Part shown: in pieces, positions 1 through 64,000 of the stretch
Position numbering within the stretch: position 1 is the first letter of the stretch
Layout of the letters: each line of letters starts with the position of its first letter
Source of the DNA: Dicyema japonicum
Lineage: Eukaryota; Animalia; Dicyemida
Assembly (NCBI GenBank): GCA_011109175.1
Contig: RDEW01000022.1
Location: 163,611-227,610, forward strand
DNA length: 64,000 nt
Direction: 5' to 3'
Translations under genes and position numbers: made by a program
The notes under the pieces: generated by a model
What the model saw: the letters and a program-made list of their open reading frames with translations, nothing else
Told to the model about the DNA's origin: nothing
Databases searched by the model: none

Positions 1-930
1 TGGGGATCCCCGTAGAATAAAAAGGAGTCTTGGGAGAATGAGACAATTCTTCAGCATAAAAAAGGCGACATGACGGTCCAAAAAACTCATCCTGTCGGCA
101 TACTGACGTAAATTAGTCCTCTTGCCTTCCAATAACTCCCTCACCCGGTTTACCAAAATCCCACACCCAAGGAAGTCGAGAGAATCAATATGAGTCTCCC
201 TAACCCCTGGGATGATTTCGCAGAGTTTTCTATGAAAAAGGTAGAATGAATCGGAACTCAAATTCAGATTAATTGCTTCGCACTTTTCATTGTTAAATTC
301 CAGACCGATTTTTCCACACAAACTTCTGATCGACGCAACTTTGGAGAGAATATCATCGGGACTTCCACCGAGAATACAATCGTCCAGATACCAGACGTTC
401 AGTGGAGTGCAACGGTCCTGGGCAATATGGTCGATAGACAAGGAAAATAGAAGAGGACCGAGTGGGTCCCCCTGTTGAACTCCGGATCCGGACGAAATAA
501 TTCCACTGCCAAAAGCAAGAGGGATGGATCCGAATACGCGAGATATACAAAGGGATAAATCTGAGGAATCCTCCTTCTACAAGTATCAAGGACGGTGTCC
601 CTTCTGACTGAATTGAAGCATTCCGGAGGTCCAATTTGAATAAAACTCTGTCCTCAACATTAAATTCAGCTGATTGTGACGCAAATTCTCTCACTGCGTG
701 GATCCCAGCTTCACAGCCGCCATTGATTCCGACACCAAGCTGCGAAGGACAAAATTCGGCTGAAATTCGGGAGATAACAAAACGACAAGCCATTTTTGCG
801 GATAAACGTCGAAATACGTTTCCAATTGCAATGGGGCAAATACCACCATCTTTCTCTCCAAGGCCCGTTAGATTCGCCGAAAAGAGGAGATTCCGACCAA
901 AATCGGAAACGTCATGGCCATTCAGATGCC
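1..930 (-). mobile_element. CRE-clade-like non-LTR retrotransposon RT fragment, frameshifted, runs off window start
   Basis: Minus-strand frames give RPIAIGNVFRR, SQLGVGINGGCEAGIHAVREF, FKLDLRNA(FNSV), GVQQGDPLGPLLFSL and NVWYLDD, the motif series typical of CRE/SLACS-type RTs. Confidence 0.8.
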
Positions 931-1426
931 TTAAATTTAATTATAATTAATTGATTTAATTTATAAAATGATAATAAAAAAAAAAAACTTGTCATCAACT
1001 GTCATGTCTCGTTCAATCAATAAGGTCATTGAAAAGATTAGACTGTTATTAGCAAATATCTTGGTGAATTTTATATCAACTCACGAATTTTCTATCAAAA
1101 GCTTTTTATGATTATTTTGTCTAAGAAACATTTCAAACTAAAAGTTCATTTTTATCACTATTTCAAAGGTTTTACTGTAAAAATATCTGTTTTTTTCATT
1201 CCATCTACTCACTCTGGGATCAATAGGTCACTAATCCTTATTTGAATATGATTTCTTTGCATTAGTGGAACATTAAAGTTTAAAAACTTATTTGATTTAT
1301 TGGATATCGTTTTCGAGTTAGGGGACAACTCACCTGTAGGCAAGTATCTTTACAGTACAAGACGTAGCTAACATATTCAAAATGTATCATAATTTTGATA
1401 CTGACATATTGAATTTTGAATGTTAG

Positions 1427-4400
1427 CGTGGTGTCATGTGGCTCATCAGAAATGGTGTCACCCATTCCAAAATGGAACGAAAAGAGCCAACAGCTTCTCC
1501 CCACCGTCCGGTGGTCCTCACATCTCCTGTGTCTTCGACCCTGTCTGGTGTCCCCATTTATCCAGACTTTTGATTCTTCTATGTGGGACGTCGAAACCAA
1601 TCCTGGTCCATGGAGAAGTTTTACAATTATACAACTGAATACGAATGGGATCAGGAAGAAAATCTTGAACTCCGGGCACTCCTCCGCGAAAATGAGGCTG
1701 ATCTCGCTTTTATACAGGAGTCCAAGCTATCTCCCTCCATTCCAACACTCTCTTTTCCCGGATACACAGTGATCCGTAAAGATTGTCAGGGAGGACGCGG
1801 AGGAGGACTACTTACTATTATAAAGAACGATGTTCCTTTTATGGATACAACTCAACGAACCTCAGAGCTTCTTGACTCCGACAAGACTTTGGAGCAGATT
1901 ACTGTCAAATCGAGTTATTCCCGTCCTTTTGGATACATTTGGCTAATTTAGATATTCCTCCACAAGGATCCTGTACGTCATCTTACACCCCTGATTTATC
2001 ACGCATTTCAACATTGAAAAATCTACTGTTATGTGGGGATCTTAATGCACGACATCCATTTTGGCTCATTTTCCCAATCCTCTGATAACCGATGATAACT
2101 CATTGCAAATTATCTTCATGACCTGATTATACTGAACAACCCTAACTCACATACGAGGACCCCATTAAGGATGACTGAAAGCTGCACATCCCCGACTTAC
2201 ACTATGCTCACCTTCTCTGGCTGGACTCATTTCCTGGAACGTCTTTTACGGCTTCTCCAGTGACCATAATTCAATCCTTCTAAAACTGAGAGGTCTTCGA
2301 CGATACAGGAGACGGCCGACGGAATCAAAAAGATTCAAGGATTATACGATGGTTGACTGGTCTGGTTTCAGTAACTTGTGGATAAATTCTTGGCCCGAAG
2401 ATTATCTTCCCCAATACGCTCTATTGATGAGGCCGCAGATATTATCAGCGCTGCCATTCGGAAAGCTGACCATATTTTTATTCCTATATCGTCATACAAG
2501 AAGTTTATTCCTACCCTCAGCTCTTATACAATAAGTCTTATAAAACAAAGAGACCGGCTGAAGAGATGCCATCTGTTGGACATGAAGTCTTTGACAGCCT
2601 CAACAAGGATCTCAGAGCATAAGAAAGGATCTGTCAGAGCATAAAAAAACAAGGACAAGAGATGGCAGCATCTAGTTAACCACCTCGAATAAAAGGATCT
2701 GTCAGAGCATAAAAGAACACAAGGACAAGAGATTGCAGCATCTAGTTAACCACCTCGACAGGAAAAGTACATCCCGACATTTCTGGAAAACTCTTAAACA
2801 AGTCAAGTCGGAACTGGATGATGCAGACGGAACCGGAAAGTCTTCTCCTGAACACTTATACCACCTACATCCTAACACCCTTATGAAACATTACGCTGGA
2901 ATTAGCTTCAAACCATTCTCGAAACACCTGGACATTAAGGTGCGTGCCCATAAACCGAAGAAGGAACCTTACCACGAACTATTCACAGATGACCAAGTCT
3001 TGGATGTGATCACCAGATTAAAGAGCTCACGGGCGTGCGGGCCTGACAAAGTATCTTCTATTCACCTAAAACACCTAAGCCACTACGCAATTGGCTACCT
3101 CACGCATATATACAACCTGTCCATTAACTATAATATTACTTCTCAAGATTTGGAAGAATTCTATTATCAGACCGATATTGAAGGCTGGAAAATCAGAGAC
3201 AGAACCTGCATCCTACAGGCCTATTTCCGTTACCAGCACACTATCAAAAATTATGGAGAAACTTGTATTATCAGTCATTATTCCGTATCTTCCGCGTCCT
3301 ATATTTCAACATGGTTTCCTCCGCGGTAGGTCCATCGCTACATACTTGGCAACTTTATCGCAGTTCATTGCCGACGGTTTTAACACCCATCCTCCGCCTC
3401 ACAAACGCACAATCTTGGTTTCTATTGACATCAACAAAGCCTTTGACACTGTTTCGAGGAAAATCTGGTTGGAACAATATTTTCTACTAATATTCGTCCG
3501 AATGTGAAATTATGGCTGGCCAACTTTTTGTCTGGAAGACGTGGAAGAGTAGTCAGTGGTGATCTCAGATCTAGATCACGATTACTACCGAACGGGGTAC
3601 CCCAGGGGTCTCCACTTTCACCAATTCTATTCAACCTATTCCTACACGACCTACCTAATGATGGAGACGAAGATTCCCTGCTATTATCCTACGCAGACGA
3701 TGTAGTCATTGCAATACGGAACCGCTTGACGCAAGTCGCATCCCTTAAAACTCAGACAAAATTGAACACTCTCCACGATTGGATTGTTGGCAATCGACTA
3801 ACGATTTCTTCAACCAAGTCTATCTGTTCCACATTCACGTCGGACCGTCGTTCCAAGGATGAACCGAGTATTTTTATTGGTCCCGCTCGGATTCCAGTGA
3901 CAAGGTCCCCCACTGTCCTTGGAGTCATGTACGACAGCCTTCTCAAATTCAACTCCCACGCAACAGACATGATCACCAGGGGCCTCAAGAAAGTTAACGT
4001 TATACGCGCCCTTGTTCAGAGGACCACTAGGAACATGGACTTTTCCGTTTCTACCATTTACCAACAAACAATCGCGCCTGCCATTGAGTATGCTTCCGTT
4101 GCATGGAGATTCGGGCTATCGGAGTCTATGGTCCAAAGAATCAACTCGATATACCGGAAAACAATCAGTATGCTTTCCCCACGTAATGGATCAACAGTCG
4201 ACCCACTACTCATGGAAGCTAAGATCCGTAGTCGTGGCTCCGGATTTCTTCGCGTCTGTGAGGAAGATGGAAATCCGCTTCGCCTGATCCTTTCCATGGC
4301 AAGAGAAAACCGATTGGATAAGAAATTCCCTCTCCGATCGGATTCCTCTGCAAGACCGAGAGAAGGCTCTTCCGGAAAGTAGCGGGGACGATGGAAGATC

Positions 4401-4505
4401 ACAGACGTCGAATGGCACAATTGATTGCGAGGACTGAGATCACCTAACTGTTTGACTCTTTTGTCTTTCTTTCTCGGTGTTCCCGGGGTTATTAAATAAA
4501 TAAAT
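1427..4505 (+). mobile_element. Near full-length decayed Ingi/Vingi-like LINE (5' structured head, 2A-like peptide, APE endonuclease, RT, (TAAA)n tail)
   Basis: Head CGTGGTGTCATGTGG at 1427. LLILLCG/DVETNPGP at 1567-1610 with a 1-nt frameshift. EN motifs QLNTNG, IQESKL, GDLNA, SSDH. RT motifs SYRPIS, DINKAFDTV, GVPQGSPLSP, YADD. 3' end GATCAC...GTGTTCCCGGGGTTATTAAATAAATAAA. No RNase H recognised. Confidence 0.85.
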
Positions 4506-4764
4506 ATTTTAAAATCAATAAAGTCAATTTTTTATGTAAAAATTTCTGATTTGTAAAATCAAAAAATAGCCCTAGTTATCAGTCTACCTTGCAATCTAAG
4601 GTTTAGTGACGCTGACGGGGGTTAAATAATAATAGCCCTTTCATACACGGATTTTGTTTTTTACTAATAAACGTCTTATTTTAAGAAAAAGAGTTGAACT
4701 TTGCACGAACTTTATTTAAAAAAAAGAGTTGAACTTTGCATGTAAATTATTTTTAACTTCTTTT

Positions 4765-4850
4765 AGTTGCCTGCGAGTCCCTTCAGTTCCGCAGGTATCA
4801 CTGATGACTACGCCGATTGAAGTACGTCACGTTCAATTAAACGTTTAACT
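4765..4850 (-). mobile_element. SINE central-domain fragment
   Basis: Minus strand TGAC...GTCATCAGTGATACCTGCGGAACTG matches the core of the SINE at 59987-60318. Confidence 0.5.
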
Positions 4851-5407
4851 AACTTACATTAGCATTATTGATCCAGAACAACTGATTTTAAAGAAAAAGA
4901 ATGTCCCATCTAACTAAGGGATCTCATACAAGAGGGAGATCAAAACCGACGGGGACAGGAATCTTGGAGATATCAAATGATGTTGGAACTGAAAGTCAAG
5001 AGACAGGTGGATCACATGACGTCATAGGAAGAAAGTCAGAATTGGTTGCTGATGGTATGGTTAGTGTAATAAATGCTAGAAAAATATCCAAAATCTTTTT
5101 TGTTCTCTCTCACATCAGTAAAACGACAAATTCCAGATATCTTACTGACTAGTGGTGTAGCTGTGGGTTCGATTCCCACACTTTTATTTATTTGGTCGAG
5201 AGATTCCTTACAGCTATTTTTTTCGTCTGTCCTAGAGACACCATCGGACCCACCTAATTAAGGGAACGTCTAATTCTAGGAGACAACATAATATCACCAA
5301 ATTTTATTTAATTTTATAATTAATAAAATTAATTTAGCTTTAAATTAGAAAGCAATTGACCTGAGTATATAACATCAAAATCAATACTTTGTAACTAAGC
5401 AAGTAAT

Positions 5408-5683
5408 ATGGATTTGCAATTAAAAGAGCCAAAAAACATTGATGAATTCACAATTTATGTATTAAGTGGTATTATCTAGTTAAACTACAGTCTCAATTCT
5501 ATTCAGGAGACTTTCGGGTCAATGTCCAACTCAGTTCTATCAATAAATATCATTTTTAAATTTATTTATTATTTAAAATAATTTCCTTAATTTTTACTTG
5601 ACGGGTTTAACAGAAAAGTTGAGGAAGTGGAAAGAAACATTGGGGGATTGGTTTCCCATGCTGGGATGGTTTATCGCAGATAA
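5408..5683 (+). CDS. HSBP1: Heat shock factor-binding protein 1 homolog, 67 aa, 3 exons (5408-5458, 5480-5546, 5598-5683)
   Basis: Spliced product MDLQLKEPKNIDEFTIYLNYSLNSIQETFGSMSNSVLSIIDGFNRKVEEVERNIGGLVSHAGMVYRR follows the HSBP1 pattern (DPK..DLT..VQ.LLQQMQDKFQTMSDQI..RIDDM..RIDDLEKNI..LM.QAG). One 21-nt GT-AG intron and one 51-nt AT-AC intron, both containing in-frame stops. The last exon end is uncertain. Confidence 0.8.
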
Positions 5684-6296
5684 CTCACTAAATTTCGCTT
5701 ACTGATTTGATAAATTAAAATAAACTAGTTATCCTAATATTTATACTCCATATACGCTGAGAAAGCTTGATTTGAATTTAATCTGCGTTTACGTAAGTGT
5801 AGCGGTCTATTTTTCTCATTTCGTGACAATTCAGAATTTCGAACTTAGTTCAAGACTCGCTCAAAAAATTAGGGCAGCACTATTTGTTATATGCCGATGA
5901 AGCGGAAAGAAACATTGGGGTCTTATTATTTTGGCTAGCAATTTGGGAATATTGATGCCAAGATCATGTCACGTGCTATGGTATTGATAAGATAGTAATT
6001 TTAGGAACATAGTTCTTCAAGAACTTCGAGTTTATGATTTCTCTAGATTCCATGCTCATGGAGGATTAGGTTTTTTTGAACCTTTGAATCCTCTATTTTC
6101 GTATTTTCAAAAAGTAGAGGTTGTACTGTATTTATTGCCACAACACTAATAAATATCGAGAAAAGCATTATTGGAATAAAAAACTATCGTAAAAAGCTCT
6201 ATCTTGGAAACTTCATAAATTTTCCTTTATAGTCGTATTCGTTTAAATCCCAAACTACAATAAACACGAATAGACCCTGACATGTTTTTTTCATCC

Positions 6297-6914
6297 TTAA
6301 TAACGTTTCCCAGTTGTAGCCGTAATTGTATCCATGGATAGTCGAAAGGCCTCAAAGGAGTTTTTAGGAGGTTCAAGTAACGCTCTTTGAGTACAAAATC
6401 GTAATTACAGGGTGCTGAAAAATCCCAGCATGTCTAGACAGCCATTTCCTATGCATTCAAAGTTATTTGTGTAAGCATATCCGTTTTTGTCGAACTTGAT
6501 GACTGCAAAGCCGTGGTAGTCGGCTCCTAGAATGATCGTTTCCTAAATATATGGAACACACATTACTGTATATCTTACCCGATTCATTATGTAATCTTGG
6601 ACATACTTGCTTATATCTGATAATAATAACTGAATATTGTGCTTCCTGTAATCCTCTCTAAGTTATTTCTCGTAACAAGTACTCAACGTAATCTTGGACA
6701 AAGCGACATATGTTTTCAAATTCGTGTATTGACCTTGCAAGCCCCAGTGCGATAGTTTCGGTGATTTGTGCTATCATGAAACTGTTGTTTGGACCGACTG
6801 AAATAATTAAACCACTACGGCAGGAATCGAATCTGAAGCAATCATTACCCCAGTTTTTTATCGAAAGGCGAACATTTTGTGTGATAGAAAGATACGTGAA
6901 TATTGGGATTTCAT
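6297..6914 (-). pseudogene. Divergent proteasome subunit-like (Ntn fold) pseudogene
   Basis: Segments FAFR*KTGVMIASD, IAQITETIALG and IILGADYHGFAVIKFDKNGYAYTNNFECIGNG resemble 20S subunit strand motifs. A 24-nt GT-AG intron, in-frame stops and a frameshift are present. Confidence 0.45.
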
Positions 6915-7079
6915 AGAGTAAAATTATGTAATATATTTATATGTAATATATTATTTAATAATAAATTAATTTGATTTTAAAATATTAACAATTTAAAATA
7001 AAAATATAATAATTAAATTTCTCAAATAAATTATTTAATAAAAAATAAGACTATTTTTAACAAAAACAACAAGTCAGAC

Positions 7080-7500
7080 ATCAACTACCAAGAGAGACAA
7101 TTTGTGCATCATTTGCGTTATTTGGGTGTCCCTTTTGGATGTAGAGGAGATTATGTTGAAGGTGCCAAAATGAAGAAAAAAGCTTAACATTCACTTCTGT
7201 GTTTACGAAAACTCGATTTGAAAAAAGGAGACGTTTATCTTTATTTTTAAAATATTATTCTGCCCTCTCTCATCTACGGATGTGAAGGATGGTATTTTCC
7301 TCAAAAAAACATAATAACCAGCCTTCTTGATAAGACTAGGAGGATGGCGAACAAGCTGGCTCTTGGTAATAAACTTGAAGAAGCACTGACCGTTGACCAA
7401 GTCATTAAGGATCGTAGCATTAGAACGGATAAGGTATTTCTTTTATGGAAGAAAGTCAAAGACACGTACTTTCAGACGAGGCTTTGAAGGTAGAAGGGGG
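7080..7500 (+). mobile_element. RTE-like RT C-terminal remnant
   Basis: FALFGC(YLG-like) followed by LFCPLIYGCEGW, matching the RTE 'LLYGCETW' motif. Confidence 0.45.
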
Positions 7501-9974
7501 AAAACTACGAAAAAATCCAGCCCTCGTGGCAAGAATTTTAATGTAATGTAATTTAGAGTAATTACAGCTCACTTTCCTTCAAATTTCGTCGTTCGAATGC
7601 TTGAAGACTGTAATTTTGATATAAGGGGGATATTCCCTTTTGTCATATGGTGGGTAATATGGATTTTTCTGAAAAAAACGTAATTACCCCCATTTCCTTG
7701 CAATATAAATAAACAATGAATTTAAACATTAGCGTTAGCGTAATGACTTCGATGAATCATTACCATGGCGACTTTTTTTTACTTTATAAATCAGAAATTT
7801 TAATTTTTTGACTTTATGATAAATTTATCTACAAAAATTTTTTTAATATAAAAACTAATCAAAATCTTTTTTAAAATACGGAATATTTTAATTCAAAACG
7901 TTTTCGTGTTTATAATTTCTCTCTTTAGATAGTAATTTTACCAATAAGGAAAAACTTCTCTCAGCAGGTAATGTGGAAGGACATTTTTTCAGATAGTAGA
8001 GAAATATGTTGTATTTTTATTTTTTGTGCTAGAAAGCATTCGCTTCCAGATGCCTCCTGATTCTACATACATCGTCCTAGTAGTGCAATTCCTGAATGTG
8101 TTCAACAGCGTATTCTATTGTGAAAAAAGGTTTCTTCTGGCTTTTTTTATTGATTCACATATACAGTAATATTGGCATAACATTGCTGGTAAATTTGTAC
8201 AATTATCTGACAATTATTTCGAGTTAGCCTGAGAAGACAATGAGCAGCATGATCTGAAAAAATTTTCTTGAGCTTCTACTCAAGGAAGAGTCTTCAGTGA
8301 ATCTGACATTGTGATCTTACCCACAAATTAAAAAAAACGGCCGTCTGTTGATTCTGGCCTCGCTAAGTGGCCATCTAAAATTCTCCCGGTGTTTTAATCG
8401 CGAGATCCGACGCACTTCCTGTACGCCCGTGTTACACGTAGAAGTTTAAGAAGCGGCATTTGAAGTCTCGTTCTCCCTACAAGATCTCAGAATTGACGAA
8501 GATCAACTTTACGTGATAAACTACAGCCAAAACGACATCTATAGTCTTTATACTGACCAAAATTCGGGGATCTGTGACTAACACGTGGGTTTAAAAGACT
8601 ATTTGGGGCAGCCGAAATAGTTCTTTGTGAACTATTCAGTAGCTCCAAATAGTGGCTTTTAATGGAGTTTGAGAAAGATTATCCCTAACCCTAACCCATC
8701 CTTATCTGTTTTTCTTTATCAGAATAAATCAATTATTTTTGTTAAAAAACCTTTAATCCCCAGCTAGTCTTGTGGCTAGGATGTTATACATGTAACAAGG
8801 TTCTTTCATATGCTCTGTCCCTTTCTCGCTTATTCAATCAGCGTGGTGTCATGCGATCCATCTATTTTGGAAGACACTCAGTGATAAAGAATAGTATTTT
8901 CTTTCCCTTACACAACTGGATCATATTTTGGAGGGGTCACCTGTGGTTTACATGGACTTCTAAAAGTGGTTTTTTGGTTTTATCAAAGCTGCTTATATGT
9001 TTTAATTATTGCATCAATGAAGTTATCCTTATAAAAAATATAGAGTGTAAGTTAACTAAAAAACGACTTCCTATGATGTAGGAATTTTCTACGGGTCGGG
9101 GGGAGAAGCTTTTTTCTACATGTTCCGCAGAATTACATGTGGATTGTGATGCATGGTTTAATGTGGGTAAAGTAAACACATAAATTATGACACGTGGGTT
9201 GGGTAACAGTAAATTAAAATGTCCTAAAATTATTTCAAATTTGCCAACAAATTGTGAAAAAATAAAAAATATTGAATAACCAGAATTCTCTTAGACTTTG
9301 ATAACAGTCCATTACCGTATACAAAAATTTTGGATTTAGGTGAACCTTTCTCGCTGTTTTCTTTCATTAAAGTCAGATTATAGGGTTTATCATAATTATA
9401 TCGATAATTGTATAATTAATTACTATGATGATCATAGAGTTGGAGATAGAATTCCCCTTGGGGTCCAATAAACTTTCCATGTAGACACGGCATCTTTCAT
9501 TAGAAACGTGAACTTCTTGCTTTACCCACGATTTCTGATAATTTATGTTACTGATAGTTAGTTTAGTAACTCAGGCCTCACTAACCTGTAGGAGACCTAT
9601 TAAGTAGGACGCAGGAAATACCTGTCACTCACATAGATCGGTAATCTTGGCATTGTAGACGAACAGTGTACTAATTCAAATAAATGATCTGTTGTCAACT
9701 CAAAAAGGTTGCAGAAGGAACGTAGGACATCTTGTGCAGCATCCATTTTACATACGTACGTTTGTACAGGGGGTGATGGCCACATCTTAAAAGAGCCAGG
9801 GATACCAGGATGTCGATTGGAGGAAGGGGTAGGCGTATGTAACTAAGATAATTAAATTGATAACCAAATTAAAGAAATTTTTTTATTTTAGTAATCATTG
9901 AATATCTAACTCCGGAGACTCCTAATATCTGTGCAACATTTAAAACCATCTCACTATTCCCAACTTCAGTAGGT

Positions 9975-10482
9975 TATGTAGTCCAATTAAGTCACGTCCG
10001 ACCCTTGGAGATCTCATGAACGAGTTTCCTCCACTCTTCCCGATCCGTTGCAATTTGGAGTAGCCTTGATATAGGCATTCCCGTGACGTCTTCCACCATG
10101 AATAGTCACCGAGTCCTCGGTCGGCCAGGTCTTCTCTTTCCAGTAATATTGCTCAGCATAATGGTTCTTTCCAGGGAATCAGAGCGGACAACATGGCCAA
10201 AGAACGCCAATCTGTGTTTTACAATTCTTCCTTCTAGCGAAATGTCCGTCTCTACCCGTTTGAGTACATCGATGTTTGTTATTTTGGAAGTCCAAAGGAT
10301 TCTTAATAACCTTTTCCAGCACCACAGTTCAAAAGCATCAATTTTTCGTCTATCCGCATTTTTCAGTATCCATGATTCTGCGCCGAATAGAAAAACCGGG
10401 AACACGATTACATTAACCAGTATGCATTCTGTCTTTAAGCAGATATCTTTGCTTTTCAAAATTCTATTCATTCTCTGGACCT
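9975..10482 (-). mobile_element. 5'-truncated RTE (BovB-like) LINE with 13-bp TSD
   Basis: ORF 10106-10471 contains FGAESWIL, IDAFELWCWKRLLRILWT and GKRRPGRPRTR. 3' end GGGTCGGACGTGACTT. TSD AACTTCAGTAGGT at 9962-9974 and 10483-10495. Confidence 0.9.
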
Positions 10483-12475
10483 AACTTCAGTAGGTAGACT
10501 CTCACAATGGCGGATATTGAAAAGGAAACTAATCCAACAAAAGGAACTGGATAAAACCTCTTTCAAGTATATCAAGAATTATTTTAAAAATATCAGAAAA
10601 TATGAGGTAATCCTACAAATCGAAAGGATCTATCAGAAGGTCGAACATCTCATATATTCGCTATTAATCGGTGCAACAAAATCAATTCGAAAAGGGAAAC
10701 AGTTTGCAGAATCGCAGATTAACTTTAGCCACGTGGGAGTCAACCATAAAGATAGTGAATAGTACGGATTGATCATTGTGAGACGATTCAGTTCAATTGG
10801 ATCCACAAATAAGGTTCATGCTTCAAATTACCTCTTGTACTCTATTCGCCACGTCAGTTCCAACATTTCCTTGGTTTGAGCACTATTTCGAGTAACAATA
10901 ATTTTTGTTTTTAAATTTATCTTTTTCAAAATAAATTTAAATTAATTGATGTGTGGCAAATGGTCGAAGAATTATTTAGTAGACTAAATGGACTTTTTTC
11001 AGTTTATAAGAGTTCCCATCATTCACCAAGAGAATTATCAATTCTTCTTAAGCACTACTTACAGAAAAGTATACACACGTGTTATTATTTAGATTTGTCA
11101 CAAATTTACAGCTCCTCTTTAACTTCTCAGCCAAACCACGTGGATGATAAAATCGGTTTTATGTGCTTTTTAAAGTCAGTTTGCCACAATAAATTCCATT
11201 CCGATGATTTCACCTTTATTAACATCTCTCTTTTAGAAAAGCACATGTCTTGCGTTAACGGTACTTTAATTTATCAGATTTACAGTTATTGGAATTGGGC
11301 CACGTGGTCTGAAATTAGGGAGAGATTTGCGAAGATACAATCCGCTAAAAGTAACGATGGTGGTGAAAGTGCAAGGTTTTTCAAGTCACAGGGCAATTGG
11401 GGATCGTCAGCAGCGATTTTTCCGTTCGCGGAAGAATATTGGACAGAAGGTCATATGCCCACGTGACCCTGAATAAGATCACGAGGATTCTGAACAGAGT
11501 TGAGTCTGGGTACAAAAAACTTCAGTTCGAGTTAGTACACGTGCGTAGTTGACAGTTACTCGGGAGTATCAATGGACAGTCACGAGGCATATGATTTGGC
11601 CGTGGGAGGGCAGATTAGGCCGAAGATGACTTCTTCCGAGAAGGTTCCGTTGATTTACTTCATAAAGTGCATATCCCTGAGGAGACCGTTCTTTATACTG
11701 GGTAGTGGGGGTAATTTACTGAGAAATACACATCACTAACGAATCGGAAGGATTCCTGAGGGAGCTGATTCATGAAATTGGGGTTGAGATGCGGTCGGGG
11801 GCTGTCTGCAAGCGGATTAGGTGTATTAGGTTTGGGACCTTCCAACTGGAGGAGTCGTTAGTGCAATCTCAGTGGAATGTCCATAATTTCATTGATCATG
11901 TCGACTTGTTCAAGAATCTTAATTTTGAGAACTTTTCACAGCACTTGTTGCCTCTGAATAAATTGTGACTTATGATTCTGTGCTGGTTGGTAGTTGCTCT
12001 CTTGGTGGATCACCTATACGCGTTCCACATATAAGTTTATTTAGAAACTACAGAATGGGAAAACGCATTCAGTCGTTCCAATTGTGGAAACCTTTCAAAT
12101 GCAATGGGAGAAAACAAATGATATTTTAGTGGTGTTCTTTCAGGGGACGTATTACATGATGCCACTTTAGTAGAACAAGAGAAGATAAAAAGCTGAGAAA
12201 AGAGAAACCTTTGACCAAGTAGAAAGTGGAAGGTGAACAATGACAAGTACATTCAGTGATCAAGAATCCATAGGAGGAGAAGTGGGAAGTAAAAATTCAG
12301 TAAGGTTGTAAATTCTCCTAGGAATGCTACATTTGGAAAAACAAACAGAATGATCATTTAAAGCGTCAATTTTGAGGTTTTCTTTGTTTAAAAGCTTAAT
12401 ATAAAATATGCAAAAATTATTTTTATAATATTTAATTAATATAATATTTATTAAAAACAAGAAAGCTATGCCTTT

Positions 12476-12866
12476 ACGTCATGGGGAATCAGTCTGTCCT
12501 GGACGAACAAACAAAGAATCCGGGACATTCAGGCCTTAACAGCCACTACTACTAGTAATCTCGGGAAACTAGAAAAACTAACACCCTCATCGCTTGAAGA
12601 CCTTATCCGACAAAATGGAAAGGGATTTGCTGCCCTGTGTAAGCAGTGCAACTCTCAACAATACAAAGTCACGACGTGTCTTATGAGAAGGGAATACATC
12701 ACCCCTCTCCAATTCTATTCCCAAAACCACCCCACCCACAGAGAAGTTGTGTTGGATCCCAGAAGGCGCACGAGGAGAAAATGAGAAATCTGATTGAGGC
12801 CTTCGAGATCACTTATTTAATTTAGTAATTAAATTGACTATTGTGTTTTTGGGTTAATAATAATAA
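12476..12866 (+). mobile_element. Short Ingi/Vingi-like element (3' region plus possible head remnant)
   Basis: Begins CGTCATGG. The body is similar to the 3' end of the 20200-21310 element. Ends GAGATCAC...GGGTTAATAATAATA. Confidence 0.6.
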
Positions 12867-13079
12867 TTGATAAAGAAATCTGTCATTTTCATGTTATTTT
12901 GTTCTTTTACGGGAACCCCCAAGAGGTGGAGAGAAGTTGATGGCTTTTTTCGTTTTTTTCCAGAATGGATGATACCTTATCGGGTGAGCCATAAGACACC
13001 AAGTTAAGCACATGTTTTTCAAACTCGTATCAAATTCATGGAGACGCACAGGTTTCGGATGGCACGTTTGGTAGCGAGA

Positions 13080-13145
13080 ACTGGGATCACCTAACTAGTC
13101 GACATTACTTTTGTCTTTCTCGGTGATCCCGGGGTTAATAAATAG
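13080..13145 (+). mobile_element. Isolated LINE 3' terminus
   Basis: GGGATCACCTAACT...CTCGGTGATCCCGGGGTTAATAAATA matches the 3' end at 4436-4505. Confidence 0.65.
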
Positions 13146-13299
13146 ATTTTGTTCTTTAGTGAATGCACAATATCTGCTTTAAATATTTAAAAACATTTTC
13201 AGGAGATTATTGTTTGACTACATTAATGTGCATTGTGAAAACATGTTCCATATTTCATACTCAAAATATCTCGCTGTTATCTTCTTCAGAGCATTATAA

Positions 13300-13921
13300 A
13301 AATCTCTCAATTTCCATATTCCAATTAAATAATGATTTATTGGGCTGTTTTCGTTATCATGTTTTCTAGTGTTTATTTTCGAAGGCCTTTTCAAAGCAAT
13401 TTCGTATTTCTGATTTATTTATTCCCAGGCCACAAGTAAACAAGTTGCATTATCTAAGTCTTTATTGGAATGCCCATTTGCAATTTTGCAGACAATAAGT
13501 TTTAACGTTGACTGGGAAATTTTTGCACATCAGAGAACGAAAAACTACATAAACTTCTGTATTTAATTGGTACCCATCTACCCTATTTGGCGTAGAGCAA
13601 CCTTTAATAAGATACCCTTTTAGTCGACGATGCCAACTTCCTTTTCCAGTCGACTTCCATCAGAGATGCCATTCTTCTTACAAATAAATGCATATTTATG
13701 CAGATCTGATTGTATTTCCTTACATATTCTATTTTTTATCATTTTGATTTAACTTCCTGGTCATACACCTTTAAATTTTTTAAGATAAATTTAAAAATTG
13801 TCACACTAATTTCGCCCATTTGGGGTTTATTACTAAAGAAAATTTCCCCCAAATTGATGTTTTGTCCAAAAAGAGGTTTTCTTCACAGTTTAAGTTTTTC
13901 CAAAACGAGGTCGGACTGTAC
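13300..13921 (-). mobile_element. Decayed pogo/Tigger-like DNA transposon remnant
   Basis: TIR-like TACAGTCCGACCTCG at the right end and a minus-strand CLLVAWE...IRNCFEKAF segment like the DDE_1 C-terminus. Confidence 0.45.
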
Positions 13922-14338
13922 TACAATCGAAAGTGGTTGTGTCTTTTAAAGGGTCGAACTAACAACATTGACGATTGACTAAATCTGCTCGTTAGTACAC
14001 CTTTAGGAGAGACTGTGCACCTTTTAGGGCTTCGAACAGACCATAGCTTCGACCCTCTTCTGGCATCTTATGGCAAAATCGTCGATACGAAAAAATCTAT
14101 TCTTCCAGTTCAGTCAGAAACCAGAAAATCCACTAAGTTTGTCCGTGTCCTGACCACATAGTTTATACGAGGCTGAGTTATGATATACTTGTTGCATTAG
14201 TAAATTAGTTTGTTGGATAATATATGCGAGTAAACCTCCTAGCAGTTGCTTTAATCTCCGTAAATCATTAGGGAACAAGAAAGGTATACCCTAGGATAAA
14301 GAGGAAATAGTCTGCAACATCGTTTGCTCCTCAAAAGC

Positions 14339-14584
14339 AACGAGAGAGTCTATATCCGCAGTGTCAAGGATTCATTTTTACTCTCAAAAATATCGAATAG
14401 TATATTATTTATTTATTTAATAACCCCGAAAAGGGAACACCAAGAAAGAAGGAGTAAACCAACGAGAGAGTCTATATCCGCAGTGTCAAGGATTCATTTT
14501 TACTCTCAAAAATATCGAATAGTATATTATTTATTTATTTAATAACCCCGAAAAGGGAACACCAAGAAAGAAGGAGTAAACCAA
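14339..14584. repeat. Tandem duplication of ~122 bp covering a LINE tail and flank
   Basis: Two essentially identical copies starting AACGAGAGAGTCTATATCCG. Confidence 0.9.
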
Positions 14585-17000
14585 CTAATTAAGTGATCCC
14601 GGTACGCCTCAACAGGATCGAGAGGTTTTTCCTGTGTTCCTCCAGAGTACCCACGGCTTTCCTGAATAGACGACGATCATCTTTCATTAGAGTTTGAAGA
14701 GGAGTGGGTTTTTTCCCCAAATTTCGTGTATTTGAGGCCTTTAGCCTTGAATGGAAGAAACGACTTGTTTCTTGGCCACACAGACAGATGAAGCCGGAGC
14801 CATTATTTTTGATTGCGGCGTGGTCAAGCATTGGAGGGAAAAGATCGGGGGGTAGATTCGTTTGACGTGCTAGTTTTCCAATTAGGGTATTGATCTTGAG
14901 TGAATTTGATATCGAAGCTCCATAGGCCCATGAGGCACAGGCGTACTCAATCGTCGGTTTTAGGAGTTGATTGAACACGACGAGGGCGCATTCCTGTGAA
15001 GGTTTGGACTTCAAGAGCGGTTTGATAATATTAAGTTTCCTGAGACCCTTTGTCATAACGTTCTTCACATGTTGAGAAAATGTCATCAAAGGGTCAAATG
15101 TCACTCCCAGGATAGTTGGACGAGTCTGTAGTGGTAAGGAGTCTCCAAAAATGTTCAAATCAAGTGTATGTTTTTCTTTTCTGTCCGTGGTGAAAATTGT
15201 ATATGTTGATTTGTCCCTGGATACGGAGAGACGATTCATCTTCAACCAGGCTCCCAGGTCGTCAATATGTGACTGGAGCTCTGATTTTGCTGTACCCACG
15301 TATTTGTTCCTGCTAGCGATGATTAGGTCGTCAGCATAAGTGAGAAGCATTGAATCTGGTCCTCCAGGGCAGGGTAAATCGTTGAGGAACAAGTTGAATA
15401 ATGCCGGAGAGAGGGGCGATCCTTGAGGGACGCCATTTGGTAGGAGACGGGACCTCGATCTTGCCTGGCCTATACAGACACGTCCTCTTCTTCCGGAGAG
15501 AAAATTGGCTATCCATCTTTTCAAATCCGTCTGAATGGTGGTGCCAAAAACCTCCTTCGTGAGTAATGTTCTCGAGACAGAATCGAACGCCTTTTGGATA
15601 TCCAGGGAAACCACTATTGTCCGTAGATGGCGTTTCGGTACGTTGAACCCTTCTGATATAAATTGAGACAGTGAAGTCAAATGTGTCGTAGTTGAACGCT
15701 CACATTTGAAACCATGTTGTAAGTGGCAGTCGGGCAAATGGGGTTTAATTTTCCAGAGTACGAGTTCTCCATTAAGCGCGATAATGCGCACGTTAATGAA
15801 ATTGGACAGTAGGAAGAAGGTAAGGTTTTCGGTTTTCATGGTTTAAGGATTGGTATTATAAGTGAGTTTTTCCATTTGCATGGGATGACGTTCATGTTCG
15901 AAGATAAATTAAAAATTGACGTAATCGAATTGATTGCAACATTATCAAGGTGTTTTAGCAAAATTCCCGGAATATCGTCAGGATACACGTATAAGATCTT
16001 TTCATCGATCTTATAGCCTGTGTGACCTCGACATGCGTATATAAATTGATCCACGAAGTTGGTTTAGGCATTAAATTCCTAAGGTGACAAGAATGTGATT
16101 TCGAGAAGTCCTTGTGACTTATGGATGCGTAGTATTTCATTAGATTGTTAGCTTGAACAGTATTTTGAGCAGAAAAAGATTCTGATTCATCTGATAAGTT
16201 TAGCTTGATTCGACGAATAGTTTTCCATAAAAGACTCGTAGATTTCATATGTCCAATAGATGATAATAGCCACTTCCACGCCTTATCTTTCTTTTCTCTG
16301 ATGAACTTTGTAATTCTCTGATTTAAGCATTTTATATTTTCCAAATCAGAAGAGGTTTGCAGATGATTCATCTTCAGTGAGTTTTTTTGTTTGACAATTC
16401 TCAGAGTCCAGAGAAGGCTAGTGGGATTTGTAAACTGCACGTGGTTCAAACAACTTTTCAGCAGGAAGGAATACATGGTTTAGATGGTCCACTGCTTTGT
16501 CGATGGAGCAAAATGAAGTGGGATCACAATAGAAATTTGTTCCGCGGTCTTGTGTAGAATTAAATAATCCACTTGCGAGCTCACATCGTGAAAGGATAAA
16601 ACGTTTTTAATAATGGTGAGTAAGCCGCAACCACGTACAATGCTGTCTTTTCTGATAGAGATGTATCCAGGAAAAATTGGGGTTGTACTGTTTGTAGAAA
16701 GTTTTGACTCCTGGATAAGGCAGATATCAGTCTTGTGCTTGGCTAATAAACATCATAACTCTAGAATCTTTGTTTTTATTCCGCTAGCATTGAGTTGCAT
16801 AATAACATGGGGTTTTGGTTCAGGCTTTTGTTCAATATCTCCAGAAAGCAATGGAATTCAGGGGAACAAACAACATCTCTAGTTTCCAGTTGAGGTATAC
16901 GATCCAGGCATAAGGAGTCTGGATGGGAAAGAGCAAATGGTTTTTTTTGGTGTATTATTACACTGAGGGCCACCACAAAGGTGAACCACATGACGCCACG
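14523..17000 (-). mobile_element. Ingi/Vingi-like LINE with internal deletion (head, decayed 2A, EN, RT, tail)
   Basis: Head CGTGGCGTCATGTGGTTCACC at 17000. LLSGDIEQKPEP at 16816-16851. QLNASG and IQESKL. RT ORF 14589-15839 (DIQKAFDSV, GVPQGSPLSP, YADD). (TAAA)n tail. Confidence 0.9.
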
Positions 17001-18239
17001 AGAATAAAAATTTTTTTTAAACTGCCTATATTATTTAAAAAATTTTAAGAATAGAATATTATTTATTAACTATGGAGGAGAGCGCCTGCTGACATCACGG
17101 AGTAAGCTTAAGCATCTCCGCTTAAAGAAACAGCAAGCAGCATACAGAGCCCCGGTATTTCTCAACACAGGAACATAGTAGGTGTCTCTTAGCCACGTTA
17201 TTCATCCCTCTGCCATTGAAAGTAAGGATGTGTAGGTTATTGGATTGTTCTAAATGTTTTAGACATAAAAGCAAAATAGAGGTACGTCACCACCTCAACC
17301 AATAAGTTTTTGAAATTTGACAATTCTTAATGTACCCTTTCTCTCCTACCTCGTCTACAAAATTTAAAGAATTAATTATTTCGGGGTACATATCATTAAA
17401 TCCATTGCTTTAGTCAATTCTGTTGTTTCTATTTCAATTTTTTATTAAAGAATAAATTCGATGTTTAAAAATCCTCTTCTACAAAGTTTCACCGTATATA
17501 GTATGGTTATGATATATTTACGTCTAAATGAACAGGTCCCCGAAATGTCGCAATGAACAACTACTTCGGAAATACGAGAGCTGGATTCCGTCAACGCCGA
17601 TTATATTGAATGAAGACCTATCGGGGGTTGGTATTAGACTAACTCTGGGGTACGACCTAAAAGAACTACACGCAAGAGAAGATCATAGTCGAGGCTGACG
17701 GAGAGGATGATTCTGAATGCGGTACAGGGAAACTTTAGTGTCCAATCCGTCTTTCCTCCTAAGGTTGGTCTTGGAATTCTGAGTTTATCTCCAAAATTGA
17801 GAAAGTTTCTTCTCATACTTTGAGAAGGATTCTAGAATAATTAGACTTTGACCCAAATGGATGGTCTAGATTTTTGATCATTTAAAGGAAATATTGCTGG
17901 CGTTTTAATGAAGCATTATTGGTGTTTCGTTTAATGTTTTCCATAATAACAAGATAAAAGAGAGTCACAATAAAACTCTAACAGATCATAGATAACATAA
18001 CATGATTTATTTGCAAAACCCCAACTAACTAAACAAGGTAAGAGCCATTAACTAAAAAGGAAAGCCAAGATTTGGGGTCGTCTATATCGGGGCACTCTCA
18101 TGAGACACCGTATGTCTCTTCTCCGTAAAAAGCCCCAATTACAATGCGAGTTTCCACAAGCAATGTAATAAATCACCGATTCTTCTCGTTTTTCTATTGT
18201 ATTCGTCATCAATTTCAGATGCTAAATCCAATCCATGTG

Positions 18240-18820
18240 CTTCAATTTAGTTTCATTTATAATTAGAACTTCCATCTGGATCGTGCTGGCTATAGCAACC
18301 AGCACTGAGGCCCGTTTCCGAAGAGAACGGGCATTAACCAGGGTTATCCTGACTACTTCTGGTTTTTTCGGTGGCTGCCCTCTCTTCTTAAGAGCACCAC
18401 TCTCTTCTCTGTGTTGAAGCTTCTACTGTTTCTTTTTTAGAAGGTTTCTTATTATTTGTCGTATTCCAGCCAGTCTGCCCATACATTCTAAACTCTGACT
18501 TTAATTTCTTATTCGTTCCAGTTTTGGAAACTTCACTTTCTCCATTATGGGCATTTTCTCGTTTTAGAAAAATTTTCCATTCGATTCTTTCCTTTTTTGG
18601 TCAATTTTGTTTTTCTTCGCAATGTTAGCTTCAACAGCCTTGGAGCATCTTCCATAATTTAGTTTCGTTTATAATTAGAACTTCCATCTGGATCGTGCTG
18701 GCTATAGCAACCAGCACTGAGGCCCGTTTCCAAAGAGAACGGGCATTAATCAGGGTTATCCTGACTACTTCTGGTTTTTTTTTCGGTCGCTGGCCTCTCT
18801 TCTCTGTATTGAAGCTTCTA
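18240..18820 (-). mobile_element. Duplicated LINE APE-endonuclease N-terminal fragments
   Basis: RITLVNARSLRKRAS...VLIINETKL occurs twice (about 18246-18430 and 18657-18820). Confidence 0.6.
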
Positions 18821-19394
18821 TAGATCAGGTCGGTGATCAGTCTTCTTAAATTTGAAGTTTACTAAAACATGCTAAATTTTACCAATGCATTATCATCCAA
18901 AGGGCAAACTTAATTTATGTTTTTCTTAATTTCTTTAAGAACGAGATGATGTGGTCCATTTATACTAAACCATGCTAAATTTTACCAATGCGTTATCATC
19001 CAAAGGGCAAACTTAATTTATGTTTTTCTTAATTTCTTTAAGAACGAGATGATGTGGTCCATTTATAAAATAATAATTTCCGGAAGAAAAAAAGACCAAA
19101 CTAAACGATACTAGTGAATCACTCGTCACTGCGTGCTCACTCGTCACTGCGTGATAGATCAAAGGAAGACGACAGGGCAAGGGAGAGAGCCCTATTGAAA
19201 TTCATTAGGATCACATAAATTTTGAAAATCCATACAGAGTAGGGACAAAATGAACAGGTCTCTAGTTAAAAAAATATATCTGGCTGTGAGCCAACAGAAA
19301 TGACACGTCTCAGCCGTCTCAGAAAATCAATGCGTAAATATTTTAAGTAATAAAGACGATTAACCCATTTAACCAAAAAGAAATCATAATTAGC

Positions 19395-19720
19395 TTAACT
19401 AAAGGAATGGTTCGGTAAAGAGTGATTCATTACGGGATTTCATTTTGATGTAAATATTAGCAATTACGCCAGTAAGTATTATAAATAGTACCAATGACAA
19501 CACTAGTCCGAAGATTCCAATTATTTGATGTTTCGTCAGTTTTTTTATGGATTCATTTTCAGACGATATTAGTTCTTCAAAACTTATTTTATCTAAAATT
19601 CAAACAAGTTTACTCACCATCTGCAATATTATGATGTTTAATCGTGGTTTTGTTTTTAATTTCAGTAGATGATTGTGTTTCAAAGCATCCTTCATATAAA
19701 ATTCAGTCAGATTTATTATC
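19395..19720 (-). pseudogene. 3' exons (stalk, TM, tail) of a LAMP-like paralog
   Basis: EGCFE...KKLTKHQIIGIFGLVLSLVLFIILTGVIANIYIKMK is homologous to the end of the 21531-22832 gene, with matching tiny-intron sequences. Confidence 0.7.
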
Positions 19721-20199
19721 CTCATTTTCCAATATGGAAATCACCTCGCGTCCCCATTTTTAGAAATGTCGGATACAAGGAAGTATTGGATACACCAATT
19801 TCTGTGTTCGAATCTTATCTGGCCAAAATTGGTGGACCTTAGATATGTGTGCCTTGTGAAGGAATAAGAGTTAGTTATTGTTTTTCAAATGTTCTTAATA
19901 GAAATGATAATATCTGAATCAAGATACTAGGTATCTTGATGTCCAAATATTTTGCCTACGTACTAAAGAAATGAATTCATATTCTCACTAAAAAAAGTGG
20001 TCTGGGATCACAGGGTACATTATTTTTCTCGTTTGCCCAAGTGATTCATTTTATTTAACCATAATAATTAGTCAATAATGGTTCCACTGATTAATTAGAA
20101 TTTTTTATTTTAAAAAATTATTCATTTAAGGATTTGTTAAGTTAATTCAATATTTGGGAGACTACGCAGAGAGGATCCGGAAATTTATGGAGGCTGGTA

Positions 20200-21310
20200 T
20201 TATTATTATTATTAACCCAAGAATACCAATAGTTAATTTATTACTAAATTAAGTGATCTCGAAGGATTCAATCAGAATTCTCATTTTCTCCTCGTGCGCC
20301 TGAGATCCAACACAACTCTGTAGGTGGAGTGTTTTCAGGAATAGGTATTGGAAAGGGGTGATGTATTCCCTTCTCACAAGACACGTCGTGAATGTGTATT
20401 GTTGAGAGTTGCTTGCTTGCACAGGGTAGCAAATTAGTTTCCATTTTGTAGGATAAAGTCTTCAAGTGATGAGGGTATTAGTTTTTCTGGTTTCCAGAGA
20501 TCACTAATAGTAGTGGTTTTTAAGGCCTGAATGTCCCTGTTTCTTTGTTTGTTCGTCCAGGACAGATTAATTCTCCATGACGTACAGGCATGGCTGACAG
20601 ATGGCTCAATGAATTGTTTGTACAACAATTTCAAAGCAGGGAAAGGGGTTTTAATGCCACCGAAAATAGTTTTGATTATCCCTAGCTTTCTTGAGCAGCT
20701 TCCAGAGACGGCGTCGACGTGAGATGATAAGGACATGTGTGTGTCGAAGGTAATCCCGAAGATATTCAGTTTCTTCGTGAAAGGTATTTTCGTCTGGTTG
20801 ATAAATATTTCCACTGTCATTTGTTCAAGTCGTTTTCTGAGGTAAATAAAGACAAAGAAGATTTTTCAGTAGATATATCTAGCCGGTTATAATTTAGCCA
20901 AATTTAATCTTGTGAAGGTATTCTTGTAGTCTTTCTAATGCCTTTGGGATATCTTGATCGCGGGATCCGATTAATAAGTAATCACCATATGATAAGATGA
21001 AATCGTCTTTATTATAAGAGTTGTGGTAAATCGAACATGTATAAGTTAAATAAGGCGGGTGATAAAGGGGAACCTTGTGGACACCATTGGGTAATAATAT
21101 TGAAATTGGTCCAATTCATGTATATCCGGGCCCTTCTTCCATTTATGAAGTTAGTAAACCAATGTTTTTTTTGGTGTAATCGGGGAGAACAAACAACTTC
21201 CGGGTTAGGATTTTTCTTAAGACAGAGTCGAAGGCCTTTTATAAATCAATCGACAAACGACTGTTTTAATTTGTGTTAAAGCCTTCAATGATAAATTAAT
21301 TGACAAAAGT
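20200..21310 (-). mobile_element. Ingi/Vingi-like LINE 3' half, decayed
   Basis: KAFDSV, PQGSPLSP and GITFD motifs. 3' end GAGATCAC...GGGTTAATAATAATA. Confidence 0.8.
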
Positions 21311-21530
21311 TAGGTTGGTAGACTGCTGCATATTATCAAAGCGACTCCAATCCACTTGAGGAGGCTTTTTTTGAAAGCATCTTAGCATTTTTTCGAAAAC
21401 AGTAGGGATTTTTGGTATACTTTCGTTATATTTGACAAAATAAAAAATTTTGTAAAATTTTAGAATATAGACTGTAATTCAAATAATTATAAAAATTTGA
21501 ATAAATTGAAGAAGATTTGACAAATTAATA

Positions 21531-22832
21531 TTAGTTAGTTACAAAGGTTAATGGAATGCTTTCTTGTATTTCAGTATGTGATTTCGGTTTGATATAAATA
21601 ACGAAAATGATACATGTGACTATTACTGCGACAACTCCACACACGATTCCAACTTTTTGAAGTTTCGTCAATTTTTTTAAGGCTTTACTTTCAGACAAAA
21701 GTAGTTTTTCAGTACTTATTTTATCTAAAATTTAGTCGGTTTACAGTATTACGATGGTTAATAGTGGTTTTTTTGTCTTTAATTTCAGTCGATATTGGTT
21801 CTTCAAAGCATCCTTCATCTAAAATTCAGTCGGATTTATTAACCATCTCCAATAAATTCAAAAATTAAATCATTGCGGAAAAATTGTAATTTGAGAGATG
21901 AAATTTTGATAGTCACATTATTATAGTTTTGTGAGATGATTCCACAATGATAAAATCTTCCCATTTTAATTTGTTTAAATTGTTTTTCAAGTGAAACACA
22001 TTTAATTCTTCTATACCCAACACAAACAGAAAAATTATGAATATGATATTTATTCTTATATTGTTTATTAGCCATAAATGTTATAGTAGTATGATCACTA
22101 GTCAATATATATTTATATTCACTATAATAATTTGTTAAAATATTATAATCATAATCACTGAAATGCTCATCTGTTATCTAAGAATCAATGTTCATGTGTA
22201 CAATTGTGTTATTGTCAATATATGATATTTTGATAATTCCACTTATTACTCCTTGGATTCTATTTTTGTTAAATAAAAACCAAATCGGCGTATTTGGGTC
22301 ATTATTTGGGTTACAGTCATTAGCTAAATAAATCTTTATTAGAACCTTTTCCAGTAAAATAATCAAAATAATCATCATTGTGATATTGCAACTTGTTCGA
22401 ATAAATTGTAACAGATAAATAATTCGTAAAAATAATATGAGTAAAACCGCATCTGTAGTATTCCCCATATTTAGTTTGTGGTATCTTTGTGATATTTGTG
22501 TAATGTTTACCACCTTAATTATAACAATAAACGTACCATAAACAATTTCTGTTATTAAGTCAATAGTATAAAACTCATTGTAAAAGTGAGGAATTAGTTT
22601 AAAATTTATATTATCACGAGATAACCTATAGTCTCCACGAGTTTTCCAGTGATCTATATGTTGATCGTTTTTTAACTTCCATAAACTATTTTCCTAAAGT
22701 TAATGAAATATATACTATAGATGGATTCTCATAAATTATATATGAATCAATTAATAAATATTTCTCATAGCATATTATTTTGACGATTTTGCTTAACAGA
22801 ATAAATATGATAAAATGAATAGTTCTGTTCAT
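21531..22832 (-). CDS. LAMP-like type I membrane glycoprotein, 385 aa, 7 exons
   Basis: Removing six GT-AG introns (22694-22715, 22514-22536, 22324-22345, 22178-22201, 21819-21843, 21725-21752; 22-28 nt) gives an uninterrupted ORF. It has a signal-like MNRTIHFIIFILLSK, two repeats with G.YY.CG...L.LQ (LAMP-domain-like GxSYxC...LQ), CFEE, a stalk, TM VGIVCGVVAVIVTCIIFVIYI and a short tail. The LAMP assignment is by motif resemblance. Confidence 0.75.
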
Positions 22833-24549
22833 TTAATCTAAATTTTATTAGGTCAAAGTTTATTATATTTTAATTTTTGACATTATTTTTTATTTAATTA
22901 TTTTAAATATTAATAATAATAGATATTTTATTACGATTTTTAAATAAATACAGTAAAGTCTCTCGAATCCTGCTATTTTGGGCTGAAGTCTGTTGGCCAT
23001 ATTCTAAAAATGCACCCAAGCACGTCAGCAGATGTTATCACGAAGGAGTACTTTGCAGCATCTGGGAAAAGATTCCTTATACATCCAATTACGACACTTC
23101 TTAATCCTATGTTCCAATTGAAGTGGATTTGCTGAGGTTCAAGATGCCGAAGTAAACTCTACAGTATGTTTCAGAAACTAAATATAGAGTATAACTGAGC
23201 ATTCCTGCGATAAACTAGTCAGGTAAGAGAGCATCGCATTCACACAGTTAAGTTTCCACAGACCACTCGTAAAAACATTGTTCACGTGGTGATAGAACGA
23301 TAGAACCAGGACAAATGTCACTCAAGATTCTCGAGTGAGTTTTTAAGGATATCATTTCGTCTAAATTTAACACAAACTCTTCTTTTGGTCCACTATCCGC
23401 AGAAAAATAGAATAGGAAAACTTTCGGGGAACAAAAAAATCTTTCTCTTGAGGAATTATAACTTGGTCGTGAAGTAAGTCATTTTCATAAGTCAATAGTA
23501 CTAAATTTATTTTATCATAAGTTAAGGAGTCCCAGGAGGAGAAGATCTCTCAAGAACATTATCGTGAGATATAGTGATTGTCTTACACAAACTCGTTTTC
23601 TCTGTCCTGTATATAAGTTGGTAAATCTTAGCTTCATTTTGGGTTAAGTCGAGCGTCACATAATTTCTTAGTAACAATTTTTCATGACACCGAATGTAAA
23701 TCAAACAAGAACAATCACTGGAATTCCCTTATATGCGGATGTGGGTGTATGTGATACTCGGGCTCCCATTTAATAGTTAAAGGAATAAGCAAGAAAAAAA
23801 TAGCTTACAATAACTGTAAGCACTATAATAAAATAGTATTTTTAGACTGAAAACAAGCGCTTGTTCAGAACTCATGAAGTAGCAATAGTGCACTATAACA
23901 TGATTCTATTATACATAATATCCTCATTTTCCAATATGGAAGTCACCTCGCGTCCCCATTTTTAGAGATGTCGGATAAAAAAAGATGTAAGTTTTGCATT
24001 CATCATCCGAAAATTGTAAAAAAAATGTTAAACGACTTTTTGTCTTTACAGTATGTTTTTTCGACTTAAATAAGGTTTTTCGATTTTTTTTCGACAAAAT
24101 ATTAACTTTTTATTCAGAGTTCGGATTACTTGTCTTGGAAACTTGTGATCCAGAAAATTCTTGAGTTCCGAGATAACTTTAGCGACGAAAATAAAGGATT
24201 GAGGTAATGATGCACTGCAGGAATGTTTTAATCTCAATATCTACAAAAATAATCAACTTTAAAAATTTGATATACGAAGTATCGGATACTCTAAATTTTA
24301 GATTCGGCTCTCGGCTGTTACAAATTTTGAAGGAACGTCGACAAGTCTACATTGAGGAGGAACAAGGGAGTTAATAGTTAATTTCAAAACTAAGGAAATT
24401 AATAAAATTTTCAATTCTTAGAGGTTTCTTAGATTTTATTAGCAGTCAATAAGAAATAGAGGTTGAGGTGGTAAACTGAGTTTAAGGTGGTACAGACATC
24501 TCTACTGCATAAATGTCTTAAACGCACTTGAAGCGCTTTGAGGAGCTTA

Positions 24550-25600
24550 ATATAACATCTCTCAATGTAAGAATGATCAGCAAGGAGTGGAAAAAAAACT
24601 TGTTATGTTCGGTTCTAAGAAAAAATGGTGCAGACGTGGACATCTTTCAATGTAAGAATGATCAGTAAGGAGTGGAAAAGAAACTTGTTATGTTCGGTTC
24701 TAAGAAAAAATGGTGCAGACGTGGGATGCCTACAAGAGACAAAAGTATAGGTTGGAATGGACGAGATACATAGAGACTATAGACTTATTTTACTACCATC
24801 GTCATCACGACACTATGGATAGGGGTTTGCTGTGCACAAGAAACTTGTTCGTGGGATACATCGCTGTTGGAGTGTAAACGACAGAAACAGCACACTGCAA
24901 ATACGGGTTGGGGTCAAACGCACATCGAGGGCCCTTATCTCAATTATAAATGTTTATGCACCCAACAGTGGACGGGTCGCCGGAGATTCGGACGAACTTG
25001 AAGCTTTCTACATGCAGGTGTCGAGGACATATGCCGAACTGGAATCGTCTTTTCTAGTCTTCATTGCCGGAGACTAGAATGCTAAAGCAGAAGTATGTCG
25101 GGAACATAAGTCGACTATCGGAAGACACGGAAGAGAGATCAGGAACCTGCCGCGGCCTCTGCTGATAAATTTCTGCCGGGCATTTGGTCTATTCCTGTGT
25201 AACACTGCGTTTGCGCATGCTGCAAAACATAAGACTACCTGGACGAGCTGCAGAAGAAATGAATCAGGGGCCATGCGAGGATTTACAATCAGATTGATTA
25301 CATTCTTAGTAAAAAAAATAGAACACCATTACAAGACTCGAGGTCATACAGAGGGGCCGTCGTGGAAAGCGACCACAAGTTCGTCGAGAACCTGTTTGAT
25401 ATTACAAGTCGCTATGCACGCACTTTGGAACAAAGCCATCTCAGGTCATACGGAGAGGATTCTATCGAGCGGCCGTCGTGGAAAGAGACCACAAGTTCGT
25501 CGTGGGCCTGTTTGATATTACAAGTCGCTATGCACGCACTTTGGAACAGAGCCATCTCAGGTCATACGGAAAGGATTCTATCGAGCACTAGGATACAGAG
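24550..25600 (+). mobile_element. RTE-clade LINE endonuclease region, decayed
   Basis: FNVR, CLQETK, INVYAP, IAGD*NAK, NQIDY and ESDH motifs, with internal ~85 and ~115 bp tandem duplications. Confidence 0.8.
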
Positions 25601-25703
25601 AAAAATCAAAAAATTAAAAATTGAACATGTTGTAACGTTTTGGATGTCATAAATGACCAACATATGTGCAAGCTCGTATCCCTAAATATTAGGTAAGTGG
25701 TGT

Positions 25704-25920
25704 GGTGGTTGGGAAGATCAGTAAAAGAGCTATTGACAGGATCGAAAATATTTTGGCGGCAATGCTTGGACACTTTTCTAGGGATCTCTGGGGTAATTGG
25801 GAAGATCAGTAAAAGAGCTATTAACAGGATTGAACACATCTTGGCGGCAATGCGTGGACACTTTTTTAGGGATCTCTGGGGTGGTTGGGAAGATCAGTAA
25901 AAGAGCTATTGGCAGGTCGA
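25704..25920. repeat. ~89-bp tandem repeat, ~2.4 diverged copies
   Basis: GGGAAGATCAGTAAAAGAGCTATT recurs at about 25710, 25799 and 25887. Confidence 0.85.
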
Positions 25921-27780
25921 CAATGCTTGGAGTTGTCATTGTTCATCGCAGTCAGTGTGCACCGTTTCTTAAGATTCTCGGATTTAGCTAACTAGATTTA
26001 GCTTTTGTCTATGTAACGACAAGATAGGGTAGCAAAGAGATGTCCCCCTTCCCAGTTTATTTGTCACGAATGCAAGAATTTTAGGCATTCCTGTTTCCCC
26101 CACTTGTTTGCTCCATGCAGGTCCCCATTTGGGAGTTAGTTAATATTGCTCTCGTATAAAATAATATTCAAAAATCATATTTCTAAGCTACCAGCATACC
26201 GATCATTTAAAACCCTTCTTTAACGAAATCTGGAGTACTTGATGTTCCCCCAATTTGCTGGAATGCCTTGGTCCTATGATTCCTTGATGGTACCCATGTG
26301 TTTATGAACTCATGACGTAATAAGGTGTCCTATGATTCAAAATTAAAATGATGTAAGTTACATATTACGATTGCCAGAAATGCTTCTTTTAATCCACCAA
26401 GACTTACCCACGTGGGCTTTTTGAATCAAACTGAAAAGACAGGTCTATTGTCAGTTAAGCCTCAAAATCTTGACCACGTGGGTACTAATAGAAATAGAAA
26501 ATAAGGAACAAATCAGTTCTAAATAACAAGATTTTAAAATTTTCTTTACAAACCAGAAATTAGCCACGTGGGTTTGTTTGAAATCAAACTGAATGAACAC
26601 GTGGTATAAGTATTACAGAGTTAGATATCTCTTGACCACGTTGGTACTATTAGAAATCATTTAACTTAGAATCCCATGAATCTTAATTCTTTGTGACCTC
26701 AGACTAACCATGTGGGCTTTAGTGAATTCAAAAAAGGGCAAGGATCTTTGTGAAACCCTTTTAGTGATTAAATGTTAGAATGCTCAACTTATTCTTATTT
26801 CGGAGAGTTAAGATATCTGTGAAGGAGTTAATAGAAGGGGTTGTTTGGTATGTTGGCTGCGATTAGAAATCCACGTTTTTATCAGAGCAGAAGAAACGTG
26901 ACTAGGTCCGATAACTCTGATAATGGTAGTTTGGATGGAGGATTACTTGTGAATAGGTTAGTGAAAGGTGATCATTGACAACCCCCCCACTTCGGTAGAT
27001 GATATGGCGAATAAACTGGGAATAGATAATGAAGTGGCGTCCAGAGTTGCTTACTAAAGTTTTGAGGTGATAAGTGAGAGTATATCTTCCATCCACGTGT
27101 CTCACAAAGAAGAGTCTTCGGGCAAATCTGAGGAGTTTGAAGTGTGGCTGTGACTATGACACATCTTACGTCCCCCTTCTGTTACGTAACCACCTTCACC
27201 GAACTTGAATTATTTATTCAGGTGTACCATAACTCCCCAATAGTTCCAATTAACCACCACTGTTGATGAAATCGATTCGATTCAAGGATATTCCAACGAG
27301 GATGATTCACGTTATATTTAAATCTTTAATACTCCTCGAATAATCAATCAGTTATGGATAGATCCCTTCATTTGTTATCCACCAAAAATTGTTTTGCTTA
27401 TGTATGCTCACTAATGACTACACATTTCCTCAATAACCCGTCGTCTTCCCGTATTAATCCTCTCCCGTAACAAGCGAGGAACCTGTTCAAGCAGTAACAC
27501 CTAGTCTTAATGAACTGACACTCGGGTGGTGAATCTTATAGTCCCAGGTTTTTCTATGTTCATTTATTAAATATTGGCGCATCTGTCTGAACTGTACTTG
27601 TAGAGGCTACCAGCTATCTCTATTATGTACTTTTTATTCTTTTAGAATGACTTTGTTTTGGTTGTTATTATAGCAACGGCCAATTAATCTAATTTGACAC
27701 GTTAGATGGATTAGTTGTGGATAATTTCCATTTTGACGATACAGGTCACAAACGAGAATGATATTAATAATCATAACTTC

Positions 27781-28766
27781 NNNNNNNNNNNNNNNNNNNN
27801 NNNNNNNNNNNNNNNNNNNNNNNNNNNNNNNNNNNNNNNNNNNNNNNNNNNNNNNNNNNNNNNNNNNNNNNNNNNNNNNNNNNNNNNNNNNNNNNNNNNN
27901 NNNNNNNNNNNNNNNNNNNNNNNNNNNNNNNNNNNNNNNNNNNNNNNNNNNNNNNNNNNNNNNNNNNNNNNNNNNNNNNNNNNNNNNNNNNNNNNNNNNN
28001 NNNNNNNNNNNNNNNNNNNNNNNNNNNNNNNNNNNNNNNNNNNNNNNNNNNNNNNNNNNNNNNNNNNNNNNNNNNNNNNNNNNNNNNNNNNNNNNNNNNN
28101 NNNNNNNNNNNNNNNNNNNNNNNNNNNNNNNNNNNNNNNNNNNNNNNNNNNNNNNNNNNNNNNNNNNNNNNNNNNNNNNNNNNNNNNNNNNNNNNNNNNN
28201 NNNNNNNNNNNNNNNNNNNNNNNNNNNNNNNNNNNNNNNNNNNNNNNNNNNNNNNNNNNNNNNNNNNNNNNNNNNNNNNNNNNNNNNNNNNNNNNNNNNN
28301 NNNNNNNNNNNNNNNNNNNNNNNNNNNNNNNNNNNNNNNNNNNNNNNNNNNNNNNNNNNNNNNNNNNNNNNNNNNNNNNNNNNNNNNNNNNNNNNNNNNN
28401 NNNNNNNNNNNNNNNNNNNNNNNNNNNNNNNNNNNNNNNNNNNNNNNNNNNNNNNNNNNNNNNNNNNNNNNNNNNNNNNNNNNNNNNNNNNNNNNNNNNN
28501 NNNNNNNNNNNNNNNNNNNNNNNNNNNNNNNNNNNNNNNNNNNNNNNNNNNNNNNNNNNNNNNNNNNNNNNNNNNNNNNNNNNNNNNNNNNNNNNNNNNN
28601 NNNNNNNNNNNNNNNNNNNNNNNNNNNNNNNNNNNNNNNNNNNNNNNNNNNNNNNNNNNNNNNNNNNNNNNNNNNNNNNNNNNNNNNNNNNNNNNNNNNN
28701 NNNNNNNNNNNNNNNNNNNNNNNNNNNNNNNNNNNNNNNNNNNNNNNNNNNNNNNNNNNNNNNNNN
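27781..28766. other. Assembly gap (N run)
   Basis: Run of N. Confidence 1.
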
Positions 28767-29815
28767 CACTCTCAAATCTTTGATAAGTGGCACAACGCCA
28801 CCTATGCCCCCAAACAACATTAGCGGTAGATCTGCCTGTTTTGAATCTACTGTTGCTCGATGACAGGTTTTCATTCACAGGCTTTGCACACGATCCAGCA
28901 CCACTAGAGCAAAAACCTATCTTAGTGTATTGAGTAGGATGACTGGCCGCATGTTTTCCACAAGGCCTGTCCTTTTATTCGGTTTTTTAATCGGCACCAG
29001 AATTCCTTTGACTAACGGAGGAAGGTGGCCACGATTTCCCGAGGGTTTTGGGGCCGTAATTTAGTAACTTAGCACTTATGCTATCCGGTCCTAACGAGCG
29101 ATTCACTTCAGTCTCTCTATCGCTTTCATTACTTCTCCCACCGTGAGTTCATTTAAAAGATTTCCTGCATTACTAGTGATTAGGTCTACCTTTTCTCCGT
29201 CAACGTCAAAGAGTGGTTCAAAATGAGCAGCAATAAGTTCGGCTTGTTCCGTAGCGTCAAAAATCATATTCCTTTTGTTATCCTAAATTTGTAGTTTGCC
29301 CTTTTGGTTCCTCCTCTTAAGCAGGCGCATTGCCAAGAACATCTGCTCACAATCATTTAAATTCTCTACTTCCTTTCGGCTTGTTCAGTAGCGTCAAAAA
29401 TCATATTCCTTTTGTTATCCTAAATTTGTAGTTTGCCCTTTTGGTTCCTCCTCTTAAGCAGGCGCATTGCCAAGAACATCTGCTCACAATCATTTAAATT
29501 CTCTACTTCCTTTAGCCTGGCATCCAAAACGTTTGCAACATGTTCACTGTTAAATTTACTGATTTTTCTCTGTACCCTAGTACGGTGCGACTGTAAAAAG
29601 CATTTCCTGTCTGTGTTCGTCATTTTTTCTAGCGATAGTCGAATATCTCTCTTTTGTGCAGTTCGGTAATATTGGGGTGGCCTTGCTCGGTACCTCTCAA
29701 TGTGTTCGTTTGCAGCCATGTGAATTCTTTCCATTGTATGCGTCCAAATGACTTCTGGTTGAAGGCCTGTCTCTATTGCTATTAAATAATATTCCATAGA
29801 TGCTCGATAGATATT
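28767..29815 (-). mobile_element. RTE-clade LINE RT-proximal fragment
   Basis: SLGPDSISAKLLN, GILVPIKKPNK, NMRPVILLNTLR and FKTGRST motifs. Confidence 0.8.
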
Positions 29816-31689
29816 TCGAGTGAAGTGTGAAAAAGTATAATAGAATCATGTTATAGTGCACTATTGCTACTTCATGAGTTCTGAAACAAGCGCTTGTTTT
29901 CAGTCTAAAAATACTATTTTATTATAGTGCTTAGAGTTATTGTAAGCTATTTTTTTCTTGTTTATTACTTTAACTATTAAATTGGAGGCCGAGTATCACA
30001 TACACCCACATCCGCATATAAGGAAATTCCAGTGATTGTTCTTATTTGATATACATTCGGTGTCATGAAAAATTTTTACTACGAAATTATGTGACGCTCG
30101 ACTTAACCCAAAATAAAGTTATGTTTTACAAACTTATATACTGGACGCAGAAAACGAGTTTGTGTAAGACAATCACTATATCTCCCAATAATGTTCTTGA
30201 GAGATCTTCTCTTTCAGGGACTCCTTAACATATGATAAAATAAAATAGTACTATTGACTTATGAAAATGAGTTTCTTCACGAACAAGTTATATTTCCTCA
30301 AGAAACAGATTTTCACAATTGAAGAAGTCACGACAAAGCTATATTTTACCATAGAAACAGATTTTTCAGTTCCCCGAAAGTCTACCTATTCTATTCTTTT
30401 TTCAGATATTAGACTAAAGAAAAGTTTGTGTTAAAATTAAACGAAATGATGTTCTTAAAAACTCACATGAGTATCTTGAGTGACATTTACCCTGGTTCTA
30501 TCGTTCTATACCACGGGAACAATGTTTTTACTAGTGGTCTGTGGTAACTTAACTGTGTGAAGGCGATGTTATCTTACCTGACCAGGTTATCGCAGGAATG
30601 CTCAATTATACTCTATATTTAGTTTCTGAAACATACTGTAGAGTTTACTTCTGCATCTTGTACCTCAGTGGAACAAAGGCTTAAGAAGTGTCGTAATTGT
30701 ATGTATAAGGGATCTTTTCCCAGATCCTGTAAAGTAATCCTCCGTGATGACATCTGCTGACGTGCTTGGGTGCATTTTTAGAATATAGCCAACAGACTTC
30801 AAGTGCATCAGTAAATATCGTATTTGAAGCATTTTCCATATAATTATATATTCGCATTGCCAGGCAAAGTGACTGATATGCTTTTTTCTACTATATCGTT
30901 TATATATTTTTTCTTGTCCAAACACGTAGTTCCATATTTTTTACATTATGTAAGAAGTATCTATTTTTTTCCGAAATATAAGATGCTGATAGCATTTGTC
31001 TTCAAAAAATTAATAATTCTCCTTAAACGAAAGGAACAGACCAAGAATCCAGTTGAGGACAGATAAATAAATCAGCCAGTTGGTTAGCAACCTCGGAATA
31101 ATTATAGAGTTATCGAAGGTTTTGATATACCCAGGTAGATAATATTCAAGCGACTTTTTTAAATCCCCCGCCTTGATTATCGAGATGAAGGTGAAAATCA
31201 GCACAAAATAGATGTCGAGTTACTGCTTTCATAACATTTCTAGCGAGTTACTTTAAAATTGAATACGTTAATGATATCGACAAACCACTGTCTCTTCTAT
31301 AGAATATTGTCTAAATGAGTCAGAAATCGCACACGTGCTGTAGTCAGCAATAAACTGAATCTTCCAGAACCATGCAAACACTAAGTAGGCCAACAAATAT
31401 GGTTTCGCTCTAAACTACTTCTTCAACTATATGTGGTAATCAGTTCTTTGAGAGACCGACAGCGGAATCAGTTGTGATGTTTAGGTTTAACAAGTTCCTT
31501 TTCAATTCATCAGTGTTGCCTGCTTTGAATTGACTATAAGGACTTTGATTGATAGGACATGGGTTGCGGAAAATGCTTTCAGGAGGATGATTGGCCACAT
31601 GTTGTGACAATATCAGGCACTATTATCAGATTCATTTGTAAAAGGCATGTATGACTATATTGTATAAATCGGTGCATTTTTAGTAGGTG

Positions 31690-33900
31690 TTGAGTGCGGT
31701 CACGTCCCGTGGTTTAGAAATCTACATCATCCGCATAAGATGTCTCTTCTATGTCTCCTATGTAGCATTTACGGAGGTCGCAAAGGCAGATTCAAGTATA
31801 TGGTAAATAGTGTATTCACCATAGCTCTGGAGAGATCTATTCCCAACACGGTCGTTGCGCTCTTGAATCTTTAATTAGTCGCGCAGCGCCATCTGTGGTT
31901 CCATACAATGTCTGTCGTAGACCTCCCTTTTCGGAAGCCACTTTGACTTCCTGGTAGGTATTGCCAGCACCTTGCGTATCGAATTTAAAAGTATTATCGG
32001 GCTGAGATTTTTTACTGGTCCTTTTGATTTGATTGGATTTTGTATGGGTATTAATAATCTATTTCCAAGTTCTAGATCGGTATTAGTTTCAAAGATGTCA
32101 TTTAGGTTTTTTGCAATTGTGTCGCTAAGTTTTTTGGCACAGATTTTAGGAGTTCAGGACTTATGCTGTTCGGCCCAGCATTTTTGTTGTCCTCAATTCA
32201 TTTATCGCTCATTCCACCTCTTCCACTGTGATTGGTATTTTTATCGCCTTTGCTTTTTCCTGGAAAAAAGGAAAGTCCTTATTTTCTTTATTCAACAGTG
32301 TTTCGAAGTGTCATGCAATCAATTCTTCTTTTTCTTCCAAGTTATCAACGAATTTTCATCTTTGTCTTTGATGTTTAGAAAGCCGCATACATCTTTCAAT
32401 TGTCTTTTAAGCATTCCACATCTTTTAATAGGGATGTTTTAGTTTCCCGTGAGTGTTTGCTGTTCATTTTTTTGATTTTCTATTTTAGTTCCCTTTGTTT
32501 GAAATTAAGCTTTTCACTCTCGTAGGACGTGTTTGCCTCTTTTAGCCGTAGTTCTCTGCAATTCTCTGCCATATCTGGCACGTTCGAGTGATGATCCAAT
32601 TTTAGGGCATGATGATTTCGGACTCCAAAACATACATTGGCCGACTTGGAGATTATCTGCTTTGTTTGATCCCACAGAGTTTGTACTGATGATTCCGGTG
32701 CTGTTTTCTTCATAAGAATCTCGATTTGTTCGTCATATTTAGTAATGCAAGTGGGCTCTAACCACAATTTTCCTGTCAGAAACTATATATTGGGCCTTTG
32801 TCTAGCCCTCTTCGCGTTTTCAATGTATTCTTTTTCAGTCAAGTGCTTTTTAACAGAAAGCTTTGCAATGACGATCCTTGGTTGGTGTCAGTTGTTGTTT
32901 TCTGGTAGAAACGTCTATCATTGATCAGGTGTTTATCAGAATTTCGGCAGATAATGTAGTCGATTTGATTATATATTTTCACGGTCTCTCCTACAGAGTT
33001 TTTTCTTTGTCCATCCCACGTCGTCTTGTGGCAAGCTAAGTGTGTGAAGGCCGTGTTGCACAGGAAAATGCTATTTTCCTCACAGAAGTTCATCAGAGAA
33101 ACTCCAGCTACATTTCTCATTCCGCGCCCGTGTCTTCCAATAGAGGATTCTTCGGGACTTATTTACATTCCGGCCTTTTATTCAAAGGGACGAGGAAGCA
33201 TTATTAGAGTATGTGCTTGATAGTTCTGAGTAGAATTCCTCGAGCTCATAGGGGCTCTTTGTTACTCGTCCACAGTGTGGTGCATAGAAATTTATGATAG
33301 TTAATAGACTCTTGGAAGGGCATAGTTCATTTAGTTTGACTTGTAGGACACATATTCGGTCGTTGACTCTCCATAGCGATTTAATTGTTTTAGGTAATCC
33401 ACGTGTAGGACAAATCGAATGCCGTAGTGCTTACATTCAGTTGGGAAGAGAATCAGTCGGTAGTTGTTCTATATCTCATAGCGTCCATTTTCGATTTTCG
33501 TCTTTTCTAGGTAACCAATAGATATTTTGTATTTCGAGAGATTGTCACAAAGTACTTTCCTTNTGTAGGACACATATTCGGTCGTTGACTCTCCATAGCG
33601 ATTTAATTGTTTTAGGTAATCCACGTGTAGGACAAATCCCATGCCGTAGTGCTTACATTCAGTTGGGAAGAGAATCAGTCGGTAGTTGTTTCATATCTCA
33701 TAGCGTCCATTTTCGATTTTCGTCTTTTCTAGGCAACCAATAGATATTTTGTATTTCGAGAGATCGTCACAAAGTACTTTCCTTGTCCAATCTTTCGATA
33801 TTCTACGTACGTTGAACGTCATTAGCCTGAGTTCTCGATTGAATAATGAGTGTTTTTCAGACATTTTTCTTAACCGTTGTACAGAGAAGAAACGAGGCAC
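31690..33900 (-). mobile_element. RTE-clade LINE (EN and RT), decayed
   Basis: MTFNVRRI, NFYAP, YNQIDYI, NLSPIILLNS, QSGFRKGRST and LGIDLSRA motifs. Confidence 0.85.
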
Positions 33901-34328
33901 TTCATCACCTCACCAAAAATCGTGGTATCATAAATTATAGAAAAATAGTTGAATTTTTTTTGTTTGTTTTCTGTATTTTCTATTTCTCTCTATTAATGTG
34001 ACGATCCATTTTCTAGGTTGCGCCCAGTGCCTGGCAGGTATATAACAGGATCATTAACTTTCCTCCAATCCACTGGACGGGTTTCCACAACTGCAAGTTA
34101 TACGATTCCTTCTATTCTGATTACGGATCGACTCTGTTTCTGTAGAAGTAGAAAATGTATCCACTTAATTAGTTGTTTCCCAAAATAGCAGGATTCGAGA
34201 GACTTTACTGTATTTATTTAAAAATCGTAATAAAATATCTATTATTATTGATATTTATAATAATTAAATAAAAAATAATGTCAAAAATTAAAATATAATA
34301 AACTTTGACCTAATAAAATTTAGATTAA

Positions 34329-35460
34329 ATGAACAGAACTATTCATTTTATCATATTTATTCTGTTAAGCAAAATCGTCAAAATAATATGCTATGAGAAA
34401 TATTTATTAATTGATTCATATATAATTTATGAGAATCCATCTATAGTATATATTTCATTAACTTTAGGAAAATAGTTTATGGATGTTAAAAAACGATCAA
34501 CATATAGATGACTGGAAAACTCGTGGAGAGTATAGGTTATCTCTTGATAATATAAATTTTAAACTAATTCCTCACTTTTACAATGAGTTTTATACTATTG
34601 ACTTAATAACAGAAATTGTTTATGGTACGTTTTTTGTTATAATTAAGGTGGTAAACATTACACAAATATCACAAAGATACCACAAACTAAATATGGGGAA
34701 TACTACAGATGCGGTTTTACTCATATTAGTTTTACGAATTATTTATCTGTTACAATTTATTCGAACAAGTTGCAATATCACAATGATGATTATTTTGATT
34801 ATTTTACTGGAAAAGGTTCTAATAAAGATTTATTTAGCTAATGACTGTAACCCAAATAATGACCCAAATACGCCGATTTGGTTTTTATTTAACAAAAATA
34901 GAATCCAAGGAGTAATAAGTGGAATTATCAAAATATCATATATTGACAATAACACAATTGTACACATGAACATTGATTCTTAGATAACAGATGAGCATTT
35001 CAGTGATATGATTATAATATTTTAACAAATTATTATAGTGATTATAAATATATATTGACTAGTGATCATACTACTATAACATTTACGGCTTATAAACAAA
35101 ATAAGAATAAATATCATATTCATAATTTTTCTGTTTGTGTTGGGTATAGAAAAAATAAATGTGTTTCACTTGAAAAACAATTTAAACAAATTAAAATGGG
35201 AGGATTTTATCATTGTGGATTCATCTCACAAAGCTATAATAATGTGACTATCGAAATTTCATCTCTCAAATTACAATTTTTCCGCAATGATCTGAGTTTT
35301 GAATTTATTGGAGATGGTTAATAAATCCGACTGAATTTTAGATGAAGGATGCTCTACTCAAATTAAAAACAAAACCACGATTAAACATCATAATATTGCA
35401 GATGGTGAGTAAACTTGTTTGAATTTTAGATAAAATAAGTTTTGAAGAACTAATATCGTC
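34329..35460 (+). pseudogene. Inverted copy of the LAMP-like gene, frameshifted and truncated
   Basis: Near-identical to 21531-22832, but with a 1-nt deletion near 35005 (GTGATATG vs GTGATTATG), a switch to the 19.6-kb paralog sequence near 35353, and loss of the TM exon where it joins a LINE. Confidence 0.75.
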
Positions 35461-37470
35461 TCAGTGTAATAATACACCAAAAAGAACCATTTGCTCTCCT
35501 TATGCCTGGATGGTATACCTCAACTAGAAACTAGATATGTTGTTTGTTCCTCTGAATTCCATTGCTTTCTGGAGATATTGAACAAAAGCCTGGACCAAAA
35601 CCCCATGTTATTATGCAACTCAATGCTAGCGGAATAAAAACAAAGATTCTAGAGTTACGATGTTTATTAACAAAGCACAAGACTGACATCTGCCTTATCC
35701 AGGAGTCAAAACTTTCTACAAAGAGTACAACCCCAATTTTTCCTGGATACATCTCTATCAGAAAAGACAGCATTTTACGTGGTTGCGGCTTACTCACCAT
35801 TATTAAAAACGTTTTATCCTCCCACTATGTGAGCTCGCAAGTGGATGATTTAATTCTAAACAAGTCCGCGGAACAAATTTCTATTGTGATCCCACTTCAT
35901 TTTGCTCCATCGACAAAGCAGTGGACCATCTAAACCATGTATTCATTCAAGCTGAAAAGTTGTTTGTACCTCGTCCAGTTTACAAATCCCACAAGCCTAC
36001 TCTGGACTCGGAGAATTGTCAAACAAAAAAAACTGCCTGAAGATGAATCATCTGCAAACCTCTTCTGATTTGGAATATAAAATGCTTAAATCAGATGAAC
36101 CAGAATCGTTTTCTGCTCCGTTTACTGTTCAAGCTAACAACCTAATGAAATAATACGCATCCACATAAGTCACAAGGACTTCTTGAAATCACATTCTTGT
36201 CACTTTCGGAATTTAATGCCTAAACCAACTTCATGGATCAATTTATATACGAATGTCGAGGTCACACAGGCTATAAGATCTTGAAAAGATCTTATACGTT
36301 ATCCTGACGGCATTCCGGGAATTTTGCTAAAACACCTTGGTAATGTTGCAATCAATTCGATTAAGTCAATTTTTAATTTGTCTTCGAGCATGAACGTCAT
36401 CCCATGCAAATGGAAAAACTCACTTATAATACCAATCCTTAAATCATGAAAACCGAAAACCTTACCTTCTTCCTCCTACCGTCCAATTTCATTAACGTGC
36501 GCATTATCGCGCTTAATGGAGAACTCGTACTCTGGAAAATTAAACCCCATTTGCCCGACTGCCACTTACAACATGGTTTCAAATGTGAGCGTTCAACTAC
36601 GACACATTTGACTTCACTGTCTCAATTTATATCAAATTAGGTTCAATGTATTGAAACGCCATCTACGGACAATAGTGGTTTTCTTGGATATCCAAAAGGC
36701 GTTCGATTCTGTCTCGAGAACATTACTCACAAGAAAGTTTTTCAGACGGATTTGAAAAGATGATAGCCAATTTTCTCTCCGGAAGAAGAGGACGTGTCTG
36801 TTTAGGCCACGCAAGATCGAGGTCCCGTCACTTACCAAATGGCGTCCCTAAAGGATCGCCCCTCTCTTCGTCGTTATTCAACTTATTCCTCAACGATTTA
36901 CCATGCCATCGAGTACCAGATTCAATGCTTATCATTATGCTGACGACCTAATCATCGCTAGCAGGAACGTATACGTTGTTATAGCAAAATCAGACCTTCA
37001 GTCACATGTTGACGACCTGGGAGCCTGTTTGAGGTTGAATCGTCTTTCCATATCCAGGGATAAATCAACGTATATAATCTTCACCAGAAACAGAAAAGAT
37101 AAACATACACTGAATTTGAACATTTATGGAGACTCCATACCACTACAAGTCGTCCAAATATCCTGGGAGTGACATTTAACCCTTTGATGACATTTGCTCA
37201 ACATGTGAAGAACGTTATGACAAAGGGTCTCAGGAAACTTAATATAATAAAACCGCTCTTGAAGTCCAGGCCATCACAGGAATGCGCCCTCGTCGTGTTC
37301 AATCAACTCCTAAAACCGACGATTGAGTATGCTTGTGCCTCATGGGCCTATAAAGCTTCGACATCAAATTTACTCAAATCAATTCCCTAATTGGCAAGCT
37401 AGCACGTCTAACGAATCAACACCCCGATCTTTTCTCCCAAATGCTTGACCACGCCGCAATAAAGAATAAT
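35461..37470 (+). mobile_element. Ingi/Vingi-like LINE, duplicate of 14523-17000
   Basis: LLSGDIEQKPGP at 35562-35597, EN, and a frameshifted RT highly similar to the 14.5-17 kb copy. Confidence 0.9.
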
Positions 37471-39249
37471 GAAGTAGAAAATAGATCTTTTTGGGTGCTG
37501 ACCTAACATCGGGAGTCTCATGAGATAGGTGGATCAACTGAGCCTATAGGTCACATTGAAGTGTTTCACTTTGGCTACGAATTTAAAAGCTGGTCTTTTA
37601 CGAATTATTGTCAAAAGCACTTCTCGAGAAATAATTACTAAATTAAGATTCCTCTCGTACCACTTAACTTCTTCCAGGATTTCCCCTCTTCTTATCCTTT
37701 TTTGATGGTTGTCTGAATTTACTGTTAATATTTGTTAGGTTGTCATTGAGAACAACCAGAGAGGTTATTTCTGGCGTTGATCGAAATTTGGGAAATTCTT
37801 CAATGAAATACACTTCCATCGCATAATTAACTGGAGTTGTAGAATCAAGGCATAAGATTCAGTAAATATATGTTTAGTAATAAGTGCCAAATAAAAATAA
37901 AACTTTATAATAAAATTAAAAATTAATTAAAATTTAAATATCCCATCATATGTTGAAATTGTGATTAATTATTGGAGAATTGGCATATCAAATGATTGGA
38001 AATAAAATATCGATTTTCTTTCCTCCATAAAAAAAATTTTTCACGTTAATTTACCTCAAATTGGACGTAAATGAAATTTTTGAAAAAATACATTTCTCCA
38101 TGAAGTTTGATAATCAAGCAAAAAAACTTCATCAAAATAGTTAGAGTATCTGAGATCCGATTGAAAGAAATTTTTATTTAAAAATACTAAAATTAGTAAA
38201 TTACAATTTCGGCATTTAAGAAGTCAGTGAATCCCCGAGTCCGTATTATCGTGAATCAAAAAAATATATTTCTAATCTTCCAAGTCCTCAAAACACTTTT
38301 TAGATGTAACTAAACAAAAAATAATAATGAAGTGGAACTATATTTAATTTGAAAATCCCGTATAACATTCCAGCATTGTTCTCTGGTCAATCATTTAAGG
38401 AAATGGGCAAATTAAAATATTTAGCAAGTTACTCGTTGAATATTAAACTGGAAATATCTTTTCTTCAATATTAGAATGACATGAATTAAGAAGAATGAGT
38501 TTCACTGTTTTCTGCATTTTACATTGATGCAATGATTTATACTGTTCACTAACATTTAATGAGTTAAAAGTTAAGTCAGAATCCACATTACTGTTTTCCT
38601 TGCAAATTCATTATAGAGATCAAGACATGGATGTAAACAGCCAACTACGAAAAAATGCAAATATACCAGTTATAACAAAAATAGTTAGTATGTATAGTGA
38701 TGAATGGAATGTACTTTCCCGGAAAGCCAACAAAGTAAATATAAAGAGTCCTGCTCACTGTTTTGTATCATGCAAAGTACAGTTAATACAGATAATATCA
38801 AATTTTACAAAGCATAGATGATCCCAGTTATTCGGCATGGCCATCAAGAGGATGAGATATTTGAAATAATATCGAACAGATCCAATAAAAAAATACAATT
38901 TTTTAATATGAAATTTTGTAAAACAGATCGTAATAAGAACCGGAAAAATCAAATAGTGGAGAAAAATCCATATTTATAGGTTACCAAAAAATATATGAGA
39001 AATTTTGACAACAGCCTTCAACACGATTTGATAAATCCAATAATATATATAATACCTAAAAAATGACAATACAGAAAAAAAAGGTAAATAGAAAACGAAA
39101 CAACCAACCACAACAACGTGGTAACCATGCGCCAAATAATATGCTAATGTATTAAAAGTTCGCCACATTAAAAACATTTTTTTTTAAATAAATATATATT
39201 TAATTAATTTAGATAAATCAAAATTTGACGAGACTTAATAAATCCAACT

Positions 39250-39500
39250 ATAATGATTATAAACAAAATCATTCCGAGGAAGGCTACAACAACCTTACCT
39301 ATCACGCTAAATGAGGACCTAAAAGCCATAGGCAGGGAGTTGAAAACAATGGATGACCTCGATGAACTAAGAGATCTTCCGAAACGGAGAGGCTTTTGGA
39401 TGCGATTGGTGCAAAGGGTGGCCGGCGCGGCACAAGGGAACCTTAATTGACTTTTGTTTTTTTATGTGTTCTCGGCAGTGCTGATAATAATAATAATAAT
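39250..39500 (+). mobile_element. RTE LINE 3' end with (ATA)n tail
   Basis: TTLPITLNEDL...DLDELRDL..RRGFWMRLV followed by a stop and ATAATAATA. Confidence 0.75.
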
Positions 39501-40125
39501 GATTATATCATTTTCGCCTCGTAGTGCTACGATGCTAATTTGTTTGAGGTTTTCTGTTCGTTTTGTCTGTTCTTCCTCTTCTCCTTCCTACTTGAGTGGC
39601 GTCATGGGATCAACCTGTCTAGGTGTCACCCAGTGCCAGGCTGGCATTAAAAAGGTTCATTTGCTCTCCCCACTTCACTGGAAAGATTTCCATTACTTCA
39701 AGAATTGACGTCTTTTACCTTTTTTTTTAGATGGACTTGTTTGACTTTGAGGTATCAGAAGACATTGAGCAAAGGACCCTGAATTCTCAGCATACGCAGT
39801 ATTCAGACATTGTGATGATAACTGGGGACCTTTCAAATTCAATTATCTTTTTTCATAAAGGATTTCATCCCTGTCTTCTAAGAGATAAAGTTCTTCTCAA
39901 CTCCAAGTCGGCTTGTTGTCCACTGCTGCAAACCGTGTCAAGACATGGTTTAACTCAATCTGGGGCTAAATAACATTTGAACTTGCAATCACTTAAATCA
40001 TATTTAACGATTAGTTATTTTTTCATTTCTGTGGGTATAGCTCTTTTTCAAACACTAAATTATATCCATGCCACCAAATCCACACTTCTTAGTTACTTCG
40101 TGTCCTGTATGACAAACGGCATGTA

Positions 40126-40324
40126 GGAGAGTTTAGGGCTTTTTCCCTCGAGTCTCATATAAGGGTGACCAGTCCACAGACCTAATGACTCCCTTACATC
40201 ACTGGATCCCCCAAGGAAATCATGTAGAGTTTAGGGCTTTTTCCCTCGAGTCTCATATAAGGGTGACCAGTCCACAGACCTAATGACTCCCTTACATCAC
40301 TGGATCCCCCAAGGAAATCATGTA
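40126..40324. repeat. Tandem duplication of ~100 bp
   Basis: AGAGTTTAGGGCTTTTCCC...GGAAATCATGTA occurs twice. Confidence 0.9.
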
Positions 40325-41429
40325 TCACTCTGATAAAACACATGGGTTTTTAAAACAAGATTTAAGTGAAATAACATTTTTCTGACGGAATCATATTAGA
40401 GGCTAGTTATGGTAGCTACTTTGATGCTATCTACTGAGCGTATTTTATAAAATTAAATTGTATATCCCAGCGTCAATAAAATGCAGGAGGCAGGCGATTA
40501 CTAAAAAGAATGCCACCCATGGTGATTAAGGAGTATAGCAGAGACAGCGTTGGGTCCAATGTTGCGGGTAACACATAATAAAACAATGGCTTGTACGAAA
40601 AACGTAATTTGGGAATCGGGCTTTGGTCGCATTGCTTTACAGAAAACTAACCAAGTCCATGTGACTAATAGAAACGTAATGTTTCATAGTTTACTTGGTA
40701 GTAGATATTGAAAAACAGGGAGTAAGTATTCCGTGCTTTTCGTCTATCAGATAGTTTGACCTTTGTTCATTCTCTACATCATCTAGAAGTCAGCGCACTA
40801 GTTCTTATGACAAATCAATCCGACCATGCGACTCAATTTGTGCTCACCATGGTCCAGAATTAACTGTGAGATCTTGAATCAACCAATTTAGAGAAAATGT
40901 AAATATTTCGTCAGGTTTATGTCTTTTTTAAGTTGTTCTGTCCTTTACGACGATAAGAAATCTATTTTCTAGATACAAGAATATCTGGCGCTAGTCATCC
41001 AAGTTCAACCTGATTTGGAAAAAATAAAATATTTTTTAATTCATTAATTAATAAAGTTTTTTTTGTTAATTGAAAATAATAAAATATCATTAAAATGCCA
41101 GTCTATTCATTTAAGTGGATTTTTGCTACTCTATGATTTAAAAATATTAACGATTTTAACTAAAAATTACACCATTCGACTCAGAAAAATCTGAATTATC
41201 AAAAGTACTAATGTTTATTTTTATTGGTTCTAGTGGAATCCCACGAACGGCTGAGTTCCGCGTACGGAAGGTGAAAGTTATTATAACTAATCGTAGAGAA
41301 AACGAATATTCGTTGTTTTTTTTGTTGGATATGAACAGGGGCATGCGTAGGGGAGCCATAGGGGCAACCGACTCGGACATCACGCTGCAGGGGATAGCAT
41401 ATACAAGCCATGAGTATATGTTATTAAGC

Positions 41430-41862
41430 TATATTCACTTGTTCTCTGTTATTCATTATAGACAAGTTCGACTGCTAGCGATCACTGTGTTCTATATCGC
41501 TGAAGACTTTGACTACTCAATTGGTAGTTGTAAACGTTTTTTTTCAAAGTTAATAGAGATACACATTCTATTCTCAGATTGGAACAAGACACGCCAGCAA
41601 ACGTTGTCATGGAAGAATACTTCGATACGTCAGGGGAGAAGTTCAGAGGTCGTCCAGGAATAACTCTTCCGGAAGTCCTTAATAGTGACCTGAGATCAGT
41701 AACCAGACTACTAAAGGACGGTGAAGACCTTAGTAGTCTGCGGCACTTGGCATCGGACAGGAGGGGATGGGAAAGGCTAATTAAGAGGATTGTTCAGACG
41801 CCGCACGAATAGAATTATAGTTTATATGATTCTATGTAGTTGCTTATAATAATAATAATAAT
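41430..41862 (+). mobile_element. RTE LINE 3' end with (ATA)n tail
   Basis: FRGRPGITLPEVLNSDL...LASDRRGWERLI followed by an (ATA)n tail. Confidence 0.8.
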
Positions 41863-41944
41863 AGAGATACAAACATATTTGAGGTCTTAGATGTGTTTTT
41901 GATCAGCATTGATTTATTCAGTCCCGATTATGTAAATTAGTTAT

Positions 41945-42190
41945 AAAGGTCATCTTTATCATACATTCGCCACTAGCAGTAGAAATCTTTGATACTCCCC
42001 TGCATACGAGTCTTGTAGACGATCAGTTCCTCGGTAAAACATTCACTGATGATGACGTCACTCGTCAAACTGAGGGATCGTAGATTTGTTAAAACTTTCA
42101 ACCGAACTGTGAAACGCCGAGATTTGAACCTGAGACAATCAGGATTTTGTCCAGTGCGTAGTCTATTGGTCAATACATCGCATAACCTCA
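41945..42190 (-). mobile_element. Diverged tRNA-derived SINE
   Basis: B-box-like GGTTCAAATCTC followed by the core TTTGACGAGTGACGTCATCATCAGTGAA...GGAACTG shared with 59987-60318. Confidence 0.65.
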
Positions 42191-42399
42191 TATATATAAA
42201 AAATAAAACAAAATTTTAGTTAGATTAATTTTTTTTAAAAATTTAAATTTTCTAATAAAATATTCATTATCTGAAGGAGTAACGGAGGACACCTGGTCAA
42301 ACTTGAGCAGGAGAAAACCCGACCCAAACGAACGTGTGTAGGATCGAGAGAGGAGATTCGAGTCAACCCGAGACTGTGAATCAATTCATAATAATCAGA

Positions 42400-43000
42400 G
42401 TGATTTCTCATGAGCTAGTCGTTAATCTGTACCAAAATAAATTCATCCCAGCTATCAACTGAGTGATTATACGATAAATCAGAAGGACGACAGTCCAGAA
42501 GCTGGAATTCCCAACGTCTGGCATGTGAAAAACCGTGGTAGGTGATTTTGTCATTCATGACCACAAGATCCCCCACATTCTTCTCCTTCGGTTAGGGCTT
42601 CTTTCATAAAACTGTACTTTGTTGATTTAATTAAGTCCCGAGGAGAGGTTCAACCGCAAGAGTACTTTCTGCTGGGCTTTCATATATTTCTCAGGAAAAT
42701 GACAATGTTTCACCCTCCCTGGAAGGGAAAGACTCAATTCTATGGAAAATCGAAGACCTCATCGTCAACTGCTGGAGACCTAACTTTGAATCTTTCAGGT
42801 AGTTGTTGCTGATCATAATGAAGTATCCTTACATCGCAGCTCACATGATTTCGTGTAAGGAGCATAAGAAGATATTTTTAGTTCAGTCTCCCTCAAAGTC
42901 TACTCTAAATGTTTCTCACAACTAGAAATTGGTGGCTTCTCCAGGATTTGAGTCGTACAACAATTCTTCGAGGTATGGTCTTGTAATGTCAACTATTCCT
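42400..43000 (+). mobile_element. Possible Ty3/Gypsy pol remnant
   Basis: Weak protease-end (ILLL..GFF) and WASP-like motifs, heavily decayed. Confidence 0.3.
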
Positions 43001-43004
43001 CACA

Positions 43005-43110
43005 AGCCGGGTGGCTTAGTGGTTAGGTGTCGGGCTTAAGTGGCTTAGGCTACGGGTTCGAATCTCGCTGCTGTTCACCTGGTGGAAGGTTCCACGCATC
43101 TATGATGCGG
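43005..43110 (+). mobile_element. 5' part of tRNA-headed SINE
   Basis: Nearly identical to the first ~105 nt of 59987-60318. A-box TGGCTTAGTGG and B-box GGTTCGAATCTC. Confidence 0.85.
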
Positions 43111-43113
43111 AAA

Positions 43114-45112
43114 GGGCGTCATTCTACAAGGATTGACTAACAAGGACAAACTGTCTCTGTGTGGGGACGTCAAAACAAACCCAAGACCCCTAACGATCAT
43201 GCAAATCAAATAAACGGGATCAAATGTTAGATCATCGAACTCAGAAACCTTTTGGAAAAAATATCGAATTGACGTCCTTCTAATACAAGAATCCACACTC
43301 AAAAGTGCGGATCCTAAGTTATCCGCAGAGATAGATGTGAAAAACTTGGGGGAGGCTTACTAACTATCATCCAAAACGGGATCCCTTATGAGGAAATCAC
43401 CAAATACGATTACAACCGCCTTCAAACCATGAAAATATCGAAATTCTGGCCACAAAAATCCAACCCCCAAGGTTATGTCTTACTCTGATCAATTAACATC
43501 TACCTCTTTTATCATCAGCCATTGCATAAATTTTTCGTCGATCAGGTCACTAAAGAACGTTCTATGCGGTGACCTAAATACAAAACACTCGCTCTGGCAG
43601 AAAGGTCAGACGTCAAACAGGCCGGGAGAAATGATAATCGAAGACTTGGGAACCTTTTGCATCCTAATCGACCCTAACTTTCACACAAGAACCCCCTCAA
43701 GACAAAATGATACACCATCATCTTCTGACGTTTCAATCGCGTCTCCCCTTCTGGCTTCTTCAATTTCATGGAACGTGAAATACGAAACTATGAGTGATCA
43801 CAATCCGATCAATTTACAAATAAAAACAAGATCAAATTATAGAAGCCCTACTTTGATAAATTATTTCCTTGCTGACTGGCCAAGATTTGCGAGGTATATT
43901 GACATGCAGATCAAGTTATCAAAACTACATGCAGCCTCATCACTAAACAACATCATAAAGCAGTTCTCCTCGTTCATTCAAGAAGCTAGAAAATTATATG
44001 TTCCAATAGGATGACAACCGACAAACAGGCGATTCAATTCAACAACCAAACATTTAGTCAAAGATAGAATCTAATTAAAAAAAGAACATACCGTCGATGT
44101 AGGATTTAATAAGAATTCGTACACTAACCAAAGAGATTAACAAATTTATCATAAACAAGCAAAACGCTATACGAAACAATCATACGCCCTAACAGTAAAG
44201 CCGTCAGTCCAAAAGGTATGGAACAAAATCTATCAAAAGGTTTTTTGATGAACTGTAAAATAGGATATCATTACAACAAAACACCTTAATGTAATATTAT
44301 GCTTCCATAGCACAAAAAACCATTCCAAAGAACATCAAGTAGTCTTAAACAAAATAAAACAGCAAGGATCATACTTGTGGATCATTTTACGGAGAAAGAG
44401 TCCAGTAGGCAATATCAAAGGCCCGAAACTTTAAAGCCCGAGGTCTAGAGAATATTTCTACAACGGAACTAAAGCATCTAGGACCTCTTGCTTTAGATTT
44501 AATTGCTTACATATTCACAAAATGAATAAATATGAACAGTATTCCGGATGTCTGGAAGAGATCATACATCAAATCGATCTAGAAGCCAGGAAAATCCGAA
44601 AATAACTCCTCTTCCTACAAACCAATCTCAATCTTATGTTCACTTTCCGAATTATCGAAAGAATAGTTTTTTAAATATCAAAGACTACATCCCGATCGTT
44701 CTTTTCTAATACGGATTCAGGACTAAACACCGCACAGCAACATACCTAACGTCCCTGTGCCAGTTCATCGCAGAGGGATTCAATTTTACTAAACCACACC
44801 AACGAACAGACTTTGTCTCTGTTGATATAACAAAGGCTTTCGACGCAGTTTCAAGAAAATCTTTTACAGAGACCAGCCCATAGAAAATCTCTTAATCGAA
44901 TCACTTGAAGAGGCTAGTTTATTGAGCTGCCCTCTATTCCATACACAGTCGTACAATAATTTTGAAGCGATGTCATGTCCAATGAGAAATGGTATTCAGG
45001 ATTCTCGACCCCACTAAACTCGTCCTATCCGAAGTCGGTCTGAATCACTTAGTTAGTTGAGAACCTATTATTTTATTTCTTTGACCCAGTGATCCTGGAG
45101 GTAATAATAATA
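43114..45112 (+). mobile_element. Ingi/Vingi-like LINE, decayed, internally deleted
   Basis: GGCGTCAT head remnant. LSLCGDVKTNPRP at 43151-43189. GDLN, SDH, SYKPIS and DITKAFDAV motifs. 3' end GAATCAC...GTGATCCTGGAGGTAATAATAATA. Confidence 0.85.
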
Positions 45113-45779
45113 TATTTATGTCTCACGGTAGAATAAATAGATGGATTTGTTTTTCGATCAGAATAGTTTTTTGTTTTGTTAAATCATTGCGAAACCACCT
45201 GTGTGGATAGCCTTTCTTCTTCCAACTTTGTTATGACAGCAACTAACACAGGCTTTTCTTCGGAGAAGGCTGAAACCCTAAATCTGAAGAAATACTATAT
45301 CTCGGTGGATAGTTTATTTTTGACCAGTTGCCGTGGAAACATCAAAATTTAAAGGAAGCAGGTAATTGACTCTGCTAGACAGAATCGTCGCTGATAATTT
45401 CGAGTCATACGGAAACAATTCATATAGAGAGTTGCTCAAAATCGATATCATTCAAAAAAGCAATCTTAAAAAGAAATTTTTTGAGGCCCTATGACTTCAC
45501 TTGTCTCTGCTTATGAAATCTGGTCAGAAGCTATTGTATTTGGTTATTTGAAGTACTCTAACTGCAAATAGGTGTATGCAGATGCCACATTACGAATCCG
45601 ATTTTTCAAGAAAAATCATCCAATCATCACGATATCAGAAAAAAGTTGAAAATGCAGAAGACCTTGAAAACTTAAGAGAAAAAACAAGAAAAGAGCAACT
45701 TAAAGAAGATAATTACAAAATTATTATAAACGTGCTTGAAAAATTTAAAATAAAAAAACAACGAGAAAATTAATTACAG

Positions 45780-46965
45780 TTAAAGAACAGGAATATATTC
45801 CAATGGTCTTATAATATTTCTGCATTTTATAACAAATGTGATGAGTCCGCTGATTGTAAGAGTTAGAACAGATAACACAATTCCTATAATCATATAATTT
45901 TTTGAATGATTGTAATTTGTATTTTTTCCAGGAGTTACTTCTTCAAAACACTTTGACTCTAAAATTCAAAAGAAAGTCAAACCTTTTCCAGTATAATTTG
46001 ATAACATATCACTCGGAAGAATTTGTACCTTAAATGATGAAAACTCAGCATATATGTCATCAGAAAATCTAGTGAGAGACAATTTGAAATTACAGGAATT
46101 TCCAACATCAATCAATTTACTCTTATTAGGACTCCAAGAACCATTATAGATTTTATAGACGACTATCTGAATTTTGGAGATATAATATTTGTTTTGAGAG
46201 AAAACAAATGTAAAATATATTTCAAAATGTCGCCCCTTAAGAGATAACTTAACACTATTGTTATCAAAATTAATCTTCGTCTTCAGATTTTCGAAAAAAA
46301 CTAACAAATCATTAATCTAATATTAAAATATACAATTTACTATTTCAAAATTGTGATTATAAGAAATTGTGATACTAAAATGCCCACTTAATATTCCTTT
46401 TAGTCTATTTTCCCCAATAAAATACCAATATCGAACTTTTGGATCGTTAGATGGATCACAGTCATGTGCTGAAATAAATTATATCAATTAAATTATATTA
46501 AACCTTTACCAATAAAATATGGATATGATTGTTTAGTGTAATATTCTATCACCAAAGAATATAATGTGAGAGTATTACCATTCTCAAAACTTACGGACAT
46601 ATATCCGCATCTGTAATAATTTCCATGTTTAATATTTGGAAGATTTGTTGTATTTGTGTAGGTTTTATTATCTTTGAGTGTTAACTATTAAATACTAGAA
46701 TTTAATTCTATTTTTATTGAGATGTTGTAAAATTTGTCTGAGAATTCAATAAAAAAATGGTAGATCACGTTATTTGTTTTAATTGTAATTGGCTTTTTAC
46801 CATAGGACTGGTAAGAACTAACTTTAATTGAATATTTGTTTTTCTACCAAATTATTTACAAAATACATTTGTTAGTGTACTTTTCAATAAACTTTTAAAA
46901 TATACTGACATTCGATGTTCAAAGTCGAAATTCCTGATTGAGGACAAAAATATTAACAACAACAT
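45780..46965 (-). CDS. LAMP-like type I membrane glycoprotein paralog, 351 aa, 6 exons
   Basis: Five GT-AG introns (23, 24, 35, 24, 24 nt) at positions equivalent to those of the 22-kb gene give an open frame: MLLLIFLSSIRN...HGNYYRCGYM...HDCDPSNDP...VGNSC...FKVQIL...CFEE...TM MIIGIVLSVLTLTISGLITFVI...PLEYIPVL*. The tail carries a YxxPhi-like motif. Confidence 0.75.
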
Positions 46966-49900
46966 AATCTGTAAATTGAACACGTCGATGTGTATAATTT
47001 AGGTCACTTGTTATACTAATGAATTTATTTTTAATAATTAAAAAAATGACATTTTTATAATTTTATAATTATACTTATTTTCATGAATTCAATCAAGAAA
47101 ATCCTATTCCNAAATTACATTTGTTAGTGTACTTTTCAATAAACTTTTAAAATATAGTGATATTCGATGTTCAAAGTCGAAATTCCTGATTGAGGACAAA
47201 AATATTAACAACAACATAATCTGTAAATTGAACACGTCGATGTGTATAATTTAGGTCACTTGTTATACTAATGAATTTATTTTTAATAATTAAAAAAATG
47301 ATTTTATAATTTTATAATTATACTTATTTTCATGAATTCAATCAAGAAAATCCTATTCCTACTGCAAAGTAAACGAACTTTTTTGACCTAAAAAATAAAA
47401 AATTTAACACAAAAATTTTACTTTATAACTAACAATAAAAACACTAAAACTTTTTGTTACACATACAAGTTACATAATTTTCAAAATTTCCTGGTAGAAA
47501 ATGTATGTTTGATCTAAGAAAATTTTTTATCTCAAAGAAACATCGTTCAACCGAGCACTAAGTTAACTAACAATTAAGGAGTAATGAATCTTGGCAGGAG
47601 ATATGTGTAAATTAATCATTTTATTTATAGTTAAAATATCATTTTTTGTAGCCTTTTATTTATGTATTCTTTATTAGATTTGTTGTCATTTCCAATTTCC
47701 AACGATTCTAAACCATCATATGCTTGTTCAATTCTGAAGCGTTTACTTTGATAATAATATCTGCAATAGCGACATTATTCGGAAACCTAGAATGTTCGAA
47801 TTGCTTCAGATAAGGTCACATAGACTGCTAACTAACGGTAAGGGAACTCGTACATAGCCTCCGTAAAATAATTCTCTAAGCCACGGCATAGATAGTTTGT
47901 TTAGTGGAATTTCAGACTTTAAAATGCTCTGGTTACTTTTTGAGTTAAAATCATCATTTTTGGAATATTGGACATTGTGTTTCTGGTGCGATTCGGTCAG
48001 ATTATCTAAAAAAATAATTGTTATATCGCAAAACTCTGAATTTTCATCAAAATAAATTTTGATGGGAATTTTAAAAATGCCTTTTTTTGATTTTTTCGCA
48101 TTTTATATTACACAAACAGAGTCGTCAATATAGCGCATCATCCTCAAGAATTATATAATCTTTAGGATAATACTTTACAATAAGCTTTAATTTGGTACTA
48201 TTTTGCTATCTTAGGTATGTCAACCAATAGTTTTAGTGGCAAAATATATTATTAATAGTTAATTTAAAAAAATAATAAATTAAATCAAAAATTATAAAGT
48301 TAAAATATTTTTAACTTTATAACTTTAAAATTAACTTTATAACCTAATAATTTTGTTTAATATACATTTATTTATAATAAAATTTATAATTTTTTATAAC
48401 AATAAAATCGTTCTAAAGTCCAGCGGATATGATCGAGTGGCTGTTACCTCTGACTACTGCCAGGGATATCCTTTGGAAAAGCCACTCGGTTTCCCGACGC
48501 TCCCTCGAGGCTTTGGTCAATAGACACCCAAGTACTCTAAGGAAAGATACCGTCTTGGGGCCACAGACTCCTCTCGTCTCGACGACCACTGGCTGTACAA
48601 TAAAATATAGTTAAAATCATCTTAATGAATATTTATTAACTATTGTTAAATTTTAACATTTTTAACTTAGTTTGCCCTAGTGCAATGTTAACCGTCTTTA
48701 AGAATTTCATGGTATTTTATCGTAATCCACCATTCCTTCTGTTTGGCGGAATTTTTAATGATCGAAGAAAAACTTAATCAGCGATATTCGTAAATTATCA
48801 AATTAACTATTTTATGCCACAATCGAATAAATATTTGTTGCCAATTTAGTTAATATATCTTTAAATTGAAAACGTATTTCCTTTAAAACGTCAGGGGAAA
48901 TGAGATCTCAATTATAACACTGGCCACTGATTGTTAGCTGTTTGTTTTTGTATTAAAACGTTTTTATTGAAAAAAAAGATTAATACTAGGAGAATATTCT
49001 GAAGTGAATTGAATGTAAAAATTAAAGCCAGCATTAACAAATAATAGAGATATTCATTAATAGGTGGCATAAAAAATTCATCACAAATCGTTAATTCATA
49101 CACTAATTCATTAATAAATTTTTGTTGCATTTATATGTAAAAGTAGATAGGATAAGATAGTAAATTGGTTTATTAGTCGGACCTCTATTCCACTAAATGT
49201 CTAATTAATTACATACTATGTCTCCCGGTGGTATGAATATACGGATTTGTTTTTTCTCAAATCATTGCGAAATTAGTCGAAAGGTCACGACAATGAAGCC
49301 AATGACAATTTCATCTAAAATTGAATGTTGCCATAAACTAATTATTGAAATTATACAATTTTGTTAATTTAAAAGCCCTTACGGAAGGAGTATTGTTTGC
49401 ATAACTTAAACCTCACCTTAGGCAGAAGTCACACTTTATTTTAAAAGTAAGAGCAGTAATGTTAATTAATCCAAGGTATATCTAAGACATTTAAAAATTT
49501 CTTGACTTTTTTTTTGTTTGTGAGTCCCAGAAAACAATTCAGTTCAGCATTGATGATACGCTCATTAATAACGGCGTTACTCGTTATCTCCAATTTTATT
49601 TTTGTTATAATTAAGGCGATTTTTTGTGACTTTATAACTACGAAATTTTGACCTAAAAATTGATTTTTCGTATCCTTATCTTACCCAGAATTTTTTTTCA
49701 TGATGAAAATGCACCGTTCTTGATCCTTTTTGGCTTTTATTTTTGTTATAATTAGGGCGATTTTTTGTGACTTTATAACTACGAAATTTTGACCTAAAAA
49801 TTGATTTTTCGTATCCTTATCTTACCCAGAATTTTTTTTCATGATGAAAATGCACCGTTCTTGATCCTTTTTGGCAACTTTAATTCGAGAGATACCTCGT

Positions 49901-49989
49901 TTTTTTGTTTGGAGACGAACAGAATCGACTTTTATTTTGAACGACATGTCTGAGTCAACTGGGTTTTCTGTTGCGATCTCCTTGTCCCC

Positions 49990-50290
49990 GAATCACTATT
50001 CTCCTAGTGGCTCGGATTATTTGGAATTAGCGTTAATATCGGAAATTGATAATCAATTTTTGGAACGACCGATTACGCTTGGTGATATTGGTAGTGATCA
50101 TTTACAAATCCATTATAAACTCAACCTTACTCCTTTTGAAGTCTGGGAGAGACCCTCTCAACTATAGGGAAATCAACCTAATCCGCTCTATCTCCAAGAT
50201 TGCTGAGAGAATTATCGTCAAAAGACTAAACAAACACATAAAACAATTTGTCCTCGTAAACAATGTGGCTTCAGATGAAACGTCGAAATA
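49990..50290 (+). mobile_element. LINE EN/RT remnant
   Basis: IGSDHLQI followed by LKSGRDP.NYREINLI..ISKIAERII. Confidence 0.55.
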
Positions 50291-50510
50291 GGAAAAGACC
50301 AATGGTAAATGTCCCTATTCTTTAAATGCTATTAATTTAATTGTTATTTTTTTTTATTTTAAGTACTCCCAAGGGGACAACGTCGTGACAAGTTCTGGAA
50401 TGCTAGAGCGACTCATGATCGAGGAGTTAGTTTGGGTACCCTTAGTCTTTGGAAATAGTTTTAATTTAATTAATTTTTTAACGAGAACGTCGATTAAAAA
50501 CAATGTTTTT

Positions 50511-50710
50511 GCCGGAATGTCGCAGTGTCCTAACTCTCGGATAATGTTCTGATGGCTCCAGGTTCAAATATCGTTGCTATACGTTCAGGCTGAAGGTTCC
50601 ACATATTTTCTATGCTTTGAATATGACATGTGAGATCGTTATCAGTGACCGCTTCATTAAGTAACCGATCGTCTGCTATGGACATGCACGCAACAAAAAA
50701 AAGTTAAAGA
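50511..50710 (+). mobile_element. tRNA-derived SINE, second subfamily (copies at 55409-55610 and partial at 59800-59925)
   Basis: GCCGGAATGTCGCAGTG head, GGTTCAAATATC B-box-like motif, GAAGGTTCC...GTTATCAGTGA core and an A-rich end. Confidence 0.6.
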
Positions 50711-50749
50711 ACAATTATTGGCTCTCTCCTTTTTTTCAACGAATAGTTA

Positions 50750-52210
50750 GTAGTCCAGTTATATCATTGGACCTGATGCCATATATGCTTGACCCATTTA
50801 TACTCAACGACATACACTTGGAGTTTCTGGTCATCATGTTTGAGAGGTATTGGTTCCTCTACTATTCCTCCTCCCATGGTACAATCATCAAATTCCCAGC
50901 TGAATTATTATATTTATCACGCGGTTAAATAGTTCATGCATCGATGAATAAGCTAAATTAGATAATCCTTTGATTCAAATTCGTTTAAGACACGCACTCT
51001 TTTTATCCTGTTATTCATTCTTCTAGATTTACCGTCTGACCCTGTGAAGACAATCGACACTTAATCTAACTGCATTATCCATTAATAAAGAAAATAGGAT
51101 TTTTATAATAAAATTTTTGAAAATGTAGTTAAGTTACAAGGTGGCCAATTTACAAAGGTCGAGTGTATTTTTTGTTCTTGGCTTATGTATCTGATGACTG
51201 TTACGCCATGATATAGGACTAAAAGGTTTTTTTGGATTTAATTTTAATTTATTTATCTCGTATAAACCGAGAAAAAAGTTAAAAGTAAATAAATATTTAA
51301 GTTGATATNGTTAAATAGTTCATGCATCGATGAACAAACTAAATTAAGTAATCACTTGATTCCAATTCGTTTTAGCAACGCACTCATTTTATCCTGTTAT
51401 TAATTCTTCTAGATTTGCCGTCTGACCCTGTGAAGACGATCGACACTTAATCTAACTGCATTATCTATTAATAAAGAGAATATGATTTTTATAATAAAAT
51501 TTTTCAAAATGTGGTCAAGTTACGAGGTGGTCAATTTACAAGGGTCGAGTGTATTTGTTATTCTTGGCTTATGTATCTGATGACTGTTACGCCATGATAT
51601 AAGACTAACAGGTTTTTTTGGATTTAATTTTAATTTATTTATCTCGTATAAACCGAGAAAAAAGTTAAAAGTAAATAAATATTTAAGTTTATATCCTAAT
51701 TTTTATTAAACGATAACATCCATTAAAAAATTTACGAGATTCCACGCTGGAGTTTCACCCGAATTTTTCTAGCACTTTTTCTGCCTCAGAAAATGGATAT
51801 GTTGTTAACTGAATTCTTAGGAGACCTTAAGAAATGTGGCTGTACTGCGAGCCAAAACTATGCCAATGTTGATTTGTTCATTGCTGCATCTCAAGCCACT
51901 TTAGTGACAATTTGATTGCCATTGGCACGACAATTGAGCAGTAGTTTTTCAGGTTGTGCATAATTTTATGTTTCAGTTCAACAAAGACGAGCCCGCATTT
52001 ACTATGAATACTAACGTGGTGCATCTCAAGCCACTTTAGTGACAATTTGATTGCCATTGGCACGACAATTGAGCAGTAGTTTTTCAGGTTGTGCATAATT
52101 TTATGTTTCAGTTCAACAAAGACGAGCCCGCATTTACTATGAATACTAACGGAAAGATCTATATGCTGAATAAGAACAAGATTCAGTGCTTTAATCTTCA
52201 ATAAGCTGAT
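50750..52210 (+). pseudogene. Coatomer beta' (COPB2/SEC27)-like pseudogene fragment, copy 1
   Basis: STLEFHPN...SASENGYV and WCISSHFSDNLIAIGT, a 24-nt intron, then FNKDEPAFTMNTNGKIY. These resemble beta'-COP FHP...GSEDGTV, WCV....NNVALG and GREEPAMSMDANGKII. Many stops; truncated by a LINE. Confidence 0.65.
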
Positions 52211-53321
52211 GTTCCGGAGATATATTCGACATGAGGGAAAAGGTCATGTGCGTGTCAAAGGCGACTCCTAAGATTTTCAATTTCTTCGTAAAAGGTAATT
52301 TAGTTTGGTTGATAAATAAATCAACTGTCATTCTTCCAAGACGTTTGTCTGAGGTAAATAGGATGTGGAGGAATTCTCAGGAGATATATCAAGTATGTTG
52401 GAGATTAACCAATTTTGAATCACGTGTAGTTATTTTTAAACTCTTTCTGAGGCTTTTAGGAGATTTTGGTCACGGGATCCAATTAGAATGTCATCAGTAT
52501 AGGAGAGGAGAAGATCGTCTTTATCAACTTATCGTGGCAAATCGGACATAAAAAGGTTGAATAAGGCGGGAAACAATGGAGAGCCTTGCGGAACACCATT
52601 GGGAAGTAGTCTCGAAAGTGATTTGTTCCCATCCATACAAATTCGGGCCCTTCTCCCGCTGAGGAAATTCGAAAGCCAGAGTTTTAGATTGGGGTTAATG
52701 GAGAGTCCAAATAATTTCCTGGTTGAGATTTTCCTGAAGACAGAGTCAAAGGCTTTACGCAAATCCACAGAGCAGACAATGGTTTTGAGGTGACGAGGAC
52801 TTGAGTTGAAGCCATCAAGGATAAATTGATTGAGAGAAGTTAGGTGAGTGGACGTTGAATAGTACTTTCTGAAGCCATGATGAGAGTAACTGAAGGGAAG
52901 AGGAAATGAGATCAAGTACCAGTTTTTCCAATAATTTTGAAAATGAACATAATAGAGAAAATGGTCGGTATAAAGCGGGATTGTTTTTGTCCTTGCCAGG
53001 TTTTGGTATTGGGCGTATGTGGGAAATTTTCCAAATCGTAGGGATGGAATTCATTTCAAAGAATAGTTGAAAATAAGGGAGATTACCGCAATAGTAACCG
53101 GTCCAAGGTGTTTAAGAAGTATTGAAGGGATGCCATCTGGACCACAAGAGCGGGAGGGATTAATCATCTGAAAGCCTTCGAATACGTTTGAATGANCAAT
53201 TTAAGTGCTATAATGGCAGATTTTTTTTTCATTTTATTTTATTATTAAAATAAGATAAAAGTAAATTTTGTCATGTTTTATTCATTAAAAATCTAATTTT
53301 TTAAATTTAAATTTTGTTTGA

Positions 53322-53720
53322 GTGCGTCATGCGATTCACCATCTCAAATTTTCGATGTGGTTCACCTTCACGTGGAGAAAAATGGATGCCCGTATTAAAC
53401 TGGCAACTAAAAGAACCACTTCTATTCTTTTGTCAACCTTTTCAACGACCTCTGGGAAGTCGGACTGGATGATGGCGGCTATTGAGCGGGCGCGTAGCTT
53501 TCGCTCCAAAAGATCGGATTAGCTACTCCTAATCCTAGCTGGGGAAATCGAAAATAACCCCGGGCCCCATAAAACGGGAAATTCCTAAACATCATGCAAT
53601 TTAGCATAAACGGCCTCACATAAAATTAAATGAACTTTTTGCATTTCTAACTTCCCACAAAATTGATATTTCCATGCTACAGGAAACAAAACTATCAAGA
53701 AAGTCAGCGCTTCCACACTG
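53322..53720 (+). mobile_element. 5' fragment of another 2A-LINE
   Basis: Head GCGTCATG, HDV-like motif, LLLILAGEIENNPGP at 53523-53567, and EN start (QFSING, LQETKL). Confidence 0.8.
53347..53418 (+). ncRNA. HDV-like ribozyme candidate
   Basis: P1 AAUUUUC/GAAAAAU (1 mismatch), P2 UGGUUC/GAACCA, P3 CC/GG around L3 UUCACGU, P1.1 GG, P4 UGCC..GGCA, J4/2 ACUAA with the putative catalytic C. Confidence 0.65.
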
Positions 53721-54962
53721 TCCTTGCCAGGTTTTGATATTGGGCGTATGCGGGAAATTTTCCAAATCGTAGGGATGGAATTCATTTCAAAGAATAGTTG
53801 AAAATAAGGGAGATTACCGCAATAGTAACCGGTCCAAGGTGTTTAAGAAGTATTGAAGGGATGCCATCTGGACCACAAGAGCGGGAGGGATTAATCATCT
53901 TCAAGCCTTCGAATACGTTTGAATGAAAATAAAGGTGATCGGCGGGATTAGGTCTCATCGAATGAAGGTTTTGTGACTTATACCAGTATAATACTTCATT
54001 AGTTTATTTAAGCTGTGTTGGTCTGTCTTTTGTTTCGAGGTGGAGTTTGTAGTTGAAGAAAGAAACAGTTGTTTTTGGATGATAGAGAAATTTTTTGAAT
54101 CGAATGATTATTGGATTATGATCGGAGGATAATCCGTAATGTACTGTCCATGAAATGTTGGATCCAAGAGTAGATGAACAGAAAGTGATGTCGGGGGGAT
54201 GTAGATGAGTCACCTTCTTTGAATGGAGTTCTCGTATGCATAGTGGAGCTGTTGAGGATTGTCATGAAAAAAAGTTGGTTTATTAAAGATAGTCATCTTG
54301 AGTCAGTTGTTTGTGATTTCAACCAGGCAGGGTGCTTTGCATTAAAATCTCCACAAAGTATTAGGTTTACTAGGTTGTTTAGTCTGGATAAGTCCAACAA
54401 GAATCCTTTCGGGCAAGAGGACGGAGATATATGTTGGCAATTTTGAGAGTACTCGATCCGTTTGATATTGAAATTCCGGAGATTTCCGTGGTCCCATCGT
54501 TAGTTAGCGACTTAAGTTCAGCGGATATGTCAGAATAACGGAGGTTCTCTCTGATGATGGTAAGAAGGCTTCCACCGAGGCGGTTCGGGCGATCTAGGCG
54601 GATGCAGTCGAAACCTGGAAAATGAGGAGTAGTCGCGCACTGAGTCAACTTGCTTTCTTGAAGCAGGATCACGTCTATGTTTTGGTTGTTTGTGAAGGAT
54701 CGTAATTCGAGAATTTTACTCTTTATTCCGTTGATGTTAATCTGCAGAATTGAAAGTTGGAGACCAGGGTTGAGCTCGATGTCGCCAGAGAGTAGTAGAA
54801 GGATCCCATTGAGAGTTGAAGGAAGCCGTCCGAAGGAACCAACTTCGGATAGGGGTGAGCAAATGGTCCTTTTCCTAGGTGCATTAGGTGCACCCTGAGC
54901 GCCTCCAGAAACATAATGACTGGTGGACCACATGACGCCACGTTTAAATTATTCATCATTTA

Positions 54963-55041
54963 TTATTATTATTTAATAACTCCGAAAAGGGAACACCAAG
55001 AAAGAAGGAGTAAGCCAACTAATTAAGTGATCCCGGTACGG
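54963..55041 (-). mobile_element. 79-nt LINE 3'-end insertion flanked by a 29-bp direct repeat
   Basis: Matches the 3' end of the 14.5-kb element. Flanks GACGCCACGTTTAAA(T/A)TATTCATCATTTA at 54934-54962 and 55042-55070. Confidence 0.8.
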
Positions 55042-55619
55042 GACGCCACGTTTAAAATATTCATCATTTAAAATTCATAAATAATTTTATTCAAATAATT
55101 ATTTTTGTTAAAAAAAATTCAGATATATTATTTGTCGCGTGGTGCCATTTGGTGGATAGTTTGTCATTGGCTCAAAATTATTTTCTTTCCTTCCGATGGC
55201 GTCACTGGATCCACCTCACTGAGGGGGCACCCAATGCTTGGCCCGCATCAAGAGGATACAACAACGTCGCTAGCTGGTGACAAGTTCTGGAATGCTGGAG
55301 CAAGTCAGGATAGAGGAGTTGGTTAGTTTGGGTACTCTTAGTCTTTGGAAATAATTTTAATTTAATGAATTTTTTAACGAGAACTTCGATTAAAAACGAT
55401 ATGTTTTTGCCGGAATGTCGCAGTGTCCTAACTGTTGGATAATTTCCTGATGGTCCCGGATTCAAATATCGTTGTTATACGTTCCGGCTGAAGGTTCCAC
55501 ACATCTGCTATGCTTTGAATATGACAAGTGAGACCGTTATCAGTGAGCGCTTCATTAAGTAACCGATCGTCTGCTATGGACATGTACGCAACAAAAAAAA
55601 GTTAAAGAACATTCTTGGC

Positions 55620-58600
55620 TCTCTCCTTTTTTTCAACGAATAGTTAGTAGTCCAGTCACATCATTGGACCTGATGTCATATATGGTTGACCCACATATAC
55701 TCAACGACATACACTTAGAGTTTCTGTTCATCATGTTCGAGAGATATTGACAGGTTCCCTGTACTAATTCTCCTTCCATGGTTCAATCATCAAATCCCCA
55801 ACTGAATTATTATATTTATCACGCGGTTAAATAGTTCATGCATCGATGAACAAGCTAAATTAAGTAATCACTTGATTCCAATTCGTTTTAGCAACGCCTT
55901 ATTTTATCCTGTTACAGTCGAACCCCGGGGTGGGGCATCAAAGTGCCCCAAAAAGCGGGGGTGCCCTCCAAAACCGGGGTTTGGTTCAAACTATTGATTT
56001 ATGGTTGATTTAACTTAAATTTTTGTTTACTTTGCGAAAAAGGAACTTCTTCACTTCTTTCAAAGTGTTTATAAAATAAGTTGTGATTTTTTGTTCTATA
56101 GTTTGATAGATTTTTATTCTATGTTTTTTATTCGATTTTTATTAATTAACAAATCATTATTTTTAAAGCATTTTTTTGAAATAATCAGTCAATTTCAAAT
56201 TTTTTTTATTTCTTAGATCTTTTCCAAGTTGAAATCTAAACTCATAATATTTTTGTAATGTCTCAAAAGATGTATTTTGAGCTACATTTTCTAACTTATC
56301 CATCATTTCATAAGTTTCTGATATCGTTGTTTTTCCTCTGTGTCAACTCCATTATAAAACTCGCAACTCTTGACTAGATCTTCGTTTTCTTCAGATATTA
56401 CTTCAGATACTATTTCTTCCAGGAGTTCTTCCCCACAATTTTTATCTTCAACTGATTCTTCTCTATTTTCCTCAATTTTCTTCCAACAATTAATTATTGT
56501 TGTTTCTTTAACTTCCATCCACGCTTTTTTAACAAGTACCATAATCTGTCGCATATCTATATTTTTCAAAGATTTAAGATTAATTGTTGTATCTTCTTCC
56601 AAATTGAGCATAAAGTCCATTAGGAAGTTTGTGTAATGTACTTTAAAACATTTTATTATACCCATGTCTAAAAGTTGAATCAAAGATGTTGTGTTTTTCG
56701 GAAGAAAAAACAATTTAACATTTGAGTATTCCAATAAAGAATGGCATGTAGCATTATCCATTATTAAAAGTATTTTTCTATCTTGTGAGAGAAAGTCGTC
56801 GTTAATCTTTGAAAGCCACATTTTGAAAATTTCTCTATTCATCCAGGAATTTTTTGACGCTGCATATAATATACCGAATTTTTCACAATCAAAATCTATG
56901 TTAAAATATAATTAAGCAAACTTTTCATACAACGTGGTGATTTGTATTTTCCAATAACAAGGGTCTTAATTTATTTCCTGCTGCATTACAGCAAAGGAGA
57001 ACTGTTACTCTTTCTTTACTGAATATTGTACCATGACATGTTTCTATAGATTCGACATAAGATCTTGAAAAAAATTTTTTAACATACAATGATGTTTCAT
57101 CACAGTTAAAAATATTTTCATGACCATAAGTTTTCAACAAATTATCGAATTGAAAAAAAAAATTTGCCAAATTACTTTTATCTGCTGAATTTTTTCACCA
57201 CAAATGGCTTTAAAAACCAGACCATGTCTCTTTTTAAATCTGTCTAACCAACCGTTTGAGGCTTTAAAAGATGTTGAATAATTCAATTTTGTCGATATTT
57301 TTTTCGCGATGGCTTTGATTAAAGTACCCGAAATAGAAAAGGAATCATCCCTCAAACGACGAAAAGCATTAAAAGTTAATTCGTCAAGTTTTTCAAATTG
57401 ATTGACTTCATTAGAAACTGGTTTAACTTCATCTATTTGAACTAATCTTGAAATGACTGATCCGGTATTAATGAAAGAAGAAATGTTTTTTTTGATTCGG
57501 GAAATAGTGCCTTTGCTTATCTTGAATTTTTTTGCAACTTCTCTTTCAGAAGAAGTTTGTAGACACTTTGCAATTTTAATTTTTGTTTCAATAGAAATTT
57601 TGGAAGGCATTACACAAAGACAATTATCACGTGTTCAAAAATAATATTATTCAAAATAATATTATGTAATAAAATATTAAAATAAATTAATAAAGTGCAC
57701 CATACTGGGGTTTTAATAATTTCCAAATTTGGAAATTATTAATGGAAAATGTACTAGAAAATAAAATCGCCCCAAAAAGCCGGGGGTTTTATTGGGGCGG
57801 GGTTCGACTGTATTAATTCTTCTAGATTTTCCGTCTGACCATGTGAAGACGATCGACAGTTAATCTAACTGCATTATCTATTAATAAAGAGAATATGATT
57901 TTTTTATAATAAAATTTTTCAAAATGTGGCCAAGTTACGAGGTGGCCAATTTGCAAGGGTCGAGTGCATTCGTTGTTTTTGTCTTATGTATGGATGACTG
58001 TTACGCCATGATATATTTGACTAACAGGTTTTTTTGGATTTAATTTTAATTTATTTATTTCGTATAAACCGAGAAAAAAGTTAAAAGTAAATAAATATTT
58101 AAGTTGATATCCTAATTTTTATTAAACAACAACATCCACTAAAAAATTTACATGAGATTCCGCGCTGGCGTTTCACCCGAATCTTTTTAGCACTTTTTTC
58201 TGCCTCAGAAAATGGATATGTTGTTAACTGAATTCTTATGAGACCTTAAGAAATGTGGCTGTACTGCGAGCCAATGTTGATCTGTTCATTGGTGCATCTC
58301 AAGACACTTTAGTGACAAATTGATTGACACGACAATTGAGCAGTAGTTTTTCAGGTTGTGCATAATTTTATGTTTCAGTTCAACAAAGAAGAGCCCGCCT
58401 TTACTATGAATACGAACGGAAAGATCTATATGCTGAATAAGAACAAGATTCAGTGCTTTAATCTTCAATAAGCTGATGCAAAACCTAGGTTGCTTTGATA
58501 TTGCTACATTTGAGCGGTTGGCTGATGATTTATTTCAATGGAATGTATCTTGTTTCATACATGCCTGAAATAGCCCAAGTCTTCCTATGTGACAAAACTA

Positions 58601-59100
58601 GTGGGCTGGTCTCATATACTCTATTTTGATTGATTATTAAATGACCGTCTTGACTAAAAATTCTATCCTGATAGAGCAGCTCACTCCTACCCTATTACTC
58701 TAAATGTTCACGGATAACCAAGATTCTAAGGGCTATTTGACAAGAAGCATATTAATTACGTCAGAGATGGAGCTAAGGAATCAAACTTACAGAACATCTC
58801 ATCTCTGGAGTCTTTCTCTTCTGGAGAGTATTTTTTGCATTAAATTTGTAGTCTTGAGTTTTCCTTTGAACTTTTTATAACAGCCATACGATTTCCCAAA
58901 AATGCTTTGTTTGCAAAGATTTACCTATCTATAACCTAATTACTGAGAATTTCATGCAACGTAACCCTGACAGAATCCCACAGATCAAAGCGAATAAAGG
59001 AAAATACTGACTTTAATAGGTTAATAAGACCTTCCAAGGAATCGATGACAGCAACATGGTTGAATATCTTCATGAAATGCCTGAATGACAAATTTTGTAG
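55620..59100 (+). pseudogene. Coatomer beta'-like pseudogene, copy 2, split by the Tigger insertion
   Basis: SALAFHPNL, FNKEEPAFTMNTNGKIY, then MYLVSYMPEIAQVFLCDKTSGLVSYTL (cf. beta'-COP [27 protein letters not shown]), implying a large internal deletion. Confidence 0.65.
55915..57810 (-). mobile_element. pogo/Tigger DNA transposon with frameshifted transposase
   Basis: 13-bp TIRs CAGTCGAACCCCG. TA duplication confirmed by the empty paralogous site CCTGTTATTAATTC near 51393. HTH/CENP-B (FKASNGWLDRFKKRH) and triad NCDET, MDNATCH, QLLD (DD29D) in three frames. Confidence 0.95.
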
Positions 59101-59986
59101 AATTTTCATGATTGTTTGTTGAATACGACGAGTGTTGTGTTCAGAACTTTCTTTTTCAAAGACTCGTTTAAGGTTGATGGTTTAGCAGAGTAGCGATAGT
59201 AAACAAAACCAAAGAAATTATTTTCCACTTGATTTGATTTTTGGATCGACTCAATGATCCATAAATTATCAAAGATTCACTTAAGACTAGATGGTTTCGA
59301 GATTTTATCTCGTTTTTCCCCCCGTATATCCACTGACTGTCCACTGATCAAAACTTATTGAATTACTGCCAATATTTGTTATTTGGTCGAATCTCCTCTT
59401 TCTTAACTGTCAAAAGATATATCTTCCCCAGCAAAAAACTATCTACTTGGAAAAGGATAATTAAGAAAATTGTTATGAACGTATAACAAAAAAAGTTTAA
59501 TTATTTTTATAATAACATCAGATACCACTGTTACAGAAACTAACAAATCACCCGATGCTCATCCCTCGACCTCACACAAGTAAGTATCGGCTGACTGGAT
59601 CCTCTAGTCACGACGGCACGTTCCACGGTTCATGCGCATCATGGATTTTAGAGGTATTACAAACTGGGAATCCCCAGAAGTCCATAGTTCCGTAAATTTG
59701 GATGCTCTGTTTAGGCTAATCTAGATTTCATTCGTCAAGAAATGAATTGGCTTAAGATGCCGCACGAATAAGAAATTAATGATTCAAGGAACGTTTAGAC
59801 TGAAAATTCCACACATCTGCTATGCTTTGAATATGACATGTGAGTTCGTCATCAGTGAGCGCTTCATTAAGTAACTGATCGTTTGCAATGGACTTACACT
59901 CAGCAACAAAAAGAAATTAAAAAACATTTTTGGCTCTCTCCTTTCTTTCAACGAATAGTTAGTAGTTTAGTCATATCATTGGACCT

Positions 59987-60318
59987 AGCCGGGTGGCTTA
60001 GTGGTTAGGTGTCGGGCTTAAGTGGCTTAGGCTACGGGTTCGAATCTCGCTGCTGTTCACCTGGTAGAAGGTTCCACGCATCTACGATGCAGAACTGGTT
60101 TGACGAGTGACGCCGTCATCAGTGAATACTCACTGCGGAACTGGATTTGTCTAGAAAGGACACTCACACAAGAAAAAGAAAAAAAAGTAGTGAAGATCGT
60201 TCCTTGGTTCTACGATTAGTTAAAATTAACTGTTCTTTACTTAAATAAAGTGTGTGTCCTGCCTATGCGGAGCTATAAAATACTATGGCTCTCGTGAAAA
60301 GGCTTTATTATTATTATT
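59987..60318 (+). mobile_element. Full-length tRNA-derived SINE with 9-bp TSD
   Basis: A and B boxes, structured core, (TTA)n tail. TSD ATTGGACCT at 59978-59986 and 60319-60327; the empty site is visible near 50766 and 55662. Confidence 0.9.
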
Positions 60319-60369
60319 ATTGGACCTGATGCCATACATGCTTGACCTGCTTATGGTCAACAACATATA

Positions 60370-61528
60370 TGTTATGTTGTCCAATTAAGTCGCTTCCGAC
60401 TCTTGGAGATCTCATGAACGAGTTTCCTCCATTCTCCCCGGTCCGTTGCAATTTGGAGTATCCTTGATATAGGCATTCCCTCACTCGGCTAGGTCTCTCT
60501 TCCCACTAATGTTGCTCAGTATAATGGTTCCAGTGAATCAGAGCGGACAACATGTCTAAAGAACGCCAATCTGTATTTTACGATTCTTCCTTATAGCGAA
60601 TTGTCCGTCTCCACCCGTTTGAGTACATCGATGTTTGTTATTTTAAAAGTCCAAGGTATTCTTAGTAACCTCCTCCAGCTCCACAGTTCAAAAGCATCAA
60701 TTTTTCGTCTATCCGCCTTTTTCAGTATCCATGATTCTGCGCCGTATAGAAAAAACGGGAACACGACTGCATTAACCAGTCTGCAATTAGTCCTTGAGCA
60801 AATATCTTTGCTTTTCCAAATTCTATTCATCCTCTGGAAGGTGTCTCGTCCCATGGCAATTCGCCACTTGATTTCCAAACCTCCGTCACCATTCCGATTA
60901 ATTAGACATTTCAGAAAGACAGCATTATCGCAACTCTATTTTCTCATTCCCAATTTTTAGATCCATTATTAGCAGTCGTCATAATTTTGGTCTTCTTGAT
61001 GTTTAGCAATAAACCAAAGACGGCGCTCTCTTCTCTTAATCTTAGAATCAACTCCCTGAGGCCATCCTCTGTTTCAGTCAGTAAGGTTGCATCGTCAGCG
61101 CAATTTATTGATGTTCCTGCCTCCAATTTTAATCACGTTATTTGATACAGTATCCAATATAGTCATGATCATTTCGGCATAAATATTGGATAGGATAGGG
61201 AATAATATGAATCCCTGTCTTACTCCTTACCAATTTTGAACCAATCGGTATCTCCATATACTGTTCAAAACATAGCTTCTTGATCCTTATAAAGAGATTT
61301 GATAAGCAATATCAGATGGGAATCCAATTTCTTTTAAGGCAGACCACAGTTTGTCATGTATAACGGAATCAAAAGCTTTCTGATAGTCAATGAAGCACAT
61401 GTATACATTCTTTTGAGATTCATGAGCTTTCTCCATACTCGACTAGACATTTGATATATGGTCACGTGTACCTTGTCCCTTTTGAATCCTGCTTGAACAT
61501 CCGGTAGAATCAGTTCGGCATTTGGCAT
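60370..61528 (-). mobile_element. 5'-truncated RTE (BovB-like) LINE with ~13-bp TSD
   Basis: CFIDYQKAFDSV, GVRQG, CADD and YGAESW. Same family as 9975-10482. Flanks TCAAC(A/G)ACATATA. Confidence 0.9.
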
Positions 61529-62639
61529 TCAACGACATATACTTAGAGGACTATTTCCTACCTTGAATGATATGTGCATGTCAAAAGTTACCCAAAGGAT
61601 CTTTCTTCAAACGGGATAACACCAGTGTTAGTTTTCTAATCGATCGTCCGTCTTCCCAGTTTCTTGTCTGGTGAAAAGAGAGTTGTGAGGGACTTCTTAC
61701 TTTGCGAGAGTGCTCATTATTGTTCATTTTAACAGTGTAGCACTTGTTAATGAACGTGAATCAGACATATGTTCAAAAAAGGCAAGTCACCAACTCAACC
61801 AAAAAGGTAATTAAATTAAAAAAAATATTAATATTTTAATTATTTATTTTGTTGACAGGAATTCAAAAAATAAAATATGGCTAAAAACATTTTTGAAAAA
61901 CAGACAATTAACAAGGTTTCTCAATATTGGTAGCCAATGAGGAGAACAAGGCTAATGAGAAATCCGTAGATTAAGGTCAAAATCCAACAAGATCTTAAAA
62001 TTACAAGAAAACATATTACTACTCCGGTCCGACGTCAATCGTAACATATGTGAGATTGACGCCATGTCCGAACATCATCTGAAAAACTTAATATGCAGAT
62101 TGACTATTTCCATGTTCGTTTGAACCTAACTAACAGGATTCTATATAAAGTAGGAGAGATGAATCAAAATGAAATAAATTGTGGAAAATCAACGATCTGT
62201 TGCTTGGAAGGCTGAAAACCGAATTGAAATCAGCTAGTAAGGAATTGGAGTAGCTGCACGAGCATAAGAATGCATATCAGGTAAACCGAATAATTAACGA
62301 TAACCGAATATTTCTGCTTGCTAGAAAATCAACTATGTGATGTCTAAGAAAAACTGAGATTAAAGTAAACTGGAAATTTAACTAAAAGAAGCCGCCAAAA
62401 ACAACGAGGATCTCGCTTTGATGAAAAAATGCATCAAAGAAGATCAAAGAAAACTCTAAAAATTAACGCTACACATAAGTAGAATGATGGGGGAAAAGAA
62501 ATTGAATATAAACCAGCTCAAAGGGGTCACAACTGATAAAATAGCATCACAGGTAGTTAATTAATCAGGAGAATAGTACGAAATTTAAAAATTGGACGAG
62601 ATTTACAGTTCTTAGAAATTGAGAATTTCAAAATATTTT

Positions 62640-64000
62640 AGCTTCTCAAAAAAACATTGGAAACTGCGAAATGGGAAATCATTTCAACCAAACACTTTAA
62701 TAAAATACTATGCTTCCATAGCACATAAAAGCCACTCCAACAAACGCCAAGTACTCTAAAAGAGAATAAAACCGAAAAGATCATAAGTGTAAACCATATT
62801 AACGGCGAGGACTCAAGTGGGAAATATCAAAGGCCCAAAACTCGAAAGTCCGAGGACCAGACAATATTTCTACAACGGAACTAAAGCATATAGTACCTTT
62901 TGATTTAGATTTAATTGCTTACATATTCACAATATCAATGAATATAACCACTGTTACGGATGTCTGGATAAGATCATACATCAAATGGATCTTGAAGCAA
63001 GGAAAATCTGAAAATGACCCCTCTTCTTACAGACCAATATTCGATCCTATGTTCACTTTCCGAATACTTAAGAGATTAGTTCTTGAAAATACATCCCGCT
63101 CTCTCTTTTCAAAAATAGATTCCGTTCTAAACACTCCACAGCAACTTACCTAATGTCCCTGTGCCAGTTTATTGCGGATGGATTCCACTAAACCACACCA
63201 ACAAACAGTCTTGGTCTCTGTTGATATAAAAAGGCTTTTGACACAGTCTCAAGAAAACTCCTTACTGAAAAATATACGATACATGCATCCAACAAAACAT
63301 AAAACTATGGATTGCCAACTTATTAAGTGGGAGACGTGGACAAGAGATTTGCAATAACATAAAGTCATATCCTGTCTCATACCAAATGGAGTCCCTCGAG
63401 GATCCATACTATCGCCAGCCTTTTCAATCTTTACATAAACGACATGCCACAACCTTAAATGAAAACTGACTAATCCTCTTCTATGCCGGCGATATCATTC
63501 TTTCCTCCATGGACAAAAGCATTCAATCACCGACTCATCCGCTCAACAAATGCTTAACATGCTCAAACAATTGCTCTCGAAGCGGATACTCGACGCATCA
63601 GCAACAAAGCCCTCTGTCACGCTGTTTACCACTTACAAAAGACAGCTCTGTGTCGAACCAAAAATCTTTATGAAGAACCCGGCTATTTTTATTAACAAAA
63701 CACCGAAGATTCTGGGAGTCACCTTTGATCAGGGACTCACCTTTATCCGACATGTTGAAAAGATAGTAACTTCTGCTTTGAGGAAATTGAGAATTTTAAA
63801 AGTGCTCTCAAAAATACTTAGAGACCAAACTGGTGTCCTTGCCACGATTTATGAACAGTTTATCCGACCCACGATGACGTATGTAAGTGCAGATTTCACG
63901 ATCCTCCTCATTGAAACTATCCGAAATTGAGGAAACCGCAATAAAAATAATAGGACCAGATCACAAAATCCAGCCCATTGAAAATCTCTTAATCGAATTA
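62640..64000 (+). mobile_element. Ingi/Vingi-like LINE RT region, same subfamily as 43114-45112
   Basis: SSYRPI, VDIKR, GVPRGSILSP and LGVTFD, with nucleotide similarity to 44280-44900. Confidence 0.85.

Follow-up and report, generated by a model that had tools for sequence, protein, structure and literature searches.

The window analysed here, a stretch of 64,000 nucleotides from Dicyema japonicum, carries on both strands a recurrent RNA motif, referred to below as the variant fold, at the heads of LINEs (Table 1). The carriers are single-ORF APE+RT LINEs with an N-terminal 2A, together with ~330-bp non-autonomous derivatives, and the fold spans roughly the 65-80 nt that come directly after a short leader. 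In the family C1 copy, the ORF that opens at the AUG of J1/2 encodes a leader peptide of ~45 aa, the 2A-like sequence DIELNPG(L) and the N-terminus of an endonuclease.

Table 1. Features of the 64,000-nt window, with positions counted from its first nucleotide
Feature	Position	Strand	Basis or remarks
Family A head	1420-1489	+	Conserved 8-nt leader ATGTTAGC (1420-1427), then fold
Variant fold, family A	1428-1489	+	Sequence
Variant fold, family J, full length	8843-8923	+	Perfect P1 GGUGUC/GACACU, long P4
Variant fold, family B	16938-16999	-	Sequence; nearest variant to the canonical Z head in sequence
5'-truncated copy, without P1 and J1/2	34000-34054	+	
F-like class II fold	39596-39659	+	Preceded by a pyrimidine-rich spacer, ~39540-39595
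Predicted canonical HDV-like ribozyme head, family Z	53347-53418	+	2A motif downstream, ~53520-53570
ORF from J1/2 AUG, family C1	54379-54933	-	Translation; Pfam Exo_endo_phos on the homologous family A ORF
Variant fold, family C1	54864-54941	-	Sequence; matched by covariance model R1
Family H class II head	55136-55259	+	Module 1 (55136-55155), spacer, fold
Variant fold, family H, class II	55198-55259	+	Sequence

Family A consists of young copies (98-99% identical across ~3.0 kb), in which a single frame encodes a leader peptide, the 2A sequence GDVETNPGP, an APE endonuclease and a reverse transcriptase. At locus L066, LLILLCGDVETNPGP, which conforms to the N-terminal motif D(V/I)ExNPGP, is followed in one frame by the Pfam domains Exo_endo_phos and RVT_1, which identifies the element as a 2A-bearing single-ORF APE-type LINE. 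The closest named relative is the polymerase of an insect 'X-element'. Because this relative is only 29% identical, the carriers are placed loosely in the Jockey/CR1/I group.

The heads come in two architectures. Class I heads (families A-E, G, I and J) consist of 6-9 family-specific nucleotides and GU, followed by the fold. Class II heads (F, H, K and others) open with a 5' module that contains three CRYGTGG boxes, and a spacer rich in pyrimidines, 35-85 nt long, separates this module from the fold. Module 1 of the family H head in the window is a degenerate CGCGTGG..CATGTGG box. Among class II modules (loci L082-L112, and 55136-55155(+) in the window) the boxes read CGCGTGG, CCATGTGG, GCGTGG or ACGTGG and are E-box-like. 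The commonest type is F, with 608 exact P1-P2 matches in the genome. The F element at L071:95-423 is non-autonomous and ~330 bp long, with a LINE head (module 1, spacer and fold) joined to a LINE tail, in which a GC-rich box precedes an (ATAAA)n-like sequence. A local partial duplication affects the C1 head: its initial 8 nt, together with the flank upstream, are present two times in the window, at 54934-54960 and 55041-55070, ~107 bp apart.

The motif was located at every position at which the earlier note had placed it. Of the copies described there as partial, the one at ~35461(+) is indeed 5'-truncated, whereas that of family J is full length. The 11-nt leader pattern occurs seven times in the window, against 0.99 expected. 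Across the 67.5-Mb assembly, GTGGYGTCATGKGG has 242 matches against 1 for the reversed control, and the class II pattern (P2 = GAUCC) has 1,120 against 4. Class I heads number 275 genome-wide when counted as GGYGTCATGKGG sites; with the 1,120 class II heads this brings the variant heads to ~1,400 copies, set against 1-4 matches of the reversed patterns. In a genome search that scored the best 150 candidates, and so took in the less divergent families, a covariance model built from 24 copies, R1, returned E<1e-7 for all 150; its match G000:C135:218472-218553 is the family C1 copy of the window. Pattern counts and R1 matches together identify the motif as a large repeat family, not a chance match. 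No R1 match was found in three LINE relatives with 33-50% protein identity, and the contigs of three further relatives end before the 5' end.

The helices follow the order of HDV ribozymes. In family C1, GU is followed by P1 (GGCGUC), J1/2 (AUG), P2, A, P3 with an 11-nt loop, A, P1' (GGCGCU) and CA; the 3' part comprises a 7-bp P4, an A-rich J4/2 without C, and P2'. In family A, P1 GGUGUC faces P1' GUCACC, with one U-A compensatory pair and one U-U mismatch. All alignments contained natural copies only, with family-level independence of ~12-15 families. In them the nested double pseudoknot P1-P2-P3-P1'-P4-P2' is 83-90% paired, compared with 33-58% when the partners are slid. On the MAFFT alignment of 24 copies (A1), 90.1% of the cells of P1, P2 and P3 are paired, compared with 36-54% for slid partners, and four of the six P2 pairs show double changes. 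When 97 copies were aligned to the model, an alignment fitted to P2 and P3 and not to P1, pairing reached 89.3% against 35-43% for slid partners, and P2 was compensatory in five of six pairs.

P1 and P4 vary in different ways. In the 97 copies the 5' strand of P1 is nearly fixed as GGCGUC, and P1' changes only in ways that preserve pairing, with Y facing G1, R facing U5 and G or A facing C3/U3; the P1 pair 7/139 is C-G in 62 copies and U-A in 7. P4 is wholly different among families (UUCCA/UGGAA, GUGUA/UACAC, GUGCC/GGCAC, AUGCC/GGCAU, with longer stems in C-E) and covaries at four of five pairs in the short-loop class. These compensatory substitutions change the sequence of the leader peptide, so it is the RNA that is under constraint. 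Folding by MFE, a method that cannot model pseudoknots, gave z-scores near 0 for most copies, as a pseudoknot would lead one to expect. In all families a second hairpin lies ~10 nt 3' of P2' (for example at 54825-54855(-), after UUUGCUC..CCCC). Its stems differ by family (CCACC/GGUGG, CCAUCCAG/CUGGAUGG, CCGAAG/CUUCGG and CUCCA/UGGAG), which suggests a further covarying helix.

The catalytic core of known HDV ribozymes is altered in these heads. In the comparison with Rfam that the earlier note had proposed, the variants matched no ribozyme family at the gathering threshold or at E<=10, in searches whose queries were the full window, a 121-nt section, eight loci and 201 nt of family B; they fall outside the curated models HDV, CPEB3, drz-Agam and HDV-F-prausnitzii. 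Twister and twister-sister identities were rejected, as there is no Rfam match and the helix order is unlike that of twister. The variant L3 is 4-15 nt long (AGAAAC, UUUUGU, GUCU, UACUG and loops of 11-13 nt, for example), with no sequence likeness or constraint between families and no conserved U/C/G pattern. The conserved L3 of ~7-8 nt with a U...G pair (U20/G25) and C residues is not found, and the U...G pair is missing in families A, F and D. In place of GG, J1/4 is CA in 65 of 74 copies, and the A of this CA is present in all 91 aligned copies, suggesting a core role for the near-invariant dinucleotide. The claims made from the window alone, namely the HDV helix order, the covarying stems, the variable L3 and constant CA, and the loss of the canonical L3 signature and of GG after P1', are thus borne out across the families by the alignments and helix counts.

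A two-pair P1.1 between L3 and the two nucleotides after P1' is not found. A replacement P1.1 of the form UG:CA was considered, as UG occurs in L3 in 51 of 74 copies against 35.6 after shuffling, the copies not being independent of one another. This candidate was rejected because the UG partner, although enriched and present in many families, has no fixed position and is absent in A, C1 and D. The UG in L3 may be a relic of the canonical CG.

J4/2 is A-rich, and a candidate catalytic C stands at its start in families A, B, C2, D, E, F, H and K; it is missing in C1 (AGGAAAA) and at locus L053. In most families J4/2 reads CGAAAA, CAAAAA or CAAGA and the first pair is G1-U or G1-C, as in active HDV-like ribozymes; the G1-U wobble is seen in 16 of 23 rows of the MAFFT alignment. 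Structures published in 2026 include fast HDV-like ribozymes in which P1.1 is U:A plus C:U or U:U, and the L3 change G25A abolishes cleavage in a studied HDV-like ribozyme (PMC13635239). Active ribozymes with a non-GC P1.1 being known, the loss of GG alone is no proof of inactivity, and the missing L3 U...G pair of families A, F and D weighs more.

A canonical HDV-like ribozyme appears to head family Z, a sister family of 2A-LINEs in the same genome; a literature search found no report of such a head in dicyemids. The Z head reads P1 AAUUUUC, J1/2 GAUG, P2 UGGUUC, A, CC, L3 UUCACGU, GG, A and P1', followed by GG, a 6-bp P4, J4/2 CUAAAA and P2' GAACCA. Most copies have GAAAAUU as P1' and thereby form seven Watson-Crick pairs in P1; in the copy of the window P1' is mutated. 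The family has ~69 genome copies. It aligns end to end with Rfam RF02682 at 13.5 bits, which is below threshold, and an equal 201-nt search with family B gave no RF02682-type match. In 25 independent copies, conservation starts exactly at the first nucleotide of P1 (0.84-1.0 per position), with the upstream bases at background (0.28-0.60). The 5' end of Z elements therefore lies at the predicted cleavage site 5' of P1, and copies that start at the cut site are the classical signature of a LINE template RNA cut by its own HDV-like ribozyme (PMC3774820).

The variant fold is homologous to this canonical head. Z and family B share AUG-UGGUUC-A-CC...GG...C(N)AAAA-GAACCA and the peptide start MWFTF, in the same register, and the variants also share with Z the 2A and a related endonuclease, that of Z showing 33-47% identity to its counterparts in families A and C1. 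Unlike the variants, Z has L3 UUCACGU, GG after P1', a P1 of AAUUUUC/GAAAAUU and copies that start at the first P1 nucleotide, with unrelated flanks. Upstream of three Z copies (at 53322-53346(+) in the window, and at L121 and L122) lies a common piece similar to the beginning, P1-J1/2-P2, of F-type heads (GAGTGCGTCATGYGATTCACC); an F-type piece fused to the canonical Z ribozyme, as a chimera or a nested insertion, would be a possible origin.

In the variants, the element does not begin at a cut site 5' of P1. G1 is preceded by GT in 242 of the 275 class I heads, and T stands at -1 in 263 of them. Upstream of the would-be cut there are 6-9 nt of family-specific sequence in class I and ~60-100 nt in class II. 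The family leaders are conserved to -8/-9 in A and C and past -14 in F, H and K, and the exact six spacer bases before G1 are kept in 490 of 608 F copies. A search of sequencing runs for the element returned four, all from one study and none recorded as RNA; their assembled contigs, which behave as DNA, part from the family A sequence 7-9 nt upstream of GTGG and not at G1. Target-site duplications measure 11-12 bp, with 13-35 extra AT-rich bases between the duplication and the conserved 5' end. These extra bases differ between copies at the junctions of L066, L068 and L071, and those of L066 are in part repeats of target DNA close by. Alternative P1 registers that would cut at the true 5' boundary were sought by eye and rejected, no complement to the leaders (ATGTTAGC, TTAAAC, CCGC) being present beside P3. 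The retained upstream sequence implies that the reverse-transcribed RNA was not cut at the ancestral site, and the variant fold probably no longer trims the RNA 5' end.

The fold is closely associated with start codons. An in-frame AUG lies inside it in families B-E, G, H and K, either in J1/2 or, in H and K, at the first base of P4; the J1/2 of family H is ACU. The motif-internal ATG is the start of the leader-2A-endonuclease ORF in B and C, and not in A, F and H. In family A the 2A-endonuclease frame has its ATG at element nucleotides 1-3, 11 nt upstream of G1 (L066:6800-7396(-); 1420-1427 in the window), and the AUG of J1/2 opens another frame, which stops after 45 codons. Cleavage at G1 would thus detach the family A start codon from its ORF. 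In the non-coding F elements the J1/2 AUG is directly followed by UGA.

Two services to LINEs are ascribed to HDV-like ribozymes, the trimming of co-transcripts and the promotion of translation, and work by Ruminski et al. in 2011 reportedly indicated that HDV-like folds promote translation initiation of LINE ORFs. On balance, we think it probable that the variant fold is a ribozyme-derived double pseudoknot that has ceased to set the 5' end of the RNA and persists as a cis-acting 5' module surrounding the start codon. Its ancestor would have been a canonical HDV-like ribozyme homologous to the Z head. In the variant lineages P1 would have been re-set to GGCGUC, the L3 core would have decayed to a loop of 4-15 nt, GG in J1/4 would have become CA, and an upstream leader or promoter-like module would have been gained. 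With a start site of its own, the element would no longer need excision from a host co-transcript, and the fold could be retained as a non-cleaving cis element of the RNA. We infer, with moderate confidence, that its role is in ribosome loading or start-site choice, which it would organise on an AUG embedded in, or <20 nt from, the structure; the leader peptide encoded by the structure would be discarded by 2A. Alternatively, the fold may act as an RNP handle or 5' stabiliser. The earlier note had left the choice between a derived ribozyme and a repurposed fold. The derivation part is supported by the same-register homology to canonical Z, and the sequence kept upstream of G1 favours a repurposed fold over active 5' processing.

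It is unlikely that the fold has remained a self-cleaving ribozyme of the HDV type whose core was rebuilt, with CA standing in for GG and an unconstrained L3. Cleavage at G1 would then strip off the capped leader and leave an RNA that is translation-competent or regulated, and only uncleaved RNA would be reverse-transcribed. The shared topology, the frequent G1-U wobble, a J4/2 that starts with C-purine-A in most families and the descent from a canonical ribozyme are all consistent with activity, as is the occurrence of a weak non-GC P1.1 in active ribozymes (PMC13635239). The near-invariant CA and the enrichment of UG in L3, in copies that are not independent, likewise count against a non-cleaving fold. 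However, a start at G1 is conceivable for no more than 4% of class I copies, while Z copies do start at the cut site, and the cis-preference of LINEs predicts G1-starting copies from cleaved RNAs that are translated. The cut would also part the in-frame AUG of family A from its ORF; C1 lacks the J4/2 C; no Rfam model matches; and the L3 U...G pair is absent in A, F and D, while G25A abolishes activity in a studied ribozyme (PMC13635239).

The main alternative among the non-catalytic readings, which we judge improbable as a whole account, is an RNA whose role is mainly not in translation: a protein-bound 5' handle, likened to the 5' protein-binding pseudoknot of R2, or a barrier against 5'-3' decay, without which in cis no full-length copies would be made. 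Perfect P1, P2 and P4 are kept in the ~330-bp non-coding F elements, the most numerous class, and the second hairpin just downstream also appears to covary. The persistence of the fold in these non-coding elements fits poorly with a translation role and better with an RNP handle or stabiliser. However, a link to translation is suggested by the start codon that each coding family has within the fold or next to it. APE-type LINEs, moreover, are known to recognise their own 3' ends and are not known to recognise their 5' ends.

Also improbable is a new catalytic version of the HDV fold that works without canonical L3 and P1.1 and cuts only part of the transcripts at G1. If such partial cutting took place, the transcript pool would split into an uncapped, fold-driven mRNA and an uncleaved transposition template. 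Finally, it is very unlikely that there is no selected RNA structure and that shared descent, a DNA promoter motif (GTGGCGTCATGTGG, E-box-like) and the coding constraint of the leader peptide explain the pattern, since the near-invariant 5' strand of P1, which also occurs without the fold as module 1 at class II 5' ends, and the insignificant single-sequence MFE z-scores of most copies, from a method blind to pseudoknots, are outweighed by compensatory double changes in P2 (5/6), in P4 (4/5) and in one P1 pair that alter the encoded amino acids, and by the loss of pairing in slid controls.

The cis-acting module favoured above has close counterparts among known systems. HDV-like ribozymes at the 5' ends of non-LTR elements (R2, L1TcRz in the Pr77 of L1Tc/ingi, and others) form the same nested double pseudoknot with equal helix order, occupy the element head upstream of or over the ORF start, have G at +1 with G-U or G-C as the first pair, and have a J4/2 rich in A, most often with C as its first base. 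The dicyemid heads further resemble that of L1Tc in that a 2A comes next and that non-autonomous derivatives have retained them (PMC4035085, PMC3774820). Unlike those ribozymes, the variants have a free L3 of 4-15 nt, CA for GG and 6-100 nt of element upstream of P1, and match no Rfam family. Degenerate Pr77 signatures are found in the SIDER elements of trypanosomatids; here, however, the altered core also prevails in autonomous, recently active LINEs, and the four dicyemid helices are actively maintained by covariation. In Schistosoma mansoni, the heads of Perere-3 LINEs bear a twister T-variant ribozyme, with target-site duplications beside the cleavage site, and cleavage enables translation (PMC8501958). 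The dicyemid heads are similar in placing a ribozyme-type element at the LINE 5' end; their fold is different, and a gap of 13-35 nt separates their target-site duplications from the conserved 5' end downstream, the distance to G1 being larger still.

A canonical Z head and ~1,400 derived heads in one genome constitute a natural separation-of-function pair, which makes a non-cutting role of the HDV fold directly testable. The pair also suggests a route by which a promoter-less LINE processed by its own ribozyme may become a self-promoted one.
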